64,000 nucleotides of DNA. Origin: Candidatus Latescibacterota bacterium. Its GTDB lineage: Bacteria; Latescibacterota; UBA2968; UBA8231. Below are positions 1 to 64,000 of this stretch, one piece after another. Every line of letters starts with the position of its first letter. Position 1 is the first letter of the stretch. The translations under genes and the position numbers were made by a program. The notes below the pieces were generated by a model. The model searched no databases and had not been told where the DNA came from. It saw only the letters and a list, made by a program, of their open reading frames with translations. The DNA lies in contig CBDETY010000003.1 in the NCBI GenBank assembly GCA_965243025.1, forward strand, positions 6,712,185-6,776,184, read 5' to 3'.

Positions 1-576
1 GCCCTGTTCTTCGGCTCCCTGGGAGGCTTCGGTTTCTCGAAGTACGAGTTCCGGGGGAAGCGGGGGCTGTTCCTCGTGCTCATGGGCTCGATGATGATCC
101 CCTTCCACGTCGGCCTGATCCCCCTCTACAGCCTGATCGCGCGCTTCGGATGGATCGACACCTACCAGGCGGTCATCATCCCCGGGTCGGCGAGCGCCTT
201 CTCCATCTTTCTGATGCGCCAGTACATGGCCGGGGTCCCGGACAGCCTGATCGACTCGGCCCGCATCGACGGGAGCTCGGAGTTCGGCATCTACTGGCGC
301 GTGGCCCTGCCGCTGCTCAGGCCGGCTCTCGGAGCCCTTACCATCCTGCTTTTCGTCGCCGGGTGGAACAACTTCCTGTGGCCCTCGATGGTGCTGCTCG
401 ACGAGCAGCGGTACACCCTTCCGGTCGGGCTCAACTCACTGAGGGGCACGTACTGGGAGGAATACGGGGTCCTGCTCGCCGGCACCGCCCTCGCGGTCGT
501 GCCGGTGATCCTTCTGTTCCTGTGGATGCAGAGGGAGTTCGTCGAGGGTATTACCCTGGGGGCGGTGAAAGAGTAG
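1..576 (+). CDS. carbohydrate ABC transporter permease (5' truncated by window edge)
   Basis: EAA-loop-like motif SLIDSARIDGSSEFGIYWRVALPL, WNNFLWP, C-terminal QREFVEGITLGAVKE. Confidence 0.92.
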   Translation, partial: ALFFGSLGGFGFSKYEFRGKRGLFLVLMGSMMIPFHVGLIPLYSLIARFGWIDTYQAVIIPGSASAFSIFLMRQYMAGVPDSLIDSARIDGSSEFGIYWRVALPLLRPALGALTILLFVAGWNNFLWPSMVLLDEQRYTLPVGLNSLRGTYWEEYGVLLAGTALAVVPVILLFLWMQREFVEGITLGAVKE

Positions 577-653
577 GATCCGGTGCAGCTTCTTGACCGG
601 CAGCCGGGTCGTGGCGACCGTTGGGATGTTGCCGCTTGAGAATCGAGGTGCCC

Positions 654-2747
654 ATGAGACATTGCCAGACCTTCCGCGCGTTCGCCGCCGCGGCAATCTG
701 CCTCCACCTCACCCTCGGGGCCGCCGGGAGCCAGGTGGATGTCTGGCAGTTCGGGGGAGCCGGGGGCTCGGCATGGGGGGACTTCACCCGCCTGAACGTC
801 CTCGCCGACGACTTCAGCGATCCGCGCAGGCTCCAGCCCCGCGAGCTCGATCCCGAGGTGAACCTGCTGCCGCAGCTGTCCCCCTGGCATGGCCTGAAGC
901 AGCCGATCGAGTTCGGTTACATGGAAGGCCAGCCGCGTATCTGGCGGGGCGTCAACTACCGCAAGGCGCGGCTCTTCTTTCCCCTCGACTTCATCGACGG
1001 GGATGTCGAAACCTACGTGGTGAACCGCGACTCCCCCTGGATCTGGTGGGAATACTACACGATCGACGTCGGGGCGCGGATACCGGCCGAGCGCTTCCGC
1101 TTCTACCCGCCCGACGGCATCGATCACATCACCGATCAGCCCTACCGCCCGGGTTACACGCCCCAGCACTTCGAGCTGACGGCGAGCAACAACGCCGAGG
1201 CAATAGCGCGGGAAGGGGAGGATTTCGGAACCCCGGAGCGGCCCACCGGGGTCAGCGAGATTCACGACGTCGCGCCGAGCCTCGACGACTACCGTCCCCT
1301 CGAAACGCTGCTGTTCGAGTCCGCGCAGTACTTCTCCCCGGACGGGATCGTAAACCTCACCTTCCCCCTCGGCCACTACCGCTTCTTCCGCCTGCGCTCC
1401 TTCCCGACCGAGGAAAACTGTTTCGAAGGCTGGACAGAGAGAAGCTGTTTCGAGACGATCGGGTTCGCGGAGATGGAGATTTACGGCCGCGGCTTCGTGC
1501 CGGAGGCTACCTGGCTGTCGACGGTGGTGGACCTCGGGGAGAGCGTCAACTTCGGAAGAGTGGTGTTCTCCGGAACCCGGCTGCGCCGCGAAAACGGCGG
1601 CCTGGTTCCCGCCCCGGAGGCCCCGGCGGTCGTCGAGGTCGAGGTCCGGGTCGGCGACGACGACACCCCGGTGGCGTATTACGGGTACAACAAGCGGGGG
1701 GCCCCGACCGAAGTCACCAGGGACGAATACGAGAAACTCAGGGTAAACCGCCCCGAGCTCGATCCCCGCATCATCGGCTGGCGCGGGCCCCTCGGACACG
1801 ACAGCGAGCGCTGGAGCTTCTGGTCGGCGCCCGCCAGGGAATCGGGAATCCGTCCCGTGGCGCGCAAGGGCCGCTATTTCCAGCTGCGGGTGCGGCTGAA
1901 GACGGACCGACTCTGGGAGTTCGTCCGCCTCGACTCGCTGGGGGTCGAGTTTTCTCCGCTGCTCGCCGACCGCGTCGTGGGGGAAATAGCTGCGGCCGAC
2001 GACCTGCATCCGGCGGGAAACCTGACCAAGGTGCGGGCCGGGGAAACGGGGGAGTTCGCCTATGATCTCAGGGCGGAGTTCTCCGGCGAAGACAGGACGG
2101 GCTTCGACGCAGTGCGCGTTACCGCTCCGGCCGAGGCGGAGTTCCGCGGCCTCGAGATGGGAGATCCGCCCGCGGCAGTCGAGCCCGACGGGGTCATCCC
2201 CGAGGGTTCGGGCTTCAGTCTGCTGCTCCCGCGTCCGGTAACCGAAGGGGAGCCGCCCCTCCGCATCCGCCTGGCAACCGCCCTGTACGGGGCCTCGGGA
2301 ACCTTCGGCGGTGAAGTCTACCAGCGCGACGTCGACATCCTGCCGCAGCCGATAGAGGCGGGGGACGCCAGCGAGGCCGTGGGGACGAACCGGCTGCAGC
2401 TGGTGGCCTACCCGGCTTCGCTCGGAGAGGTGCTCGGCAGCGTCGCCGTCGAGCCCCGGATCCTGACGCCGCAGGGTGACGGCGTCAACGACAAGGTGCT
2501 GATCTCCTACTCGATGCTGCGGATTCAGGAGGGAGCCGACGTCGAGGTGACCGTCTACGGGCTGAGCGGGGAGCCGGTCCGGACCATGCGGTCCCCGCAG
2601 CAGGTCGCCGGCCGGCACTCCGTCGAGTGGGACGGCCGCGACGACCGCGGCCGCCTCGTGCCTCCGGGCACTTACGTCGCCAGCATCAGGGTAGCGACCA
2701 GCGAAGGGGATTTCGGGAGCATCCACCCGGTGGCGGTCGCCTACTGA
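654..2747 (+). CDS. secreted protein with C-terminal FlgD Ig-like domain
   Basis: GAGGTG RBS before ATG 654, signal-peptide-like N-terminus, C-terminal TPQGDGVND...VYGLSGEPVR...WDGRDDRGRLVPPGTY. Confidence 0.8.
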   Translation: MRHCQTFRAFAAAAICLHLTLGAAGSQVDVWQFGGAGGSAWGDFTRLNVLADDFSDPRRLQPRELDPEVNLLPQLSPWHGLKQPIEFGYMEGQPRIWRGVNYRKARLFFPLDFIDGDVETYVVNRDSPWIWWEYYTIDVGARIPAERFRFYPPDGIDHITDQPYRPGYTPQHFELTASNNAEAIAREGEDFGTPERPTGVSEIHDVAPSLDDYRPLETLLFESAQYFSPDGIVNLTFPLGHYRFFRLRSFPTEENCFEGWTERSCFETIGFAEMEIYGRGFVPEATWLSTVVDLGESVNFGRVVFSGTRLRRENGGLVPAPEAPAVVEVEVRVGDDDTPVAYYGYNKRGAPTEVTRDEYEKLRVNRPELDPRIIGWRGPLGHDSERWSFWSAPARESGIRPVARKGRYFQLRVRLKTDRLWEFVRLDSLGVEFSPLLADRVVGEIAAADDLHPAGNLTKVRAGETGEFAYDLRAEFSGEDRTGFDAVRVTAPAEAEFRGLEMGDPPAAVEPDGVIPEGSGFSLLLPRPVTEGEPPLRIRLATALYGASGTFGGEVYQRDVDILPQPIEAGDASEAVGTNRLQLVAYPASLGEVLGSVAVEPRILTPQGDGVNDKVLISYSMLRIQEGADVEVTVYGLSGEPVRTMRSPQQVAGRHSVEWDGRDDRGRLVPPGTYVASIRVATSEGDFGSIHPVAVAY

Positions 2748-2760
2748 GTCCCCCCCGCGA

Positions 2761-4668
2761 ATGACACCCCGGGCCCTGGTCTTAGGGCTGCTGCTCTCCT
2801 TCCTCGTCGGGGCGGCGGTTTTTTTCGAGATCTACGTCCGCGGATCGAACGCCGGCGGGGTCTTTTTCCACAGTCCCGTCGCCCTCTTCACCTTCTTTCT
2901 CCTCACCGGGGCAGGCAACGTCCTCCTCGGCGCCCTGCGCCCCGCATGGGCGCTCCGGCGCGGGGAGCTGGTCGCCGTCTTCGTCATGATGACGCTGGCC
3001 AACGCCGCCCACAACCCCGTCCACTACTGGCTGGGGGCGATCACCGGCCCTTTCTACTACGCCACGGGAGAAAACAACTGGGCCGAAGTCCTGCACCCCT
3101 ACATCCCCGACTGGATCGCACCCCGCAGCATGGCGGCCCTGCGGGCGTTCTACGAAGGCAGCGAGGGGTACTCCGGCGGGATCGACTGGAAGGTGTGGAT
3201 TGGCCCCATCCTGTACTGGCTTCCCCTTATGGCGGGGTTTCACGTCGCCTGCCTGTGCCTGATGGTGGCGCTGCGCCGCCAGTGGATGGACCGGGAGCGG
3301 CTGATATACCCACTCGTCCAGGTGCCCCTGGCGATGGTGCAGGAGGACGGCCGCAGCGGCCTCGTCAGCCCGTTCTTCCGCAGCCGGGTGATGTGGATCG
3401 GATTCTCCGTGCCGGTGGCGGTCGGGGCGGTCAGGGGCCTTCACAGCCACCTGCCGTACATCCCGACGATCGAGCTCAGCACCTCGTTCGCGCTGCTCCA
3501 CGACAGCCTGACGGTGCCGGTTCACATCAGCTTCGCCACCATCGGTTTCTTCTTCTTCATCAAGCGGGAGATATCCTTCGGCCTCTGGGTGTTCTACCTG
3601 CTCAACCTCCTGCAGGAATGGGTTTACGGAGTCCTCGGGGCGGGCCTGGAAAAAGAGCCTGCGATCAGCGTCTTCAGCTACGGCGTCCACAGTCTCGTGC
3701 ACCAGTCGATGGGGGCGATGATCGTGCTCGTCCTCGGCGGCCTGTTCGTCGCCAGGGGGCACCTGAAGGACGTCTTCCGCAAGGCTTTCACCGGCGCTCC
3801 CGACGTCGACGACAGCGACGAGATCATCTCCTACCGCGGCGCGGTCCTCGGCCTCTCGGCCGGGTTCGCGGTGATGATCCTGTGGCTGTGGCAATCGGGC
3901 ATTCCCCTGCCGGGAGTTTTCGTCTTCCTGTTCTTCGCCTTCGTCGTCTTCACCGGTCTGACGAGGCTGGTCGCCGAGGGCGGGGTCGCCGTGATCTACA
4001 CGCCGCTGGTTTCCGCGGATGCGGCCGCCTCGGCCATGGGCACCTCGTTTTTCGGTTCTTCGGGCATGACCGGCCTGATGTTCACCCGCGTCTGGTCGGG
4101 AGACATACTCAATTTCGCGATGCCGCACTGCGCCAACGGCCTCAAGCTCGGGGAGCGCGTCGCCCGCCGCAGGCGCTGGCTGTTCTTGGGGATGATACTG
4201 GCGAGCCTGGCGGGACTGGCCGGGGCCCTGTGGATGGTGCTGACTCTCACCTACGAGTACGGAGGCATAAACCTCCGCTACTTCAACTACGTCTGGATGC
4301 CCAACTACTTCCCCGAATACACAGCCGCCCGCATCGGCGAGTGGACGGGGCCCCACTGGTGGGGGTGGTTCCATACCGGGGCGGGGGCCATGGCGATGAG
4401 CCTGCTGATGCTGGCGCGCCGCTTCTGGTGGTGGTGGCCCCTGCACCCGATCGGGTTCCCGATCAGCTCCACTTTCAGCTGGATGGCGTTCGACGCCTTC
4501 CTCGCCTGGGGGTTCAAGGGAATCCTCCTCAAGTACGGAGGACCGCCGCTGTACGCAGCGGTGCGCCCCTTCTTTCTCGGACTGATAACCGGCCAGTTCG
4601 CCATCTGCGGCATCTTCTGGATCATCGACACCCTGCTCGGGCACCAGGGCAACCTGGTCTTCAGATGA
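2761..4668 (+). CDS. DUF6785/DUF6784-like polytopic membrane protein (putative transporter), paralog 1
   Basis: many hydrophobic helices, RRQWMDRERLIYPLVQVP and WPLHPIGFP motifs. Confidence 0.75.
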   Translation: MTPRALVLGLLLSFLVGAAVFFEIYVRGSNAGGVFFHSPVALFTFFLLTGAGNVLLGALRPAWALRRGELVAVFVMMTLANAAHNPVHYWLGAITGPFYYATGENNWAEVLHPYIPDWIAPRSMAALRAFYEGSEGYSGGIDWKVWIGPILYWLPLMAGFHVACLCLMVALRRQWMDRERLIYPLVQVPLAMVQEDGRSGLVSPFFRSRVMWIGFSVPVAVGAVRGLHSHLPYIPTIELSTSFALLHDSLTVPVHISFATIGFFFFIKREISFGLWVFYLLNLLQEWVYGVLGAGLEKEPAISVFSYGVHSLVHQSMGAMIVLVLGGLFVARGHLKDVFRKAFTGAPDVDDSDEIISYRGAVLGLSAGFAVMILWLWQSGIPLPGVFVFLFFAFVVFTGLTRLVAEGGVAVIYTPLVSADAAASAMGTSFFGSSGMTGLMFTRVWSGDILNFAMPHCANGLKLGERVARRRRWLFLGMILASLAGLAGALWMVLTLTYEYGGINLRYFNYVWMPNYFPEYTAARIGEWTGPHWWGWFHTGAGAMAMSLLMLARRFWWWWPLHPIGFPISSTFSWMAFDAFLAWGFKGILLKYGGPPLYAAVRPFFLGLITGQFAICGIFWIIDTLLGHQGNLVFR

Positions 4669-4681
4669 TTCCCGAGGCGCC

Positions 4682-6592
4682 ATGACCCCGAGATGCCTCG
4701 TCGCCGGGCTGCTGCTCTCCTGCTTCGTCGGTGTTGCCGGTCCCTATATCGGCATTTACCTGCAGGGATCGAACGCCGGCGGCGTGTACTACACCAGCCC
4801 GGTCGCCCTCTTCTCCTTCATCATCATCACCGGTCTGGCCAACCTCCTGATCGGGGCGGTGCACAGGCCGTGGATGTTCCGGAGAGGCGAGCTCGTCGCC
4901 GTTTTCGTCATGATGACCCTGGCCAACGCCGGCCTCAACCCGATTCACTACTGGCTGGGGGCGATAACCGGCCCGTACTATTACGCCACGGCCGAGAACA
5001 AGTGGGCGGAGATTCTCCATCCCTGCATCCCCGACTGGATCGCCCCGCGCGACCCGGCGTCGGTCAGCGCCTTCTACGAGGGGGTCGAGGGCGGTTCCGG
5101 GGCCATCGACTGGCAGGTCTGGGCCGGCCCCATCCTCTCCTGGATGCCGTTCGCGGTCGCTTTCTACACGGTCACGCTCTGCCTGATGGTGGTGGTGCGG
5201 CGGCAGTGGATGGACCGGGAACGGCTGATCTACCCGATCGTCCAGGTGCCCCTGGCGATGGTTCAGGACGACGACAGGGGCTCGCTGGTCAAACCTTTCT
5301 TCCGCAGCTGGCCGATGTGGATCGGCTTCTCGATACCGGTGGCGGTCGGGGCCCTGCGCGGCCTCGGCACCTACTATCCGCATCTGCCCGACATCGAGCT
5401 GGCGACCAACATCGTCCTGGCCCGGGACGGCATCACCATCCCCTTGCGGCTGAGCTTCGCCACCCTCGGGTTCTTCTTCTTCATCAAGCGGGAAGTGTCG
5501 TTCGGCCTATGGGCTTTCTTCCTCCTCAACACGCTGCAGAAGGCGGTTTACACCAGGCTGGGCGTCGGCCTGGAAGCCGAGCCCGTCATCGGCGCCTGGA
5601 GCTACAACAGCCCGAGTCTCGTCCACCAGGGAATGGGGGGAATGATCGTCCTCGTGCTGGGGGGGCTCTACGCCGGCAGGGAGCACATTTGCAACGTGTT
5701 CCGCAAGGCCTTCCGGGGCGCCCCCGACGTCGACGACGGCGACGAGATCATCTCCTACCGCGGGGCGGTCTTCGGTCTTCTCGGGGGTCTTTCCGTAATG
5801 ACCTTCTGGCTCTGGATGACGGGGATTCCCCTGCTCGGGGTGCTGGTGTTCCTGTTCTGCGCCTTCGTCGTCTTCATCGCGCTGACCCGACTCGTGGCCG
5901 AAGGGGGGGTGGCGGTCATCTACCCTCCCATGATCGCTCCCGACGCAGCCCTGTCGGCGATGGGGGCTTCCTTCTACGGGGCGTCGGGGATAACGGCGCT
6001 CATGTTCACCCGGGTATGGTCGAACGACATCCTGAACTTCCTGATGCCCCACTGCGCCAACGGTCTCAAGCTCAGCGAACAGATAGGGGCCCGACGGCGC
6101 TGGCTGTTCTGGGGGATGATCCTTTCCAGCCTTGCGGGCTTGGCGGGTGCCCTGTGGATGGTCCTGAGGCTGACGTACGCGGACGGCGGCATCAACCTGA
6201 GGTACTGGAACTACGTGTGGATGCCCAACTACCTGCCGGGCTACACCGCGGCGCGCATCACCGAGTGGGCCGGGCCCAACTGGCTGGGCTGGCTGCATAC
6301 CGGGGTCGGGGCGACGGTGATGGGACTGCTGATGCTGGCGCGCAGGACGTGGGGCTGGTGGCCGCTGCACCCGATCGGTTTCCCGATCAGCTCGACCTTC
6401 AGCTGGATGGCTTCCAACGCCTTCTTTGCCTGGTGCCTGAAGGGGGTTGTCCTGAAGTACGGGGGCCCGCCGCTCTACACCTCGGTGCGCCCCTTCTTCT
6501 GGGGACTGATTCTGGGGCAGTTCGCGATCTGCGGAATCTTCTGGATAATCGACGCCTTCACCGGCAACATCGGCAACTACATCTTCGCCTAG
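4682..6592 (+). CDS. DUF6785/DUF6784-like polytopic membrane protein, paralog 2
   Basis: colinear with 2761..4668 over its full length, same motifs. Confidence 0.75.
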   Translation: MTPRCLVAGLLLSCFVGVAGPYIGIYLQGSNAGGVYYTSPVALFSFIIITGLANLLIGAVHRPWMFRRGELVAVFVMMTLANAGLNPIHYWLGAITGPYYYATAENKWAEILHPCIPDWIAPRDPASVSAFYEGVEGGSGAIDWQVWAGPILSWMPFAVAFYTVTLCLMVVVRRQWMDRERLIYPIVQVPLAMVQDDDRGSLVKPFFRSWPMWIGFSIPVAVGALRGLGTYYPHLPDIELATNIVLARDGITIPLRLSFATLGFFFFIKREVSFGLWAFFLLNTLQKAVYTRLGVGLEAEPVIGAWSYNSPSLVHQGMGGMIVLVLGGLYAGREHICNVFRKAFRGAPDVDDGDEIISYRGAVFGLLGGLSVMTFWLWMTGIPLLGVLVFLFCAFVVFIALTRLVAEGGVAVIYPPMIAPDAALSAMGASFYGASGITALMFTRVWSNDILNFLMPHCANGLKLSEQIGARRRWLFWGMILSSLAGLAGALWMVLRLTYADGGINLRYWNYVWMPNYLPGYTAARITEWAGPNWLGWLHTGVGATVMGLLMLARRTWGWWPLHPIGFPISSTFSWMASNAFFAWCLKGVVLKYGGPPLYTSVRPFFWGLILGQFAICGIFWIIDAFTGNIGNYIFA

Positions 6593-6779
6593 TGCATGCG
6601 CGGGCAGGCACCGAGGCCTGCCTCCGGGGTCCCGCAGTTCCTCGAGGGTCTTCGCCTCATTTTTCGAGGCGCGGTTTTGCGGCCCGGGGGATCCGCGCCG
6701 GGGACACGGGGATCCCGGGGTCCGGGGCGCGGTCCCGGCGGCGGCACGACACCCCGGATGGGGGAGTCCCGGGGGGCCC

Positions 6780-7601
6780 TTACCGGTCGGGCCAGCCGTA
6801 GGCCGCCTTCGCGTTTTTCCAGAAAAACTTCTCCGCCGCCTCCGGGCCCTTCTCTTCGAAGTACTGTTTCAGGTTGCCGATGCCCTCCGAGTACGAGCAG
6901 CCCTTCTCGCTCACCGGCCAGTTGCTGCCGTACATCAGGCGGTCTTCACCGAATGCGTCCCACATGGCATCGAGTGTCGGACGGTAATGGTCGAGACCGC
7001 GGCCGCCCCTGCTGGAGAACCCGACCGCCTTCATGCAGGCATGGGGGTGCCGGGCGAAGGCGTTGAGCTGGTCGACCCACTCCGGGCTCGGCCGCTCCCC
7101 GTCCTCTGCGGAGTTGCCGGCGATCGCTTCGAACACGATCCGCAGGGAGGGATGCTCCTCCATGACGGCGAGCATCTGCGCCGGCATCTCGGGCTCGATG
7201 ATCAGCGCGTCGAGGACGAGGCCCATGTCGGCGAGCACCGCCATGTCGTCGAGAAACCCCTTTTCGAAATCCCAGGGGGGCCAGATGCGGACGCCCCGGA
7301 ACAGGGGGTTGGCGGCAAAACGCTCGACCTGCCCGGAGAAACGGGGGGTCTGGTCCTGCAGGCGGCCGACGTAGGCGACGATTGCGGGGTCGTCGGCGGC
7401 GATGTCGAGGACCCACTGGTTGCACTCGACGGTGCAGTCCGCTTCGACGACAACGGTCCCGGTGACGCCGTGGGGGGATGCGACCTCCAGGAAATGCTCC
7501 GGCAGGACGGTCCGGTAGAGCAGGGCGTCGTCCTCGGGCGGCCAGGGAACCCCCTCCGGCCGCGACGGATCGTAGATATGGGTGTGGGTGTCGATGATCA
7601 T
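6780..7601 (-). CDS. amidohydrolase family protein (lactonase-like TIM barrel)
   Basis: starts MIIDTHTHIYD (HxH), FGEDRLMYGSNWPV, start moved to ATG 7601 after GAGGG. Confidence 0.88.
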   Translation of the reverse strand: MIIDTHTHIYDPSRPEGVPWPPEDDALLYRTVLPEHFLEVASPHGVTGTVVVEADCTVECNQWVLDIAADDPAIVAYVGRLQDQTPRFSGQVERFAANPLFRGVRIWPPWDFEKGFLDDMAVLADMGLVLDALIIEPEMPAQMLAVMEEHPSLRIVFEAIAGNSAEDGERPSPEWVDQLNAFARHPHACMKAVGFSSRGGRGLDHYRPTLDAMWDAFGEDRLMYGSNWPVSEKGCSYSEGIGNLKQYFEEKGPEAAEKFFWKNAKAAYGWPDR

Positions 7602-7766
7602 GCCGCCCTCGTCTCCGTGTGTCTGCGTGGTTCCGCCCAAGGTAAGGATGCTTGAACCGGTGGGACAGGCGGCGCCGGTTCTTGCCGGGGCGGCCTCGCC
7701 TGGTTTGTTTGAGTCGCAGGCCCTGCGGGATCTTCCCGGGGCAAAGGGAACGCGAACAGAGGGAGA

Positions 7767-8795
7767 ATGCCGGCGACAACCGCGGTAATCGGCGCAGGCG
7801 TGATGGGCCGGATCCATCTCGGGATCCTCACCGGCCTGGAGGGTGCGAAGTTGGCCGCACTCGTGGAGCCGGACGCCGGCGCGCGGGACGCGGTCTCCGC
7901 CGAGTTCGGAATCCGGGGATACGGCGACCTCGGGGAAATGCTGGGGGTGGAGAAGCCGGAGTACGTGGTGGTGTCGTCGCCGCCGCTCTACCACGCGGAG
8001 CAGAGTATCGCCGCGCTCGAGGCCGGCGCCCACGTGCTGTGCGAGAAGCCGCTGTGCATGAGCGTCGCCGAGACCGGGGCGATATACGACGCCGCCGAGC
8101 GCGCCGGGCGGTTGTTCACGGTCGGTTTCCACCGGCGCTTCTTACCGAGGACGCGGGCCATCAAGCGCTTCCTCGACGCGGGAAAGCTCGGGCAGATCTA
8201 CCACACCCGGGTCTTCGGCGGCCACGTCATGCACTACCCCTGGGGCCGTTTTCACCACAAAAGGGAATACTCTCTGGGCGGGGTGATCGCGGCCAGCACC
8301 ATCCATACCCTCGACGAAGCGATTTTCGTTCTCGGTGCGACCGACCCGGTGGCGGTGAGCGCCAGCACCTGCCGCCGCATCGCCGAGATGCCGGACCCGC
8401 CCATCCACTTCGAAGGCGCCCCCGCCGACGTCACCGTCGAAGATTTCGCCCACGCCCATGTCCGTTTCTCCGACGGCTCATCGATGTCGGTGGAGGGGAA
8501 CTGGTTCATGCATCCCACCGGCCGTCCGTCGGGGTTCGAGATCCTCGGCACCTCGGGAGTGATCCGCGACGACAGCGACGAGGTCGAGCTCGAGCGTGGG
8601 GAGGAGATCGTCGGCGAACGGCTCGAGATCGAAGGCGAGACGGGCAACCCGTACCGGCAGGAACACGCCGGCCTCATCGCCGCCATCGCCGGCGGGGAGG
8701 GGAACCTGGTCAGCCGCGCCGAGGCGCTTGCGGTAATGAAGATCGTGACCGGGATCTACGCCTCGGCAGAGGCCGGGGCCGAGGTGCGGCTGTAG
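7767..8795 (+). CDS. Gfo/Idh/MocA family oxidoreductase
   Basis: VIGAGVMG Rossmann motif, HVLCEKPL, GFHRRF. Confidence 0.93.
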   Translation: MPATTAVIGAGVMGRIHLGILTGLEGAKLAALVEPDAGARDAVSAEFGIRGYGDLGEMLGVEKPEYVVVSSPPLYHAEQSIAALEAGAHVLCEKPLCMSVAETGAIYDAAERAGRLFTVGFHRRFLPRTRAIKRFLDAGKLGQIYHTRVFGGHVMHYPWGRFHHKREYSLGGVIAASTIHTLDEAIFVLGATDPVAVSASTCRRIAEMPDPPIHFEGAPADVTVEDFAHAHVRFSDGSSMSVEGNWFMHPTGRPSGFEILGTSGVIRDDSDEVELERGEEIVGERLEIEGETGNPYRQEHAGLIAAIAGGEGNLVSRAEALAVMKIVTGIYASAEAGAEVRL

Positions 8796-8822
8796 CCGGG
8801 AGCCTCTGCGGGAGCGGGCGCG

Positions 8823-9836
8823 ATGGAGTACCGGAACCTGGGAAAATGCGGAGTCAAGGTGTCGCCGCTCTGCCTCGGCACCGGGTTCCGCTCGTACTGG
8901 CACAACCTCACCGACGAGAAGACCTGCTCCGAGGTCATCCACGCCCTGATCGCTCACGGGGGCAACTTCATCGACTGCGCCAACTACTATTTCCAGGGGC
9001 GCTGCGAAGAGGTGGTGGGCAAAACCCTGAAGGGGCTCAGGGGCAGACGGGACGACCTCGTCATCACGACCAAGGTGTGCGCGCGGATCGGACCCGGACC
9101 GAACGACGGGGGGCTGTCACGCTACCACATCATGAGGGAGGTCGAGCGCAGCCTGAAAAGACTGCGGACCGACCACGTCGACATCTACCTCCTGCACGGT
9201 CCCGACGGGGAGACGCCGGTGGAGGAGACGCTGCGGGCGCTGGACGATCTCCTGCGCCAGGGAAAAGCCCGGTATTTCGGCGCCTGCAACCACACACCTG
9301 CCCAGGTCCTCGAAAGCCTGGCGCTCAGCGCCAGACACCACCTCGACTCCTTCGTCTGCCTGCAGAACGGGTACAACCTGCTGAACCGGAGAATCGAAGC
9401 GGAGCTGCTCGACTGCTGCCGCCGCCACGGCCTCGGGCTGATGACTTTCAGTCCGCTGGCGATCGGCCTGTTGAGCGGGCGCTACCGCAAGGGAACCCCG
9501 GCACCCGAACGCAGCATCTGGAACACCGGGCGGGAGGATCCGGGCAAGTCGACCTGGGACGGCACCCGGGACGATTTCGGGGCGCTCGTCGAGCAGGCGG
9601 ACGGCGTAATCGGTGCGCTCGTCGAGGTCGCCGCGGAGCTGGACAGGACGCCGGGGCAGGTGGCGGTCGCCTGGGTGCTCGACCATCCCGAAGTGACTTC
9701 GGCCATCATCGGACCGGATTTGCCCGAACATGTGGAGGATGCGTTCGGCGCCGTCGGCTGGGAGCTCCCCGGAGAAGCGAGACAAAGGCTCGACGAGGCG
9801 TCAGCCGCCTGCCGGCTGAGCTCCATCCCCGACTGA
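8823..9836 (+). CDS. aldo/keto reductase
   Basis: MEYRNLGKCGVKVSPLCLG, IDCANYY, SLKRLRTDHVDIYLLH, FSPLAIGLLSG. Confidence 0.95.
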   Translation: MEYRNLGKCGVKVSPLCLGTGFRSYWHNLTDEKTCSEVIHALIAHGGNFIDCANYYFQGRCEEVVGKTLKGLRGRRDDLVITTKVCARIGPGPNDGGLSRYHIMREVERSLKRLRTDHVDIYLLHGPDGETPVEETLRALDDLLRQGKARYFGACNHTPAQVLESLALSARHHLDSFVCLQNGYNLLNRRIEAELLDCCRRHGLGLMTFSPLAIGLLSGRYRKGTPAPERSIWNTGREDPGKSTWDGTRDDFGALVEQADGVIGALVEVAAELDRTPGQVAVAWVLDHPEVTSAIIGPDLPEHVEDAFGAVGWELPGEARQRLDEASAACRLSSIPD

Positions 9837-9851
9837 CCGCCGGGTTGGCGG

Positions 9852-10640
9852 TCAATCGAGCAGGAACTGCGACAGGTAGCGGTAGCTCGCCCGCAGGCCC
9901 GCTTCCCGTTTCCGCGTCACCCACATGGCCGAGTGCGGCTCGACGGCGACGGCACCTTCGTATTCCGCTTCGTGCAGAAGGGCGAACAGCGGACCCCATT
10001 CGGTCTGGCCGAACCCGGGGTTGGGGTCGGCGGCCATGCGGTTTCCGATCTTCAGGAAGTCCTTGGCGTGGAAATGAAGAAACCAGCGCCCCCATTCCTC
10101 GGTCTCGGCGAGGTAGTCCCGGCCTTCGTACGCCGAATGGGAAGGGTCGTACTTGATCCCGGCTCCCGGAAGCTGCGGCAGCACCCGGGCCCACATCGAA
10201 GGGGACCTGACGCGATTGGCCGTCTTGCACGTGATGAAGGCGAGGCGGCGACCCGCGGCGCAGGCGCGCTCGAGCCGCGGTCCGAAAACCGCAACAGTTC
10301 GCATCGCCACCTCGTCGTCGCCGGAGGGGTGCAACCCGGATCCCGTGTACAGTACCGGGGCGTCCAGCTCCGCGGCGACCTCCAGGGCGGCGTCGAAGCG
10401 GTCCTCGCTGAGCTGTCGCAGCCCCTCCTCGTCGCTGATCGGAAACTCGTCGTTGTGCAGTGCTACGGCAGATACGGCGACCGGACTGTCTCTCAGAGCT
10501 TTTGCGAACTCCGCTTTGCCGGGAAACTCCACGGGATCTTCGCCGCGCACGGAAAGGAACACCTCGACGTTCGTGTAGCCGATTTCGGCGGCCAGCTCGA
10601 GATCGGCAGGGGTCTTGTCGCAGATGAATCCAAGCTGCAT
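9852..10640 (-). CDS. sugar phosphate isomerase/epimerase (xylose isomerase-like TIM barrel)
   Basis: YDPSH, HFHAKD, PGFGQTEW, YEGAVAVE motifs. Confidence 0.85.
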   Translation of the reverse strand: MQLGFICDKTPADLELAAEIGYTNVEVFLSVRGEDPVEFPGKAEFAKALRDSPVAVSAVALHNDEFPISDEEGLRQLSEDRFDAALEVAAELDAPVLYTGSGLHPSGDDEVAMRTVAVFGPRLERACAAGRRLAFITCKTANRVRSPSMWARVLPQLPGAGIKYDPSHSAYEGRDYLAETEEWGRWFLHFHAKDFLKIGNRMAADPNPGFGQTEWGPLFALLHEAEYEGAVAVEPHSAMWVTRKREAGLRASYRYLSQFLLD

Positions 10641-10658
10641 CGGAGGTCTCCGGGGGGA

Positions 10659-12338
10659 TCAGTAACAGCGGTACGTTGCGATCAGTCTTTTCTCGACCGG
10701 GCGATGGCCGCCCCGCGGCCGGGTGCGCTCCAGCATATAGTAGATTTCGAAGAACAGCAATCGCTTCCCCCCGCTCCACGCCGCCTCGCCGAAGCGCTCC
10801 TTGTCCGCCCGTTCGTACACCCGGGTCAGGTAGCCGCTGAACAGCTTGCGGTGGCGGCTGCCCTCCTCCATCCAGAGGCGGTACAGGTACTTGCGCCATC
10901 TCGCGGAGGGGTAGGCGTCGACGACGGGGTCCGGCTTCTCCCAGGTCTTTCCGGTAACCGCGGCCGATTCGCCGGTGCGGAACCCCCCGCGGTTGTAGAG
11001 CTCCTCGACAGTGCCGTCGACGCGGGTGCCGATGATGACGAACCACCCGTCTTCAACCATGGGAGAGGGGGCGAACATTCCCCACGACTGTTTCAGCCGC
11101 AGGGCCTTCAGCGGCCCGTCGAGGGCGCGGTACCAGTCCCATTCGATCCAGTTGGGCTGCCGCGGCGGGTTCCGCGGGTCGTACCCGGGTGGTCTGCCCA
11201 ACAGGCCCATATCCTGCAGGCCGGAAACGAGATCCTCCTTGAAGAAGCTCCCCCGGTCGACGTCGAGCCGGTGCGCGGTCCCGACCGCGACGATGGCGAT
11301 CAGAAGCGCGCAGATCCACTGTTCCGCCCTGTTCCGCCAGGTCGGGCCGGCCAGGGGCTGCGAGGGCCGCATCCATTTTCCCGCCCGGGACAGGGTCGGG
11401 TGCCAGCCGGCGGCCAGGCGTCGGATGCGGTCGCCGGCGGACCGCAGCAGGGGTGCCTTCATGGACGGCAGCCACTCCCAGAAACAGGGCGGGATGAAGG
11501 CCAGCCAGAAGACGATGCTCGCGGCGCTGAAGGCGGCCAGGTTCAGGCAGATGCCGAAACCGGCGTGCAGCCCCGCCATCATTCCCGCGGCGAGCAGCCG
11601 CTGCCATCCCCGGGAGAGCGGCAGCACCAGCAGCAACGGACCGAGGAACTCGAACGCCATGGTCAGCCAGGTGAGAAGGGGCGGCAGCCAGGCGGCCTCC
11701 CTCAGCAGGATGCCGGCCGGCAGGGCGAACTGGTCGCTTTCGAGGGCCATGCCGACGGCGCGTCCCTGCCACCAGTCCGGATGCCATTTCAGCAGCAGGG
11801 TAGACCAGTAGAGAAAGCAGGTCTGCAGCACCAGGGCGGCGGTGCCGGCGGACAGCCACGGCGGGAGGCGGGAGCGGTCCCCGCCGGCGAGGGCGCTGTC
11901 GACGGACCAGCGGGCGCCGAGAGGCAGGAACAGGCTCCACAGCAGGAGGGTGCGCAGGAGCTGGTCGCCGCCGTGTCCGACGAATTCGTTGCGGTGTTGG
12001 ACGCTTACTACAAGAAGCCAGCAGAGGACGGCCGCCGGACGGGTGCGGTATCCGGCAAGCAGGCAGAGGGCCAGGGCGAGCTGGACCGCAAACAGCAGAA
12101 CCACGGCGCCGCTCTGGCCGGAAAAGGCGTGCAGGGTCCAGTCCCAGGGATCGGCGAACTCGGAGAACAGGACGCTGCGCGGCAGGATGCCGAAATCGCC
12201 GTAGAAGCTTTCGGCATCGCCGATGCGCTGGACCAGGTCGCAGGAAAGCACCACCCCGAGGCCCATTCGGAAGAGGGCGAGGGAACGGAGGTCGAGCCCG
12301 AAGACGGCGCGCAGGAACCGCTTCCCCGGCCCCTCCAT
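10659..12338 (-). CDS. HTTM-domain membrane protein
   Basis: FGLDLRSLALFR, RNEFVGHGGDQLLR, LPLGARWSVDS, QSWGMFAP, start at ATG 12338 or 12383. Confidence 0.82.
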   Translation of the reverse strand: MEGPGKRFLRAVFGLDLRSLALFRMGLGVVLSCDLVQRIGDAESFYGDFGILPRSVLFSEFADPWDWTLHAFSGQSGAVVLLFAVQLALALCLLAGYRTRPAAVLCWLLVVSVQHRNEFVGHGGDQLLRTLLLWSLFLPLGARWSVDSALAGGDRSRLPPWLSAGTAALVLQTCFLYWSTLLLKWHPDWWQGRAVGMALESDQFALPAGILLREAAWLPPLLTWLTMAFEFLGPLLLVLPLSRGWQRLLAAGMMAGLHAGFGICLNLAAFSAASIVFWLAFIPPCFWEWLPSMKAPLLRSAGDRIRRLAAGWHPTLSRAGKWMRPSQPLAGPTWRNRAEQWICALLIAIVAVGTAHRLDVDRGSFFKEDLVSGLQDMGLLGRPPGYDPRNPPRQPNWIEWDWYRALDGPLKALRLKQSWGMFAPSPMVEDGWFVIIGTRVDGTVEELYNRGGFRTGESAAVTGKTWEKPDPVVDAYPSARWRKYLYRLWMEEGSRHRKLFSGYLTRVYERADKERFGEAAWSGGKRLLFFEIYYMLERTRPRGGHRPVEKRLIATYRCY

Positions 12339-12496
12339 GGCACCCGGCCCGGCGCTTTCTTGACAGTCGGAAGCGGCCATCACACCATTCCAGCCAATCG
12401 GGGACCCTCGCGGGCGACGGCGGCCAGGCTTCCGGCAGGGCGCCGCCGCTCACTCCCTCGGGCCACCACGGTCGGTCACTTTCATCGGAGGAAGAA

Positions 12497-13150
12497 ATGG
12501 CACTTGCGGTCTACGATTTTCGCAACGAGGAAGATATCTGCCAGATGCTGGTCTGTCCCCCGATCCGCGCCCGTTTCCTGCGCATCGAACCCGGTGCGGT
12601 CCGCACGGATCAGCAGCACAGCCACGATCTCGGGCACGAGGTCTTCCTCATCCTGCAGGGCCGCTGCGAGTTCACCATCTCCGGGGAGACGGCGGTGCTC
12701 GAGCCGGGGCAGCTTTGCGTGGCCCTGGCAGACGAGCCGCACGCGGTCCGCGTCATCGGCGACGAGCCGGTGATCATGTACCTGTCGGTCACACCCCACG
12801 TGCAGCCGACCCACACCGGCCGCGAAGCCGACGGCAGCCGCCACCCCTTGAGTTTCTCACCAAATACCGCGTACGGCGTCGAGACCGACACGACCACTCC
12901 TGCGGCCGAGCTCGTCGACCGCTTCGTGGCCGCGACCGACGCCTGCGCGAGGATGCTGCGGGATGCCGCCGACAGGCAGGAAGAGGTGGCGGCGAACCTC
13001 AAGAACTCCCTGGCCGACGGCGACCACGAGCGGATGGAGCAGTGCCGCAACCAGATGTTCGAGGGGATCTACGACGGTTTCAGGCAGCTCTACGACCTGG
13101 GCGATCTCTGGAACACCCTCTCCCCGCGCATAAGCAACTTCGGAAAGTAG
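12497..13150 (+). CDS. cupin domain protein
   Basis: HSHDLGHEVFLILQG...PGQ...ADEPH cupin motifs, GGAGG RBS. Confidence 0.85.
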   Translation: MALAVYDFRNEEDICQMLVCPPIRARFLRIEPGAVRTDQQHSHDLGHEVFLILQGRCEFTISGETAVLEPGQLCVALADEPHAVRVIGDEPVIMYLSVTPHVQPTHTGREADGSRHPLSFSPNTAYGVETDTTTPAAELVDRFVAATDACARMLRDAADRQEEVAANLKNSLADGDHERMEQCRNQMFEGIYDGFRQLYDLGDLWNTLSPRISNFGK

Positions 13151-13160
13151 TCCGGGGAAA

Positions 13161-14432
13161 TCAGTCCTCCTCCAGGCCGTGGTACTCGTCGATCTCCGCC
13201 TGGTACTGGCGGACTTCTCCCGACAGCATCTCCTTCATGCTCACGGCGCGTCCGGCGAGGTCTGATTCGTAGGCCCCCATGATGGCCGCCATCGCCTTCA
13301 TGCCCCCTTCCCCGTCGACCTCGGGGGGGCGGCCGTCGATGATCGCCTCGCCGAAGTCGTGGTATTCAATCGCCAGGTGCTTGGCATCGACGAGAATCGC
13401 AGGAGAGATCCGGCTGCCGGTCGGCGGCTCGTACTGAACCCCGTCCCTGCCGAACAGGCGCACGGCGATCTCGTCGAGCTCGAAGCCGGGAAGCTCGGCC
13501 AGGATCTCCTTGCCCCGCAGTTCCCTGTCCTCGAGACGCAGCAGCACCGGTCCTCCGGTGCGTTCACCCTGCGGCGCGTAGATCGCGCCCCAGCGCCCGT
13601 GTATGCTGCGCTCCCAGCCGCGGCTGCCGCGGCCCCCGGCGAAGGACAGCTGCACCACCGCTCCCGACTCCATGGTGTAGCAGGCGATGACCGAATCCGC
13701 TCCCGTCGCTTGGATCGTCTCCGGGTACAGCTTGTTGCGCTCGCGGTGCGACGAGAGCGGATCGTTCTCGGCGTTCGGCCGTTTCCGCAGGGGCTCGACG
13801 ATAAGTCCCTTGCCGAAGATCAGGTCGTATTCCCCGAGGAAATACTGGAACAGGTCGGCGTAGTGGACCCCCATGTCCATGCCGATGGCGCCCATCACCT
13901 TGAGATGGCGCCAGGGGGTGGCCGCCATGGTGTCGCCGTGTCCGAGGGCGGTCTGGATCATGAGGTGCGGCTCGCCGATCAGGCCGTGATCGATGATTGC
14001 CCGGATAAGCCGCATGACCGGATCCCGCCGGTAGTTTTCCGCCGTGGCGAGGACGGCGTTGTTCTCGCGGGAGGCCTTGATCATCGCCTTGCATGCGCGC
14101 ACCGAGACACCGAGCGGTTTCTCGACGATGGCGTGCTTTCCCGCCTCGAGGGCGGCAACGGCTACCTTGTGATGCGAAGCGCCGTCGGTAACGACGTCGA
14201 CCGCGGCGATATCCGGGTGCGCGAGCGCTTTTTCCAGGTCGTCGAAGACCATCGGCTTCTCGCCCAGAAGCCCGGCGGCTTCATTGGCCACGAGCTCGGC
14301 CATGTCCCTGTTGATATCGCAAACAGCGACGACCTCGAGATTGCCTATCCCCGTGTTTTTGAGTTCCTTGTACCCCAGCATGTGGCGATGGCCCATGCCC
14401 CCGCATCCGACTACGCAAATCGGAATCTGCAT
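13161..14432 (-). CDS. Gfo/Idh/MocA family oxidoreductase
   Basis: VVGCGGMG, HAIVEKPL, AENYR, DMGVHYAD, GAGGAG RBS. Confidence 0.93.
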   Translation of the reverse strand: MQIPICVVGCGGMGHRHMLGYKELKNTGIGNLEVVAVCDINRDMAELVANEAAGLLGEKPMVFDDLEKALAHPDIAAVDVVTDGASHHKVAVAALEAGKHAIVEKPLGVSVRACKAMIKASRENNAVLATAENYRRDPVMRLIRAIIDHGLIGEPHLMIQTALGHGDTMAATPWRHLKVMGAIGMDMGVHYADLFQYFLGEYDLIFGKGLIVEPLRKRPNAENDPLSSHRERNKLYPETIQATGADSVIACYTMESGAVVQLSFAGGRGSRGWERSIHGRWGAIYAPQGERTGGPVLLRLEDRELRGKEILAELPGFELDEIAVRLFGRDGVQYEPPTGSRISPAILVDAKHLAIEYHDFGEAIIDGRPPEVDGEGGMKAMAAIMGAYESDLAGRAVSMKEMLSGEVRQYQAEIDEYHGLEED

Positions 14433-14434
14433 TT

Positions 14435-17400
14435 GTGATCTCCTCGATCTGGATTTCGCTGTGTGCGGTCGTCCTGTGGATCGTACCGGGATGCCAAGTC
14501 TCCGAGAAAAGTGCTCCCGACGGTCAGGTTAGGTCACAACCCCTCGTCGATCGCAGCGGCTCCCACCCGACCCTCTTTCGCAGACTCTCGCCTGAAGAGA
14601 GCGGCGTCGAGTTCACGAACGTTCTCGAGGCCGAAAACATGAGGAAATATCTGTACAACGGCGCCGGCGTCGCCATTGGCGACTACAACCGCGACGGCAG
14701 GCCCGACCTCTACCTGGTGAGCCTCGACGGTCCCAACCGCCTTTTCGAACAGCGTGGGGACATGCAGTTCGAAGACGTCACCGCCAGGGCGGGGGTCGAC
14801 GGCGGGGATGCCTGGGGGACCGGGGCCACCTTCACCGACGCCGACAACGACGGGAACCTCGATCTCTTCGTGTGCAATCTGGCTTCCCCGAACCTTCTCT
14901 ACATGAACCGGGGGGACGGCACCTTCGCGGAGACAGCCGAATCGGCCGGTGTCGATTACAAGGGGGGCAGCACCATGGGGGCCTTCGCCGATTACGACCG
15001 CGACGGCGATCTGGACCTGTACCTGCTGACCAACCGCGTCTTCTACATCGGGGCGGAGTTCCCCGAGGTCGAGCTGCGCCGGATCAACGGACAGCTGGCG
15101 GTACACCCCGATTACAGGAATCAATACATCGTTCTCCAGGGAAGGTATCTCGCCGAGGCGGGGGAGAGCGACATCCTGTACCGCAACAACGGCGACGGCA
15201 CCTTTTCGGACGTGAGCGAACAGGCGGGAATCGAGGAGAACGGGATGGGGCTTTCCGCCACCTGGTGGGACTACAACGGCGACGGCTGGCTGGACGTCTA
15301 CGTCGGCAACGACAAGAAGACCCCCGACTATCTCTTCCGCAACAATGGCGACGGCAGTTTCACTGACGTAATCGAGGCGGTCGTACCCCATACGCCCTGG
15401 TTCTCCATGGGGGCGGATTTCGCCGACATCAACAACGACGGCCTGTTCGACTTTCTCGTCGGCGACATGTCGAGCACCACGCACTTCAAACAGAAGACGA
15501 CGATGGGGGCGATGAGCAAGTCGGCCTGGTTCCTCGACAGCGCCGTGCCCAGGCAGTACATGCGCAACGCCCTCTACCTCAACACCGGCACCAACCGTTT
15601 CATGGAGGTGGCCTACCTCACCGGGCTGGCGAGCACCGACTGGACCTGGGCCGTCAGGTTCGCCGACCTGAACACCGACGGCCTCGCCGACGTTTTCATT
15701 ACCAACGGAACGGCGAAGAACTCGAACAACTCAGACCTGCTGGAGGAGTGGGAGGTCCTGTTCAGCTCGGGGCGCCTCGAGGAGGCCGAGGAGCTGGCCC
15801 TCAACCTGCCTCCCCTGCTCGAGGAGAACCTCGCCTTCGAGAACCTGGGGGATCTGCGGTTCGAGAACACAAGCGCCGAGTGGGGGCTGAATCTTTACGG
15901 CGTCAGTCAGGGAGCCGCCTTCGCCGATTTCGATCGCGACGGCGACCTCGACCTGGTCGTCAACAACCTCAACAGTCCGGTCGCCGTCTACAGGAATGAG
16001 GGTACCCGGGGGCACCGCGTGCTGATCCGGCTCGAAGGAGCGCAGAGCAACCGCCTCGGGGTCGGAGCGAAGGCGACCCTCGAAACAGGCGCCGGCATCC
16101 AGGTGGGGCAACTCAGCCTGGCGCGCGGCTACATGTCGGCGGACGAGCCGCTGCTCCACTTCGGACTGGGGGAATGGCCGCGCATCGAGCGGCTGACCGT
16201 CGAGTGGCCGAGCGGCGCCGTGCAGAGGTTCGAGGATCTCGCTGCGGACCGGATGTACACCATCAGCGAACCGCAGGGGCCGGACAGGGAAAACCAGTCG
16301 CCGCCGACACTCGCCGAAGCCCCCTCCGTCCGGCGCCCGCAGTTCGAGGACTTCACCTACCCCGGCAGGTTGAATTTCGTGCATTCTGAACAGCCGTACG
16401 ACGACTACGAACGCGAACCGCTGCTGCCGTACAAGCTGTCCCAGCTGGGTCCCGGGCTGGCCTGGGGGGATGCCGACGGAGACGGCGACGACGATCTCTA
16501 CGCCGGGGGGGCTGCCGGCCAGGCGGGGGGGCTGTTCCACAACGCCCGGGGCGAGTTCAGGAAGATGCGGAACGGCCCCTGGGACGAGGACAAGGCCTGC
16601 GAGGACATGGCGCCCCTGTGGTTCGACGCCGACGCCGACGGCGACCTGGACCTGTACGTCGTCAGCGGCGGCAACGAGGCCGCCCCCGGAGACGCGGTCT
16701 TCCAGGACCGGCTGTACCTCAACAGCGACGGGTCCGGTTCGTTCCAGCGGGCTCCCCGCGGGGCGCTGCCGGTTCTGACCGAAAGCGGAAGCGCGGCCGC
16801 GGCGAGCGACTTCGACCGGGACGGCGACCTGGACCTGTTCGTGGGCTCGCGCATGACTCCCGGGAAGTATCCGCTGACGCCGCGGAGCTTTCTGCTGCGG
16901 AACGAGGGGGGCCGGTTCCGCGACGCGACCGATTCGGCTGCCCCGGACCTGCGCCGCGTCGGCCTGGTTACCGGTGCGGTATGGTCGGACGCCACCGGAG
17001 ACGGCTGGACCGATCTCCTGGTCACCCTGGCGTGGAGCCCCATCCGCGTTTTCGGGAACAGGGGCGGCGAGCTCGTCGACGCGACCGAAGCGAGCGGGCT
17101 CCTGCCCTACTCGGGCTGGTGGAACGGCATCGCCGCCGGCGACATCGACAGCGACGGCGACCTCGACTACGTGGCGACCAACGCCGGCCGCAACACCAAG
17201 TATCACCCCACCGCGGATACCCCGGTTGCCATGTACGCCCGGGATTTCGACAACAGCGGAACCCTCGACCTCGTCGAGACGGAGTTCGAAGGGGAGACGG
17301 AGTTCCCCATCAGGGGGCTCAGCTGCAGTGCCGGCGCCATGCCCTTCGTCGGCGAGAAGTACCAGACCTACACGGACTTCGGAAAAGCCTCGATCGGCGA

Positions 17401-18103
17401 GATCTACACCGAGGAGGAACTGCAGAGGGCACGGCGCCTCGACCTCAACTTCCTGGACTCGGCGGCTCTGATAAATACCGGAGAGGGTGTCTTCGAAGTC
17501 CGTGCCCTCCCCAGGCTCGCCCAGGCATCGGCGGGCTTCGGGGTCGCCGTGACCGACCTCGACGCCGATGGCCACCTCGACGTGTACATGACCCAGAACT
17601 TCTTCAGCCCTCAGCGGGAAACCGGTCAATGGGACGGCGGACTGAGTCTGATGCTGCGGGGTGCGGGGGACGGCATGCTCACGCCGGCGTGGCCGACCGA
17701 GAGCGGTTTCGTGGTGCCCGGAGACGCCAAGGGAGGGGCGGTTGCGGATTTCGACGGCGACGGCTGGCCCGACGTCGCCGTGGCGATCAACGACGGCCAG
17801 CTCCGGATCTTCCGCAACACCGGGGTGACCGGCAACAAGCCGCTGACCGTGAGATTGAAAGGGCCTTCCGGCAATCCGACGGCGGTGGGGGCGCTGGTTA
17901 CGCTGACTACCCGGAGCGGACGGGTGCAGACCCAGGAAGTCCTTGCCGGGTCGGGCTACCTCTCGCAGTCGTCTTCGAGATTGTTCTTCGGTCTCGGAGA
18001 GAGCGATACTCCCGTCGAGATCCGGGTGCGCTGGTCCGACGGCAGCACCGCCCTCTACACCGAGAACCTCGACCGGCAGTCGATTCTTCTCGAATTCCTG
18101 TAA
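14435..18103 (+). CDS. FG-GAP/VCBS repeat protein with two ASPIC/UnbV domains (CRTAC1-like), probable lipoprotein
   Basis: many D-x-D/N-x-DG-x-x-D repeats, SNRLGVGA...GYMSADEPLLHFGLG and GYLSQSSSRLFFGLG, VPGC lipobox-like motif, start uncertain. Confidence 0.88.
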   Translation: MISSIWISLCAVVLWIVPGCQVSEKSAPDGQVRSQPLVDRSGSHPTLFRRLSPEESGVEFTNVLEAENMRKYLYNGAGVAIGDYNRDGRPDLYLVSLDGPNRLFEQRGDMQFEDVTARAGVDGGDAWGTGATFTDADNDGNLDLFVCNLASPNLLYMNRGDGTFAETAESAGVDYKGGSTMGAFADYDRDGDLDLYLLTNRVFYIGAEFPEVELRRINGQLAVHPDYRNQYIVLQGRYLAEAGESDILYRNNGDGTFSDVSEQAGIEENGMGLSATWWDYNGDGWLDVYVGNDKKTPDYLFRNNGDGSFTDVIEAVVPHTPWFSMGADFADINNDGLFDFLVGDMSSTTHFKQKTTMGAMSKSAWFLDSAVPRQYMRNALYLNTGTNRFMEVAYLTGLASTDWTWAVRFADLNTDGLADVFITNGTAKNSNNSDLLEEWEVLFSSGRLEEAEELALNLPPLLEENLAFENLGDLRFENTSAEWGLNLYGVSQGAAFADFDRDGDLDLVVNNLNSPVAVYRNEGTRGHRVLIRLEGAQSNRLGVGAKATLETGAGIQVGQLSLARGYMSADEPLLHFGLGEWPRIERLTVEWPSGAVQRFEDLAADRMYTISEPQGPDRENQSPPTLAEAPSVRRPQFEDFTYPGRLNFVHSEQPYDDYEREPLLPYKLSQLGPGLAWGDADGDGDDDLYAGGAAGQAGGLFHNARGEFRKMRNGPWDEDKACEDMAPLWFDADADGDLDLYVVSGGNEAAPGDAVFQDRLYLNSDGSGSFQRAPRGALPVLTESGSAAAASDFDRDGDLDLFVGSRMTPGKYPLTPRSFLLRNEGGRFRDATDSAAPDLRRVGLVTGAVWSDATGDGWTDLLVTLAWSPIRVFGNRGGELVDATEASGLLPYSGWWNGIAAGDIDSDGDLDYVATNAGRNTKYHPTADTPVAMYARDFDNSGTLDLVETEFEGETEFPIRGLSCSAGAMPFVGEKYQTYTDFGKASIGEIYTEEELQRARRLDLNFLDSAALINTGEGVFEVRALPRLAQASAGFGVAVTDLDADGHLDVYMTQNFFSPQRETGQWDGGLSLMLRGAGDGMLTPAWPTESGFVVPGDAKGGAVADFDGDGWPDVAVAINDGQLRIFRNTGVTGNKPLTVRLKGPSGNPTAVGALVTLTTRSGRVQTQEVLAGSGYLSQSSSRLFFGLGESDTPVEIRVRWSDGSTALYTENLDRQSILLEFL

Positions 18104-18198
18104 GGGCCCGGGGCAGGTTCCAGGCCCGGCGCGTTCCGTCATTCCGCTCGGCCGCCCCGGGGGCCGGGGGAGAGGAGGAGGTCTTGCGTCGGGCGGAT

Positions 18199-20529
18199 TC
18201 AGCGCAGGGTGTCTACGGCTGCCGCTGCCAGCCGCAGGGGTTCCAGTTCCAACCGGGTCCAGCTTCCCTCCCCCTCGACGATGCGGATCGCCTGATCGGC
18301 GGGAACGTCGACAAACGACTGCGTCCGGCCGCTGGCGGGCCAGAATATTTCGAGCCTTTCGATTTTCGTTGCGGCGCCCAGTCCGATGGTCTGTCGCAAG
18401 GGATTGCCCCCGAAGCTGCCGCCCGAGTTCACGTGCCGGTAGATCGACCGCTCCGCCCCTCCTTCGACGACCACGGCCCGGATCCTCGCCCCGATCGCCG
18501 CCCGGTTCGAGCGGGTGCCTGCGAGCTTCACCGCGATCCAGTGATTCCCGAAGCCGGGGTTCTCGTACAGGGCATCCCCGTACCTGTCCCCGGGAAAAGC
18601 TCCTCCCATCTGCTCGAAGACGTCCGAGTCGCCGTCGTTGTCCAGGTCGGCGAAGGCTATCGCGTGCCCCTTCTGCAGGTGGCCGAACCCGCCCGCCGTG
18701 GTCACGTCGAGGAAGCCGCGGCCCCTGTCGTTCAGGAACATCAGATTCGGCATGATGTTCCAGTAGTCCGGGTCGCCGGTGCCGAGGTAGAAATCGAGAT
18801 ACCCGTCGTTGTCGAGGTCTCCGAAGTTGGCCCCCATGGCCAGGATCGGCTGGGTGAGGTTGGATCGGGAGGCGACCTCCTGGAAGCCGCCCTCGCCATC
18901 CCCGCGGTACAGGCAGGAGTAGGCGACTCCTCCGGTCGGTTCGTCGAGGTAGTGGGCGGCCACGTGCGCGGACCGCCCGGTGTAGGTCGCCACGAAGATG
19001 TCGAGAGCTCCGTCGTTGTCGAAGTCCCAGAACCAGGCGGGCAAGCTCCAAATCGGCCAGGTCACGTCGAGCTCGGGCGCGACGTCGACGAAGGTCCCGT
19101 CCGCCCGGTTCCTGTAGAGCCGGTTGGTGCCCTTGAGATTTGAAACGTAGAGGTCGGAGAAGCCGTCGTCGTCGAAGTCCCCCCAGACGACCCCCTTGGA
19201 AAAGCCGTAGTTCTCGACGCCCGCGCTCGCCGCCACGTCGGTGAAGGTTTCGTCCCCGTCGTTGCGGAAGAGCTGGCACGGGGCCCGCAGCGAATCGGTG
19301 TGCTCGTTCCCGATGTAGAGGTCGAGGTCGCCATCGTTGTCGTAGTCGGCCCAGGATCCCGTCTGCGTCGGGTAGTGCACCTCGCCGAGGCCGGCGGCGA
19401 AGGTCACGTCGGCGAAATTCCCCCCGCCGTCGTTGCGCAGCAGGGAATTGGGATGGGCGCCGCGCGCGCGCCACCAGGCTCCACGCAGCACGAGGAGGTC
19501 GAGGTGGCCGTCGTTGTTGAAGTCGGTCTGGACGAGGTTCAGCCCCCCGAAGAGTCCGCGCAGCCCGGCCTCGTCGGTGCGGTCCCGGAAGGAGCCGTCC
19601 CGGTTGTTGCCGAAGAGGCGGAGCTGTCCCTTCGGGTCGTACGTCGACGCGGCGATGTCGAGGTATCCGTCCCCGTCGAAATCGTCGGCGACGGCGCCGC
19701 CGCAGAGGTTGAACGTGCTGAGCCCGAGGTTCGGGGCGATGTTCCAGAAACGGGGGAAATCGACGTCGGAGCCGAACGCCTCGGGTGGGATGAGGAAACG
19801 TTCGGGGACGCTGCCGGGATATTCGCCGAGGGTCATGTGGGCGACGTTCAGCAGCCACTGGGCGGATTTGTAGAGGTAGGCCCCCCCCGGGTCCTCCAGT
19901 ACCGCAGTCAGCGGTTCCAGGGCTTTTCGCGAGCCCTCTTCGATCGCGTGCAGCCCCCCGCCGCGGATCGGCAGAATGCAGCTGTCGCGGTTGTTGCGAA
20001 GACAGCAGTTCTGGGTCTCGCCGAGACGCACGTAGGCGACGCCGAGATGGAAATTCGTAATACTGCCCCAGGGCGGCTCCGGATCGGCCGCCGCAAGCAG
20101 TCCGCGGGAAATCTCGAGCTGCTCGATGGCGGTGCGCTCGTTGCCGAGACGGAGCTCCGCCAGTCCGGAGCCGAGGTGAAGGCGCCAGCGTTCACGCGGA
20201 CTGCTGCTGGAATCGAGTCCGGCGACCTCGCGTCGCAGTTCTTCGGCATCAGCCTTGCCGAGGTAGGGGTTGTCCCGGTCGGCGTTCCCGGCAATCTGGT
20301 CCAGCAGTTCCAGCATCCTGCGGTGTCCGGCCTCGCGGTCCTGCCGGGCGGCCGAGGGAGCGTCGCGGCCGGTATTCGACTCGCCCGGAGAATCCGGGTC
20401 GCAAGCGAGGAGGAAACAGCAGGCGAAGGCCGCTTGCCACGACGTCCGCGATCCGCCGGGACAGTCCCTCAGAACTGCGGCGAGGGAGGGCGGGGCGGCA
20501 TTATCCGGTTTTGCATTTTCCAGGTGCAT
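18199..20529 (-). CDS. CRTAC1/ASPIC-UnbV FG-GAP repeat protein with helical (TPR-like) N-terminus
   Basis: DFDNDG repeats, NCCLRNNRDSCILPI, GFGHLQKGH, SNRAAIGARI...GGSFGGNPLRQTIGLG. Confidence 0.88.
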   Translation of the reverse strand: MHLENAKPDNAAPPSLAAVLRDCPGGSRTSWQAAFACCFLLACDPDSPGESNTGRDAPSAARQDREAGHRRMLELLDQIAGNADRDNPYLGKADAEELRREVAGLDSSSSPRERWRLHLGSGLAELRLGNERTAIEQLEISRGLLAAADPEPPWGSITNFHLGVAYVRLGETQNCCLRNNRDSCILPIRGGGLHAIEEGSRKALEPLTAVLEDPGGAYLYKSAQWLLNVAHMTLGEYPGSVPERFLIPPEAFGSDVDFPRFWNIAPNLGLSTFNLCGGAVADDFDGDGYLDIAASTYDPKGQLRLFGNNRDGSFRDRTDEAGLRGLFGGLNLVQTDFNNDGHLDLLVLRGAWWRARGAHPNSLLRNDGGGNFADVTFAAGLGEVHYPTQTGSWADYDNDGDLDLYIGNEHTDSLRAPCQLFRNDGDETFTDVAASAGVENYGFSKGVVWGDFDDDGFSDLYVSNLKGTNRLYRNRADGTFVDVAPELDVTWPIWSLPAWFWDFDNDGALDIFVATYTGRSAHVAAHYLDEPTGGVAYSCLYRGDGEGGFQEVASRSNLTQPILAMGANFGDLDNDGYLDFYLGTGDPDYWNIMPNLMFLNDRGRGFLDVTTAGGFGHLQKGHAIAFADLDNDGDSDVFEQMGGAFPGDRYGDALYENPGFGNHWIAVKLAGTRSNRAAIGARIRAVVVEGGAERSIYRHVNSGGSFGGNPLRQTIGLGAATKIERLEIFWPASGRTQSFVDVPADQAIRIVEGEGSWTRLELEPLRLAAAAVDTLR

Positions 20530-20612
20530 TGAGCCCGAAAAAGCATTATTTATATAGGACTTTGCAACCCGGGCTGACGCCGGGTTGCTTTTGGCGACTC
20601 TTCATAACCTCC

Positions 20613-22604
20613 ATGCGGAACCTCACACTCCCTTCGCAATCCGGCCTGCGCTCCAGGCCGCAGCGACCGCGCCTCGCACAAATGGCAGCTCTTTTTTCCG
20701 TTGTCGTTGCGTTCGCCCTGCCTTCGTCGGGGGAGGTGCGGACCTGGGTAGTCGGCTCGGGAGGGGAGTCGTGGACGGCCAGGGAGATTCGCAGGGACTT
20801 CACGGCGATCGATTTCGGCACCGCAGATGTCATTCAACTCCAGGGTTTCAAGTCGACGGACAACATAATGCAGCAGATGAAGTGGGCGTCGACGCGGGCA
20901 TTTCCACCGGACTGGGTAACGGAGCGCTCGGAAGGTTACATCTGGGACAACGTTCCACTCAAGAAAGACAACATAACGATGGTCGACGGCGATCCTTCCA
21001 CCTCCACGGAAGACCGCTTCAAGAAATTCGGGGAGGACCAGTCCCTGCGCGTGTTCAATTTCGATCTGGGGGTACGCTTCCCCGCCAACAGGATTCTCTT
21101 CTATCCCCGGCAAACGGGAGCTGATGAGGAGGGCCGCCCCTTTTCCGACGACTTCATCCGCGCTTACGAGATTCTCAGCAACGACGGTATAACCTTCACT
21201 GCCGACGGCCGCCCCGACTACAACTCGCTGCGCAAAGTGGAGTTTACCAGCGAAGGCATCGCCGAGATCGTCTTTCCGCTTCGGTTCCTGCGCTACCTCG
21301 AGCTTCACGTCGACGCTCCCAACCCGTTCGAGGTCGCCGAGTTCGAGCTCTACGGGACCGGGTTCGCCCCTAAGGGAGAGTACACTTCCCAGGTGGTCGA
21401 CCTGGGAGAACCTGCGAATCTCAGTGAGCTCAGGTGGGACGTGGAGAAGCTCCGTCAGGAAGGAGACGAGCTTTCGGTCGAACCCGGGGCCGAGGCCAGC
21501 GTCACCGTTCAGATGCGGACCGGCAGCGACGACAACCCCCAGGTGTATTACGAGATCATCAACCAGTTCACCAGGGAGCGGCAGGAAGTAACCGAAAGCG
21601 ACTGGAACAGCCTTGGCCCGGCGGAAAAAGGGCCCATCGAAGACGACCAGATAAACTGGAGCCGGTGGTCGGCTCCGTTCTCGGTTTTCGACGGGGAGCG
21701 GATCACCCTGCCCAGCCCGCGCCGGTATTTCCAGTTCGCGGTAACCATCGAAAGCCACTCCATTCTCGACGGAGCAAGGGTTACCTCGATGGGCGTGGAC
21801 TTCGCGCTGCCGCCGCTGGCCCAGGAGATTCTCGCCGAGATCTCCCTGCTCGACGACCCGCGGCCTCCGGGCAACATTCCGCTCGTCCCGGCCGGGGCAC
21901 CGACGACGTTCGCCTACGACATCGCCGCGGACGTGGACTCCGCCGACGTCGGATTCGACGCCATCCGGATCTTCACCCCATCGACACCGGTCTTCAAGGA
22001 GCTGCTGGTCGGGGAGTCGTTGGCCCCGATAACACCGGAGGTAACCGCAGGACCGGAAGGTCTGACCCTGATCCTGCCGCCTGACAACCGCGTCGTTTCG
22101 AACGCAACCGGCGTATTCCGGGTTGTTTTCGACGCCCAGGTGTTCCTGCAGGGCACCTTCTTCAACGCCGAAGCATTCGATTCGCAGAGCTCCGACCCGC
22201 CCCAACGGGTGTTGCCGGGAAACGCCAACCCCGCTGTCGGGACCAACCTTCTGAGGGTCAAGATCGCGTCCGAGTCCGCCCGCGATGTTCTGCCGCTCTT
22301 CAGTCTCACTCCCGAGGTGATTACCGCCAATCAGGACGGGCGCAACGACGAAACCAGCATCTCCTACACCCTGGTGCAGATCGTCAGACCGGTTCAGGTC
22401 GACGTGGAGGTGTTCGACCTGTCGGGGCGCCGGATGGCAACCCCGTTTTCCGGCGAGAAGGGCCCGGGATCCCATGAAGTGGTCTGGGACGGGCGGGGCG
22501 ACGACGGCAACATGCTTCCGATCGGCAACTACATCGTGAAAACATCGGTGCAGACCGGTCCGGGCACCTTTTTGCGAACCGGTGTCGTCGCCCTCGTGTA
22601 CTGA
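20613..22604 (+). CDS. secreted protein with C-terminal FlgD Ig-like domain
   Basis: homologous blocks with 654..2747 (VVDLGE, WSRWSAP, PRRYFQF, GFDAIRI), C-terminal VFDLSGR...WDGRGDDGNMLPIGNY, start at 20613 or 20682. Confidence 0.78.
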   Translation: MRNLTLPSQSGLRSRPQRPRLAQMAALFSVVVAFALPSSGEVRTWVVGSGGESWTAREIRRDFTAIDFGTADVIQLQGFKSTDNIMQQMKWASTRAFPPDWVTERSEGYIWDNVPLKKDNITMVDGDPSTSTEDRFKKFGEDQSLRVFNFDLGVRFPANRILFYPRQTGADEEGRPFSDDFIRAYEILSNDGITFTADGRPDYNSLRKVEFTSEGIAEIVFPLRFLRYLELHVDAPNPFEVAEFELYGTGFAPKGEYTSQVVDLGEPANLSELRWDVEKLRQEGDELSVEPGAEASVTVQMRTGSDDNPQVYYEIINQFTRERQEVTESDWNSLGPAEKGPIEDDQINWSRWSAPFSVFDGERITLPSPRRYFQFAVTIESHSILDGARVTSMGVDFALPPLAQEILAEISLLDDPRPPGNIPLVPAGAPTTFAYDIAADVDSADVGFDAIRIFTPSTPVFKELLVGESLAPITPEVTAGPEGLTLILPPDNRVVSNATGVFRVVFDAQVFLQGTFFNAEAFDSQSSDPPQRVLPGNANPAVGTNLLRVKIASESARDVLPLFSLTPEVITANQDGRNDETSISYTLVQIVRPVQVDVEVFDLSGRRMATPFSGEKGPGSHEVVWDGRGDDGNMLPIGNYIVKTSVQTGPGTFLRTGVVALVY

Positions 22605-22613
22605 CCGGGACGG

Positions 22614-25025
22614 ATGGTCCGAATTCGAGAAAGCAGGCACCCGATGAGAGCCTCCATGGCGATCTGCAGCATCGCTGTGTCGACGTTCGCCCCGCTGCAG
22701 TCAGGGAACGCCGACGAGTACGAGATTTCGCGCCGCGCCCAATGGCTGGAATGGACGGCCAATGACATCCCTGTCCTGGATACGGAAACACTCGACCTGC
22801 GGCCCGACGGCTCGGTCAGCCTGAGGAAATTCGAGCAGAACTTCAACGCCGCTCTCGACGCCCCGCTGTTTTTCCACGAGGAAAAGCAGGGAGGAATTCG
22901 GGAGGTGGGATCGAACCAGCGGGATGCCCCCAACATCATCGACGGGGACCCGGAGACCTACTGGCAACCGGATGCCGACGCCCCGCTCGAAGACTGGTTC
23001 ATCGAAATCGACCTTGGACGAGTCGTACCGGTGACCAGGGTGCGGATCCTCTTCCCCGACGGAGAGGGGGCGAAACCCTTTGAGGAGTTCAGGGTGTTCG
23101 AATCGGACGGTCTCCGGGTGGCCTCCGGAGACGTTTTCACCTTCGATCTCATCGGCGGCACTACCCGGCAGAATTTCGAAACCGAGGTCGAGTACAGGAT
23201 CAGGGAGAGGGGCGGCGGAGCTACTGCGGTTCTCGGCAGGGGAGGAGTCGACGAGAGCAATGAACACCTCAGCGAGCCTTTCGTGATGATCCAGTACATC
23301 GGACTCTGGGCGGACGCCAGGAACGCCGATGCCGCGATCGCCGAGTTCGAAGTCTACACGTTCGGTGAGAATGTGTCGCTCGGGACCCTGCAGCGAGGAG
23401 GCAGCATCGTCGAGGGCACGGGGCTCGGACCGAGAGTAGCCGACGGCGACTTCAACACCACCTGGGGCGCTCTGGTCTCTTTCGAGCACGAAGGCGGAGG
23501 CGGCGAGTCCGGTTTCACGGAATCCGAGGCGCTCGTCTGGGATCTCGGCGCCCTGTTCTGGGTGCACCAGATCCTGTGGCTGCCCCCGGTCGCACACCTC
23601 GACAACTTTCGCTTTCTCAGTTCTGACGGCAGCCTCAACCTTGCAGGGGAGTTCGAGTTCGAAATCATGTTCGATTTCGGCCACCTCACCGCCTTCGGGG
23701 GGTTTTCCCGGATAACGGGAACCACGACCGGGGGAGCCGGGGGCGAGCCGAATATCCGTTACCTGTTTCTGCCCCCGAAGCGGATACGCTACCTGTCGGG
23801 CATTTTCCAGGGGGGCATAGGAGGGCAGCTGAGAACGGGGGACATCAAGGAGGTCGTCGTCGTTCCTTCAGGTCACGTGGCGCAAGTGGAGATGAAGTCT
23901 CCGTTCATCGACCTCGGACGTCTCGGGGGGGACAATCGGATCAAGGTCATCGACGCCCTCACCTGGGAGACGGATCCCCTTCCTCCGGGGGCATTCGTTC
24001 AGGCCCGGACGCGAACCGGAAACACCCTGGCCGAGGAGGTCACCTACTTCGACCGGGCGGGTGCGCAGCTGTCTGGAAAGGCCGAATACGACGATCTCAA
24101 CAAGCGCATGAGAGGCCGCACGGACACCGCGACCGTGATTGGAGATGACTGGAGCCCGTGGAGCAAGATCTACCAGGACGCGGGTCAGGAGTTCCTCTCT
24201 CCCAGTCCCAGGCGGTTTGCCCAGATCGAGCTTCTTCTCGGTTCCGACAGGCCGGAAACAGCCCCTGCGCTGCAGTCGGTTTCCCTGGAATACACCAACG
24301 CCATCCTCGCCGGGGTGGATGGAGAGGTGCATCCCCGAACAGCGTCCGCGGGCGTGGTTGAGGAATTCATTCTCGGCATCCAACCGGAGTTCAGATCGGG
24401 GGATTCCGGTTTCAACCTGATCAAGCTTCTGACTCCCTCCGCCGTGGACGATCTGACCATCTCGGTAGGCGGCAGCGTGGTCGAGGATGCCCGCGTCGAG
24501 ATCGTCCCGGATTCCCTGCTGATAGAGTTGTCCCAACCCGTCACAAGGCAAGCCGTCGAGCTGAATTTCCGCCTTGCCCTTCTGGAAAACCCCACCTACT
24601 TCAATACCCAGATTGGAAACACGGAGCAGCCCGGCCTCTGGCAGCCCGTCGACCCCCGCGGGCGTTACGCCACCACGGTTTTTCTCCCGTCGTTGCCTGA
24701 AACAGCCGAAGCCGTGGGAAGTCTCTCCATAAAACCGCAACTTCTCACTCCCAACGGCGACGATTTCGGAGAGCAGACCGCCATACGGTTCAACGCCTTG
24801 AAAGCAGATGCCACCCCTGAGGTGAAGGTGTTCGACCTGCAGGGAAGGCTGATGGCGGAGCTGACCGGGGAGAGGGGATCGGACCAGGTCCTCACCCACG
24901 CCTGGACCTACACCTGGTCCGGTAGAAATCAGTCCGGGGCCCTCGTACCCCCCGGCATATACGTATGCTGGGTCAAGCTCGAAGGGGATGAAGCAGTGGC
25001 GCGGACCATCAGTGTCGCCTATTGA
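22614..25025 (+). CDS. secreted protein with discoidin/F5-8C-like domain and C-terminal FlgD Ig-like domain
   Basis: NIIDGDPETYW...WFIEIDLGR, TPNGDDFG...VFDLQGR...WSGRNQSGALVPPGIY. Confidence 0.78.
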   Translation: MVRIRESRHPMRASMAICSIAVSTFAPLQSGNADEYEISRRAQWLEWTANDIPVLDTETLDLRPDGSVSLRKFEQNFNAALDAPLFFHEEKQGGIREVGSNQRDAPNIIDGDPETYWQPDADAPLEDWFIEIDLGRVVPVTRVRILFPDGEGAKPFEEFRVFESDGLRVASGDVFTFDLIGGTTRQNFETEVEYRIRERGGGATAVLGRGGVDESNEHLSEPFVMIQYIGLWADARNADAAIAEFEVYTFGENVSLGTLQRGGSIVEGTGLGPRVADGDFNTTWGALVSFEHEGGGGESGFTESEALVWDLGALFWVHQILWLPPVAHLDNFRFLSSDGSLNLAGEFEFEIMFDFGHLTAFGGFSRITGTTTGGAGGEPNIRYLFLPPKRIRYLSGIFQGGIGGQLRTGDIKEVVVVPSGHVAQVEMKSPFIDLGRLGGDNRIKVIDALTWETDPLPPGAFVQARTRTGNTLAEEVTYFDRAGAQLSGKAEYDDLNKRMRGRTDTATVIGDDWSPWSKIYQDAGQEFLSPSPRRFAQIELLLGSDRPETAPALQSVSLEYTNAILAGVDGEVHPRTASAGVVEEFILGIQPEFRSGDSGFNLIKLLTPSAVDDLTISVGGSVVEDARVEIVPDSLLIELSQPVTRQAVELNFRLALLENPTYFNTQIGNTEQPGLWQPVDPRGRYATTVFLPSLPETAEAVGSLSIKPQLLTPNGDDFGEQTAIRFNALKADATPEVKVFDLQGRLMAELTGERGSDQVLTHAWTYTWSGRNQSGALVPPGIYVCWVKLEGDEAVARTISVAY

Positions 25026-25160
25026 GGGTTCGGCGGCGCTGCTGGTTGCTCAACTGTCGCTTCACCCCTAAGTGAAGCTCCCTGCCCCCCACCACAGAGG
25101 GAGGTCCCCGCCTGTTCCTTTCAGGTGGGCATCTCCCGCGCAGACAGGCCTGTCCCCGGC

Positions 25161-27065
25161 ATGACTTTCCGAGCCCTGATAACGGGACTGGTGCTGTCCC
25201 TCGCCGTCGGAATCGCCGTCTACTTCGAGATGTACCTCAAGGGTTCGAACGCCGGCGGGGTATTCCTCACCAGTCCGGCAGCGTTGTTCTTCTTTGTGAT
25301 TCTCGTCGGTATCGTGAATGTCGTTCTGGGAGCTGTGCACAGGCCCTGGGCGTTCCGGCGCGGCGAGCTGATAGCCATCTTCATAATGATGACGGTGGCC
25401 AACTCCGCCCACAACCCGGTCCATTACTGGCTGGGGGCGTTGACGGGGGTCTTTTACTACGCCACCCCCGAGAACGATTGGGCCGAACGGCTGCATCCGC
25501 ACATCCCGGAATGGATCGCTCCACGCGACTGGACCGCGATCAGGGATTTTTACGAGGGAACCGGAGGACATGGCGGCATTCCCTGGGAGGTGTGGGCGGG
25601 GCCGATTCTCTACTGGCTGCCCTTGATCATGGGATTCCATGTGGCGGCTCTTTGCCTGATGGTCATGGTCAGGCGCCAGTGGATGGACCAGGAACGGCTT
25701 GTTTATCCGATAGTCCAGGTTCCCCTGGCCATGGTCCGGGACGACGAACGCGGCTCCCTCGTCAAGCCCTTCTTTCGCAGTTGGGCGATGTGGCTCGGAA
25801 TGGCGGTTCCAATCGCCATAGGGGCGGTGCGGGGTCTCCACCACTACCTCGAGTACGTGCCGACAATCGAACTGGCCACCCACCTCTCCCTGATGGATGG
25901 ACTGAGCGTGCCGGTGGGACTGAGCTTCGCCACGCTCGGGTTCTTTTTCCTCGTAATGCGCGAAGTATCCTTCTCGCTGTGGGCCCTCTATCTGCTGAAC
26001 CTGATCCAGAGGGCCGCCTACCTGCGGCTGGGAGTAGGCACGTCGACGGAAACCGCCATCAGCCCCTTCAGCGGCTGGAGCACTCCCGACCTCGTTCACC
26101 AGGGCGTCGGGGGCCTGATCGTGCTCGTTCTGGGCGGCCTGTGGCTTGGCCGGACCCATATCGGGGACGTGCTGCGAAAGGCTTTCACCGGGGCCCGCGA
26201 CATCGACGACAGCCGGGAGATCCTCTCCTATCGCGGTGCGGTGATCGGGCTTTTCGGCAGTTTCGCGGTGATGACCGTCTGGCTGTGGCTGTCCGGTATC
26301 CCGTTTCTCGGAGTGCTGGTGTTCCTGTTTTTTGCCTTTGTGATTTTCATGGGGCTTACCCGCCTGATAGCGGAGGGGGGATTTGCCGTAATCTACAATC
26401 CGCTGGTGGCTCCCGATGCGGCGATTTCGGCCATGGGATCCTCCTTTTTCGGAGCTTCCGGCATGATGGGGCTGATGTTCACCCGGGTGTGGGCGAACGA
26501 CATCATGAACTTCATCATGCCCCACTTCGCCCATGGCCTCAAACTCAGCGAGCAGATCGGCCGGCGCCGGCGCTTGCTGTTCTGGGGGATGATTCTGGCG
26601 AGCTTGGCGGGTCTGAGCGGGTCCTTGTGGATGGTGTTGACCCTGACCTACAACCACGGGGGCGTCAACCTGAGGGACTTCAACTACATCTGGATGCCGA
26701 GGACGATTCCCGAATATGCGGCGGCGCGCATCGCGGAGTGGTCGGGCCCCGCCTGGTGGGGTTGGTTTCACACCGCTGCAGGAGCGGTCTTCATGTCACT
26801 GCTGATGATGGCCCGGAGGTTCTGGGGATGGTGGCCCCTGCATCCTATCGGCTTTCCGATCAGCGCCTGCGTGGGGTGGGCGGCCATCAATGCCTTCCTG
26901 GCATGGATGTTCAAGTCGATTGCCCTGAACTATGGGGGGCCGCCGCTCTACAGGGCGATTCGCCCGTTCTTCCTCGGCCTGATCCTGGGTCAGATAACCA
27001 TCTGCGGTATCTGGTGGATCATCGACACCTTTACAGGACAGCAGGGCAACTACGTCCTGTGGTAA
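25161..27065 (+). CDS. DUF6785/DUF6784-like polytopic membrane protein, paralog 3
   Basis: colinear with the 2761 and 4682 proteins, GSNAGG, RRQWMDQERL, WPLHPIGFP. Confidence 0.75.
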   Translation: MTFRALITGLVLSLAVGIAVYFEMYLKGSNAGGVFLTSPAALFFFVILVGIVNVVLGAVHRPWAFRRGELIAIFIMMTVANSAHNPVHYWLGALTGVFYYATPENDWAERLHPHIPEWIAPRDWTAIRDFYEGTGGHGGIPWEVWAGPILYWLPLIMGFHVAALCLMVMVRRQWMDQERLVYPIVQVPLAMVRDDERGSLVKPFFRSWAMWLGMAVPIAIGAVRGLHHYLEYVPTIELATHLSLMDGLSVPVGLSFATLGFFFLVMREVSFSLWALYLLNLIQRAAYLRLGVGTSTETAISPFSGWSTPDLVHQGVGGLIVLVLGGLWLGRTHIGDVLRKAFTGARDIDDSREILSYRGAVIGLFGSFAVMTVWLWLSGIPFLGVLVFLFFAFVIFMGLTRLIAEGGFAVIYNPLVAPDAAISAMGSSFFGASGMMGLMFTRVWANDIMNFIMPHFAHGLKLSEQIGRRRRLLFWGMILASLAGLSGSLWMVLTLTYNHGGVNLRDFNYIWMPRTIPEYAAARIAEWSGPAWWGWFHTAAGAVFMSLLMMARRFWGWWPLHPIGFPISACVGWAAINAFLAWMFKSIALNYGGPPLYRAIRPFFLGLILGQITICGIWWIIDTFTGQQGNYVLW

Positions 27066-27077
27066 GTACGGGGGGCG

Positions 27078-27114
27078 AAAAAAAAACGGGGAGAGCGTTT
27101 CTACGCTCTCCCCG
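27078..27114 (-). terminator. intrinsic terminator of the 27144..28085 gene
   Basis: 12-bp stem CGGGGAGAGCGT/ACGCTCTCCCCG, 4-nt loop, 9 T on the minus strand. Confidence 0.85.
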
Positions 27115-27143
27115 CCAAACTGCCTCCTGAAATTCCGGAGCCT

Positions 27144-28085
27144 TTACTTGCTCTCCAGGTTTTCCTGCATGGAGTGCTTGATCCGGGCCCAGGTGACTGT
27201 CTCGACTGCCGTATCGTCTTCCTCGGCCGGGATCGGGAAGTAATCGCTGTGCGAGTCCCCGTTCCGGAAGATGGCGTCGACGCATCCGGCCTCGCGACAA
27301 CCGGTCAGATGACGCTGCCAGTTCGTGTCGCCATCCTGAAACTGCACGCCGAAGTGGATGACTTTGTCCACCTCGATGATATGCCTGATGGACTCGGCGG
27401 CACTGGTGCTCCAGTCGTCATACAGCTGGAAAGCGAGCTCGTGGGTTCTGGTAACGTTGGTGCTTCCGTGCTGGGCGTCCGGCGGCGAAAGGGTCCAGGT
27501 GCCGTCGACGGCGGGAGGCTCGGCGAGCCACCACAAATCCTGGTTGTCCTGCCAGTCCGGGTTGTTGATCCAATGATAACGCACCTCTTCGCCGGCGACG
27601 TTGGTCGGCAGCACGCGCCACTGGTAGAAGTATCCGTTCCGCTCGACTTCGTGGTCGCCGAGGTTCTCGTCATCCCTGAAGAACCCGCCGGTATGATCCG
27701 GGTCGAAACCGATCACCAGTTCGTCGTCCTTCCACCAACCGCCCGGTTCCTCGGTGTCGACCTTCAGCGTGTCGTCCTGTATCCGGGTGAAGAACCAGAA
27801 GCGGTTGTCATCCCCCCCGCTCCAGGCTGTGAAGTAGACGATGTTGAGCGAGTTCGGATCGATTTCGCCTACGTATGCGGCAATGCTCTTCATCTCCGAA
27901 TTGTCGACGGCAAAGCTTTCGTCGTACCACCCCCAGTCGGCCTCGTCGCCATCGAGCACCATGTTCGCTACCTGGGACGGCGGTATTTGCGGGAAGAACT
28001 TCGTGACGCCGTTATGGGCCATGGCCGCCCCGCTGGCGGCAAGAATCAAGGCCAGCGTCAAAGCCAATGACTTCGATGAACTCAT
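27144..28085 (-). CDS. secreted protein, CBM9/DOMON-like, with C-terminal TAVE-x-x-TW-x-x-IK tail
   Basis: signal peptide ending AAMA, LDGDEADW and D-x-L-x-I-x-FDPD motifs, tail TAVETVTWARIK, AGGAG RBS. Confidence 0.7.
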   Translation of the reverse strand: MSSSKSLALTLALILAASGAAMAHNGVTKFFPQIPPSQVANMVLDGDEADWGWYDESFAVDNSEMKSIAAYVGEIDPNSLNIVYFTAWSGGDDNRFWFFTRIQDDTLKVDTEEPGGWWKDDELVIGFDPDHTGGFFRDDENLGDHEVERNGYFYQWRVLPTNVAGEEVRYHWINNPDWQDNQDLWWLAEPPAVDGTWTLSPPDAQHGSTNVTRTHELAFQLYDDWSTSAAESIRHIIEVDKVIHFGVQFQDGDTNWQRHLTGCREAGCVDAIFRNGDSHSDYFPIPAEEDDTAVETVTWARIKHSMQENLESK

Positions 28086-28338
28086 GAAAGACTCCTTTCG
28101 AGGCTGTGGGAGTTGAACGGAAATTGCAGGCTTGTGAAAATCTCAGGAAGTTCGTATTGTGGGCTGCGAATTCGCCTTAATAATTGGAACTATATAGGTA
28201 AATCCCCTGGTCAAGTCAACCTTTTTCTGCCAGGGTTCAGTCCGCCTCGCAGTGGGATTTCGTCGGGCCAAACTGCTTGCGCTCATCGGGAACTTTCCGA
28301 GTTTGGCTGGGAATATTTCAGCCCTTAGGGAGGGATAA

Positions 28339-30993
28339 ATGCGGCGTCTCTTATTTTCTCCTAAATCGATACAGCTCCTCCTGCTCCCGATCATCCTCGT
28401 TACGGATCTTCCGGTTTTCGCCCAGAGAACCGGGTACCGGCCCGTTGAAGAGCCGGGGATCTACGGCGCCCGCATCCATCCGGGCGCCTTGGCCCCGAAT
28501 CGCCGCAAATGGCTCCTGCCTCAGAATCTCTACTACGAATATCAATGGAAGGGCTGGGAATACAGCAACTACGCAAGGGACCACTACCAGCGCTATGTCG
28601 ACATCCTTCTCGAAGGGACCCGTCACTACGATCCATTCGGAAACTACATCGGCCGCGGATGGGAGATCTACGACTGGACCGAGACGAGTCCGCAGAGGCT
28701 GGGAAGCGGCATTTTCAAGAGTCCCAGGTGGAGGGGCTTCTTCAACAGCGTCGTGGTGTCGTCGGCAAGCAAGGGCCAGTTCTTTACCGCCCTCACGGCA
28801 GGCGATGCGATCCGCACAAGCCTGACCCCCCTGACCTTCTCGAAACCGGCGTTCAACGGTATCCAGTGGGACCTGTTGAGCGACAAGTACGCCGTGACGG
28901 CGCTGGCCTCGCGGCTCAATTCCCCCGGCTTCACCGCCTTGAGCGAAGCACAGGGCCCGGGCCTGGTCGAGAACTCCACCCGCCTCATGGGTCTGAGGGG
29001 GGTCACGCAGGTGGGAGACTTCGCCAAGGTGGGGGCGACGTGGGTCAGCGCCGCCAACGCGAGCAGCGAGTTGAGCATCGGCGACAATTCTCTCAAAGGA
29101 GTGCTCACCGGACCCCAGAATACGGGTAACGTCGAGACCATCACCATCCGGATCTCCGACGATTCCCCCGAATCTGCGGAATCGGGAGCCCTGCTTTACT
29201 TCGACCAGGTCCTGATCGACGGCGAGGCGCACCCGGAAATCGTGCCCCTGATCAGCGGTGGAGTCGGCAGGGAGGGAGTGCTCGAGGCGCGCGGCTCGGA
29301 CCATATCGAGCTGATCTACGATATACGCAACGCCTTCCGCCCCACGGATGACGTTCCGACCTTCCGCGACGCCCGCAAGCTGGAGTTCGAGCTCGTGGTC
29401 GCCAATGACTACCGCATCGAAGTCACATCGAACCTGCAGACCGACCGCCGCGGAGCTCAGGTGTTTCTCCTGGTAGACCAGGCGCGGAACAACATAGTCG
29501 ACGGGGCAAACCAGCGGTTCATTCGCTTCGCCTACGGTCTTCCTACTGCCAGCGAGGTGCTCGGCATCGATCTGGAGCTGATTGACTGGGGAGGACTCGA
29601 GCTGAGGTCGGAATACGTCGTGAACCGCAAATACCGGCGTTTCCCCAACCAGAATTACCGCAAGTTGGGGGCCCGGAAGGAGACTGCCGAGGCCTACTAT
29701 GTAACTGCTTCCTACCGCCAGCATCCCTGGTTCGCATTCGGAGAGGCGTACAGCATGGATCCGGAATACAGTACGTCGGCCTTCATCGGCGACTCCCGGG
29801 GCGCTTTCGATTATTCCGATGAAACCCGGCACCTGTTCGAGTTTGTGGACGACAACGACGACCAGGACCGATTCCCCGACTGGATGCGGTTCGGGCAGGG
29901 AGGGCAGCAGGGCGGTACGACGGCGGGTGCGGCCGGTTTCGACCTCAGAGTGTTTCCCGGGCTCGATGAGAACAACGACTTCGTCTCCGATTTCAACCAG
30001 AACCAGAACGGCAAACCGGATTACGACGAACCCTTCCTTCGCTATGCCGTGGATCCTCCGGAGTTCCTGTTCGGCATGGACATGAACAACAACACCATTA
30101 TCGACCGTTTCGAGAACGATCTCGAGCCGGATTATCCGTACGACCGCGACCGACAGGGCCGGAACATATACGGGGGATTGGCACTGACCGAGGATGTCCA
30201 CCTGACGGTGGGCAGCCTCAGCGAAAACCAGCTGAGCAGCGCCCGCGAGAGCAGAGCTACGTACGCCTTGCTCACGGCCGGGTGGGAGCTTCCGGGTCTC
30301 AATATTTCCCTGTTCGAACACGCCAAGTGGGTCAAGGACGACATCCCGGACGACCGCATCCGGTGGGTCGACCCCCTGGGGCACCAGGATTTCCTCGACC
30401 CGCTCGAAAACCAGGATACGTTCGTCAACCAGGTTTACCTCGATGCCAGATTCTCACGCATCCGCGATCTCAACATCGAAGGCAAGCTGAAATACGAGAC
30501 CTTCGGCCAGGGAGGGGATCTGGCCGAGGACGAAAGCATTCGGGACCGTTCCTTCTTCGGCTTGATCAACAAGGCGGACTACAGCTACAAGCTCCATCGC
30601 GACCTGACCCTGTGGCCCAAATGGAAAAGCACCTTCCGCCGTTTGACCCCTACCTCGACCGAGGATCTGAAGCTTCGAGACCTGGAGGAGACCCTGTTTC
30701 TGGTAAGCCGGTATTCGATTGTCGAGGGGCGTACCTGGATGGATTGGGGCGTGGAGCTGAGCTGGTTCAACAACCTCAGGGAGAGGCCGGATGAACCTCC
30801 GCCCGGATTCGTCGACGACTTTCGCAGCCGCGTCTGGTCGATTCTTTTCGGGAATGTCTCGGAGTACCTGGGATATCAACTGACCATGAACCTCGGTGTC
30901 CAGCTCGAGAGAACGCAGTTCGAGGCCACCGACGAGGTCCGGAAGGAATCGATCGCATTCATGAGAATCTTCGCCAGCACTGGACAGATGTGA
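28339..30993 (+). CDS. large exported hypothetical protein, possible outer-membrane beta-barrel with Ca-binding loops
   Basis: GGGAGG RBS, signal peptide, DDNDDQDRFPD / DENNDFVSD / DMNNNTIID motifs, alternating beta-strand pattern in C-terminal third. Confidence 0.65.
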   Translation: MRRLLFSPKSIQLLLLPIILVTDLPVFAQRTGYRPVEEPGIYGARIHPGALAPNRRKWLLPQNLYYEYQWKGWEYSNYARDHYQRYVDILLEGTRHYDPFGNYIGRGWEIYDWTETSPQRLGSGIFKSPRWRGFFNSVVVSSASKGQFFTALTAGDAIRTSLTPLTFSKPAFNGIQWDLLSDKYAVTALASRLNSPGFTALSEAQGPGLVENSTRLMGLRGVTQVGDFAKVGATWVSAANASSELSIGDNSLKGVLTGPQNTGNVETITIRISDDSPESAESGALLYFDQVLIDGEAHPEIVPLISGGVGREGVLEARGSDHIELIYDIRNAFRPTDDVPTFRDARKLEFELVVANDYRIEVTSNLQTDRRGAQVFLLVDQARNNIVDGANQRFIRFAYGLPTASEVLGIDLELIDWGGLELRSEYVVNRKYRRFPNQNYRKLGARKETAEAYYVTASYRQHPWFAFGEAYSMDPEYSTSAFIGDSRGAFDYSDETRHLFEFVDDNDDQDRFPDWMRFGQGGQQGGTTAGAAGFDLRVFPGLDENNDFVSDFNQNQNGKPDYDEPFLRYAVDPPEFLFGMDMNNNTIIDRFENDLEPDYPYDRDRQGRNIYGGLALTEDVHLTVGSLSENQLSSARESRATYALLTAGWELPGLNISLFEHAKWVKDDIPDDRIRWVDPLGHQDFLDPLENQDTFVNQVYLDARFSRIRDLNIEGKLKYETFGQGGDLAEDESIRDRSFFGLINKADYSYKLHRDLTLWPKWKSTFRRLTPTSTEDLKLRDLEETLFLVSRYSIVEGRTWMDWGVELSWFNNLRERPDEPPPGFVDDFRSRVWSILFGNVSEYLGYQLTMNLGVQLERTQFEATDEVRKESIAFMRIFASTGQM

Positions 30994-31010
30994 TCGGGAG
31001 GGCATTCGCA

Positions 31011-31808
31011 ATGCGAACCGAGATGACTCACCGGGGAAGTGGTGCAGGGCGGGGAAGGTCGCTGGTGGCATCCTCCGTTTTCCTGGGGATCCTTGCAGCC
31101 GGATGCGGACTGAAACTGGGGTACCGCCACTTTGCAGGCCCCGTGGTTCCGGCTGCGGAGCACGAGGAACAGTTCACGGTCGGGGACGACCGCAGCATTA
31201 CTTTCGTCCGCGGCCGCCTCGAGGTGACGATGCTGCCCCTTACCACGGAGATGATAAACCGCCAGCTGTCGTCCCATTCGGAGTCCCGCGCCGGCTTTTC
31301 CCGACCCAACCCCTACGTCACGCCCACCAATCCCTACAGTTACGGCGACTGGACCCCCCTGGGAGAGGGTACGTCCCCCGACCGCTTCACCCTGTTCGTG
31401 CTGAAGGTGAAGAATTACGCCTACCCCAAGGTCCGCATAGATCCTTCCGGCATCGAGATCGTCGCTCCGAACGGGCGTCGTTATCCGTCGCTCACCCTCT
31501 CCGCACTGGTCGAGTACTACTGGCCCTATGCGGTCGCCTACTCCGGGAACAACCACAGGCAGCTGCGCGAGCGTACGGACGTGCTGCGGCGCACTCTGTA
31601 CCGGGACGACATGGTCTTCAGCGGTCAGGAAAAGCAGGGTTTCGTCGTGTTCGAGCCGCTTCACCGCGATGTGGAAGATTTCACGCTCCATATCAACGGG
31701 ATGCAGCTGCGTTTCGACTACCGCGGCGACCCGATTGAAACCGTGGACATCGCCTATCGCTTCGACCGCGAGGTGCACTACGCCAAAGAGCCTCCCGCGG
31801 AGGGGTAG
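31011..31808 (+). CDS. hypothetical lipoprotein
   Basis: GGGAGG RBS, LAAGC lipobox after a hydrophobic stretch. Confidence 0.7.
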   Translation: MRTEMTHRGSGAGRGRSLVASSVFLGILAAGCGLKLGYRHFAGPVVPAAEHEEQFTVGDDRSITFVRGRLEVTMLPLTTEMINRQLSSHSESRAGFSRPNPYVTPTNPYSYGDWTPLGEGTSPDRFTLFVLKVKNYAYPKVRIDPSGIEIVAPNGRRYPSLTLSALVEYYWPYAVAYSGNNHRQLRERTDVLRRTLYRDDMVFSGQEKQGFVVFEPLHRDVEDFTLHINGMQLRFDYRGDPIETVDIAYRFDREVHYAKEPPAEG

Positions 31809-31812
31809 ACCG

Positions 31813-33513
31813 GTGCGGGGCCCCGTACTGATTCCAGCTTTTTTTTCGCTGCTCTTCATTTTCGGCTGCGCCCGGGAACAGAGGGAAGAGGCTGCCGATG
31901 CCGTTCCCTCTGCCCGGGATGACAACGTCCTGGCGAGAGTCGGGGACGCGGGAATTTCCGTGGGTGATCTGTACAGGTTCACCGCGGAAATGCCGGCGGT
32001 GCTGCGTTCGGAACAGGAGGGAACCGAAGCGGTTCGCGACTACCTGCAGTCGATGATCGACAAGGAGTTGATGCTTCGGGAGGGGCGCAGTCTCAACCTT
32101 GCCGGGGACCCCTCGTTCCAGGCCGCATGGGACCGGGAGTTGCATGGCAAACTGGCTCAGGAGTACCTCACCAGGAACTTTTCTCCCAGTTCAGAAGACG
32201 AGCAGGTCGAGACTTGGAGAAAGCGGTTTGCCGACAGCAAATGGAGCCGCCTGCTTCGGCTCGCTCATATTCGCGTCGGCAGTCCCGGGGAAGCCCGGGA
32301 AATCGTTCGCCAGCTCGACGAGGGGCGTTCCTTCCCAGAAGCGGCCAGGGAGCATTCCACCAGCCAGGGCACGGCTGCTGACGGCGGTGTCATCGACGCC
32401 TGGATCGGGCGCGGAAACCTGGGCGACCTGGGACTGCCCCTGGAAGTTGCAGAAGAGGTTTTCGAACTGCCGGCGGGGGAGGTGAGCCGCCCGTTCAGAA
32501 TCGGCGGCGGCTACGAGATTCTCACGGTGGTCGAAGAGCGCGATGCCCCGGACTGGTACCTCCCGGTTTTCGTGCGGGTCGAGATCGAAAAGAGATTCCT
32601 CTCCTGGAGGGATGATCTTGTTGCCGAGCTGGCCCGGAGCCACGGGGTTCGCATGGAGCCGGAGGCCGTCTCGGCGTTGCTGCAAGGGGCGCCGGCCGGC
32701 GGCAAGCCCCTCGAGCTGCCCGCCGAAGAGCAGGGACTGGTACTGTGCCGTTTCGATGGCAGGGAGTACAGCCTCGCGGACTTCGCCCGCGCCTACGGGA
32801 GCTTTTCCACCTTTCGCGCCATCGAATTCGACGACGAGGGAATTGAGGGGTTCGCGGTCAATCACCTGTTGCGGGACAGCCTGCTGGCAAGGGCCGCGCG
32901 GGACGCCGGTATCGACAGCGATCCCGAAGTCCTGGCCTGGCTGGACAGCAAACGGGACAACATGATGATCGAAGCGCTGCGAAAACGGGAGGTAGACGAC
33001 CGCATAACGGCCAGTGAAGAATCGATACGGCGATACTACGAGGAAAACAAGCACCGCTTCATGAGGCCGGCTGAAATCGCCGTGGCGGAGATACTGGTGA
33101 AGACCCGTGAGGAGGCTGAGCAGCTTGCCCGGAGGGTTCGACGCGGGGAAGACATAAGGAAGCTGGCCAGCCAGTACAGCGTCCGGGAAGACGTAGTGGT
33201 GGAAAACGGCGTCTTCCACATGCATCCCTACGAACGCGTGGTTTTCGGAGAATTGCTCGCAGAGGCGGAGGAGGCGGAGGTCGGCGAGTTGCGGGGACCG
33301 ATCGAAGTCGACGAAGGGTTCTCAATGTTCGAGGTGGTAGAGAAGATCCCACCCAGACCGGACTCCTTCGAGCGGGCCCGCGGCAGGGCGGAGTTCTGGG
33401 TCAGGGACCAGCAGGAGCGGCGGTATTTCGGCGAGCTGCTTGCAAGGCTCAGAGAGAAGTACGCTACCGAAGTCGTCGTTCACGAAGACCGCCTTTTCAA
33501 AGTGCAAATCTGA
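31813..33513 (+). CDS. parvulin-type peptidyl-prolyl cis-trans isomerase (SurA/PrsA-like lipoprotein)
   Basis: IFGC lipobox, two rotamase domains (RLAHIRV...FPEAAREHS, EILVKTREEA...LASQYS). Confidence 0.85.
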   Translation: MRGPVLIPAFFSLLFIFGCAREQREEAADAVPSARDDNVLARVGDAGISVGDLYRFTAEMPAVLRSEQEGTEAVRDYLQSMIDKELMLREGRSLNLAGDPSFQAAWDRELHGKLAQEYLTRNFSPSSEDEQVETWRKRFADSKWSRLLRLAHIRVGSPGEAREIVRQLDEGRSFPEAAREHSTSQGTAADGGVIDAWIGRGNLGDLGLPLEVAEEVFELPAGEVSRPFRIGGGYEILTVVEERDAPDWYLPVFVRVEIEKRFLSWRDDLVAELARSHGVRMEPEAVSALLQGAPAGGKPLELPAEEQGLVLCRFDGREYSLADFARAYGSFSTFRAIEFDDEGIEGFAVNHLLRDSLLARAARDAGIDSDPEVLAWLDSKRDNMMIEALRKREVDDRITASEESIRRYYEENKHRFMRPAEIAVAEILVKTREEAEQLARRVRRGEDIRKLASQYSVREDVVVENGVFHMHPYERVVFGELLAEAEEAEVGELRGPIEVDEGFSMFEVVEKIPPRPDSFERARGRAEFWVRDQQERRYFGELLARLREKYATEVVVHEDRLFKVQI

Positions 33514-33534
33514 AACCGGACGGGGTCAACGGGT

Positions 33535-34344
33535 ATGGTTGCCGAAAAGCAGAAAGAGGAGTATTACGACCGGGGGTACTTCATTACGGACGACGCGGTG
33601 CCGGCGGAAATGCTCGAGAACATGGTGGAGGCCGCAATCCGCGCAACCGCGAAGGTGCGCTCCGGTGCGGTGGTTACGGGGGGCGAGAAAGTGGAGGTCG
33701 ACGGCGAGGGCAGCGACGTGGAGCATATCGAAGGTGTGTTCGCCCCGGAATTCCAGGAACCGTTGTTCGCCGAGTACATGTGCTGCGACGAACTGCTGAA
33801 CTATGTGACGGGATTTCTCGGAGAGAAGTTGCGCCTGGGATGGATGACCCTGTGTGTCAACGGGCCGGGCTACGACAGCGGTTGGCACCGCGACTTCGGG
33901 GCAGAGGAGCGGGACGGCAGCTACGAAGTCGAGATGGAGATCCTTGGCCGCAACATGAAGAACCAGTTCAAATGGAGCCTGGCCCTGAAGGACGATCCGT
34001 GCCTGCTGTTGGTACCGGGCAGCCAGCGCCGCTACCGCACCGACGAAGAGCGCGAGTGTCTGATAAACACCCGGCACAAGGACATTTCCGGACAGAAGGA
34101 AGTCTTTCTGAGAAAGGGCGAGACCCTGTTCTGGAACGGCAATACCATCCATCGGGGGAGGGCTCCGGAAGAGTTCGCGGGGCGGCTTACAGTTCGGGCC
34201 GGCATGGCGAAATACCAGGAGAACGAAGGAGTTGAAGACCTGGGGAACCGGTTTCGCTGGATGCGGGCGCCGAACGTCCGTGACGCCCTGCCCCGGAAAC
34301 TCCATACTCCGTACGACCGCTGGTTGGCCGTGCAGCCCACCTGA
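33535..34344 (+). CDS. phytanoyl-CoA dioxygenase (PhyH) family protein
   Basis: YDRGYFI, GWHRD, LLLVPGSQ, TIHRG. Confidence 0.88.
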   Translation: MVAEKQKEEYYDRGYFITDDAVPAEMLENMVEAAIRATAKVRSGAVVTGGEKVEVDGEGSDVEHIEGVFAPEFQEPLFAEYMCCDELLNYVTGFLGEKLRLGWMTLCVNGPGYDSGWHRDFGAEERDGSYEVEMEILGRNMKNQFKWSLALKDDPCLLLVPGSQRRYRTDEERECLINTRHKDISGQKEVFLRKGETLFWNGNTIHRGRAPEEFAGRLTVRAGMAKYQENEGVEDLGNRFRWMRAPNVRDALPRKLHTPYDRWLAVQPT

Positions 34345-34576
34345 AAGGTGCACCGCACGTTTCCATGCTCAGGAAGTCCAGGGCGGCCCCCAGGGCACCG
34401 AATCCGTCGTTGGGTCCTTCCTCGAACCTCCCCTGATCCACCGGGTCGCGCTCATTGGCCTGGCGCGCAATTCCGGGCTTCACCGCCAGAGTGACTTGCT
34501 CCAGCGCGCCAGGTAACCGACACCCGCAATCCGAACACTCCAGCCCTATCTGCTGACCGCACGAAACCGGCTTCTG

Positions 34577-37324
34577 TTGGCGGCGGTGGTCCTGTCGGGA
34601 GCCGGCGGCCTGATCTATCAGCTGGCCTGGACGCGTCAGCTGGCCAGCGTCACCAGCGCCACCTATACGGCGCAGGCTGTAGTTCTTGCCGTTTTCATGG
34701 CTGGACTCGGTGTCGGGGCCTGCTTCGGAGGCCGGCTGAGCAAGCTGCTGCAGCGCCCCCTTTACGGCTACGCCGCCTTCGAACTTGCCGCTGCCTTTCT
34801 GGCGGCGCTTTCGACGCTCCTGTTTCCCGCCTCGGGGGCGCTGCGGGAGATCGTTTCCGCCGCGGGGCTGTCCCCGGCAGCCGCTTTCCGGGGTCAACTG
34901 ACCGCGGTCGCTGTGTTTCTGATGTTCCCTACCACCCTCCTCGGGGCATCGCTTCCCCTGTTGATCGAACAGGTCGATCGCGACAACGGCCCGCCTGGAA
35001 AACCGGAAACGGCTCGCTTCACGAGCCTGCTGTACTGCTGGAATACTCTGGGCGCGGCCGCCGGATGTCTTCTGGCCGGGTACGCGACGATCGAAATGTT
35101 CGGGTTGTCGCGCACGATTTACTGCGGCGCCGCGTGCGCAGCCGGTGCGGCGGCCATGGCGTTCCTGATACAGGGCCGGGCGGCGGATGGCGGAGGTTTG
35201 CCGGAAACGGCCCGAGTCCCCGAAAAGCAGGGTGGCAGGCCCGCAGAAACCGGTTGGGTGCTGGGAGCAGCGGCAACGTGCGGGTTTGCGGGGATGGGTG
35301 CCGAGGTGTTGTGGACGAGGCTGGTGTCGCTGGTCGTTCTCACCACTGCTTATGCCCTGGCCCAGGTCCTGGCTGCGGTATTGGCCGGCATCGCCATGGG
35401 GGCAGGTATGGCTGCGTTCGTCATCAGGCGGCAATCGGGCGCTTCCTCGCTGTTGGGGACCACGGGGGTCCTGCTCGCCATCGGCGCCGCAGCGATGGCT
35501 GCAGTACCGGCCGCTCTGCTGCATGTCGCCGGGCGCTATGAGGCGATGTTGCAGCTGGCCTCGGGCCCGTCGCCATGGTCGCTGGTGCTGATGCTGGTAG
35601 TGGCCCTGCCGTCGGCGCTGCTGGCTGCGGCCCTGCCGTTGTTGGTCGCGGCGATACACGCCCAGGGCCGCACAGCGAGCGCCTTCGGAATCCTGTATGG
35701 GGCAAACACCGCCGGTGCGGTTGCCGGAAGCCTTGCCATGGGGTTCCTGTTGCTGCCTCTGCTCGGATCCCGGGCCAGCGGAATCGCCTTGCTGCTGGCG
35801 GTTCTTTCGGTGAGCGCGCTGCTGATGGCCAGGGCCGGCGCCTCCATGCGGACGTGGGGGATCGCCGCGGCGGCGGCGGCGACTTCCTCCGTCCTGGCTT
35901 GCTTCGCCGACATTCCACGGAATCTGTACGAGCGCCGGCTCGACGCCGGATGGGAGATCATGGAACTGGCCGAGGGGAGGCTGAGCGATGTCATGGTCGC
36001 GCAGGACTCCCGCGGCGTCCGCAGGCTGTGGATCAACTCCTCCTGGGTGGCCGGGACCGAGGGGGGCCACCGCCTCCTCGGCCACCTGCCTGCCCTCTTC
36101 GTCGAGCGGCCCAGGCGAGGCCTCGGAATCGCCCTGGGAACCGGGCAGACATTCGCCTCGGTCCTGCGTCACGGTGTCCGGGAACTGCACTGCGTCGAGT
36201 TGGACGCCGGGGTGATCGAGCTGTCGAGGCGATGGTTCGCCAGGGCCAACGACGGCCTTTTCGACAAGCCTGGAGTCGTGCTGCACCATGACGACGGCCG
36301 CGCTTTCATGCGCGCCTCCAGGGAGCGCTACGACCTCGTGATCCTCGAACCCCTGCAGGCCTGGACCCTGGGCACGACGAACCTGTACACCCGTGAGTTC
36401 TACGAGGAAGCAGAGGCGATCCTGGCGCCCGGGGGCGTCCTGGCGCAATGGATCCCATTCTACGGTCAGAGCGTGCGGGACACGCGCGCCATGGTCAGGG
36501 CTGCCGTCGAAGTGTTCCCCAATGCGAGCCTGTGGCTCGATGACCACGACGGCATCCTCCTGCTGCAGGCGGAACCGCTCGTCCTGTCGCCTGGCAGGCT
36601 CGGGAAACGCATTCACGACCGCAACGTCCGGCCGGAACTGGAGCGCAACCATGTGGAGGAAATCGAGGACATGCTTTCCCTGTTCCTGCTGGGACCGGAA
36701 GGGGTGCGAACCTGGTCCGAAGGGGTTCCGATCCTGAGCGACGATCATCCGTTCCTGGAGTTCTCCGCCGCCCGTCAGCTCGGCACGCAGGTGTATCGCG
36801 ACATCCTTCGTTCGATCATTCCGGAACTGGAGGATCCGGTGAAGTACGCGTCCGCCGGGGACAGGGATCGAAGTGCCGCTTCCGAAACCGGCCCGCTAAT
36901 CGCCGCCGGGATGATTCGGAACGCCTTGCTCGAGGAGAGGAGCCTGGCGGTCGGAAGCCATGAAAAGCGCGCTTCCGCCCTGGAAAAGGGACTGGGGCGC
37001 GTCCCCCGATCCAGGCTGCTGCGGAAGAGATACAGCGACCTGATTCTCACTTGGGCGGAATCGGAGGGGAGGACGCCGGACGGGGCCGGGACGGCCGCGG
37101 CTATCTACCGGAGAGGCCTGGAGCATGCTCCCGGCCTGGGTGAAATCGCGGTCGAGCTCGCCGTTCTCTACGGAAGGCTGGGCGATTACGGGGCCGCGCG
37201 TGCAGCGCTGGAGCAGGCGGATTCTGACCCGCGCGTACGGGATTCGGTGAGGAAGGTCCGCCGCCGTCTCGAATCCGCGGAACTCAACCGGGCGGCGCGA
37301 TTGCCCGGGATGTCAGGGGAGTAG
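34577..37324 (+). CDS. fused MFS-like/spermidine synthase protein with C-terminal TPR
   Basis: SGAGGLIYQLAWTR, YAAFEL, NTLGAAAG, ALGTGQT, VELDAGV, DDGRAF, NLYTREFY, start codon uncertain. Confidence 0.85.
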   Translation: MAAVVLSGAGGLIYQLAWTRQLASVTSATYTAQAVVLAVFMAGLGVGACFGGRLSKLLQRPLYGYAAFELAAAFLAALSTLLFPASGALREIVSAAGLSPAAAFRGQLTAVAVFLMFPTTLLGASLPLLIEQVDRDNGPPGKPETARFTSLLYCWNTLGAAAGCLLAGYATIEMFGLSRTIYCGAACAAGAAAMAFLIQGRAADGGGLPETARVPEKQGGRPAETGWVLGAAATCGFAGMGAEVLWTRLVSLVVLTTAYALAQVLAAVLAGIAMGAGMAAFVIRRQSGASSLLGTTGVLLAIGAAAMAAVPAALLHVAGRYEAMLQLASGPSPWSLVLMLVVALPSALLAAALPLLVAAIHAQGRTASAFGILYGANTAGAVAGSLAMGFLLLPLLGSRASGIALLLAVLSVSALLMARAGASMRTWGIAAAAAATSSVLACFADIPRNLYERRLDAGWEIMELAEGRLSDVMVAQDSRGVRRLWINSSWVAGTEGGHRLLGHLPALFVERPRRGLGIALGTGQTFASVLRHGVRELHCVELDAGVIELSRRWFARANDGLFDKPGVVLHHDDGRAFMRASRERYDLVILEPLQAWTLGTTNLYTREFYEEAEAILAPGGVLAQWIPFYGQSVRDTRAMVRAAVEVFPNASLWLDDHDGILLLQAEPLVLSPGRLGKRIHDRNVRPELERNHVEEIEDMLSLFLLGPEGVRTWSEGVPILSDDHPFLEFSAARQLGTQVYRDILRSIIPELEDPVKYASAGDRDRSAASETGPLIAAGMIRNALLEERSLAVGSHEKRASALEKGLGRVPRSRLLRKRYSDLILTWAESEGRTPDGAGTAAAIYRRGLEHAPGLGEIAVELAVLYGRLGDYGAARAALEQADSDPRVRDSVRKVRRRLESAELNRAARLPGMSGE

Positions 37325-37397
37325 CGGCGTACCGACGCCCACTCAGAAACCGAAAGCTGTGCAGCCCTCCTGCCGATCTACCGGAACAGAGCCGCAA

Positions 37398-38381
37398 TCA
37401 GGACCTCCGCAGAAGGCGGCGGCCTCCGGCGAGCAGTTTCAGCAGCCGGCTCGGGAAGGCCTCGACGGCATAGTACGAAACCAGGCTGCCGCCGAATCCC
37501 CGCTTGAAAAAGGCGATCCCCGGAAGGTTGGCGCCGACGAAGTCGAACCGGGGAAAGGGGGTCTGTTCGAGCAGCTTCCAGTAGAGAAAGGAAGTGGCCC
37601 CGCTTTCGCGAAAGGCGGGGTCGGCCCCGGAGACCCAGGCGTAGATGCTGTCGAAGCCGCGGGCGAATACGACTACCGAGGCGGTGCGGCCGGAGCCCTC
37701 GACCACCCGGTAGGCTTCGGTGAGGTCGCGTTCCCGCGCCCCGGAAGCGAAACTCCTCACGACGTCGGGAGCAACGGGAGGACGGTCCTGTCCGTAAACC
37801 AGCTCGTACAGCTGCACCAGCTCGTCGAGGTCTTCGGCAGGCTCGAACCGGAATGCCTCCGATGCCTTGCGGATGACGGTGCGGGTGCGGCGTTCGAGAC
37901 GGGACCAGACCGCCCCGGAGCCGCAGCCGAGGTCGGTGACGTAGGTGTACCGGGGCGCGGGGGCCCAGCCTGCCCAGGAAAACTCGCGGACGTCGGCGAC
38001 TTCCGGGGCAAGGGTGAGGCGCACGTGTCCGTAGCGGCGTTCGAGGAATTCGATCAGGGCGCGGGTTTCCCCGCGCCGCTCCGACTCCTGCCGCGACGGC
38101 AGGTCGCTGGGGACCGGCCGGTGGATGAAGCCGCCGTGCGGCATCAGGGGCGGGGTGATCAACTGTCTGCCGCCGCGCCGTTCGAGGCCGCTGACCCCGG
38201 CCACCAGCTGTCCCTTCCTGTAGCAGCCGTAGCTGACGGCGCGGTCGCCGGTCGCTTCCCCGGCGCACTCGAGCCAGGCCCGCGTCGAGAATACCGTTCC
38301 GCCCACGGCGCCGCGCACGAACTCATCCCAGTCGCCGGCGCCGCTCGCGTCGGCGATCTCGTACAGATCATCAGCGGGCAT
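37398..38381 (-). CDS. GNAT family N-acetyltransferase (FemAB-like)
   Basis: WDEFV...TVFS..AWL, FDFVGANLPGIAFFKRGFGG. Confidence 0.8.
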   Translation of the reverse strand: MPADDLYEIADASGAGDWDEFVRGAVGGTVFSTRAWLECAGEATGDRAVSYGCYRKGQLVAGVSGLERRGGRQLITPPLMPHGGFIHRPVPSDLPSRQESERRGETRALIEFLERRYGHVRLTLAPEVADVREFSWAGWAPAPRYTYVTDLGCGSGAVWSRLERRTRTVIRKASEAFRFEPAEDLDELVQLYELVYGQDRPPVAPDVVRSFASGARERDLTEAYRVVEGSGRTASVVVFARGFDSIYAWVSGADPAFRESGATSFLYWKLLEQTPFPRFDFVGANLPGIAFFKRGFGGSLVSYYAVEAFPSRLLKLLAGGRRLLRRS

Positions 38382-38403
38382 TATCCCTCAACCATGGTCC
38401 TTG

Positions 38404-38432
38404 TTGACATCCCCAGAAGGCCAATCTATATT
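38404..38432 (+). promoter_or_regulatory. sigma70 promoter of the ilv/leu operon
   Basis: TTGACA (38404-38409), 17-bp spacer, TATATT (38427-38432) in an AT-rich island. Confidence 0.8.
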
Positions 38433-38474
38433 AACAAAATTAAACTTTATTCTAAACACTTGGGCCGCTTAGGT

Positions 38475-38603
38475 TTGCACTGCTCTTCAAACAGGATTCG
38501 CAAGACGGCTCCCGCCGCGCGCCGCGAAACCCCGACACCGGCCTCCCTGCGCATCCTCCCGATCATTACCCTGCTCCTCGGCCTTACCGCGCCGATCGAG
38601 TAG
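38475..38603 (+). promoter_or_regulatory. putative Ile/Leu-rich attenuation leader peptide
   Basis: open frame ending LRILPIITLLLGLTAPIE*, between promoter and ilvC, only TTG starts (38460 or 38475). Confidence 0.65.
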
Positions 38604-38735
38604 GCTCCGCTCTTTCGCTACCGACAACCTCACCGAGAACGGAGCCTTGAAGAAATTCAAAGGCAGTGACCGAACTGTGTCTGTCGCGATGTCCGTCGAG
38701 ACCAAACCGGTACTTCCCACTCAACACCCCAGGAG

Positions 38736-39734
38736 ATGACGACGATGCAGATGTTCTACGACGATGACGCCAACCTCGAACTGCTGGCGGAAAAAACCGT
38801 GGCGGTGATCGGCTACGGCAGCCAGGGCCACGCGCACGCCCTCAACCTCAAGGAGAGCGGGGTCAGCGTCGTCGTCGGGCTCCGCGAGGGCAGCGCCCGC
38901 CGCGCCGAAGCGGAAAAGGACGGCCTCGCCGTGGCCACCGTACCCGAGGCGGCGAAGGCCGGCGACATCATCATGATTCTCATAAACGACGAGATCCAGG
39001 GAGCGGTGTTCAAATCCGACATCGAGCCCAACCTCGAAGAGGGGAACGCGGTGGCCTTCGCCCACGGGTTCAACATCCACTTCAAGCAGGTGGTTCCCCC
39101 GGACGACGTCGACGTCTTCATGGTGGCCCCGAAGGGCCCCGGCCACCTGGTGCGCCGGGTATACGAGGAAGGGGGAGGAGTTCCCTGTCTGCTGGCGATC
39201 GGGCAGGACGCCACCGGGCGCGCCCACGAAATCGGGCTCGCCTACGCCAAGGGCATCGGCGGCACCCGCGGAGGCGTCATCACCACGACCTTCCGCGAGG
39301 AGACCGAGACCGACCTGTTCGGCGAGCAGGTGGTGCTGTGCGGGGGCCTGACCGAGCTGATCCGCGCCGGCTTCGAGACCCTCGTCGAGGCGGGTTATCA
39401 GCCGGAGGTCTGTTACTTCGAGTGCCTGCACGAAGTGAAGCTGATCGTCGACCTGATTTACGAGGGGGGCATCGCCAACATGCGCTCGTCGATCTCCGAT
39501 ACCGCCGAGTTCGGCGATCTGACCCGTGGCAAGCGAGTGGTCACGGAGGAGACGCGGCAGCGGATGAAGAAGATCCTCGAGGAGGTGCAGAACGGACAGT
39601 TCGCCAAGGAGTGGATGTTGGAGAACCGGGTGGGCCGGCCGGTCTACAACGCCCGCAAACGCCAGGACGCGGAGCACCAGATCGAAGAGGTGGGGGCACG
39701 CCTCCGCGGCATGATGAGCTGGCTGGAGGGGTAG
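38736..39734 (+). CDS. ilvC: ketol-acid reductoisomerase
   Basis: [30 protein letters not shown], true start probably ATG 38745. Confidence 0.98.
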
Positions 39735-39841
39735 GGTTCCCCGGTTCCGGCAACAGATACGAGTCCACAGTGCGCCTGGCCCGCACGCAGCTCGCGAGTG
39801 AAGCAACGATCCCGCCAGCGGCATCGTGAAAGGGACGAGCC

Positions 39842-41386
39842 ATGGAAACTGATCGCGTAGTGATTTTCGATACGACGTTGCGGGACGCCGAGCAGACGCC
39901 CGGCGCCTCTCTCACCGTGCCGGACAAGCTCGAGATCGCCCACCAGCTCGCCCGGCTCGGCGTCGACGTCATCGAAGCCGGGTTTCCGATCTCTTCCAAC
40001 GAGGATTTCGAGGCCGTTCACCGCATAGGGCAGGAGGTCGAGGGCCCGGCGATCTGCGGCCTGTGCCGCGTCGTGCTCAAGGATGTCGACCGCGCCGGAG
40101 AGGCCCTGGAGGACGCCCCGAAAGGGCGGATCCACACCTTCGTCGGCACCTCTCCCCAGCACCGGACCATGATGAAAAAGTCCGCCCCCGAGGTGCTGGA
40201 GATGGCGGTGAGGGCGGTGGAGCGGGCGAGGTCCTGCACCGCCGACGTCGAGTTCTCCCCGATGGACGCCACCCGCACCGAGGGCGAATACCTGTTCGAG
40301 GTGGTCGAGGCGACGATCGCGGCCGGGGCGACGACCATCAACATCCCCGACACTGTCGGCTACACGGTTCCAGACGACTTCGCGCGGCTGATAGCCGGCC
40401 TCCTCGCCGAGGTGCCCAACGCCGGCGACGCCGTTTTCAGCGTTCACTGCCACGACGACCTCGGGATGGCGGTGGCCAACACCCTGGCCGCCTTGAAGGC
40501 CGGGGCGCGCCAGGTCGAGTGCACGATCAACGGTTTGGGAGAGCGGGCGGGCAACTGCTCGCTCGAAGAGGTGGTGATGGCGCTGCGGACGCGCCGCGAC
40601 TTTTTCGGCCTCCACACCGGGGTCGCCGCCGGCGAGATCGTCCACACCAGCCGCATGGTCAGCCGCCTGATGGGGATCGCGGTACCCCCCAACAAGGCGA
40701 TCGTCGGGGCCAATGCCTTCGCTCACAGCTCCGGCATTCACCAGGACGGAGTGCTCAAGAAGCGGGACAACTTCGAGATCATCGATCCCCGCGAGGTCGG
40801 CTGGGAGGACACCAGCATCGTGTTGAGCGCCCGCTCCGGGCGGCACGCCCTGCGGCACCGGCTCGAGAAGCTCGGGTACGAGCTGACGCCCGAAGAGCTG
40901 GACAAGGCGTACGACCGCTTCATCGAGGTGGCCGACAAGAAGAAGGAGGTCTTCGACGAGGACCTGATGGCGATCGTCGGGGACGAGCTGCGCAACGTCG
41001 CCGAGAAGTACCGGCTCGACTACCTGCAGACGGTCAGCGGCACCGGCTCGATTCCGGCGGCCACGGTGCGGATCCAGGTCGACGGCGGGGAACCGCTGCA
41101 GGCATCCGCCTGCGGGGACGGTCCGGTAGACGCCGCCTACGAGGCGATCAACGCGGCCTTGAAGATCGACAGCGTCAAGGTCGAGGAGTACGGAATCCAG
41201 GCGATAACCGGCGGCAGCCAGGCGATGGGTGAGGTAACCGTCCGGGTCGCCGACGGAGATCTGAAAACCACGGGTCACGGAGTCTCGACCGACATCATCG
41301 AAGCCAGCGCCAAGGCCTACGTCGATGCCTTGAATCGGCTGGACGTCCGCAAGACCCGGCACGAGCAGCGCATGCAGGCGCTCTGA
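39842..41386 (+). CDS. leuA: 2-isopropylmalate synthase
   Basis: [35 protein letters not shown]-terminal allosteric domain. Confidence 0.96.
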
Positions 41387-41400
41387 GGGCGGGACGGAAA

Positions 41401-42813
41401 ATGTCGAAGAATCTGTTCGAGAAGGTCTGGGACCTGCACGAGGTGCGGCGGCTCCCCTCGGGGCAGTCGCAGCTGTTCATCGGCCTTCACCTGATCCACG
41501 AGGTGACCAGCCCCCAGGCCTTCGAGATGCTGCGCGAACGCGGCCTGGAGGTGCTGCATCCGGAGCGCACCTTCGCCACCGTCGATCACATCATCCCGAC
41601 CGACGGGCGCGGGCGCCCGTTCGCCGACGGGCTGGCCGAAGAAATGATGGCGGCCCTCGAGGAGAACGCGCGGGAGTTCGCCGTTCCCCTGTTCGACATG
41701 AACGACCGCCGCCAGGGGATCGTGCACGTGATCGGCCCCGAGCTGGGGCTGACGCAGCCGGGGATGACCATCGCCTGCGGCGACAGCCACACCTCGACCC
41801 ACGGGGCCTTCGGGTCGATCGCCTTCGGCATTGGAACCAGCCAGGTGCGCGACGTGCTGGCGAGCCAGTGCCTGGCGCTGGCGCGCCCGCGGGTGCGCCG
41901 CATCGAGATCAACGGCAGGCTCGGTGAAGGGGTGTACGCCAAGGACGCCATACTTCACATCATCGGCGAGCTGGGAGTGAAGGGTGGGACAGGCTTCGCC
42001 TACGAGTACGGGGGCGAGGTGTTCGACGCCATGTCGATGGAAGAGCGCATGACGGTATGCAACATGTCGATCGAGGGGGGAGCCCGCTGCGGCTACGTCA
42101 ACCCGGACCGGACGACGTTCGACTATGTCAGGGGGCGGCCGTACGCGCCGCCGGAAAGCGCCTTCGACAGGGCCTCGCAATGGTGGCGTTCCCTGGCCTC
42201 CTCCGCTGGCGCCAGCTACGACGACCGCGTGGAATTCGACGGCGGAGCCATCGCCCCGACGGTGACCTGGGGAATCACCCCCGGCCAGTCGGCAGCCGTC
42301 GACGGGGACATTCCGCCGCTGGCATCCTTTCCCGAGTCGGAACGGGCGAGCGTGCGGGAAGCGCTGGACTTCATGGAGTTCGAGGAAGGGGACAGGATCG
42401 CCGGCACGGCCATTGACGTCGCCTTCATAGGTTCGTGCACCAACTCGCGAATCTCCGACCTGCGGGAGGCGGCGAAGGTCGCCAGGGGGCGCAGGGTCAG
42501 GAGCAACGTCAAGGCGCTCGTGGTGCCGGGGTCCCGCGAGGTTCGCGAGGCCGCCCAGGCAGAGGGCCTCCACGAAATATTCCGCGAAGCGGGGTTCGAG
42601 TGGCGGGAGGCGGGCTGCTCGATGTGCCTGGCCATGAACCCCGACAAGCTGCAGGGGCGCCAGGTCTGCGCCTCGTCGAGCAACCGCAACTTCAAGGGCC
42701 GGCAGGGGAGCCCCACCGGTCGGACGCTGCTGATGAGCCCGGCCATGGTGGCGGCCGCCGCGATCGAAGGGGCGGTGACCGACGTGCGCCCCATGCTCGG
42801 GCAGGGAGAATGA
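41401..42813 (+). CDS. leuC: 3-isopropylmalate dehydratase large subunit
   Basis: [33 protein letters not shown]. Confidence 0.98.
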
Positions 42814-43412
42814 AAATGGAGGTATCCGCTTCCAGCGTCCGCGCGATTTCGGGCAGAGCCGTGGTAGTGCGCGGCACCGATATCGATACCGACCGCATCA
42901 TACCCGCCCGCTACCTGCGCACGGTGACCTTCGACAACCTCGGGGAGCACGCCTTCGAGGACGAGCGCCGCGCCGGCAGCCACCCGTTCGACGACCCCCG
43001 CTGCCAGGGTGCCGGCATCCTCGTGGTCAACAAGAACTTCGGCTGCGGCTCATCCCGGGAGCACGCCCCGCAGGCGCTGGCGCGCTGGGGCATCCGGGGG
43101 TTCGTAGGGGAATCGTTCGCCGAGATCTTCTTCGGCAACTGCGTCGCCATGGGGTTGCCCTGCATGACCGCTTCGGAAGCGGACGTGGCGCGGCTCATGC
43201 AGGCGGTGGAGGAGAATCCCTCCCTGGAGCTGAAAATCGATGTCGAGGCGCAGACCGTGGACGTCGCCTCCGATTCCATAACGGCGACCCTCCCCGATGG
43301 ACCGCGCGGGCAGCTGGTGACAGGGACGTGGGATGCCCTTGGGCAGCTGCTCGAGGCTGCCGACGAGATCGAGAGCACGGCGGGGAAGCTCCCGTACGTG
43401 GCGGGGTTCTGA
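42810..43412 (+). CDS. leuD: 3-isopropylmalate dehydratase small subunit
   Basis: [29 protein letters not shown] overlap with leuC. Confidence 0.97.
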
Positions 43413-43424
43413 GGAAGGGCAGGT

Positions 43425-43685
43425 ATGGGATACGTGAAAATGAACGGGCGGAAGATCATCAACCCGGTCTCCCGGGTGCTGGTCATGGCCGCGGCCGCCC
43501 TGATTCTCGCTTTCGTTGCCGCGGCGATCGTCAGCGCCGTCCTGATCAATGTCGGGATCGCCCTGGCGGCGGCGCTGATCGCCGCCGCCGTGATCCTCGT
43601 GGTCGGCCCCGTGGTCGGGGGGCTGTTCTGGCTTTCGAATCGAATCGAAAAATCATCCAGATCGAAATCGAAAAAGGAGAGGTGA
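43425..43685 (+). CDS. small hydrophobic membrane protein
   Basis: 86 aa, long Ala/Val/Ile/Leu stretch with basic ends, RBS upstream, GTGA overlap with leuB. Confidence 0.65.
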   Translation: MGYVKMNGRKIINPVSRVLVMAAAALILAFVAAAIVSAVLINVGIALAAALIAAAVILVVGPVVGGLFWLSNRIEKSSRSKSKKER

Positions 43686-44761
43686 GATTGTACAGGATTG
43701 CCGTTCTGCCGGGTGACGGGACCGGCCCCGAGGTTGTTGCCGAGGGTCTGAAGGCCCTCGGCGCGGTGGCCGCGAAGGTCGGGTTCGCGTACGAGACAGT
43801 AGAGTTCGATTTCGGGGGGGACCGCTATCTCGCGACCGGCGAGGTGCTCCCGGATTCCGCAGTCGACGAGCTGCGGAAGTTCGACGCCATCTACCTCGGC
43901 GCCATCGGCCACCCGGATGTGAAACCGGGCATCCTGGAAAAGGGGATTCTGCTGCGGCTGCGGTTCGAGCTCGACCAGTACATCAACCTGCGCCCGGTGA
44001 AGCTCTACCCGAACGTGCCGACCCCGCTGAGGGACAAGGGGCCGGAGGATATCGACTTCGTGGTGGTGCGCGAGAACACCGAGGGGATTTACACCGGGGC
44101 AGGCGGCTTCCACAAGAAAGGCACCCCCGACGAGATCGCCGTGCAGGAGTCGATCAACACCCGCAAGGGAGTCGAGCGCTGCCTGCGCTACGCCTTCGAG
44201 TTCACGCGGCGGCGCGACCGGGAGAAGACGCTGACCCTGTGCGGAAAGACGAACGTCCTGACTTTCGCCTTCGATCTGTGGGAGCGCGCATTCCACGAGG
44301 TGGGGGGGAGCGATTTTCCGGAGATCCGGCGCGACTACGCCCACGTCGACGCCATCTGCATGTGGATGGTCAAGAATCCGGAGTGGTTCGACGTCATCGT
44401 CACCGACAACATCTTCGGCGACATCATCACCGACCTCGGCGCGATGATCCAGGGGGGCATGGGGATCGCCGCGGGGGGCAACATCAACCCGGAGGGGGTG
44501 TCGATGTTCGAGCCGATCGGCGGATCGGCCCCCAAGTACACGGGACAGAACGCTATCAACCCGATGGCGGCCATCGCCGCCTGCCAGCTGATGGTCGCCA
44601 CCCTCGGCGAGCGGGAAGGCGCCGAGCTGCTCGAGGCGGCGATCGTCTCGACCCTGCAGCAGCTCAAGGGAATGGGGGCCGGAGAGATGGGATACTCGAC
44701 CGCGGAGGTCGGGGACCTCGTCGCCCGGGCGGTTGCGGACGGGGCCCCGGGAGGGGTGTGA
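43682..44761 (+). CDS. leuB: 3-isopropylmalate dehydrogenase
   Basis: IAVLPGDGTGPEV, NLRP, RENTEG, DNIFGDIITD, FEPIGGSAP, AGGAG RBS before GTG 43682. Confidence 0.93.
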   Translation: MRLYRIAVLPGDGTGPEVVAEGLKALGAVAAKVGFAYETVEFDFGGDRYLATGEVLPDSAVDELRKFDAIYLGAIGHPDVKPGILEKGILLRLRFELDQYINLRPVKLYPNVPTPLRDKGPEDIDFVVVRENTEGIYTGAGGFHKKGTPDEIAVQESINTRKGVERCLRYAFEFTRRRDREKTLTLCGKTNVLTFAFDLWERAFHEVGGSDFPEIRRDYAHVDAICMWMVKNPEWFDVIVTDNIFGDIITDLGAMIQGGMGIAAGGNINPEGVSMFEPIGGSAPKYTGQNAINPMAAIAACQLMVATLGEREGAELLEAAIVSTLQQLKGMGAGEMGYSTAEVGDLVARAVADGAPGGV

Positions 44762-46366
44762 ATGAGCGATACGATCGAAGTCTACGACGCCACCCTGCGG
44801 GACGGGGCCCAGGCCGAGGGGATCGCCTATTCCCTGGAGGACAAGCTCCTGATCGCCCGCCGCCTCGACCGGATCGGGGTCCACTACATCGAGGGGGGCT
44901 GGCCGAACCCGACCAACCCGAAGGATCTGGCGTTTTTCCGCGAGGTGAAGAAGCTCGGTCTCCGGGCCCGCGTCACCGCCTTCGGCAGCACCCGCCGGGC
45001 GGGAGTGCCGCCCGAAGAGGACGCGACCCTCAACACGCTGCTGCAGGCGGAGACCGGCTCCGTCTGCATCTTCGGGAAAAGCTGGACTCTGCACGTCACC
45101 GAAGCTCTCAAGACGACCCCGGAAGAGAACCTCGAGCTGATCGAGGACTCGGTGGGGTATCTCGCCGCCCACGGCCGCGAGGTGATCTACGACGCCGAAC
45201 ATTTTTTCGACGGCTTCTGCGAGGACTCCGGATACGCCCTCGAAACCCTGCGCGCCGCGGCCCGAGGCGGGGCCCGCCTGCTGGTCCTGTGCGACACCAA
45301 CGGCGGCCGGCTGCCCAGCGAGGTCAGCCGCGTCTTCGCGGCGACACGCGACGCGGTTTCCCTTCCCCTCGGCATCCACACCCACAACGACTCCGGCATG
45401 GCCGAAGCCAACACCGTCGCCGCCGCCGAGCTGGGAGCGGTCCAGGTGCAGGGGACTTTCAACGGCTACGGGGAACGCTGCGGCAACGCCAACCTGTGCA
45501 CGGTGATCCCGACCCTCGAGCTCAAGCTCGGCAAGCGCCTCGTCGGAAGGGAGAACCTCGCCGAGCTGATGGATTTCTCCCGCTTTCTCAGCGAGATCGC
45601 CAACGTCCATCACGACCACCGCCAGCCCTACGTGGGCGAGAGCGCTTTCGCCCACAAGGGAGGGGTGCACATCGACGCGATGACCAAGAACCCGCGCTGC
45701 TACGAGCACATCGACCCGCGGGCTACGGGGAACGAGCGCCGCTTCCTGGTCTCGGACCAGTCGGGAGGCAGCACCGTGGTCTCCAAGCTCAACAGGTTCT
45801 TCCCCGGGCTCAGCAAGAGGGACCCGGTAGTGGCGCAGGTGTTGGGAGAGGTGAAGCGGCTCGAGCACGACGGCTACCAGTTCGAGGCGGCCGAGGGTTC
45901 GTTCGAGCTGCTGGCGCGGCGGACCATGGGGCTGTACGAGGACCAGTTCCGGCCCCTGAGCTTCCGCACCATCAGCCGCAAGGACGACGGCAGCGACGAG
46001 GTGGCCGAAGCGATCGTAAAGGTTGAAGTGAAAGGTGAGACGGTGCACACCGTGGCCGAAGGGGAGGGCCCGGTCAACGCCCTCGACCGCGCCATGCGCA
46101 AGGCCCTCGAGGGAGCCTGGCCGAGCCTGAGGCGCGTCCATCTCGCCGACTACAAGGTGCGCGTCCTCGACAGCAGCGACGGCACCGCCGCCCGGGTGCG
46201 GGTGCTGATCGAGTCCTCGGACGGGCGCGAAGTCTGGGGCACGGTGGGGGTGTCGGAAAACGTCATCGAAGCGAGCTGGATCGCCCTCAACGACTCCCTG
46301 CACTTCAAGCTCATGAGGGATGCCGTGGCAGCCGCCGGGCTGCTGTCCGGCACCGGAACGGACTGA
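44762..46366 (+). CDS. cimA: citramalate synthase
   Basis: TLRDGAQAEG, IEGGWP, YDAEHFFDG, AHKGGVH, YQFEAAEGSFEL. Confidence 0.92.
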   Translation: MSDTIEVYDATLRDGAQAEGIAYSLEDKLLIARRLDRIGVHYIEGGWPNPTNPKDLAFFREVKKLGLRARVTAFGSTRRAGVPPEEDATLNTLLQAETGSVCIFGKSWTLHVTEALKTTPEENLELIEDSVGYLAAHGREVIYDAEHFFDGFCEDSGYALETLRAAARGGARLLVLCDTNGGRLPSEVSRVFAATRDAVSLPLGIHTHNDSGMAEANTVAAAELGAVQVQGTFNGYGERCGNANLCTVIPTLELKLGKRLVGRENLAELMDFSRFLSEIANVHHDHRQPYVGESAFAHKGGVHIDAMTKNPRCYEHIDPRATGNERRFLVSDQSGGSTVVSKLNRFFPGLSKRDPVVAQVLGEVKRLEHDGYQFEAAEGSFELLARRTMGLYEDQFRPLSFRTISRKDDGSDEVAEAIVKVEVKGETVHTVAEGEGPVNALDRAMRKALEGAWPSLRRVHLADYKVRVLDSSDGTAARVRVLIESSDGREVWGTVGVSENVIEASWIALNDSLHFKLMRDAVAAAGLLSGTGTD

Positions 46367-46369
46367 GCG

Positions 46370-47566
46370 GTGAGAATCCTCGAAGGCGGAGGGGTCGCTT
46401 CCCCGCAGGACTACCTCGCGGCAGGCATCAGGACCGGCGTCAAGGAGTCGGGGGCCAGGGACCTGGCGCTGGTGTACTCGACGCGCCCGGCGAACGCGGC
46501 CGCGGTGTACACCACCAACAAGGTGCAGGGAGCCCCTATCGCCGTCGACCGCGAGCACCTCGCCGACGGCAGGGCGCGCGCCGTCATCCTCAACAGCGGC
46601 AACGCCAACGTCTGCAACGGCGATGCCGGCCTGGAACACGCCAGGCGGATGTGCTCGCTGACCGCATCGGAGCTGGGGCTGGACACGGAAGAGGTGCTGG
46701 TCTGCTCCACCGGGGTGATCGGGGTGCCGCTGCCGATCGAGAAGATCGAGGCCGGCATACCGCGGATCGTCGCGGCGTTGTCGCCTGAAGGTGGGGCCGG
46801 GGCCGCCGAGGCGATCATGACCACCGACACCGTTCCCAAGAGCTGCGCCGTCGAGGTCGAGCTGGAGCAGGCCAGGGCCGTCGTCGGAGCGATGGCCAAG
46901 GGGGCGGCGATGATCGCCCCGGACATGGCGACGATGCTGTCGGTGGTTACCACCGACGCCTCGGTGCCGGGCGGACAACTGCAGGAGCTGCTGTCGCGGG
47001 CGATCCGGCGCACCTTCAACTGCATCACCGTCGACGGCGACATGAGCACCAGCGACACGGTGATCCTGATGGCGAACGGCGCCGCCCCGGGAGAGCTGGG
47101 CGCCCGTGACCGCGAGCGCCTCTACGAGGGGATCGAGCACGTCTGCCGGCGGATGGCCCGGGAGATCGCCCGGGACGCCGAGGGCTCCTCCAAGCTGATC
47201 GCCATTTCGGTGCGCGGGGCCGCGACCGAGGCGGAGGCGAGACAGGTAGGCCTCGCCGTCGCCAACTCGAGCCTGGTGAAGACCGCGGCCTTCGGCAACG
47301 ATCCCAACTGGGGGCGCATCCTCTGCGCAATGGGGTACGCCGGCGTCGACTTCGACCCGGGAAAGGCGCGGGTGTCGCTGTGCGGCACCGGCATTTACGG
47401 AGACGGAGCCGGTCTCGCCTGCGACGAGGCCGAGCTGAGCGCCGCCATGCAGGCGGAGGAGATCGCCATCGACATCGACCTCGGGATGGGCCGGGCGGCC
47501 ACCGAGATCTTCACCTGCGACCTGACCTACGAGTACGTGCGCCTGAACGCGGAGTACACCACCTGA
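46370..47566 (+). CDS. argJ: bifunctional ornithine acetyltransferase/N-acetylglutamate synthase
   Basis: NSGNAN, STGVIG, IMTTDT, PDMATML, CDLTYEYVRLNAEYTT. Confidence 0.97.
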   Translation: MRILEGGGVASPQDYLAAGIRTGVKESGARDLALVYSTRPANAAAVYTTNKVQGAPIAVDREHLADGRARAVILNSGNANVCNGDAGLEHARRMCSLTASELGLDTEEVLVCSTGVIGVPLPIEKIEAGIPRIVAALSPEGGAGAAEAIMTTDTVPKSCAVEVELEQARAVVGAMAKGAAMIAPDMATMLSVVTTDASVPGGQLQELLSRAIRRTFNCITVDGDMSTSDTVILMANGAAPGELGARDRERLYEGIEHVCRRMAREIARDAEGSSKLIAISVRGAATEAEARQVGLAVANSSLVKTAAFGNDPNWGRILCAMGYAGVDFDPGKARVSLCGTGIYGDGAGLACDEAELSAAMQAEEIAIDIDLGMGRAATEIFTCDLTYEYVRLNAEYTT

Positions 47567-48777
47567 TGCCGCTTTCGCGATTCATCGCGCAGGTGCAGCC
47601 CTCGGCGACCATGGCGATATCGGCGAAAGCCGCCGCCATGAAACGGGAGGGGATCGACGTCATCCCGCTTTCGGCGGGGGAGCCGGATTTCGACACCCCG
47701 GAGCACATCAAGGCCGCGGGCATCCGCGCCATCGAGGAAGGGTTCACGAAATACACCTCGCCGCCGTCGGGCATCGTCGAGCTCAAGGAAGCGGTGTGCC
47801 GGAAGTTCAGGGAAGACAACGGCCTCGACTACTCCACCGACCAGGTGATCGTCAACTGCGGCGCCAAGCACTCGCTGTATCTCGCCGTCGCCGCGGTGCT
47901 CAATCCCGGGGACGAGATGATCGTGCCGACACCCTACTGGGTCACCTTCACCGAGCAGCCCAAGCTGGTCGGGGCCGGCCCCGTGGTGGTGCGAACCAGG
48001 CGGGAAGACGGCCTCAAGCTGACCCCGGATGCCTTGCGCTCGGCGATCACCCCGAGGACGCGGATGCTGCTGCTCAACAGTCCGTCGAACCCGAGCGGCT
48101 GCGTCTACACCAGGGAAGAGCTCGAGGAGCTGGCCGCGGTCGCGGTCGAGCACGGCGTCTACGTGCTCAGCGACGAGATCTACGAGAAGCTGGTGTACGA
48201 CGGGGCCGAGCACGTGTCGATCGCCTCTCTCGGCGAGGAGATCAAGAGGCTCACAATCGTCGTCAACGGGGCCTCGAAGGCGTACGCGATGACGGGGTGG
48301 CGGATCGGGTACGCCGCTGCCGAAGCCGAGGTGGTCGCGGCGATGGACAAGGCCCAGAGCCAGACCGTGTCCCACCCGACCTCGATGTCTCAGAAAGCCG
48401 CCCTCGAGGCGCTGACCGGACCTCAGGAGATGGTCGAGACGATGCGCCGGGAGTACGACAGGCGCCGGCGCTACATCACCTCTCGCCTGAACCGTCTGAA
48501 CGGGGTGGAATGTCCCTTGCCGCTCGGGGCTTTCTACGTGTATCCCGACATGTCGAGCTACTTCGGTTCGCGCTGCGAAGGTCCGCAGGGGTCGGGGAGA
48601 ATCGAAGACTGCACGGGCCTGTGCGAATACCTGCTCGAAACCGGAAAAGTCGCATGCGTTCCCGGGGCCGGCTTCGGAACCGGGGAGCATATCCGGCTTT
48701 CCTACGCCACGTCGATGGAGAAGATCGCCGCGGCCATGGACCGGATCGAAGCCGCCCTTTCCCTCCTGCGCAGGTAG
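47566..48777 (+). CDS. class I PLP-dependent (aspartate) aminotransferase
   Basis: GEPDFDTP, NSPSNPSG, SDEIY, SKAYAMTGWRIGY. Confidence 0.93.
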   Translation: MPLSRFIAQVQPSATMAISAKAAAMKREGIDVIPLSAGEPDFDTPEHIKAAGIRAIEEGFTKYTSPPSGIVELKEAVCRKFREDNGLDYSTDQVIVNCGAKHSLYLAVAAVLNPGDEMIVPTPYWVTFTEQPKLVGAGPVVVRTRREDGLKLTPDALRSAITPRTRMLLLNSPSNPSGCVYTREELEELAAVAVEHGVYVLSDEIYEKLVYDGAEHVSIASLGEEIKRLTIVVNGASKAYAMTGWRIGYAAAEAEVVAAMDKAQSQTVSHPTSMSQKAALEALTGPQEMVETMRREYDRRRRYITSRLNRLNGVECPLPLGAFYVYPDMSSYFGSRCEGPQGSGRIEDCTGLCEYLLETGKVACVPGAGFGTGEHIRLSYATSMEKIAAAMDRIEAALSLLRR

Positions 48778-48849
48778 TGCTCAGACGAAAACCGAACACC
48801 GCATCCGTCCCCGGTGTCATTTGTTCAGATAACCGGGAGCCATTATCCG

Positions 48850-49818
48850 ATGAACAACAACAGATCCTTCTATCTCGATTTCGAACGCCCGGTCGTGGAG
48901 CTGGAAAAGCGGCTCGAGGAGATGCAGGCGCAGGCCCGGACCGACGGCCTCGACCTCGGCCGCGAGCTGAAAAACCTCGAACGCTCGCTCGAAAAGCTTC
49001 GCCGTGAGACCTACACCAACCTGACGCGCTGGCAGCGGGTGCAGATGAGCCGCCACCCGCAGCGGCCGTACGCACTGGACTACATCGAGCGGATGCTCGT
49101 CGACTTCGTCGAGCTGCACGGAGACCGGTCCTTCGCCGACGATCCGGCCGTCGTGGGGGGACCGGCCCGGCTCGACGGCGAGCCGATCATGGTTATAGGA
49201 ATCCAGAACGGACGCAACGTCGAGGAGCGCAAGTTCCGCAACTTCGGTATGCCCCACCCCGAGGGCTACCGCAAGGCGCTGCGGCTGATGCAGATGGCGG
49301 CCAAGTTCAGGCGGCCGATCCTCACCCTGGTCGACACCTCGGGAGCTTACCCCGGGATCGAGGCGGAAGAGCGGGGCCAGGCAGAGGCGATCGCCCGCAA
49401 CCTGTTCGAGATGTCCCACCTTCCGGTGCCGATCGTAGTCGCCATCATCGGACAGGCTTTCAGCGGGGGTGCCATAGGGATCACGGTAGGGGACCGCATT
49501 CTGATGCTCGAGCACGCCTGCTATTCCGTCATCGTGCCGGAGAGCTGCTCGACGATTCTTTTCCGCACCCGCGACCGCAAAGAGGAGGCGGCGGAGGCGC
49601 TGAAGCTGTCGGCGGGGGATCTGCTGGAGTACGGAATCGTCGACCGCATCGTTCCCGAGCCTTTCGGCGGCGCCCACCGCGACTACGCGGAGGCGGGGGA
49701 AAACCTCAAGAAGCAGGTGGTGAAGGCGCTGGACGAGATTCGTCACCTGCCGGGCGAGGAGCTGGTAAAAAACCGCGTCGACAAGTTCGGAGCGATGGGG
49801 GAATTTGCCAGCGCCTGA
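48850..49818 (+). CDS. accA: acetyl-CoA carboxylase carboxyltransferase alpha subunit
   Basis: YLDFERP, RHPQRP, NFGMPHPEGYRKALR, AEERGQAEAIA. Confidence 0.97.
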   Translation: MNNNRSFYLDFERPVVELEKRLEEMQAQARTDGLDLGRELKNLERSLEKLRRETYTNLTRWQRVQMSRHPQRPYALDYIERMLVDFVELHGDRSFADDPAVVGGPARLDGEPIMVIGIQNGRNVEERKFRNFGMPHPEGYRKALRLMQMAAKFRRPILTLVDTSGAYPGIEAEERGQAEAIARNLFEMSHLPVPIVVAIIGQAFSGGAIGITVGDRILMLEHACYSVIVPESCSTILFRTRDRKEEAAEALKLSAGDLLEYGIVDRIVPEPFGGAHRDYAEAGENLKKQVVKALDEIRHLPGEELVKNRVDKFGAMGEFASA

Positions 49819-50199
49819 CAGCGCACCTGAAAAAATCAGTACGCAAGCGCTTCGAATCGCAGTTCGGCCTGGGGCCGAACTGCCAGCCGGTCTGGCGGTG
49901 CCAGCGCCTGACAGCGCACCTGAAAAAATCAGTACGCAAGCGCTTCGAATCGCAGTTCGGCCTGGGGCCGAACTGCCAGCCGGTCTGGCAGTGCCAGCGC
50001 CTGACAGCGCACCTGAAAAAATCAGTACGCAAGCGCTTCGAATCGCAGTTCGGCCTGGGGCCGAACTGCCAGCCGGTCTGGCGGTGCCAGCGCCTGACAG
50101 CGCACTTGGAGAAGAATCAGTACGCAAGCGCTTCGGATCGCAGTTCCCCATTCGGGCGAACTGCCAGCCGGCCTCACAGGTACGGGGTCTGACAGCGCA
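49806..50199. repeat. 93-bp tandem repeat: three near-identical units, one degenerate unit and a remnant
   Basis: units start at 49806, 49899, 49992, 50085, and units 1-3 contain the hairpin GCAGTTCGGCC-TGG-GGCCGAACTGC. Confidence 0.95.
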
Positions 50200-50229
50200 A
50201 CTGGCAGAACCCGATCAATCTCGAAAAGG

Positions 50230-50262
50230 AAAAGGCCCCCACCGTCTGGTGAGGGCCTTTTT
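50230..50262. terminator. bidirectional intrinsic terminator
   Basis: AAAAGGCCC-C-CACC-GTCT-GGTG-A-GGGCCTTTTT between convergent transcription units. Confidence 0.85.
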
Positions 50263-50292
50263 CAGTGCTGCTCGCGGCCAGCCGCTGTTTCG

Positions 50293-51132
50293 TCAGCCCC
50301 TGCGGACGCGGTCGAACAGGCGCTCGAGGCGGTCGAAGGCGAGCTTGATCATGTCGTCGTCCCAGTCGCCGTCGATATTGACCTTCAGCACTGCTTTCAG
50401 GGTGTCGAGATAGGCGCGTTGCGCCTCGCTCAGGGTGCGCGAGCCCCCGCTTGACCCGCCGCCCGAGGACTCCTGCCCGCGGGACTGTTGCCCGGATCTC
50501 GAGCTCGATCCGCGCTCGCGATCCCCTCGCTCCCGCTCGCCGCGCTCCCTGTCGGCCCGTGGCGGTGACTGCGCGGGGGGAGCAGCGGACGCTGCCGGGC
50601 TGCCGTTGCCTGCCTCCGCACTCGACGCTTCACCGTCGGAATCGGTGCAGCTGATCAAGTACTTGAAGAACATCTTCATCTTGTTGGCCGAATCGTTCCC
50701 CATCCCCGTCTCCTTGCGGAAGAAGGAGACGATGTCGCGGTCGGCCATCTCCCCGTTCGCCCGGTATTCCTTGAGCAGCTCGGGGTACAGGTCCTCGAGG
50801 ATTTCGTCGACGGCGCCCGCCCGGGTGTCCTGGTTCACCAGTTTCTGCAGGCGGTCAGTGGGCTTCTGGTCGCCGTCTATCAGCTTCATCGCCTCGATGC
50901 CGCGCAGGAAGCGGTGAATCATCGAAGGGGTCCGGATGATGGCGCGAATGTAGTCGCGATCGATTTCGTCGGGAATGCGGCTCTGAAGTCTGGCGAGGAA
51001 TTTCTCGAACTGGGCCTTGGTTATGTAGGGATACCATGGCCGGGAGTCGTTTTTGCCTTCCTGGGAATCAGCGAGGGCCTCTTCGGCCGCGTCCTGTTCC
51101 CTCTCCTCTGAATCGATGTTGGGGTTTTCCAT
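50293..51132 (-). CDS. DUF5343-like (probable winged-helix) protein with low-complexity linker
   Basis: YPYITKAQFEKFL...IPDEIDRDY...KLIDGDQKPT...LYPEL resembles DUF5343, GGAG RBS before ATG 51132. Confidence 0.6.
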   Translation of the reverse strand: MENPNIDSEEREQDAAEEALADSQEGKNDSRPWYPYITKAQFEKFLARLQSRIPDEIDRDYIRAIIRTPSMIHRFLRGIEAMKLIDGDQKPTDRLQKLVNQDTRAGAVDEILEDLYPELLKEYRANGEMADRDIVSFFRKETGMGNDSANKMKMFFKYLISCTDSDGEASSAEAGNGSPAASAAPPAQSPPRADRERGERERGDRERGSSSRSGQQSRGQESSGGGSSGGSRTLSEAQRAYLDTLKAVLKVNIDGDWDDDMIKLAFDRLERLFDRVRRG

Positions 51133-51188
51133 GTGGCGGTTCTCCAAGTTGTGAGATTATCCCGTCCTGCCGGCTCGACACATGACCG

Positions 51189-51539
51189 TCATGGGTGCTC
51201 GGCGGTGACCGCGGTGCCGATTCCCCCCCGCACGTTGAAGTCCCCTGTCACCGCCATGCGTCTGGGCGCGCAAGCGGCAACCAGATCGTCGAGGATCCGG
51301 TTGGTTACCGCTTCGTAGAAGATGCCCTGCTGACGGAAGGATCCGAGGTAGACTTTCAGCGACTTGAGCTCTATGCAGTTGCGATCGGGAACGTAGCTGA
51401 TGCGGATCGTGCCGAAGTCCGGTTGCCCGGTTTTCGGGCAGACGGAAGTGAATTCGGGACAGTCGATCTGTATTGTGTAATCCCGATCGGGCTTGGGGTT
51501 GGGGAAAGTCTCGAGCACCGGATCGGGATGTGAGGCCAT
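51189..51539 (-). CDS. queF: NADPH-dependent preQ0 reductase
   Basis: [29 protein letters not shown]. Confidence 0.96.
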
Positions 51540-51599
51540 ATTCGCTTTTTTTCAAACCGTAAAGAAACTAAGGGTCCCGGCAGGGGGGGCAAGGCAGCC

Positions 51600-53207
51600 T
51601 CATCCGAGGAAACGGCGCAAGGCATTGGCGGTGATCGCCGACACGACCTCGTCGACGAGGAGGGAACTGGCGTAGCAGATGGAGCCGGCCGAAAAGACCT
51701 CGCCCCCGCTGCCGCTTTCGTAGTGGACGATCTCGGCACCCCCGCCCCCGGGGTTGAGGCCCCGGGCGACCACGGATACCCCTGCCGGCGAGCTGGCGGA
51801 GCGCTTGTCCGTCTCGTGCCCCGAAGCCCCCCCGGGAATGCGCATGTGCAGGCTGCGCTCACCGAACAGATCGCCGTTTGCCAGGCCGGTGCCCGCGTAA
51901 ATCCAGTGCCCGGCGTCGATCACCTCGTACGGTGCGGCGGTCATCACCCCGCTGTCGCTGTACACGACTCCCAGGAGGTTGGCTTCCGACTCGCAGTAGC
52001 GGTGGAAGCGGCTCTCCAGTCCGCGGCGTGCGATCTCACGGGCATCGCCGTTGAACACCTTCATGGTTTCCTGGTCGGTGATTTCCACCTTGCAGTTGAG
52101 ACCGTTGCCGCCGAGGTAGACCAGCTTGCCGCCGCGCTCGTGCACCCAGCCCTTGACCCCGTAGTACATCTCCCCGGACCAGTACTCCGGATGCGGTCCG
52201 AGGAGGAGAACCTCGTAGTCGTCGAGAGTCAGCACGCCGTGGTGAAGCTGGGTTTCGGAGTAGACGTCGCAGCCGAACCCCTCCTGCTCGAGCCACCCGA
52301 GGATGCGCCACTCCGTCTCGGCGACATGGCAGGCCGCCCGCCCTTCGATCGGGTCGTGCAGGCCGACGGACAAAGGGATGTGGTTGATCGGTTCGGGGCG
52401 CTCGAAAGAAAGGGGAGCGTACTCTTCGCGGTCGTACACGACGTTGTCCGGATCGGTGTAGCGCGGCAGCTCCTGGCGGGCGTTGACCGTCGGGACGGGC
52501 GGCAGTTCCGCCGGGTTGGCGTAGTTGCTGCGCCCGCCGAAGTTGTTGTAGGCGTTCCAGTTGACGTCCGACACCAGCACGGCGATCCGGGCCTGGGGGC
52601 GGGCAGGGGCGACGATCCAGGGGAAGCTGAAGAAAGCCCGCGGAACCGAGGCGTCCCCGGTGAAGGGGTTCCGCGTCGAGGCGTGGAAATAGTACAGCCC
52701 CGAGCGTTCCGGGGCGGTAACGTACTGCCTGTGGTTGGGGCTGGTGTAGCCGATGGAATTCCAGCGCACCCCGGTCCGGGTGTAGTCCCCGTCCGGGGTG
52801 ATCTGCACCGTCGCTCGCGGACCGTGCTCGTCGAACCAGCCGACCGCGCGCACGAACTCCTTCTCCCGTCCGTAGCGGAACAGCTCGAGCTTGTACGGCT
52901 CGCTGGAGTGCACGCGGAATTCCGACTTCTCCCCCGAGCGGACGCACCTGGGCCAGGCGTAACCGAGCAGGCCGTCGGCGAGCAGCCGGAACTGGAAGGG
53001 CCGCCCTTCGGCGACGGTGACGTCCACCCGTTTCGATCCGTAGCCGTCGCGGGCGATGGTCACCCTGTACCGCCCCGGTTCGATCCCGGCATGCACGGCG
53101 CCGGAGGCGGAGGACCGGACTTCCACCCGCCGGTTTCCCGCCTCGAATTCCAGCAGGGCGTCCGGGAGGGCGACGTAGCGCTCGTCGCTGACGTATCCGA
53201 CCAGCAT
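51600..53207 (-). CDS. N,N-dimethylformamidase beta-subunit family protein with N-terminal carboxypeptidase-regulatory-like domain
   Basis: WNAYNNFGGRSNY, LSFERP, HPEYWS, YLGGN, SGHETD, VFSAGSI. Confidence 0.8.
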   Translation of the reverse strand: MLVGYVSDERYVALPDALLEFEAGNRRVEVRSSASGAVHAGIEPGRYRVTIARDGYGSKRVDVTVAEGRPFQFRLLADGLLGYAWPRCVRSGEKSEFRVHSSEPYKLELFRYGREKEFVRAVGWFDEHGPRATVQITPDGDYTRTGVRWNSIGYTSPNHRQYVTAPERSGLYYFHASTRNPFTGDASVPRAFFSFPWIVAPARPQARIAVLVSDVNWNAYNNFGGRSNYANPAELPPVPTVNARQELPRYTDPDNVVYDREEYAPLSFERPEPINHIPLSVGLHDPIEGRAACHVAETEWRILGWLEQEGFGCDVYSETQLHHGVLTLDDYEVLLLGPHPEYWSGEMYYGVKGWVHERGGKLVYLGGNGLNCKVEITDQETMKVFNGDAREIARRGLESRFHRYCESEANLLGVVYSDSGVMTAAPYEVIDAGHWIYAGTGLANGDLFGERSLHMRIPGGASGHETDKRSASSPAGVSVVARGLNPGGGGAEIVHYESGSGGEVFSAGSICYASSLLVDEVVSAITANALRRFLG

Positions 53208-53212
53208 GCCCT

Positions 53213-53896
53213 TCAGCGGACCTCCGCGGCGAAAAGTGGATCTTCGACTCCTGCTTCGCGGAACCCCCGCCGCCGCAGCTCGCAGCTGCGGCACTTTCCG
53301 CAGGGGATCTCGCTGCCCACGTAACAGGACCAGGTCAGGTGCAGGGGGGCGGCGAGCTCGAGCCCCCGCCTGACGATTCCCGGTTTGTCCAGCGAGAGCA
53401 GGGGGGTCTCGATGGAGATGGCGGTATCGGGCCGCGTGCCGTTTTCAACCGCCCGGGCGAACGCCTCGAAGAAGACGGCGCGGCAGTCCGGATAGGGACA
53501 GTCGCGTTCGTGAGCCCCCAGGTAAACCGACCTCGCCCCGGCAGCTTCGGCCCAGGCGACGGCGATGGCGAGAAGGTTGGCGTTGCGAAATGGAACGTAG
53601 GTCGAAGGGACAGGCTCTTCCTTGCGGTCGTCTGCCGGCGATCCCGGGACCGTGAGAGAAGAGCCGCCGACAGCAGCGAGGTGCCCGGCGTCGGCGACGA
53701 GTCGGCGGGACACGCCGAAATGGTCGCCGATCTCCTCGAAGGCGGCGAGCTCGCGCCCGGCGGTGCGCTGTCCGTAGCGGACGTGCAGAAAACCGAGGGC
53801 GCTGCAGTCGCCGAAAGCGAGGGCGGCCTCGGCGGCTGCCACGCAGCTGTCGAGGCCACCGCTGACCAGGACGACCGCCTGTACTGGTGAATCCAT
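53213..53896 (-). CDS. queC: 7-cyano-7-deazaguanine synthase
   Basis: SGGLDS, YGQR, TYVPFRN, YPDCR, TWSCY...CGKCRSC. Confidence 0.96.
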   Translation of the reverse strand: MDSPVQAVVLVSGGLDSCVAAAEAALAFGDCSALGFLHVRYGQRTAGRELAAFEEIGDHFGVSRRLVADAGHLAAVGGSSLTVPGSPADDRKEEPVPSTYVPFRNANLLAIAVAWAEAAGARSVYLGAHERDCPYPDCRAVFFEAFARAVENGTRPDTAISIETPLLSLDKPGIVRRGLELAAPLHLTWSCYVGSEIPCGKCRSCELRRRGFREAGVEDPLFAAEVR

Positions 53897-54044
53897 CCTT
53901 TTCAATATATGGCGGGTGCCGGCGACGGCGTCGAGGTCTTGTGAGACCCATTCGTACAGGGCGTTCGGGACGCTACCCCGGTTCGGCTCCCCTGCTTGCT
54001 CCGCAGCCTTCGATTTCTCCGGGGGATGCAGTAAAACCCCGCGT

Positions 54045-54072
54045 TTGACATGGGCAACCTCGGCCGTAGATT
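54045..54072 (+). promoter_or_regulatory. putative sigma70 promoter of ispH
   Basis: TTGACA, 16-bp spacer, TAGATT. Confidence 0.5.
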
Positions 54073-54112
54073 CAGCGGCAATCCGGAACGCCTGCTTCTA
54101 TCCTGCTTCTAT

Positions 54113-55375
54113 ATGGAATTCTCCAGGTTCGACAGGGTGCCCAATCGTTACGAGGGGGCGATCATTCAGCGCATCAAGGACTTTCGCCAGGAAGTCGGCA
54201 AGCGGTCGCTGCGCTCCACTCGTCTCCCGGTCGGGGACCTGGAGTTCCTGATTCCCCGGCATTTCGGCTTCTGTTACGGCGTCGAGCGCGCCATCCACAT
54301 GGCCTTCTCGGCTCTCGAGGAAAACCCCGGCCGCCCGATCCACCTCGTCAGCGAGATCATACACAACCCCCTGGTCAACAACGACCTGAAGGAACGCGGC
54401 ATCGGCTTCCTTTTCGACTCCAACGGGGAGCGCCGCATCCCCCCGGAGGAGATCGGGGCCGACGACATCGTCCTGATTCCCGCCTTCGGCACCACCCTGG
54501 AAGTCGAGGAGTCGCTCAAGCAGGCAGGCCAGGAAACCGATTCGGAGGAGTACCGCGAGCGCTACGACACTACCTGCCCTTTCGTATCGAGGGTCTGGGA
54601 ACGGGGGCAGGAGCTGGGGCAGGAGGGGTACACGATCGTCATTCACGGGAAGTTCAGGCACGAGGAGACGCAGGCGACCCACTCGCACACGAAGCGGCAT
54701 ACGAAGACGCTCGTCGTGCTCGACGGGCAGGAGGCAACGCGGGTCGCCGCCTTCATAGACGGAGCAGTTTCCGAGGAGGAGTTCTCCGCCGAGTTTTCCG
54801 GGAAGTGGTCGCAGGGATTCGATCCCCGAACCGATCTGACCCGCATCGCCGTTGTCAACCAGACGACGATGCTCGCCGAAGAGACGAAGAAGGTCGCCGG
54901 CATCATGCGCGACGCGATGCTTCGCAAATACGGCGCCGACAACCTCGACCACCACTTCGCCGACACCAACGATACCCTCTGCTACGCGACCAACCGGAAT
55001 CAGAACGCGACCAGGGGGCTGCTCGATGCCCGGCCGGACGTCGCCGTCATCGTCGGCGGCTACAACAGCTCCAACACCTCCCACCTGGTCGAGATCTGCT
55101 CGGGGATCATGCCTAGCTACCTGATCGGCGGCAGGGAGGAGCTGCTTTCGCGGGAGCGCATCCGCCACTTCGACACCCGCACGAAGCAACTGACGATCTC
55201 CGACAACTGGCTCCCGGACAAGGTTCCGGCCACCATCGCCGTCACCTCGGGAGCCTCCTGTCCCGACGTTCTGATGAACGGGGTGCTGGAGCGGCTGGCC
55301 GGGTTCTACGGGTACGGACAGCCGGAGATCGAGGAAGGTCTGGAGCGGCTCAGCCTGTACGAGCCGGCCGCGTGA
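54113..55375 (+). CDS. ispH: 4-hydroxy-3-methylbut-2-enyl diphosphate reductase
   Basis: FGFCYGVERAI, EIIHNP, DTTCPFV, NQTT, DTLCYAT, GGYNSSNT. Confidence 0.96.
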   Translation: MEFSRFDRVPNRYEGAIIQRIKDFRQEVGKRSLRSTRLPVGDLEFLIPRHFGFCYGVERAIHMAFSALEENPGRPIHLVSEIIHNPLVNNDLKERGIGFLFDSNGERRIPPEEIGADDIVLIPAFGTTLEVEESLKQAGQETDSEEYRERYDTTCPFVSRVWERGQELGQEGYTIVIHGKFRHEETQATHSHTKRHTKTLVVLDGQEATRVAAFIDGAVSEEEFSAEFSGKWSQGFDPRTDLTRIAVVNQTTMLAEETKKVAGIMRDAMLRKYGADNLDHHFADTNDTLCYATNRNQNATRGLLDARPDVAVIVGGYNSSNTSHLVEICSGIMPSYLIGGREELLSRERIRHFDTRTKQLTISDNWLPDKVPATIAVTSGASCPDVLMNGVLERLAGFYGYGQPEIEEGLERLSLYEPAA

Positions 55376-55379
55376 GCAA

Positions 55380-56180
55380 TCAGGCGGCGGCCACCGGGTT
55401 GCGCAGCCGGCCGATCTTCTCCACCTCGATCACTACCTCGTCACCTGCCCGCAGCCACACCGGCGGCTTGCGCGCGAACCCCACTCCCTGCGGCGTCCCG
55501 GTGAGGATCACCGTTCCCGGCAACAGGGTCGTATCCTGACTGAGGAAAGCGATCAGCTCGCGAACGGAGAAGATCATGTCTCCGGTGGTGTGGTCCTGCA
55601 TTGCCTCGCCGTTCAACAGCGTCCGGATTACAAGCGTCTGGGGGTCCGGGATATCGTCGGCGGTGACCAGCACAGGCCCCAGCGGGCAGAAGGTGTCGAA
55701 CCCCTTGCCCCGGATCCACTGGCCGCCGCCTCCCTGGAGCTGCCAGGTGCGCGCCGAGACATCGTGGCCGCAGGTGTAGCCGAGCACGTAATCGAGGGCG
55801 TTCGACTCGGAGGCGTCGCGGCAGGGCCTGCCGATGACGACGGCGAGCTCGCATTCGTAGTCGGTCTCCTCCCCGTGCTGGCAGGAGGGCAGGAGGATCG
55901 GATCCCCGGGATTAAGGAGGGCGCTGGTCGGTTTCATGAAAACGACCGGACGTTCGGGGATGTCGACCCCCGACTCTTCGGCGTGCTCCCGGTAGTTGAG
56001 GCCGATGCAGAAGATGTTCACCGGGTCGAGCGGGGCCAGAAGCTTTGAGATGTTCCTCGTCTCACCTGCCGGGGTCAGCCCCTCGAACAGGTCCCCGGAC
56101 AGCAGGGCGGCCTGGCTGCCGTCCCCCTCTTCCCCGAAGCAGGTCCGACCTTCCTCGTCGATGAACCGGATGATGCGCAT
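55380..56180 (-). CDS. fumarylacetoacetate hydrolase family protein
   Basis: CIGLNYREHA, DYECELAVVIG, GKGFDTFCPLGP, ILTGTP. Confidence 0.94.
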   Translation of the reverse strand: MRIIRFIDEEGRTCFGEEGDGSQAALLSGDLFEGLTPAGETRNISKLLAPLDPVNIFCIGLNYREHAEESGVDIPERPVVFMKPTSALLNPGDPILLPSCQHGEETDYECELAVVIGRPCRDASESNALDYVLGYTCGHDVSARTWQLQGGGGQWIRGKGFDTFCPLGPVLVTADDIPDPQTLVIRTLLNGEAMQDHTTGDMIFSVRELIAFLSQDTTLLPGTVILTGTPQGVGFARKPPVWLRAGDEVVIEVEKIGRLRNPVAAA

Positions 56181-56260
56181 TCTGTTTTCCTCCGCTGTAG
56201 TCGTTGCAGGCTCCAAACAATGGAAGCGGTCCCTGCTACCGTCAAGAACGGGGAAGCCCG

Positions 56261-57361
56261 GTGGCGCGCCCTGACCGGCCCCGCGTTCTGGTGGTCGGGG
56301 CCGGGATCGTCGGCAGCTGCGCCGGCTATTTCCTCGCCTGCCGGCAGGCGAGGGTGCAGCTGATCGACCGCGATTCCGATCCGTCCGCGACGACGCGCGC
56401 CTCCCTCGGAGTCCTGACTCATTTCCGCGGAGGCGATGATCCCTACTCGACCTTCTACCGCGACGCCCACGCACTGCACGGCGGTCTGGCCCGGGAGCTT
56501 CGGGAGGAGACCGGCCTCGACGTCGGCTGGAGAACCCCGGGCGGCATCGACCTGGCCTTCGGCGAAGCGGAAGCCGAAGAGGTGTTGGCCCGGCTGCGGG
56601 ACCGCGGCGGCCGCTGCCGCTGGGAGTGGCTCGAACACGAGAGGGTGCGCCGTCTCGAACCGAAGGTATCCTCGCAGGTAAGCGGGGGTGTCTATTTCCC
56701 CGACGACCATCGCGTCGATCCCCCGGCCCTGGGGCAGGCCCTGCGCACTGCTGCGGCGCAGCGCGGCGCCGAGGTCCGCCTCGGCTGCGAGCTGCTGCGG
56801 ATCGAACCCGGCAGCGACGGCGTCAGCGCCCTTGTCGGGGAGGGGAACCAGAGCCGGGAGGAGCGCTTCGATCACGCCGTCCTCGCCGCCGGTTCGTGGA
56901 CCGGGCAGCTGGTCGCCGAAGCGGCAGGGGGGGCGGGCATCAGGCCGGTGCGCGGGCAGCACTGCCGCTACCGCGGGGGCGCGGAGATAGGCCACGTGCT
57001 GCGCTGGGGTTCCCGTCACCTGATCCCGGCGGGAGATTCGATCGTCGTGGGGGCGACCGTGGAGGAGGTCGGCTTCGACACGCGGACCACCGAGGCTGCC
57101 GCGGCGGAGTTCACAGCGGTGTTTCGCCGCGTCCTCGACATCGAGCCGGCCGTCCTGTCGCAGCGCGCCGGGCTGCGGCCCAAACCCCGCAAGGGACGGC
57201 CGGTGATCGGCCCCGTCGACCCGGCCGCACGGCTGTTCGTCGCCAGCGGCCACTACAGGAACGGGGTGCTTCTCGGTCCCCTGACAGGCAAGGTCCTCGC
57301 CGACTGGATCGTCGCCGGCAGGCCGTCGCGCGACATGTCCTTCTTCGGGGTTCGCAGATAG
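56261..57361 (+). CDS. FAD-dependent oxidoreductase (glycine oxidase ThiO/DAO family)
   Basis: VVGAGIVG, LAAGSW, PVRGQ, AGLRP, GHYRNGVLLGP. Confidence 0.88.
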   Translation: MARPDRPRVLVVGAGIVGSCAGYFLACRQARVQLIDRDSDPSATTRASLGVLTHFRGGDDPYSTFYRDAHALHGGLARELREETGLDVGWRTPGGIDLAFGEAEAEEVLARLRDRGGRCRWEWLEHERVRRLEPKVSSQVSGGVYFPDDHRVDPPALGQALRTAAAQRGAEVRLGCELLRIEPGSDGVSALVGEGNQSREERFDHAVLAAGSWTGQLVAEAAGGAGIRPVRGQHCRYRGGAEIGHVLRWGSRHLIPAGDSIVVGATVEEVGFDTRTTEAAAAEFTAVFRRVLDIEPAVLSQRAGLRPKPRKGRPVIGPVDPAARLFVASGHYRNGVLLGPLTGKVLADWIVAGRPSRDMSFFGVRR

Positions 57362-57474
57362 TCTTTCCCGGTCCGCTCTCCTGCCATGCCGCTCCGCTGC
57401 CGGTGAATTGACAGGGCCGTGGCTCCCGGATACCGTAGAGCCTGCCAACCACACCCGGAGGAAACAGCTGAGAG

Positions 57475-58440
57475 ATGACAGTATTGACGAATACCGCGAG
57501 CCCCGGACTGGAGACCGGGGAGCTTCGCGACGCCCTCGACACGGTGATCTCGATCCCCGTGGTGCCGTTCAGGAACGGTGAGGTCGACTTCGAAGGGCAC
57601 GCGACGAACATCGATTACCTGATGAACACCAACAACCTCGAGGGAGACCGGCGGCGCGCCATCGCCGTCGCCGGGACCAGCCTGGTGCACCACATCTCCT
57701 GCGAAAACCAGGTCCGCCTGATGGGTATCGCCGGGGAGCGCATGGCGGGAAGGGGGGTGCTGATGGCCGGCATAGCTCCGAACCCGCTTCCCGACGCCGC
57801 CAGGCTGATCGAAACCATGTCCGGACTCGAACATCCGCCCGACGTCTATCTGGTGATGCCCCTGACCGGCATCATCCAGCCGGCGGGGCTTTACGGGACC
57901 TACATGGAGTTCGCCGAGCAGGCCGGCGAGTGCGGGGCGCGGCTGCTCTACTACCTGCGGTCCCCGGATCAGATCCCGTACGTCGCCAGGCTCGTCAACG
58001 ACTCCCCCCATTTCATCGGGGTCAAGGTCGGAACCCGGGACGAGGACGTCGCGCCGCTGGTGGAACAGATCGACCGCCGCCGCGGCATGGTCATCTGGGG
58101 AATCGGCGACCGCTCGACCCGCGCCGCCGAGTTCGGCGCCACCGGGCACACCTCGGGCATCAACATCGCCTTCTCCAGGGCTTCCGACGAGATCAACAAC
58201 GCCCAGCGCCGCGGCGACTACGAGGTCTCGCGGCAGGTCGAGGGAGAGCTCGCCGCGCTGGAGGAGATCCGCTTCCGCGACGGGCGCATGTACAACTACT
58301 CCGCGGTCGTCGAGGCGATGCATGCCGGCGGCTGGCGGGACGTGGTGGGCGGCGAAGGGGGGCCGTTCAACCCCCGGGTTCCCGCCGAAGTGGCCGCGGA
58401 AGTGAGGGCGGCCATCGACGGAATCCGGCATTACCACTGA
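57475..58440 (+). CDS. dihydrodipicolinate synthase family lyase (KDGDH-like)
   Basis: IPVVPFRNGEVD, LLYY, FIGVKVG Schiff-base lysine, TSG. Confidence 0.8.
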   Translation: MTVLTNTASPGLETGELRDALDTVISIPVVPFRNGEVDFEGHATNIDYLMNTNNLEGDRRRAIAVAGTSLVHHISCENQVRLMGIAGERMAGRGVLMAGIAPNPLPDAARLIETMSGLEHPPDVYLVMPLTGIIQPAGLYGTYMEFAEQAGECGARLLYYLRSPDQIPYVARLVNDSPHFIGVKVGTRDEDVAPLVEQIDRRRGMVIWGIGDRSTRAAEFGATGHTSGINIAFSRASDEINNAQRRGDYEVSRQVEGELAALEEIRFRDGRMYNYSAVVEAMHAGGWRDVVGGEGGPFNPRVPAEVAAEVRAAIDGIRHYH

Positions 58441-58595
58441 GGGATGGGGGTGCCGTCCTGTACGGATTCATCCAGCGGCCTGCCCGGAGACGGCGGCCGG
58501 CAGGACCGGGCGCCGTCCGCTCCACCGGGGCGGACGGGAAGTGGACGGGGAGCGTGGAGAAAGGGGCCGTTCAGGCGAACGGGGATCCGGTCCCG

Positions 58596-58895
58596 TCAGG
58601 TGGATCCGCCGAGGCGGTCGAGGTACTCCGCCCATTCGACCGGGACGAGATCCCGCTTGGCGGCATTGCATTCCGGGCAGCAGGGCACGACGTTGCTCCT
58701 GGTCGAAAAGCCTCCGCGAACGACGGGAACGACGTGATCCATTGTCAGCTCCCTCGGGGGGAAGCGCCGGTTGCAGTAGTGGCAGCGCCCCTCGCCGCGG
58801 CGGTTCTTCCACCATTGGCTCCGGCGCAGCTCCCGCGCCTTCCGTTTTTCTCTCTCGATATGCTCTGCGGACGCCGGAGTATAGTAGTCGGTCAT
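58596..58895 (-). CDS. small HNH endonuclease family protein
   Basis: CHYC...LTMDHVVPVVRGG...NVVPCCPECN. Confidence 0.9.
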   Translation of the reverse strand: MTDYYTPASAEHIEREKRKARELRRSQWWKNRRGEGRCHYCNRRFPPRELTMDHVVPVVRGGFSTRSNVVPCCPECNAAKRDLVPVEWAEYLDRLGGST

Positions 58896-58957
58896 GATTA
58901 CCCGGCGGCCCGGTTGACTGACAACGCGGCCATGGCGTCCGAAACCCATCCCCGCCC

Positions 58958-59578
58958 ATGCTGATCCCGCTTTTCCCTCTCGCCATCGTCGTCTATCCGG
59001 GACAGACGGTGCCCCTGTACATCTTCGAAGAGCGCTACAAGGAGATGATCGCCGACTGCGAGCCGGAAGGAGGCGGAGATTTCGCCCCGTTCGGGATCTC
59101 GCTCTTCGACGATGGCGAGGTCGCCGAGGTCGGCTGCACCGCGGTGGTTTCCGAGATAGCGAAGCGCCATGCCGACGGATCGATGCACATCGTCACCGTC
59201 GGCGGGCGGCGTTACCGAACCCTCGAGGTGATTGATGACAAGCTGTACCTGCAGGGACGTGTCGAGCTGCTCGAGGATGCCGGCGGAACCGGAGACCCGG
59301 CACTGGCGCGGGAAGCCGGCGAAGCCTACCGCGAGCTGCTTTCCCTGGCGGCTCCCGGGGCGGCCGAGGAGGTCGGGGGGGAGGCGACGGCCTTCGAGAT
59401 CGCCGTCAACTGCGGCCTCGACCTGAAGCAGAAGCAAAGGGTGCTGGAGATGTCGAGCGAGGGCGAACGTCTGCGCTTCCTCTGCGATCATTTCGAGGAG
59501 GTGCTGCCGCAGCTGCGCCTGCGCCTGGAGCAGCAGCGCCGGGTCAAATCGAACGGATACGGGCCCCCCCGCAAGTAG
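58958..59578 (+). CDS. Lon peptidase substrate-binding domain protein
   Basis: IPLFPL..VVYPG..PLYIFEERYKEMI, KQRVLE. Confidence 0.9.
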   Translation: MLIPLFPLAIVVYPGQTVPLYIFEERYKEMIADCEPEGGGDFAPFGISLFDDGEVAEVGCTAVVSEIAKRHADGSMHIVTVGGRRYRTLEVIDDKLYLQGRVELLEDAGGTGDPALAREAGEAYRELLSLAAPGAAEEVGGEATAFEIAVNCGLDLKQKQRVLEMSSEGERLRFLCDHFEEVLPQLRLRLEQQRRVKSNGYGPPRK

Positions 59579-59581
59579 CAG

Positions 59582-60337
59582 TCAGCCGGCGCCATCGATC
59601 TGGGCGACGAAGATCTGATCGGCGACCTCGAGACCGATGTGGTGCTCGCGCTCGCCGACCGCGATGAGCATCGATCCGCTGAACGGGGCCTTGTCGCGCA
59701 CCTCGAGCTCGGTGCCGAGGCGAAGCTCCTGCTCGTCGAGATAGCGCAGCAGCTCGGGGCTGCGGTCGCTGACCTGCGAGATGCAGACTACCTGTCCCGA
59801 CTCGATTTCCGACAGCCGCTGGTAGCGGTGGACGGCGATGGTTCCCTCCTTGGAGGGGATCGGCTCGCCGTGAGCGCCCACCGTCGGGTACCCCATGGCG
59901 CGGTCGATGTGGTCTTCGAAGTCCTCGGAGATGGCGTGTTCCAGTCGCTCAGCCTCGGCGTCGACGCGGTCCCACCCGTACCCGAGGGCCTGCGCCAGGT
60001 AGAGCTCGAGGAGCCGGTGGTGGCGGATGATTTCGAGGGCCATCTTTTCTCCCGCCCCGGTCAGCCGCACCCCCTGGTAGGGACGGTGCCGGAGCAGGTT
60101 CATCTCCGCCAGCTTCTTGATCATGTTGGTCGCCGAAGCGGCCGATACCCGCATGCGCTCGGCGAGCAGCGAGGTTGTGACCGCCGCGTCCCCTGACTTC
60201 TCCGCCTCGGGACTGTTGGAGAGCTTGTAAATCGCCTTCAGGTAATCCTGGACCGACTCGCTGATCGTCCCGGCGGGCGGGAGCTTTTCGCCGCGGATGT
60301 CGCTCTTCTGGGTCAATGCCGGACTACCTGTGTTCAA
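59582..60337 (-). CDS. DtxR/MntR family metal-dependent regulator with FeoA domain
   Basis: QDYLKAIY, IRHHRLLELYL, EAERLEHAIS, HGEPIP. Confidence 0.95.
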   Translation of the reverse strand: MNTGSPALTQKSDIRGEKLPPAGTISESVQDYLKAIYKLSNSPEAEKSGDAAVTTSLLAERMRVSAASATNMIKKLAEMNLLRHRPYQGVRLTGAGEKMALEIIRHHRLLELYLAQALGYGWDRVDAEAERLEHAISEDFEDHIDRAMGYPTVGAHGEPIPSKEGTIAVHRYQRLSEIESGQVVCISQVSDRSPELLRYLDEQELRLGTELEVRDKAPFSGSMLIAVGEREHHIGLEVADQIFVAQIDGAG

Positions 60338-60365
60338 CTGGATCGCGCGCCATCCTGGAGTGATT

Positions 60366-60381
60366 TCTAGGCGCGACTAAA
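60366..60381. promoter_or_regulatory. putative DtxR/MntR-type operator
   Basis: TCTAG-N6-CTAAA imperfect palindrome just upstream of the regulator gene. Confidence 0.55.
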
Positions 60382-60430
60382 CCTACGGGATGGCAAGGCA
60401 CTGTCAACCGGGGCACTCGCGGGAAAGACC

Positions 60431-61726
60431 ATGAAACCCCTCGATGTAATCTACCTGCATTCGCACGATACAGGCCGCTGCGTGCAGCCGTACGGACACG
60501 CGGTTCCGACCCCGTCCATTCAACAGCTCGCCGAACAGGGCCTGCTGTTCCGGAACGCCTTCTGCGCGGCGCCGACCTGCTCGCCGAGCCGGGCGGCGCT
60601 GCTGACGGGGCAGTGGGCCCACTGCAGCGGCATGCTCGGCCTGGCGCACCGCGGCTTCTCGCTGGCCGATCCCCGCCGGCACCTGGCGCGGGTTCTGGCG
60701 GACGCGGGGTACCACACCGTTCTCGCCGGTATTCAGCACGTGGGCAGCGACGACGGGGAGCTGGGGTACCTGCAGGTGCTCGATACGGACTCGAACAGCG
60801 CCACGGAGGTCGCCCCGGCTGCAGCGGAGTTCCTGTGCAACCCTCCGGACCGTCCGTTCTTCCTCGACGCCGGTTTCTTCGAGACCCACCTCCCTTTTCC
60901 CGAGCCCCGGGACGACGGCCGGTACTGCCGGCCCCCGGCCCCCCTGCCAGACGCTCCGGAGGTGCGCGCCGACATGGCCGGTTTCAGGGAGAGCGTCCGT
61001 CTCCTCGACGACGGCGTCGGGATCGTCCTCGATGCCCTGGAGGGAAGCGGCCGCGGCCGGGAAACCCTCGTCGTCTGCACCACCGACCACGGCCTTCCCC
61101 TCCCGGGGATGAAGTGCAACCTCACGGACCACGGCATCGGGGTTATGCTCGTCATGCGCGGTCCGGGAGGCTTTCAGGGCGGCCGCGCCATCGACGGCAT
61201 GGTCTCCCAGATCGACCTGTTTCCCACGCTCTGCGAGCTGCTCGGGATCGAGCCTCCCGGGTGGCTGCAGGGAAGGTCGATGATGCCGCTGGTGCGCGGG
61301 GAAGCCGAGGAAATCGACGAGGAGGTGTTCGCCGAGGTAACCTATCACGCCGCGTACGAGCCTCAGCGCGCCGTGCGCACCCGGAGGTGGAAGTACATCC
61401 GTCGTTTCGAGGAGCGCGGCGGCCCGGTGCTGCCCAACTGCGACGACAGCCACAGCAAGCAGTACCTGCTCGAGCGCGGCTGGCGGGAGCGGGCGCCGGA
61501 GCCGGAGCAGCTCTACGACCTGGCGTTCGACCCGAACGAGGCGCGCAACCTCGCCGCCGATCCCGGCAGCGCCGGGGTTCTGGACGGAATGCGCCGGCGC
61601 CTTGACCGGTGGATGCGGGAGACCGGGGATCCCCTGCTGTCCGGGCCGGTGCCGGCCCCTGCCGGGGCCAGAGTCAACGATGGAGACGGGCTGTCGCCGC
61701 GCGAGACACCGCGGCTGATCGAATAG
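60431..61726 (+). CDS. sulfatase (formylglycine-dependent)
   Basis: CSPSRAALLTG, TTDHG, EQLYDL..DPNE. Confidence 0.95.
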   Translation: MKPLDVIYLHSHDTGRCVQPYGHAVPTPSIQQLAEQGLLFRNAFCAAPTCSPSRAALLTGQWAHCSGMLGLAHRGFSLADPRRHLARVLADAGYHTVLAGIQHVGSDDGELGYLQVLDTDSNSATEVAPAAAEFLCNPPDRPFFLDAGFFETHLPFPEPRDDGRYCRPPAPLPDAPEVRADMAGFRESVRLLDDGVGIVLDALEGSGRGRETLVVCTTDHGLPLPGMKCNLTDHGIGVMLVMRGPGGFQGGRAIDGMVSQIDLFPTLCELLGIEPPGWLQGRSMMPLVRGEAEEIDEEVFAEVTYHAAYEPQRAVRTRRWKYIRRFEERGGPVLPNCDDSHSKQYLLERGWRERAPEPEQLYDLAFDPNEARNLAADPGSAGVLDGMRRRLDRWMRETGDPLLSGPVPAPAGARVNDGDGLSPRETPRLIE

Positions 61727-61866
61727 CGCGCCCGGACCTGCCGCGAAGAGGCCTGTCCGTATCCGAAGGATCCCGGTGCCCGCTGACGACGGGTCCGGAT
61801 CCGGGCCGCCCGCTATCGATTCCGCGGCGCTTGAACCCCTCCTGGCGACGGAGTACCGTTCCTGCC

Positions 61867-62673
61867 ATGACGGAAACGCGCCCTACGGCAGACGAGCGGG
61901 ATTTCTTCGATTCCAAGGGGTACCTGCAGCTCGATTCCCTGCTGCCCTCCGCCCTGGTCGAGCGGCTGCTGGACCGCCTGGATGCGGCAATGGAACGGCG
62001 CGCCGCGCTCGAACGGAGCGGCGTCTCCTCGAACAGCCCGGGAAAGCGGCTGGCCGTCGAGGGGGAGGACCGCCGCATCTTCCACATCCTCGACGACGAC
62101 CCGGAGTTCCTCGAGCTCGTCGACTACCCGGCCGTCATGCCGTACGTGCGGGAGCTTCTTCACGAGAAGGCCCACTTCCACGCCTCCGACGCCATCTGGG
62201 AACAGGGAGCCGCCGGGCGCGGGCCGGGGTGGCACATCGACGGCACCGACCGCGGCTACCGCAGACTGCGCCCGCGCATTCCTCTGCTTCAGCTGAAGAT
62301 CGGCTACTTCCTGTCGGACATGACCCTGCGGGACCAGGGGAACCTGATGATCGTGCCGGGGTCGCATCGCGACGACAGCGAGCCGGACCCGGAGCAGCTG
62401 TCGGGATTCGACACGCTTCCCGGGGCGATGCAGGTCTGCGGTCCTCCGGGGACCGCGGTCCTGTTTCACAACGCCCTGTGGCACTCCCAGGGCCCCAAGC
62501 GCCGCCCCGGCGGCCGGCGCATCATGCTGTACTACGCGTACGAGGTCCCCTGGGTCATCGGCAACCCCGAGCACTGGAGCTACCCGACCGGGTTCTACAA
62601 CGCCCTCTCCCCGGAGCGCCGCAAGCTGTTCCACGGATTCCTCTTCGATCCCCGGGAATACCGTTTCGCCTGA
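61867..62673 (+). CDS. phytanoyl-CoA dioxygenase (PhyH) family protein
   Basis: FFDSKGYL, WHID, IVPGSH, FHNALWH. Confidence 0.9.
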   Translation: MTETRPTADERDFFDSKGYLQLDSLLPSALVERLLDRLDAAMERRAALERSGVSSNSPGKRLAVEGEDRRIFHILDDDPEFLELVDYPAVMPYVRELLHEKAHFHASDAIWEQGAAGRGPGWHIDGTDRGYRRLRPRIPLLQLKIGYFLSDMTLRDQGNLMIVPGSHRDDSEPDPEQLSGFDTLPGAMQVCGPPGTAVLFHNALWHSQGPKRRPGGRRIMLYYAYEVPWVIGNPEHWSYPTGFYNALSPERRKLFHGFLFDPREYRFA

Positions 62674-62793
62674 GGTCGAACGGGTCCTCTTCACAGTGCG
62701 GTTCCTCAGGCCCCGGGCGTTGCACGAACCGCCATGCGGCAGGCGGGCAAGCTTGGCCTGTCTCCAGCCTGGGATATCCCTTGCGGGCAAGCG

Positions 62794-62868
62794 TGGCTGC
62801 GGCGCGAGGAGTCGAACCTCGATTTCCGGGTCCAAAGCCCGGCGTCCTGCCAGTTAGACGACGCCGCA
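62794..62868 (-). tRNA. tRNA-Gln(TTG)
   Basis: TGCGGCGTCGTCTAACTGGCAGGACGCCGGGCTTTGGACCCGGAAATCGAGGTTCGACTCCTCGCGCCGCAGCCA: cloverleaf, anticodon TTG, U1-A72, G73, encoded CCA. Confidence 0.97.
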
Positions 62869-62902
62869 AAAAAAAACCCCCGGTCGGATCATCCGCCGGG
62901 GT
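62869..62902 (-). terminator. intrinsic terminator (attenuator 3:4) directly upstream of tRNA-Gln
   Basis: CCCCGG-CGGA-TGA-TCCG-A-CCGGGG hairpin, then G and 8 T running into tRNA position 1. Confidence 0.85.
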
Positions 62903-62930
62903 CAGGTGCCAGTTCTGTTCTCTTGTTCAG

Positions 62931-63023
62931 TCAGCAAAGCGAACGTGGACAGACCCATCCCGGCGGGCTCACGACCCGCTGTCGCTGCTGCCGCTGACCG
63001 GAATGGGCTTCGCGCGTTCTCAT
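62931..63023 (-). promoter_or_regulatory. putative Gln-rich leader peptide MRTREAHSGQRQQRQRVVSPPGWVCPRSLC
   Basis: ATG to TGA, 30 aa, CAG CGG CAG CAG CGA CAG CGG cluster, lies between promoter and terminator. Confidence 0.7.
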
Positions 63024-63031
63024 GGTTTTGA

Positions 63032-63059
63032 AATGTATGGCCACAGGGAAAACCGTCAA
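63032..63059 (-). promoter_or_regulatory. sigma70 promoter of the leader/tRNA-Gln unit
   Basis: TTGACG (63059-63054), 16-bp spacer, TACATT (63037-63032), -35 overlaps the stop codon of the M48 gene. Confidence 0.7.
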
Positions 63060-63919
63060 CGACCGCGGCCGTATCCCCGCTCCAGCCTGGAGCGCATGCG
63101 CTGGAAGCGCTCGGCCTCGAGGCGCCCCCCCGGGTCGCCGGCCCTGGTTATCCGCTTCTCGATGTCGCGGATGCGCTCGGGGGTCGCCGGGTGGGTGGAC
63201 ATCAGCTTTTCGAAGCCCCCCGGCCGCCGGCCCGATTCCGCTTCGAGCAGCTTGGTGAAGAAGGTGACAAGGCCGCGGGGATCGTACCCGGCGGCGATCG
63301 TGTAGGCGACGCCGTAGCGGTCCGCCTCCCGCTCGTCATCCCTGCTGAATGCGGCCATCCCGCCGGCTTCGGCGAGGTCTGCCGCGGCCTCGGCGAGAAG
63401 CGCCGGTTCTTCCCCCAGGGCAATCGCCGCCAGCAGCTCCAGGCCGAACCGGGTCGCGAGCTGGTTGGCCGAGTGCCTCCCGACCACGTGGCCGATCTCG
63501 TGGGCGAGCACCCCGGCTATCTCCGCCTCGTTTTCCGCGAACAGCAGCAGGCCGGAGTAGAGGTAGATGAACCCTCCGGGAAGGGCGAAGGCGTTTACCT
63601 GGCGCGGATCGTCGAGGACGCGGATGCGGTAGCGGATCCCGGGCCGGTCGCGGTGGCTGGCGAGGACGAGGGGCCGGCCGATCTCGGCGGCGTAGCGCTG
63701 GATTTCCGAGTCCGGCAGAACCGGCTGCTCCGCTTCGATCTCCCGGGAGAGCCTGCGTCCGAGTTCGATCTCGGTCTCCGGCGGGACCAGGCTCCTTCCC
63801 AGCTGCTGCCGGACCCCGGCGCAACCGCTGAGGGCGACCAGCAGCAGAAGGAGTGCCGGGGTACCGAGGCAGCGAGGGCCGCGGTCGGCCGCAGTCGCCG
63901 ACCTTGCGAACTGGCGCAT
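63056..63919 (-). CDS. M48 family metallopeptidase (BepA/LoiP-like lipoprotein)
   Basis: LSGC lipobox, VNAFALPGG, LAHEIGH, EREAD, STHP. Confidence 0.93.
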   Translation of the reverse strand: MRQFARSATAADRGPRCLGTPALLLLLVALSGCAGVRQQLGRSLVPPETEIELGRRLSREIEAEQPVLPDSEIQRYAAEIGRPLVLASHRDRPGIRYRIRVLDDPRQVNAFALPGGFIYLYSGLLLFAENEAEIAGVLAHEIGHVVGRHSANQLATRFGLELLAAIALGEEPALLAEAAADLAEAGGMAAFSRDDEREADRYGVAYTIAAGYDPRGLVTFFTKLLEAESGRRPGGFEKLMSTHPATPERIRDIEKRITRAGDPGGRLEAERFQRMRSRLERGYGRGR

Positions 63920-64000
63920 GGCGTTACTGGTGAGCCTGTCTCAGGCTCGTCCCCCCCGGGGATGGGTCCATTTTTTCCGGAGGGCCCGCAAGACCATGAG

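What the first reader, a model, noticed from the sequence alone, without database searches (positions are those of the whole stretch)
62794..63059. tRNA-Gln gene under an apparent Gln-codon leader-peptide attenuator (tRNA supply feedback loop)
Seen on the minus strand, in order: promoter TTGACG-16-TACATT; an ATG 8 nt after the -10 (near-leaderless); a 30-aa ORF containing CAG CGG CAG CAG CGA CAG CGG (QRQQRQR, Gln codons at 62996-62979); then an intrinsic terminator whose U-tract runs straight into nucleotide 1 of tRNA-Gln(UUG), leaving no room for a separate promoter after it. The classical exclusive helices are present. Segment 1 GCCCATTCCGG (63008-62998) pairs with segment 2 CCGGGATGGGT over 11 bp. 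Segment 2 CCGCCGGG...GGGTC (62966-62952) can instead pair with the terminator 5' arm GACCCCGGCGG (62903-62893) as an antiterminator. A ribosome stalled on the Gln codons would mask segment 1 and leave segment 2 free. Established: this is trp/his/pheST-type attenuation logic, known for biosynthetic and synthetase operons. I know of no described case for a tRNA gene sensing codons of its own amino acid. Inference: shortage of charged Gln-tRNA induces more tRNA-Gln. All four sensor codons are CAG, which UUG reads by wobble, so this tRNA may be an inducible backup for a CUG isoacceptor. The interleaved Arg codons could add nitrogen-status sensing.
Basis: partly seen in the sequence, partly recalled or inferred. 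Interest (0 to 1): 0.92.

Follow-up and report, generated by a model that had tools for sequence, protein, structure and literature searches.

The report
Gln-codon leader attenuator before tRNA-Gln
An extra glutamine tRNA gene sits behind a tiny glutamine-rich reading frame and a transcription stop signal that can be switched off, so the cell probably makes more of this tRNA when glutamine codons are read slowly, a kind of control I found described only for enzyme genes.

Summary
On the minus strand lie a promoter-like site, an ATG 8 nt after the -10, a 30-codon ORF with QRQQRQR, two mutually exclusive helices, a hairpin plus U8, and then tRNA-Gln(UUG).

The decisive result is comparative. The same unit stands before extra tRNA-Gln genes in three other lineages of one Latescibacterota family: G001, G016 and metagenome contig L174. 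They carry 2, 2 and 3 tRNAs, each in an unrelated gene neighbourhood. The nucleotide sequence has largely diverged. These features are kept:
- the -10-to-ATG distance (7-8 nt);
- the in-frame Gln cluster;
- an ungapped 17-nt spacing from the last cluster Gln codon to the antiterminator core;
- a leader segment that pairs with the terminator 5' arm about as strongly as the terminator itself;
- a terminator abutting the tRNA.

The cassette tRNAs are additional to two housekeeping tRNA-Gln genes and evolve much faster.

Best reading (about 0.72): a leaderless leader-peptide attenuator giving translational feedback on tRNA-Gln supply. It is a new variant of a known mechanism, since both the target class and the sensed amino acid are new. 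Nothing is tested experimentally. Covariation from four sequences is not significant. The unit is rare: 3 of 168 phylum genomes.

The parts
63054..63059 (-). -35 hexamer TTGACG. It overlaps the TGA stop (63058-63056) of the upstream M48 peptidase gene.
   Evidence: A strain variant reads TTGACA (63054). TTGAC is invariant in G000, G001 and G016; L174 has TTGCGC.
63032..63037 (-). -10 hexamer TACATT
   Evidence: TACATT, GATATT and TACATT occupy the same place in G001, G016 and L174. No difference is listed here among the 40 shown; 48 were not shown.
62931..63023 (-). Leader ORF of 30 codons plus TGA. It is probably leaderless, since the ATG lies 8 nt after the -10 with no room for a Shine-Dalgarno sequence.
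   Evidence: Homologous ORFs of 30, 27 and 27 codons start 7 nt after the -10 in G001, G016 and L174.
62979..62996 (-). Regulatory codon cluster CAG CGG CAG CAG CGA CAG (Q R Q Q R Q)
   Evidence: Clusters QPQRQQQ, QRQQQQQQ and QRQQRQRQ are in frame in the three other cassettes. Such clusters are rare genome-wide (12 of 24,617 ORFs).
62998..63008 (-). Segment 1 (GCCCATTCCGG), the 5' strand of the anti-antiterminator 1:2
   Evidence: MFE fold. A ribosome footprint placed on the Gln codons covers it.
62952..62966 (-). Segment 2 (CCGCCGGGATGGGTC). It pairs either with segment 1 or with the terminator 5' arm, forming the antiterminator.
   Evidence: It is the best partner of the 5' arm anywhere in the leader: dG -21.0 against -13.7 +/- 2.4 in shuffles, with 4 of 500 as good. 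The core columns are conserved and ungapped in the 4-way alignment.
62893..62903 (-). Segment 3, the terminator 5' arm GACCCCGGCGG
62877..62887 (-). Segment 4, the terminator 3' arm CCGACCGGGGG (one bulged A)
   Evidence: terminator duplex -19.2 kcal/mol
62869..62876 (-). U-tract (T8), directly continuous with nucleotide 1 (T) of the tRNA
62794..62868 (-). tRNA-Gln(UUG) with CCA encoded. It is an extra copy that diverges from the two housekeeping tRNA-Gln genes.
   Evidence: It is 72% and 68% identical to the housekeeping UUG and CUG tRNAs, and 83-85% identical to the cassette tRNAs of G001 and G016.
63056..63919 (-). Context: upstream M48 peptidase gene. No terminator of its own lies before the leader.
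   Evidence: The G001 and G002 orthologues have the same PhyH-like neighbour but no cassette.
61609..62673 (+). Context: convergent PhyH-family dioxygenase ORF (the longest ORF; the true start may lie further in)

Best explanation
This is a self-contained cassette in which transcription of an extra tRNA-Gln gene is gated by a ribosome-mediated (leader-peptide) attenuator.

Proposed steps:
1. Transcription starts at or next to the ATG, giving a leaderless mRNA. A ribosome translates the 30-codon leader while RNA polymerase moves on.
2. If Gln codons are read quickly, the ribosome passes the cluster. Segment 2 is then either covered or recaptured by segment 1. The hairpin plus U8 forms, and transcription stops one base before the tRNA.
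3. If Gln-tRNA(Gln) ternary complex is scarce, the ribosome stalls on the CAG cluster. This masks segment 1 and leaves segment 2 free, since its core starts 17 nt past the last cluster codon. Segment 2 pairs with the terminator 5' arm.
4. Polymerase then reads into the tRNA, which RNase P would release.

The net effect is negative feedback on the decoding capacity for Gln codons.

Shown: the anatomy, its conservation in four lineages, the strength and placement of the alternative pairings, and the extra-copy status of the tRNAs.

Inferred: the transcription start, translation of the ORF, the direction of the switch, and the physiological signal.
For: 1. Anatomy at the stated coordinates.

2. 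The same unit occurs before extra tRNA-Gln genes in G001, G016 and L174.
- The leader of G016 matches that of G001 at 77% identity, E=6e-33.
- The G000 leader is not alignable by BLAST, yet it keeps every feature (alignments).

3. In each of G000, G001 and G016 the only promoter-like hit in 1.2-2 kb ends 7-8 nt before the ATG. L174 has TTGCGC-17-TACATT-7-ATG, read by eye.

4. The best partner of the terminator 5' arm within the leader lies at ORF nt 52-74 in all four.
- dG is -21.0, -21.2, -23.5 and -19.5.
- The terminator duplexes are -19.2, -23.4, -26.1 and -25.1.
- Shuffles as good number 4, 0, 0 and 8 of 500.

5. Transcripts folded up to the terminator loop, with a ribosome footprint on the cluster Gln codons, pair segment 2 with segment 3 in all four. 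In G000 the unmasked prefix instead forms 1:2.

6. The block from the last cluster codon to the segment 2 core is ungapped in all four, a 17-nt spacing. The ATG-to-segment-2 distances differ by multiples of 3.

7. The antiterminator columns pair in 40 of 44 cells (90.9%), against 26-59% in slid registers. Two pairs change on both sides.

8. The four neighbourhoods are unrelated, so the unit is selected as a whole.

9. All of G000, G001, G002 and G016 keep housekeeping tRNA-Gln UUG and CUG at 97-100% identity. Cassette tRNAs are only 83-85% alike between G000 and the others.

10. Controls:
- Among 238 distinct tRNA upstream regions in all fetched loci, a hairpin plus T-run together with a cognate-rich short ORF occurs only in these four cassettes.
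- No Rfam family covers the leader above threshold.
Against: - There is no experimental or transcript evidence. The one RNA-library contig laid (X19) covers the tRNA and the PhyH 3' end but not the leader, and it is unstranded.
- Only four sequences are available. Covariation does not beat column shuffles: 54 of 500 and 124 of 500 on three sequences, and 49 of 500 on four.
- In G001, G016 and L174 the 1:2 hairpin is short (5-9 bp). The unmasked prefix already folds into the antiterminator, so the off state there must rest on kinetics or on the ribosome covering segment 2.
- The stop codon lies 20-30 nt past segment 2. A terminating ribosome therefore does not mask segment 2, which differs from trp.
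- Further Gln codons lie beside or after segment 2 in three leaders. Stalling on them would favour termination.
- At full length the terminator is the equilibrium structure even with most masks.
- More tRNA does not cure glutamine starvation, so the physiological logic differs from the classical cases.
- The G000 leader uses only CAG, while its tRNA is UUG.
- The unit is rare: 3 of 168 phylum genomes, and it is absent from G002 of the same genus.
Confidence: 0.72

Rival explanations
1. The hairpin is simply the intrinsic terminator of the M48 gene. The ORF and the complementarity are chance, and the tRNA is made by leaky read-through.
For: - No other terminator follows M48, and the -35 overlaps its stop codon.
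- High-GC DNA gives many chance helices. The whole-leader fold z-score is only -1.77.
Against: - The same promoter-ORF-antiterminator-terminator-tRNA unit stands in three other genomes without any M48 gene upstream.
- M48 orthologue loci of 29 relatives have no tRNA within about 1.5 kb (0 of 29).
- G001 and G002 keep M48 next to the PhyH gene with a different spacer and no such hairpin.
- The terminator may still also serve M48; the two roles are compatible.
Confidence: 0.04
2. The conserved leader is a non-translated regulatory RNA: a riboswitch-like or protein- or tRNA-binding element, or a small RNA released at the terminator. In this reading the CAG/CAA run acts as RNA, for example by pairing with anticodons as in a T-box.
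For: - Attenuator RNAs can double as trans-acting sRNAs, as for rnTrpL of Sinorhizobium (abstract in the search listing).
- Conservation of CAGCGR..T and segment 2 could be RNA-level.
- There are weak sub-threshold NsiR1 hits over the terminators of G001 and G016 (31.2 and 25.5 bits against a 39 gathering score).
Against: - ATG placement 7-8 nt after the -10 is kept in all four.
- The Gln run is always in that frame, with no stop before it.
- Spacing changes come in multiples of 3.
- ORF length is kept at 27-30 codons while most peptide positions and nucleotides differ.
- No T-box, glnA or Downstream-peptide hit appears even at E<=10.
- No UGGC bulge is available to pair with the GCCA end, by eye.
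Confidence: 0.1
3. It is a translation-coupled attenuator, but it is not glutamine-specific. It would report general ribosome slowing, from antibiotics or stress, in the manner of erm, cat or bmrCD leaders. Alternatively it may act in the opposite direction.
For: - Ribosome-mediated attenuators that sense drugs exist (PMC4191407, title and abstract in the listing).
- The weak 1:2 helices, and the Gln codons beside segment 2 in three leaders, leave the sign of the response open.
Against: - The only peptide feature kept in all four is the run of 4-7 Gln codons interleaved with Arg.
- The regulated genes are always tRNA-Gln.
- No arrest-peptide motif was recognised. This is by eye, without a test.
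Confidence: 0.12

Closest known systems
Leader-peptide transcription attenuators of amino-acid operons (trpL, hisL, leuL, thrL, pheL, ilv leaders)
   Same: - A short promoter-proximal ORF with a run of codons for one amino acid.
- Alternative 1:2, 2:3 and 3:4 helices and an intrinsic terminator.
- A decision set by where the ribosome stands.

Background is recalled. It was also seen in passages of PMC4007540 and in the abstract of PMC1183508.
   Different: - The regulated gene is a tRNA, not an enzyme.
- The sensed amino acid is Gln. I know of no described Gln leader (recalled), and none turned up in six full-text searches.
- The leader mRNA appears to be leaderless.
- The stop codon lies well past segment 2.
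- The terminator abuts the product RNA.
pheST attenuator and the predicted leaders of aminoacyl-tRNA synthetase genes
   Same: Attenuation applied to the translation apparatus rather than to biosynthesis. The sensor is the charged cognate tRNA. pheST is recalled. The cysS leader of Deinococcus deserti was seen in passages.
   Different: Those systems control the charging enzyme. Here the tRNA itself is controlled, so the loop closes on tRNA supply.
Leaderless leader peptides: 14 predicted in Deinococcus deserti (PMC4007540); polycysteine leaderless sORFs of mycobacteria (recalled, not read)
   Same: The transcription start coincides with the AUG of a tiny ORF rich in one residue, upstream of the regulated gene.
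   Different: [quoted passage not shown] No tRNA gene is among them in the passages I saw.
T-box riboswitch
   Same: A terminator/antiterminator choice that reports on the state of one tRNA species.
   Different: A T-box binds uncharged tRNA directly and needs no translation. No T-box model hit was found, and there is no specifier-loop or UGGN-bulge architecture. T-boxes are not known before tRNA genes (recalled).

Membership tests
Ribosome-mediated (leader-peptide) transcription attenuator | Short ORF close to the transcription start with clustered codons of one amino acid | tested here: met
   There are 4 Gln in 6 codons in G000, and 5-7 Gln in the clusters of G001, G016 and L174. Genome-wide rarity is 12 of 24,617 ORFs.
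Ribosome-mediated (leader-peptide) transcription attenuator | Intrinsic terminator between the leader ORF and the regulated gene | tested here: met
   A hairpin plus T-run ends 0-12 nt before the first tRNA in all four.
Ribosome-mediated (leader-peptide) transcription attenuator | Antiterminator that uses the terminator 5' arm and a segment just downstream of the regulatory codons | tested here: met
   dG is -19.5 to -23.5 kcal/mol, with 0-8 of 500 shuffles as good. The position and the 17-nt spacing are the same in all four. Paired cells: 90.9%.
Ribosome-mediated (leader-peptide) transcription attenuator | Anti-antiterminator (1:2) that a stalled ribosome disrupts | tested here: inconclusive
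   It is strong in G000, an 11-bp core that appears in the MFE. In G001, G016 and L174 there are only 5-9 bp local hairpins, and these lose to 2:3 at equilibrium.
Ribosome-mediated (leader-peptide) transcription attenuator | Covariation supporting the alternative helices | tested here: inconclusive
   Two double-sided changes occur per helix, but 49-124 of 500 shuffles do as well with 3-4 sequences.
Ribosome-mediated (leader-peptide) transcription attenuator | The leader is translated, and read-through rises when the cognate aminoacyl-tRNA is limiting | not testable with these tools
   This needs Ribo-seq or Term-seq data, or an in vitro coupled assay.
Ribosome-mediated (leader-peptide) transcription attenuator | The regulated genes make or charge the sensed amino acid (the classical scope) | tested here: not met
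   The downstream genes are 1-3 tRNA-Gln genes only. The finding is therefore filed as a new variant and not as an ordinary member.
T-box riboswitch | Match to the T-box model; specifier loop and a UGGN bulge in the antiterminator | tested here: not met
   No T-box hit at E<=10 in the window region or at E<=1 in L178 and L179. No UGGC bulge was seen by eye.
Glutamine riboswitch (glnA RNA / Downstream-peptide motif) | Match to the Rfam covariance models | tested here: not met
   No hit.

The most novel reading that the evidence does not exclude
The cassette may be a mobile 'tRNA on demand' module whose purpose is rescue. It would measure how fast Gln codons are decoded and, when the housekeeping tRNA-Gln pool collapses, switch on divergent tRNA-Gln copies. 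Such a collapse could follow cleavage by a tRNA-targeting toxin, a contact-dependent inhibition nuclease or a phage-defence effector.

The divergent copies have altered acceptor and anticodon stems, which would let them escape the nuclease.

Points that fit this reading:
- the different genomic sites;
- the copy number of 1-3;
- the fast divergence (83-85% identity, against 97-100% for the housekeeping genes);
- the mosaic G000 tRNA;
- the C33/A37 anticodon loops in two cassettes.

Probability: 0.15. Interest if true: 0.92.

Novelty: new variant of a known kind. Interest (0 to 1): 0.85.

Why it matters
As far as I know, bacterial tRNA genes are controlled by growth-rate and stringent regulation of their promoters, not by gene-specific feedback. 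A leader-peptide attenuator in front of a tRNA gene would be the first case in which the decoding speed of a codon directly sets the synthesis of the tRNA that reads it. That makes it a closed homeostatic loop on translational capacity.

It also extends classical attenuation in three ways: to a non-coding product, to glutamine, and to a little-studied uncultured phylum. Related strains are seen in a run labelled sponge metagenome.

The finding yields a concrete search rule for other amino acids: a tRNA gene abutted by a terminator and preceded by a short ORF rich in cognate codons.

The unit is about 270 nt and self-contained, so it can be tested directly in a coupled transcription-translation system.

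Tried and rejected
**BLAST and synteny**
- BLAST of leader plus tRNA against 40 relatives and 75 family genomes matched only the tRNA part. One 34-nt leader match, in G011, has no tRNA beside it.
- No paralogue of the leader exists in the own genome.

**Collection scans**
- The genome-contig scan with the tRNA 5' pattern gave 1 record, the G001 contig.
- The metagenome scan gave 106 loci. I first read only 80 of them (L072-L151) and saw no cassette. A later scan of all loci found L174. The rest are unrelated taxa.
- The viral-contig scan gave 0.

**Pattern searches across the 168 phylum genomes**
- Motif pattern: 17 genomes matched, and only 3 matches lie beside a tRNA-Gln.
- T-run plus tRNA-Gln patterns added no cassette beyond G000, G001 and G016.
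- Relaxed leader pattern with 2 mismatches: only the three 0-mismatch hits are real. Aragorn on the 12 fetched loci (L254-L265) found no tRNA; the other 1-2-mismatch hits were not fetched, and the reversed-pattern control matched about as often.
- Six CAG-rich BLAST fragments have no tRNA nearby.

**Other tRNAs in the own genome**
- tRNA-Phe and tRNA-Leu(UAG) have upstream hairpins but no cognate leader.

**Folding and Rfam**
- Full-length equilibrium folds with ribosome masks mostly keep the terminator, so prefix folds were used instead.
- MAFFT misaligns the terminator 3' arms in the 4-way alignment, so the terminator was not counted there.
- Rfam gave only sub-threshold eL15 and NsiR1 hits.

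**Reads and contigs**
- RNA run X19 has one 348-nt contig over 62530-62880 and no cover over 62903-63119. It is unstranded and low-depth, so it says nothing about a start, an end or expression.
- DNA contigs of X6 and X8 show strain variants, but 48 differences were not printed, so conservation of the Gln codons among strains cannot be stated.

**Calls that gave nothing**

**Literature**
- Six full-text searches found no paper on an attenuator before a tRNA gene. The library lacks most subscription journals, and supplements were closed.
Full report
**Observation**

Read on the minus strand, the region contains the following elements in order.
- TTGACG(63059-54)-16 nt-TACATT(63037-32). This is the only sigma-70-like site that the scanner finds in 62000-64000, against 0.2 expected from shuffles.
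- ATG at 63023, 8 nt after the -10.
- A 30-codon ORF, MRTREAHSGQRQQRQRVVSPPGWVCPRSLC*, with stop at 62933-31. ORF listing.
- A hairpin, GACCCCGGCGG / CCGACCGGGGG, followed by T8 (62876-69).
- tRNA-Gln(UUG) at 62868-62794, found by ARAGORN and Rfam at 61 bits. Its first base continues the T-run.

The -35 overlaps the stop codon of an M48 peptidase gene (Pfam). RNAfold of the leader gives helix 1:2 (63008-62998 with 62963-53) plus the terminator as the MFE, with z = -1.77. Every coordinate in the finding is correct.

**Is it more than chance in this genome?**

The genome (6.8 Mb, 65% GC) has 51 ARAGORN tRNAs, three of them tRNA-Gln: CUG, UUG and this second UUG.
- Other tRNA genes have a TTGACA-type promoter 10-40 nt upstream.
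- Only 3 of 51 have a hairpin plus T-run within 30 nt upstream. Of these, tRNA-Phe and tRNA-Leu(UAG) have no cognate-codon ORF.
- Of 24,617 first-ATG ORFs of 15-60 codons, 12 carry at least 4 Gln in 7 codons. One is this leader, and the other 11 have no promoter or terminator context.
- In long ORFs Gln is 3.7% of codons, and CAG is 85% of Gln codons.

**The locus is lineage-specific**

M48 orthologues were found in 31 of 40 relatives. None of the 29 fetched orthologue loci holds a tRNA.

In the two genomes of the same genus (G001, G002) M48 has the same convergent PhyH-family neighbour. The spacer between them is different and lacks the leader, hairpin and tRNA.

BLAST with leader plus tRNA matched only the tRNA part in relatives. 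The leader has no paralogue in its own genome.

**The decisive result**

The best tRNA matches, in G001 (same genus) and G016 (another genus of the family), are tandem tRNA-Gln(CUG)-tRNA-Gln(UUG) pairs. Their upstream regions repeat the whole architecture.

| Source | Promoter and spacing to ATG | Leader peptide | tRNA-Gln genes |
|---|---|---|---|
| G001 | TTGACG-17-TACATT-7 nt | MRTMYSSTSTQPQRQQQRIQISPGQRVFSI* | 2 |
| G016 | TTGACA-17-GATATT-7 nt | MRNSRLQRQQQQQQRIQSSLGQRPSMY* | 2 |
| L174 | TTGCGC-17-TACATT-7 nt | MSYLETQRQQRQRQRMQHSLGRQVWVC* | 3 |

Each leader is followed by a strong hairpin plus T-run just before the first tRNA. In G001 and G016 these promoters and terminators are the scanner's only or best hits in 1.2 kb.

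The fourth copy surfaced when I scanned all fetched loci with a generic detector. It lies on metagenome contig L174. L174's flanking M4 peptidase is at best 53-56% identical to proteins of the same family, so L174 represents a further genus-level lineage.

The phylum name Latescibacterota comes from the title of the record that equals G001's contig.

The four neighbourhoods are unrelated:
- G000: M48 and PhyH;
- G001: PcRGLX-like and PhyH-HEAT;
- G016: metallophosphoesterase and GNAT;
- L174: M4 peptidase and ImpB-type polymerase.

Between G001 and G016 only the roughly 300-nt cassette is similar.

**What is conserved**

G016 and G001 leaders align at 77% identity, E=6e-33. G000 is alignable only by MAFFT. 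Across all four the following are kept:
- CATGAG at the start (TTGAC of the -35 is shared by G000, G001 and G016 only);
- the block CAGC.ACAGCG..T;
- CG..GGG (segment 2);
- CCCC.GC (segment 3);
- GGG(G) followed by T5 or more.

The stretch from the last Gln codon of the main cluster to the segment 2 core is ungapped. The spacing is therefore 17 nt in all four: codon start 43, 49, 40, 40 against core 60, 66, 57, 57. The distances from the ATG to segment 2 differ by 3, 6 or 9 nt, which is what a maintained reading frame predicts.

**Alternative pairings**

In each leader the best partner of the terminator 5' arm anywhere upstream is this segment 2.

| Measure | G000 | G001 | G016 | L174 |
|---|---|---|---|---|
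| Segment 2 with 5' arm, dG (kcal/mol) | -21.0 | -21.2 | -23.5 | -19.5 |
| Terminator duplex, dG (kcal/mol) | -19.2 | -23.4 | -26.1 | -25.1 |
| Dinucleotide shuffles as good (of 500) | 4 | 0 | 0 | 8 |

I folded the transcript only up to the terminator loop and forbade pairing under a footprint of -15 to +13 nt around each Gln codon. In all four this gives 2:3 pairing for stalls on the main cluster.
- In G000 the unmasked prefix forms 1:2 instead, which is a clean switch.
- In the other three the local 1:2 hairpin (CAGCGRAT... with ...TTCGYYG, 5-9 bp) is weaker than 2:3. The unmasked prefix already shows the antiterminator.
- There, termination under fast translation must depend on the ribosome covering segment 2 or on folding kinetics.
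- Stalls on the later Gln codons, beside or after segment 2, remove 2:3.

On the alignment the antiterminator pairs in 40 of 44 cells (26-59% in slid registers), with two double-sided changes. One example is C-G to U-A at columns 106:176, where the same segment 3 base also stays paired in the terminator. With four sequences 49 of 500 shuffles reach the same covariation score (three-sequence counts). This is compatible with the model but is not statistical proof.

**The tRNAs are extra copies**

G000, G001, G002 and G016 each hold the housekeeping tRNA-Gln(UUG) and (CUG) at 97-100% identity. Across the family the housekeeping UUG gene follows a conserved protein gene.

The cassette tRNAs are 60-72% identical to the housekeeping ones and only 83-85% alike between G000 and the others.

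The G000 cassette tRNA has the acceptor and T arms of the cassette CUG type and the anticodon arm of the cassette UUG type.

All four genomes encode GlnRS above the NCBIfam cut-off, and also GatB.

**Distribution**

Within 168 species genomes of the phylum, five different searches found the cassette only in G000, G001 and G016. Other tRNA-Gln genes there have ordinary promoters or follow a protein gene.

Contigs from other sequencing runs show that the same M48-leader-tRNA-PhyH locus exists in related strains. One of these runs is labelled sponge metagenome. The strains carry point changes and indels, among them:
- -35 changed to TTGACA;
- one A fewer between the -10 and the ATG;
- Glu to Asp at codon 5;
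- indels at the foot of the terminator.

Only 40 of 88 differences were printed.

**Mechanism**

The best-supported reading is a leaderless leader-peptide attenuator. Slow decoding of the Gln cluster keeps the ribosome over or before segment 1 and short of segment 2. Segment 2 then captures the terminator 5' arm, and polymerase reads into the tRNA(s). Fast decoding leads to termination at the U-tract.
- Shown: the anatomy, the conservation, the strength and geometry of the pairings, and the extra-copy status.
- Inferred: the transcription start, translation of the ORF, the sign of the response, and the signal.

More tRNA cannot relieve amino-acid starvation. The loop therefore makes most sense as homeostasis of tRNA-Gln supply against demand or loss.

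**Comparison with what is known**

The logic is that of the trp, his and pheST attenuation systems. [quoted passage not shown]

No Rfam family covers the leader. Six full-text searches found no report of an attenuator controlling a tRNA gene or of a Gln leader. The library lacks most subscription journals, and supplements were closed.

I file this as a new variant of a known kind, because the classical scope feature, an enzyme target, is not met.

**Verdict**

Its side ideas (Arg and nitrogen sensing, CUG backup) are not supported or remain open. Confidence in a genuine translation-coupled attenuator of tRNA-Gln genes is about 0.72. Interest is 0.85.

Noticed in passing
window 62794-62868 (-); L179:1635-1788; L178:1691-1848: The window's cassette tRNA looks like a mosaic. 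Its acceptor, D and T arms are identical or nearly identical to the cassette tRNA-Gln(CUG) of G001 and G016. Its anticodon arm matches the cassette tRNA-Gln(UUG) of G001. This suggests recombination or gene conversion that collapsed a two-tRNA cassette into one.
   Followed up: partly
L179:1635-1709 and L178:1691-1764: The cassette tRNA-Gln(CUG) genes of G001 and G016 have C at position 33 and A at 37 in the anticodon loop (CCCTGAC, TCCTGAC). The housekeeping genes and the L174 copy have T33/G37. The G016 copy also lacks an encoded CCA.
   Followed up: no
own genome C3:3980195-3980270 (tRNA-Phe) and C3:5385918-5386002 (tRNA-Leu UAG), outside the window: Both tRNA genes are preceded by a GC-rich hairpin plus T-run, at 1 nt and 25 nt upstream. 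Neither has a Phe- or Leu-rich short ORF, and their role is unexplained.
   Followed up: partly
own genome C3, about 60 nt before 1647150 (tRNA-Arg CCT), outside the window: Three head-to-tail copies of a 19-nt unit (AGTAGTGGAATCACCAAG-like) run directly into the 5' end of tRNA-Arg(CCU).
   Followed up: no
L007-L023, L198-L203 (family-wide); L221, L222, L228: The housekeeping tRNA-Gln(UUG) lies immediately after a conserved protein gene whose C-terminus reads ...MSGSGS.VYG.F.D... It looks like ispE by eye, and this was not tested. In another family tRNA-Gln(CUG) follows a gene that looks like gltX by eye, also not tested.
   Followed up: no
L179:1561-1625 and L178:1635-1685: Sub-threshold Rfam hits to the cyanobacterial sRNA NsiR1 (31.2 and 25.5 bits; gathering score 39) lie over the spacer and terminator of the G001 and G016 cassettes. 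This is probably just hairpin plus U-tail likeness.
   Followed up: no
window 63020-63018 (-): The second leader codon, AGA, is the rarest Arg codon in long ORFs of this genome (2.9 per 1000). ATG-AGA-A is kept in three of the four cassettes. It may matter for leaderless initiation.
   Followed up: no
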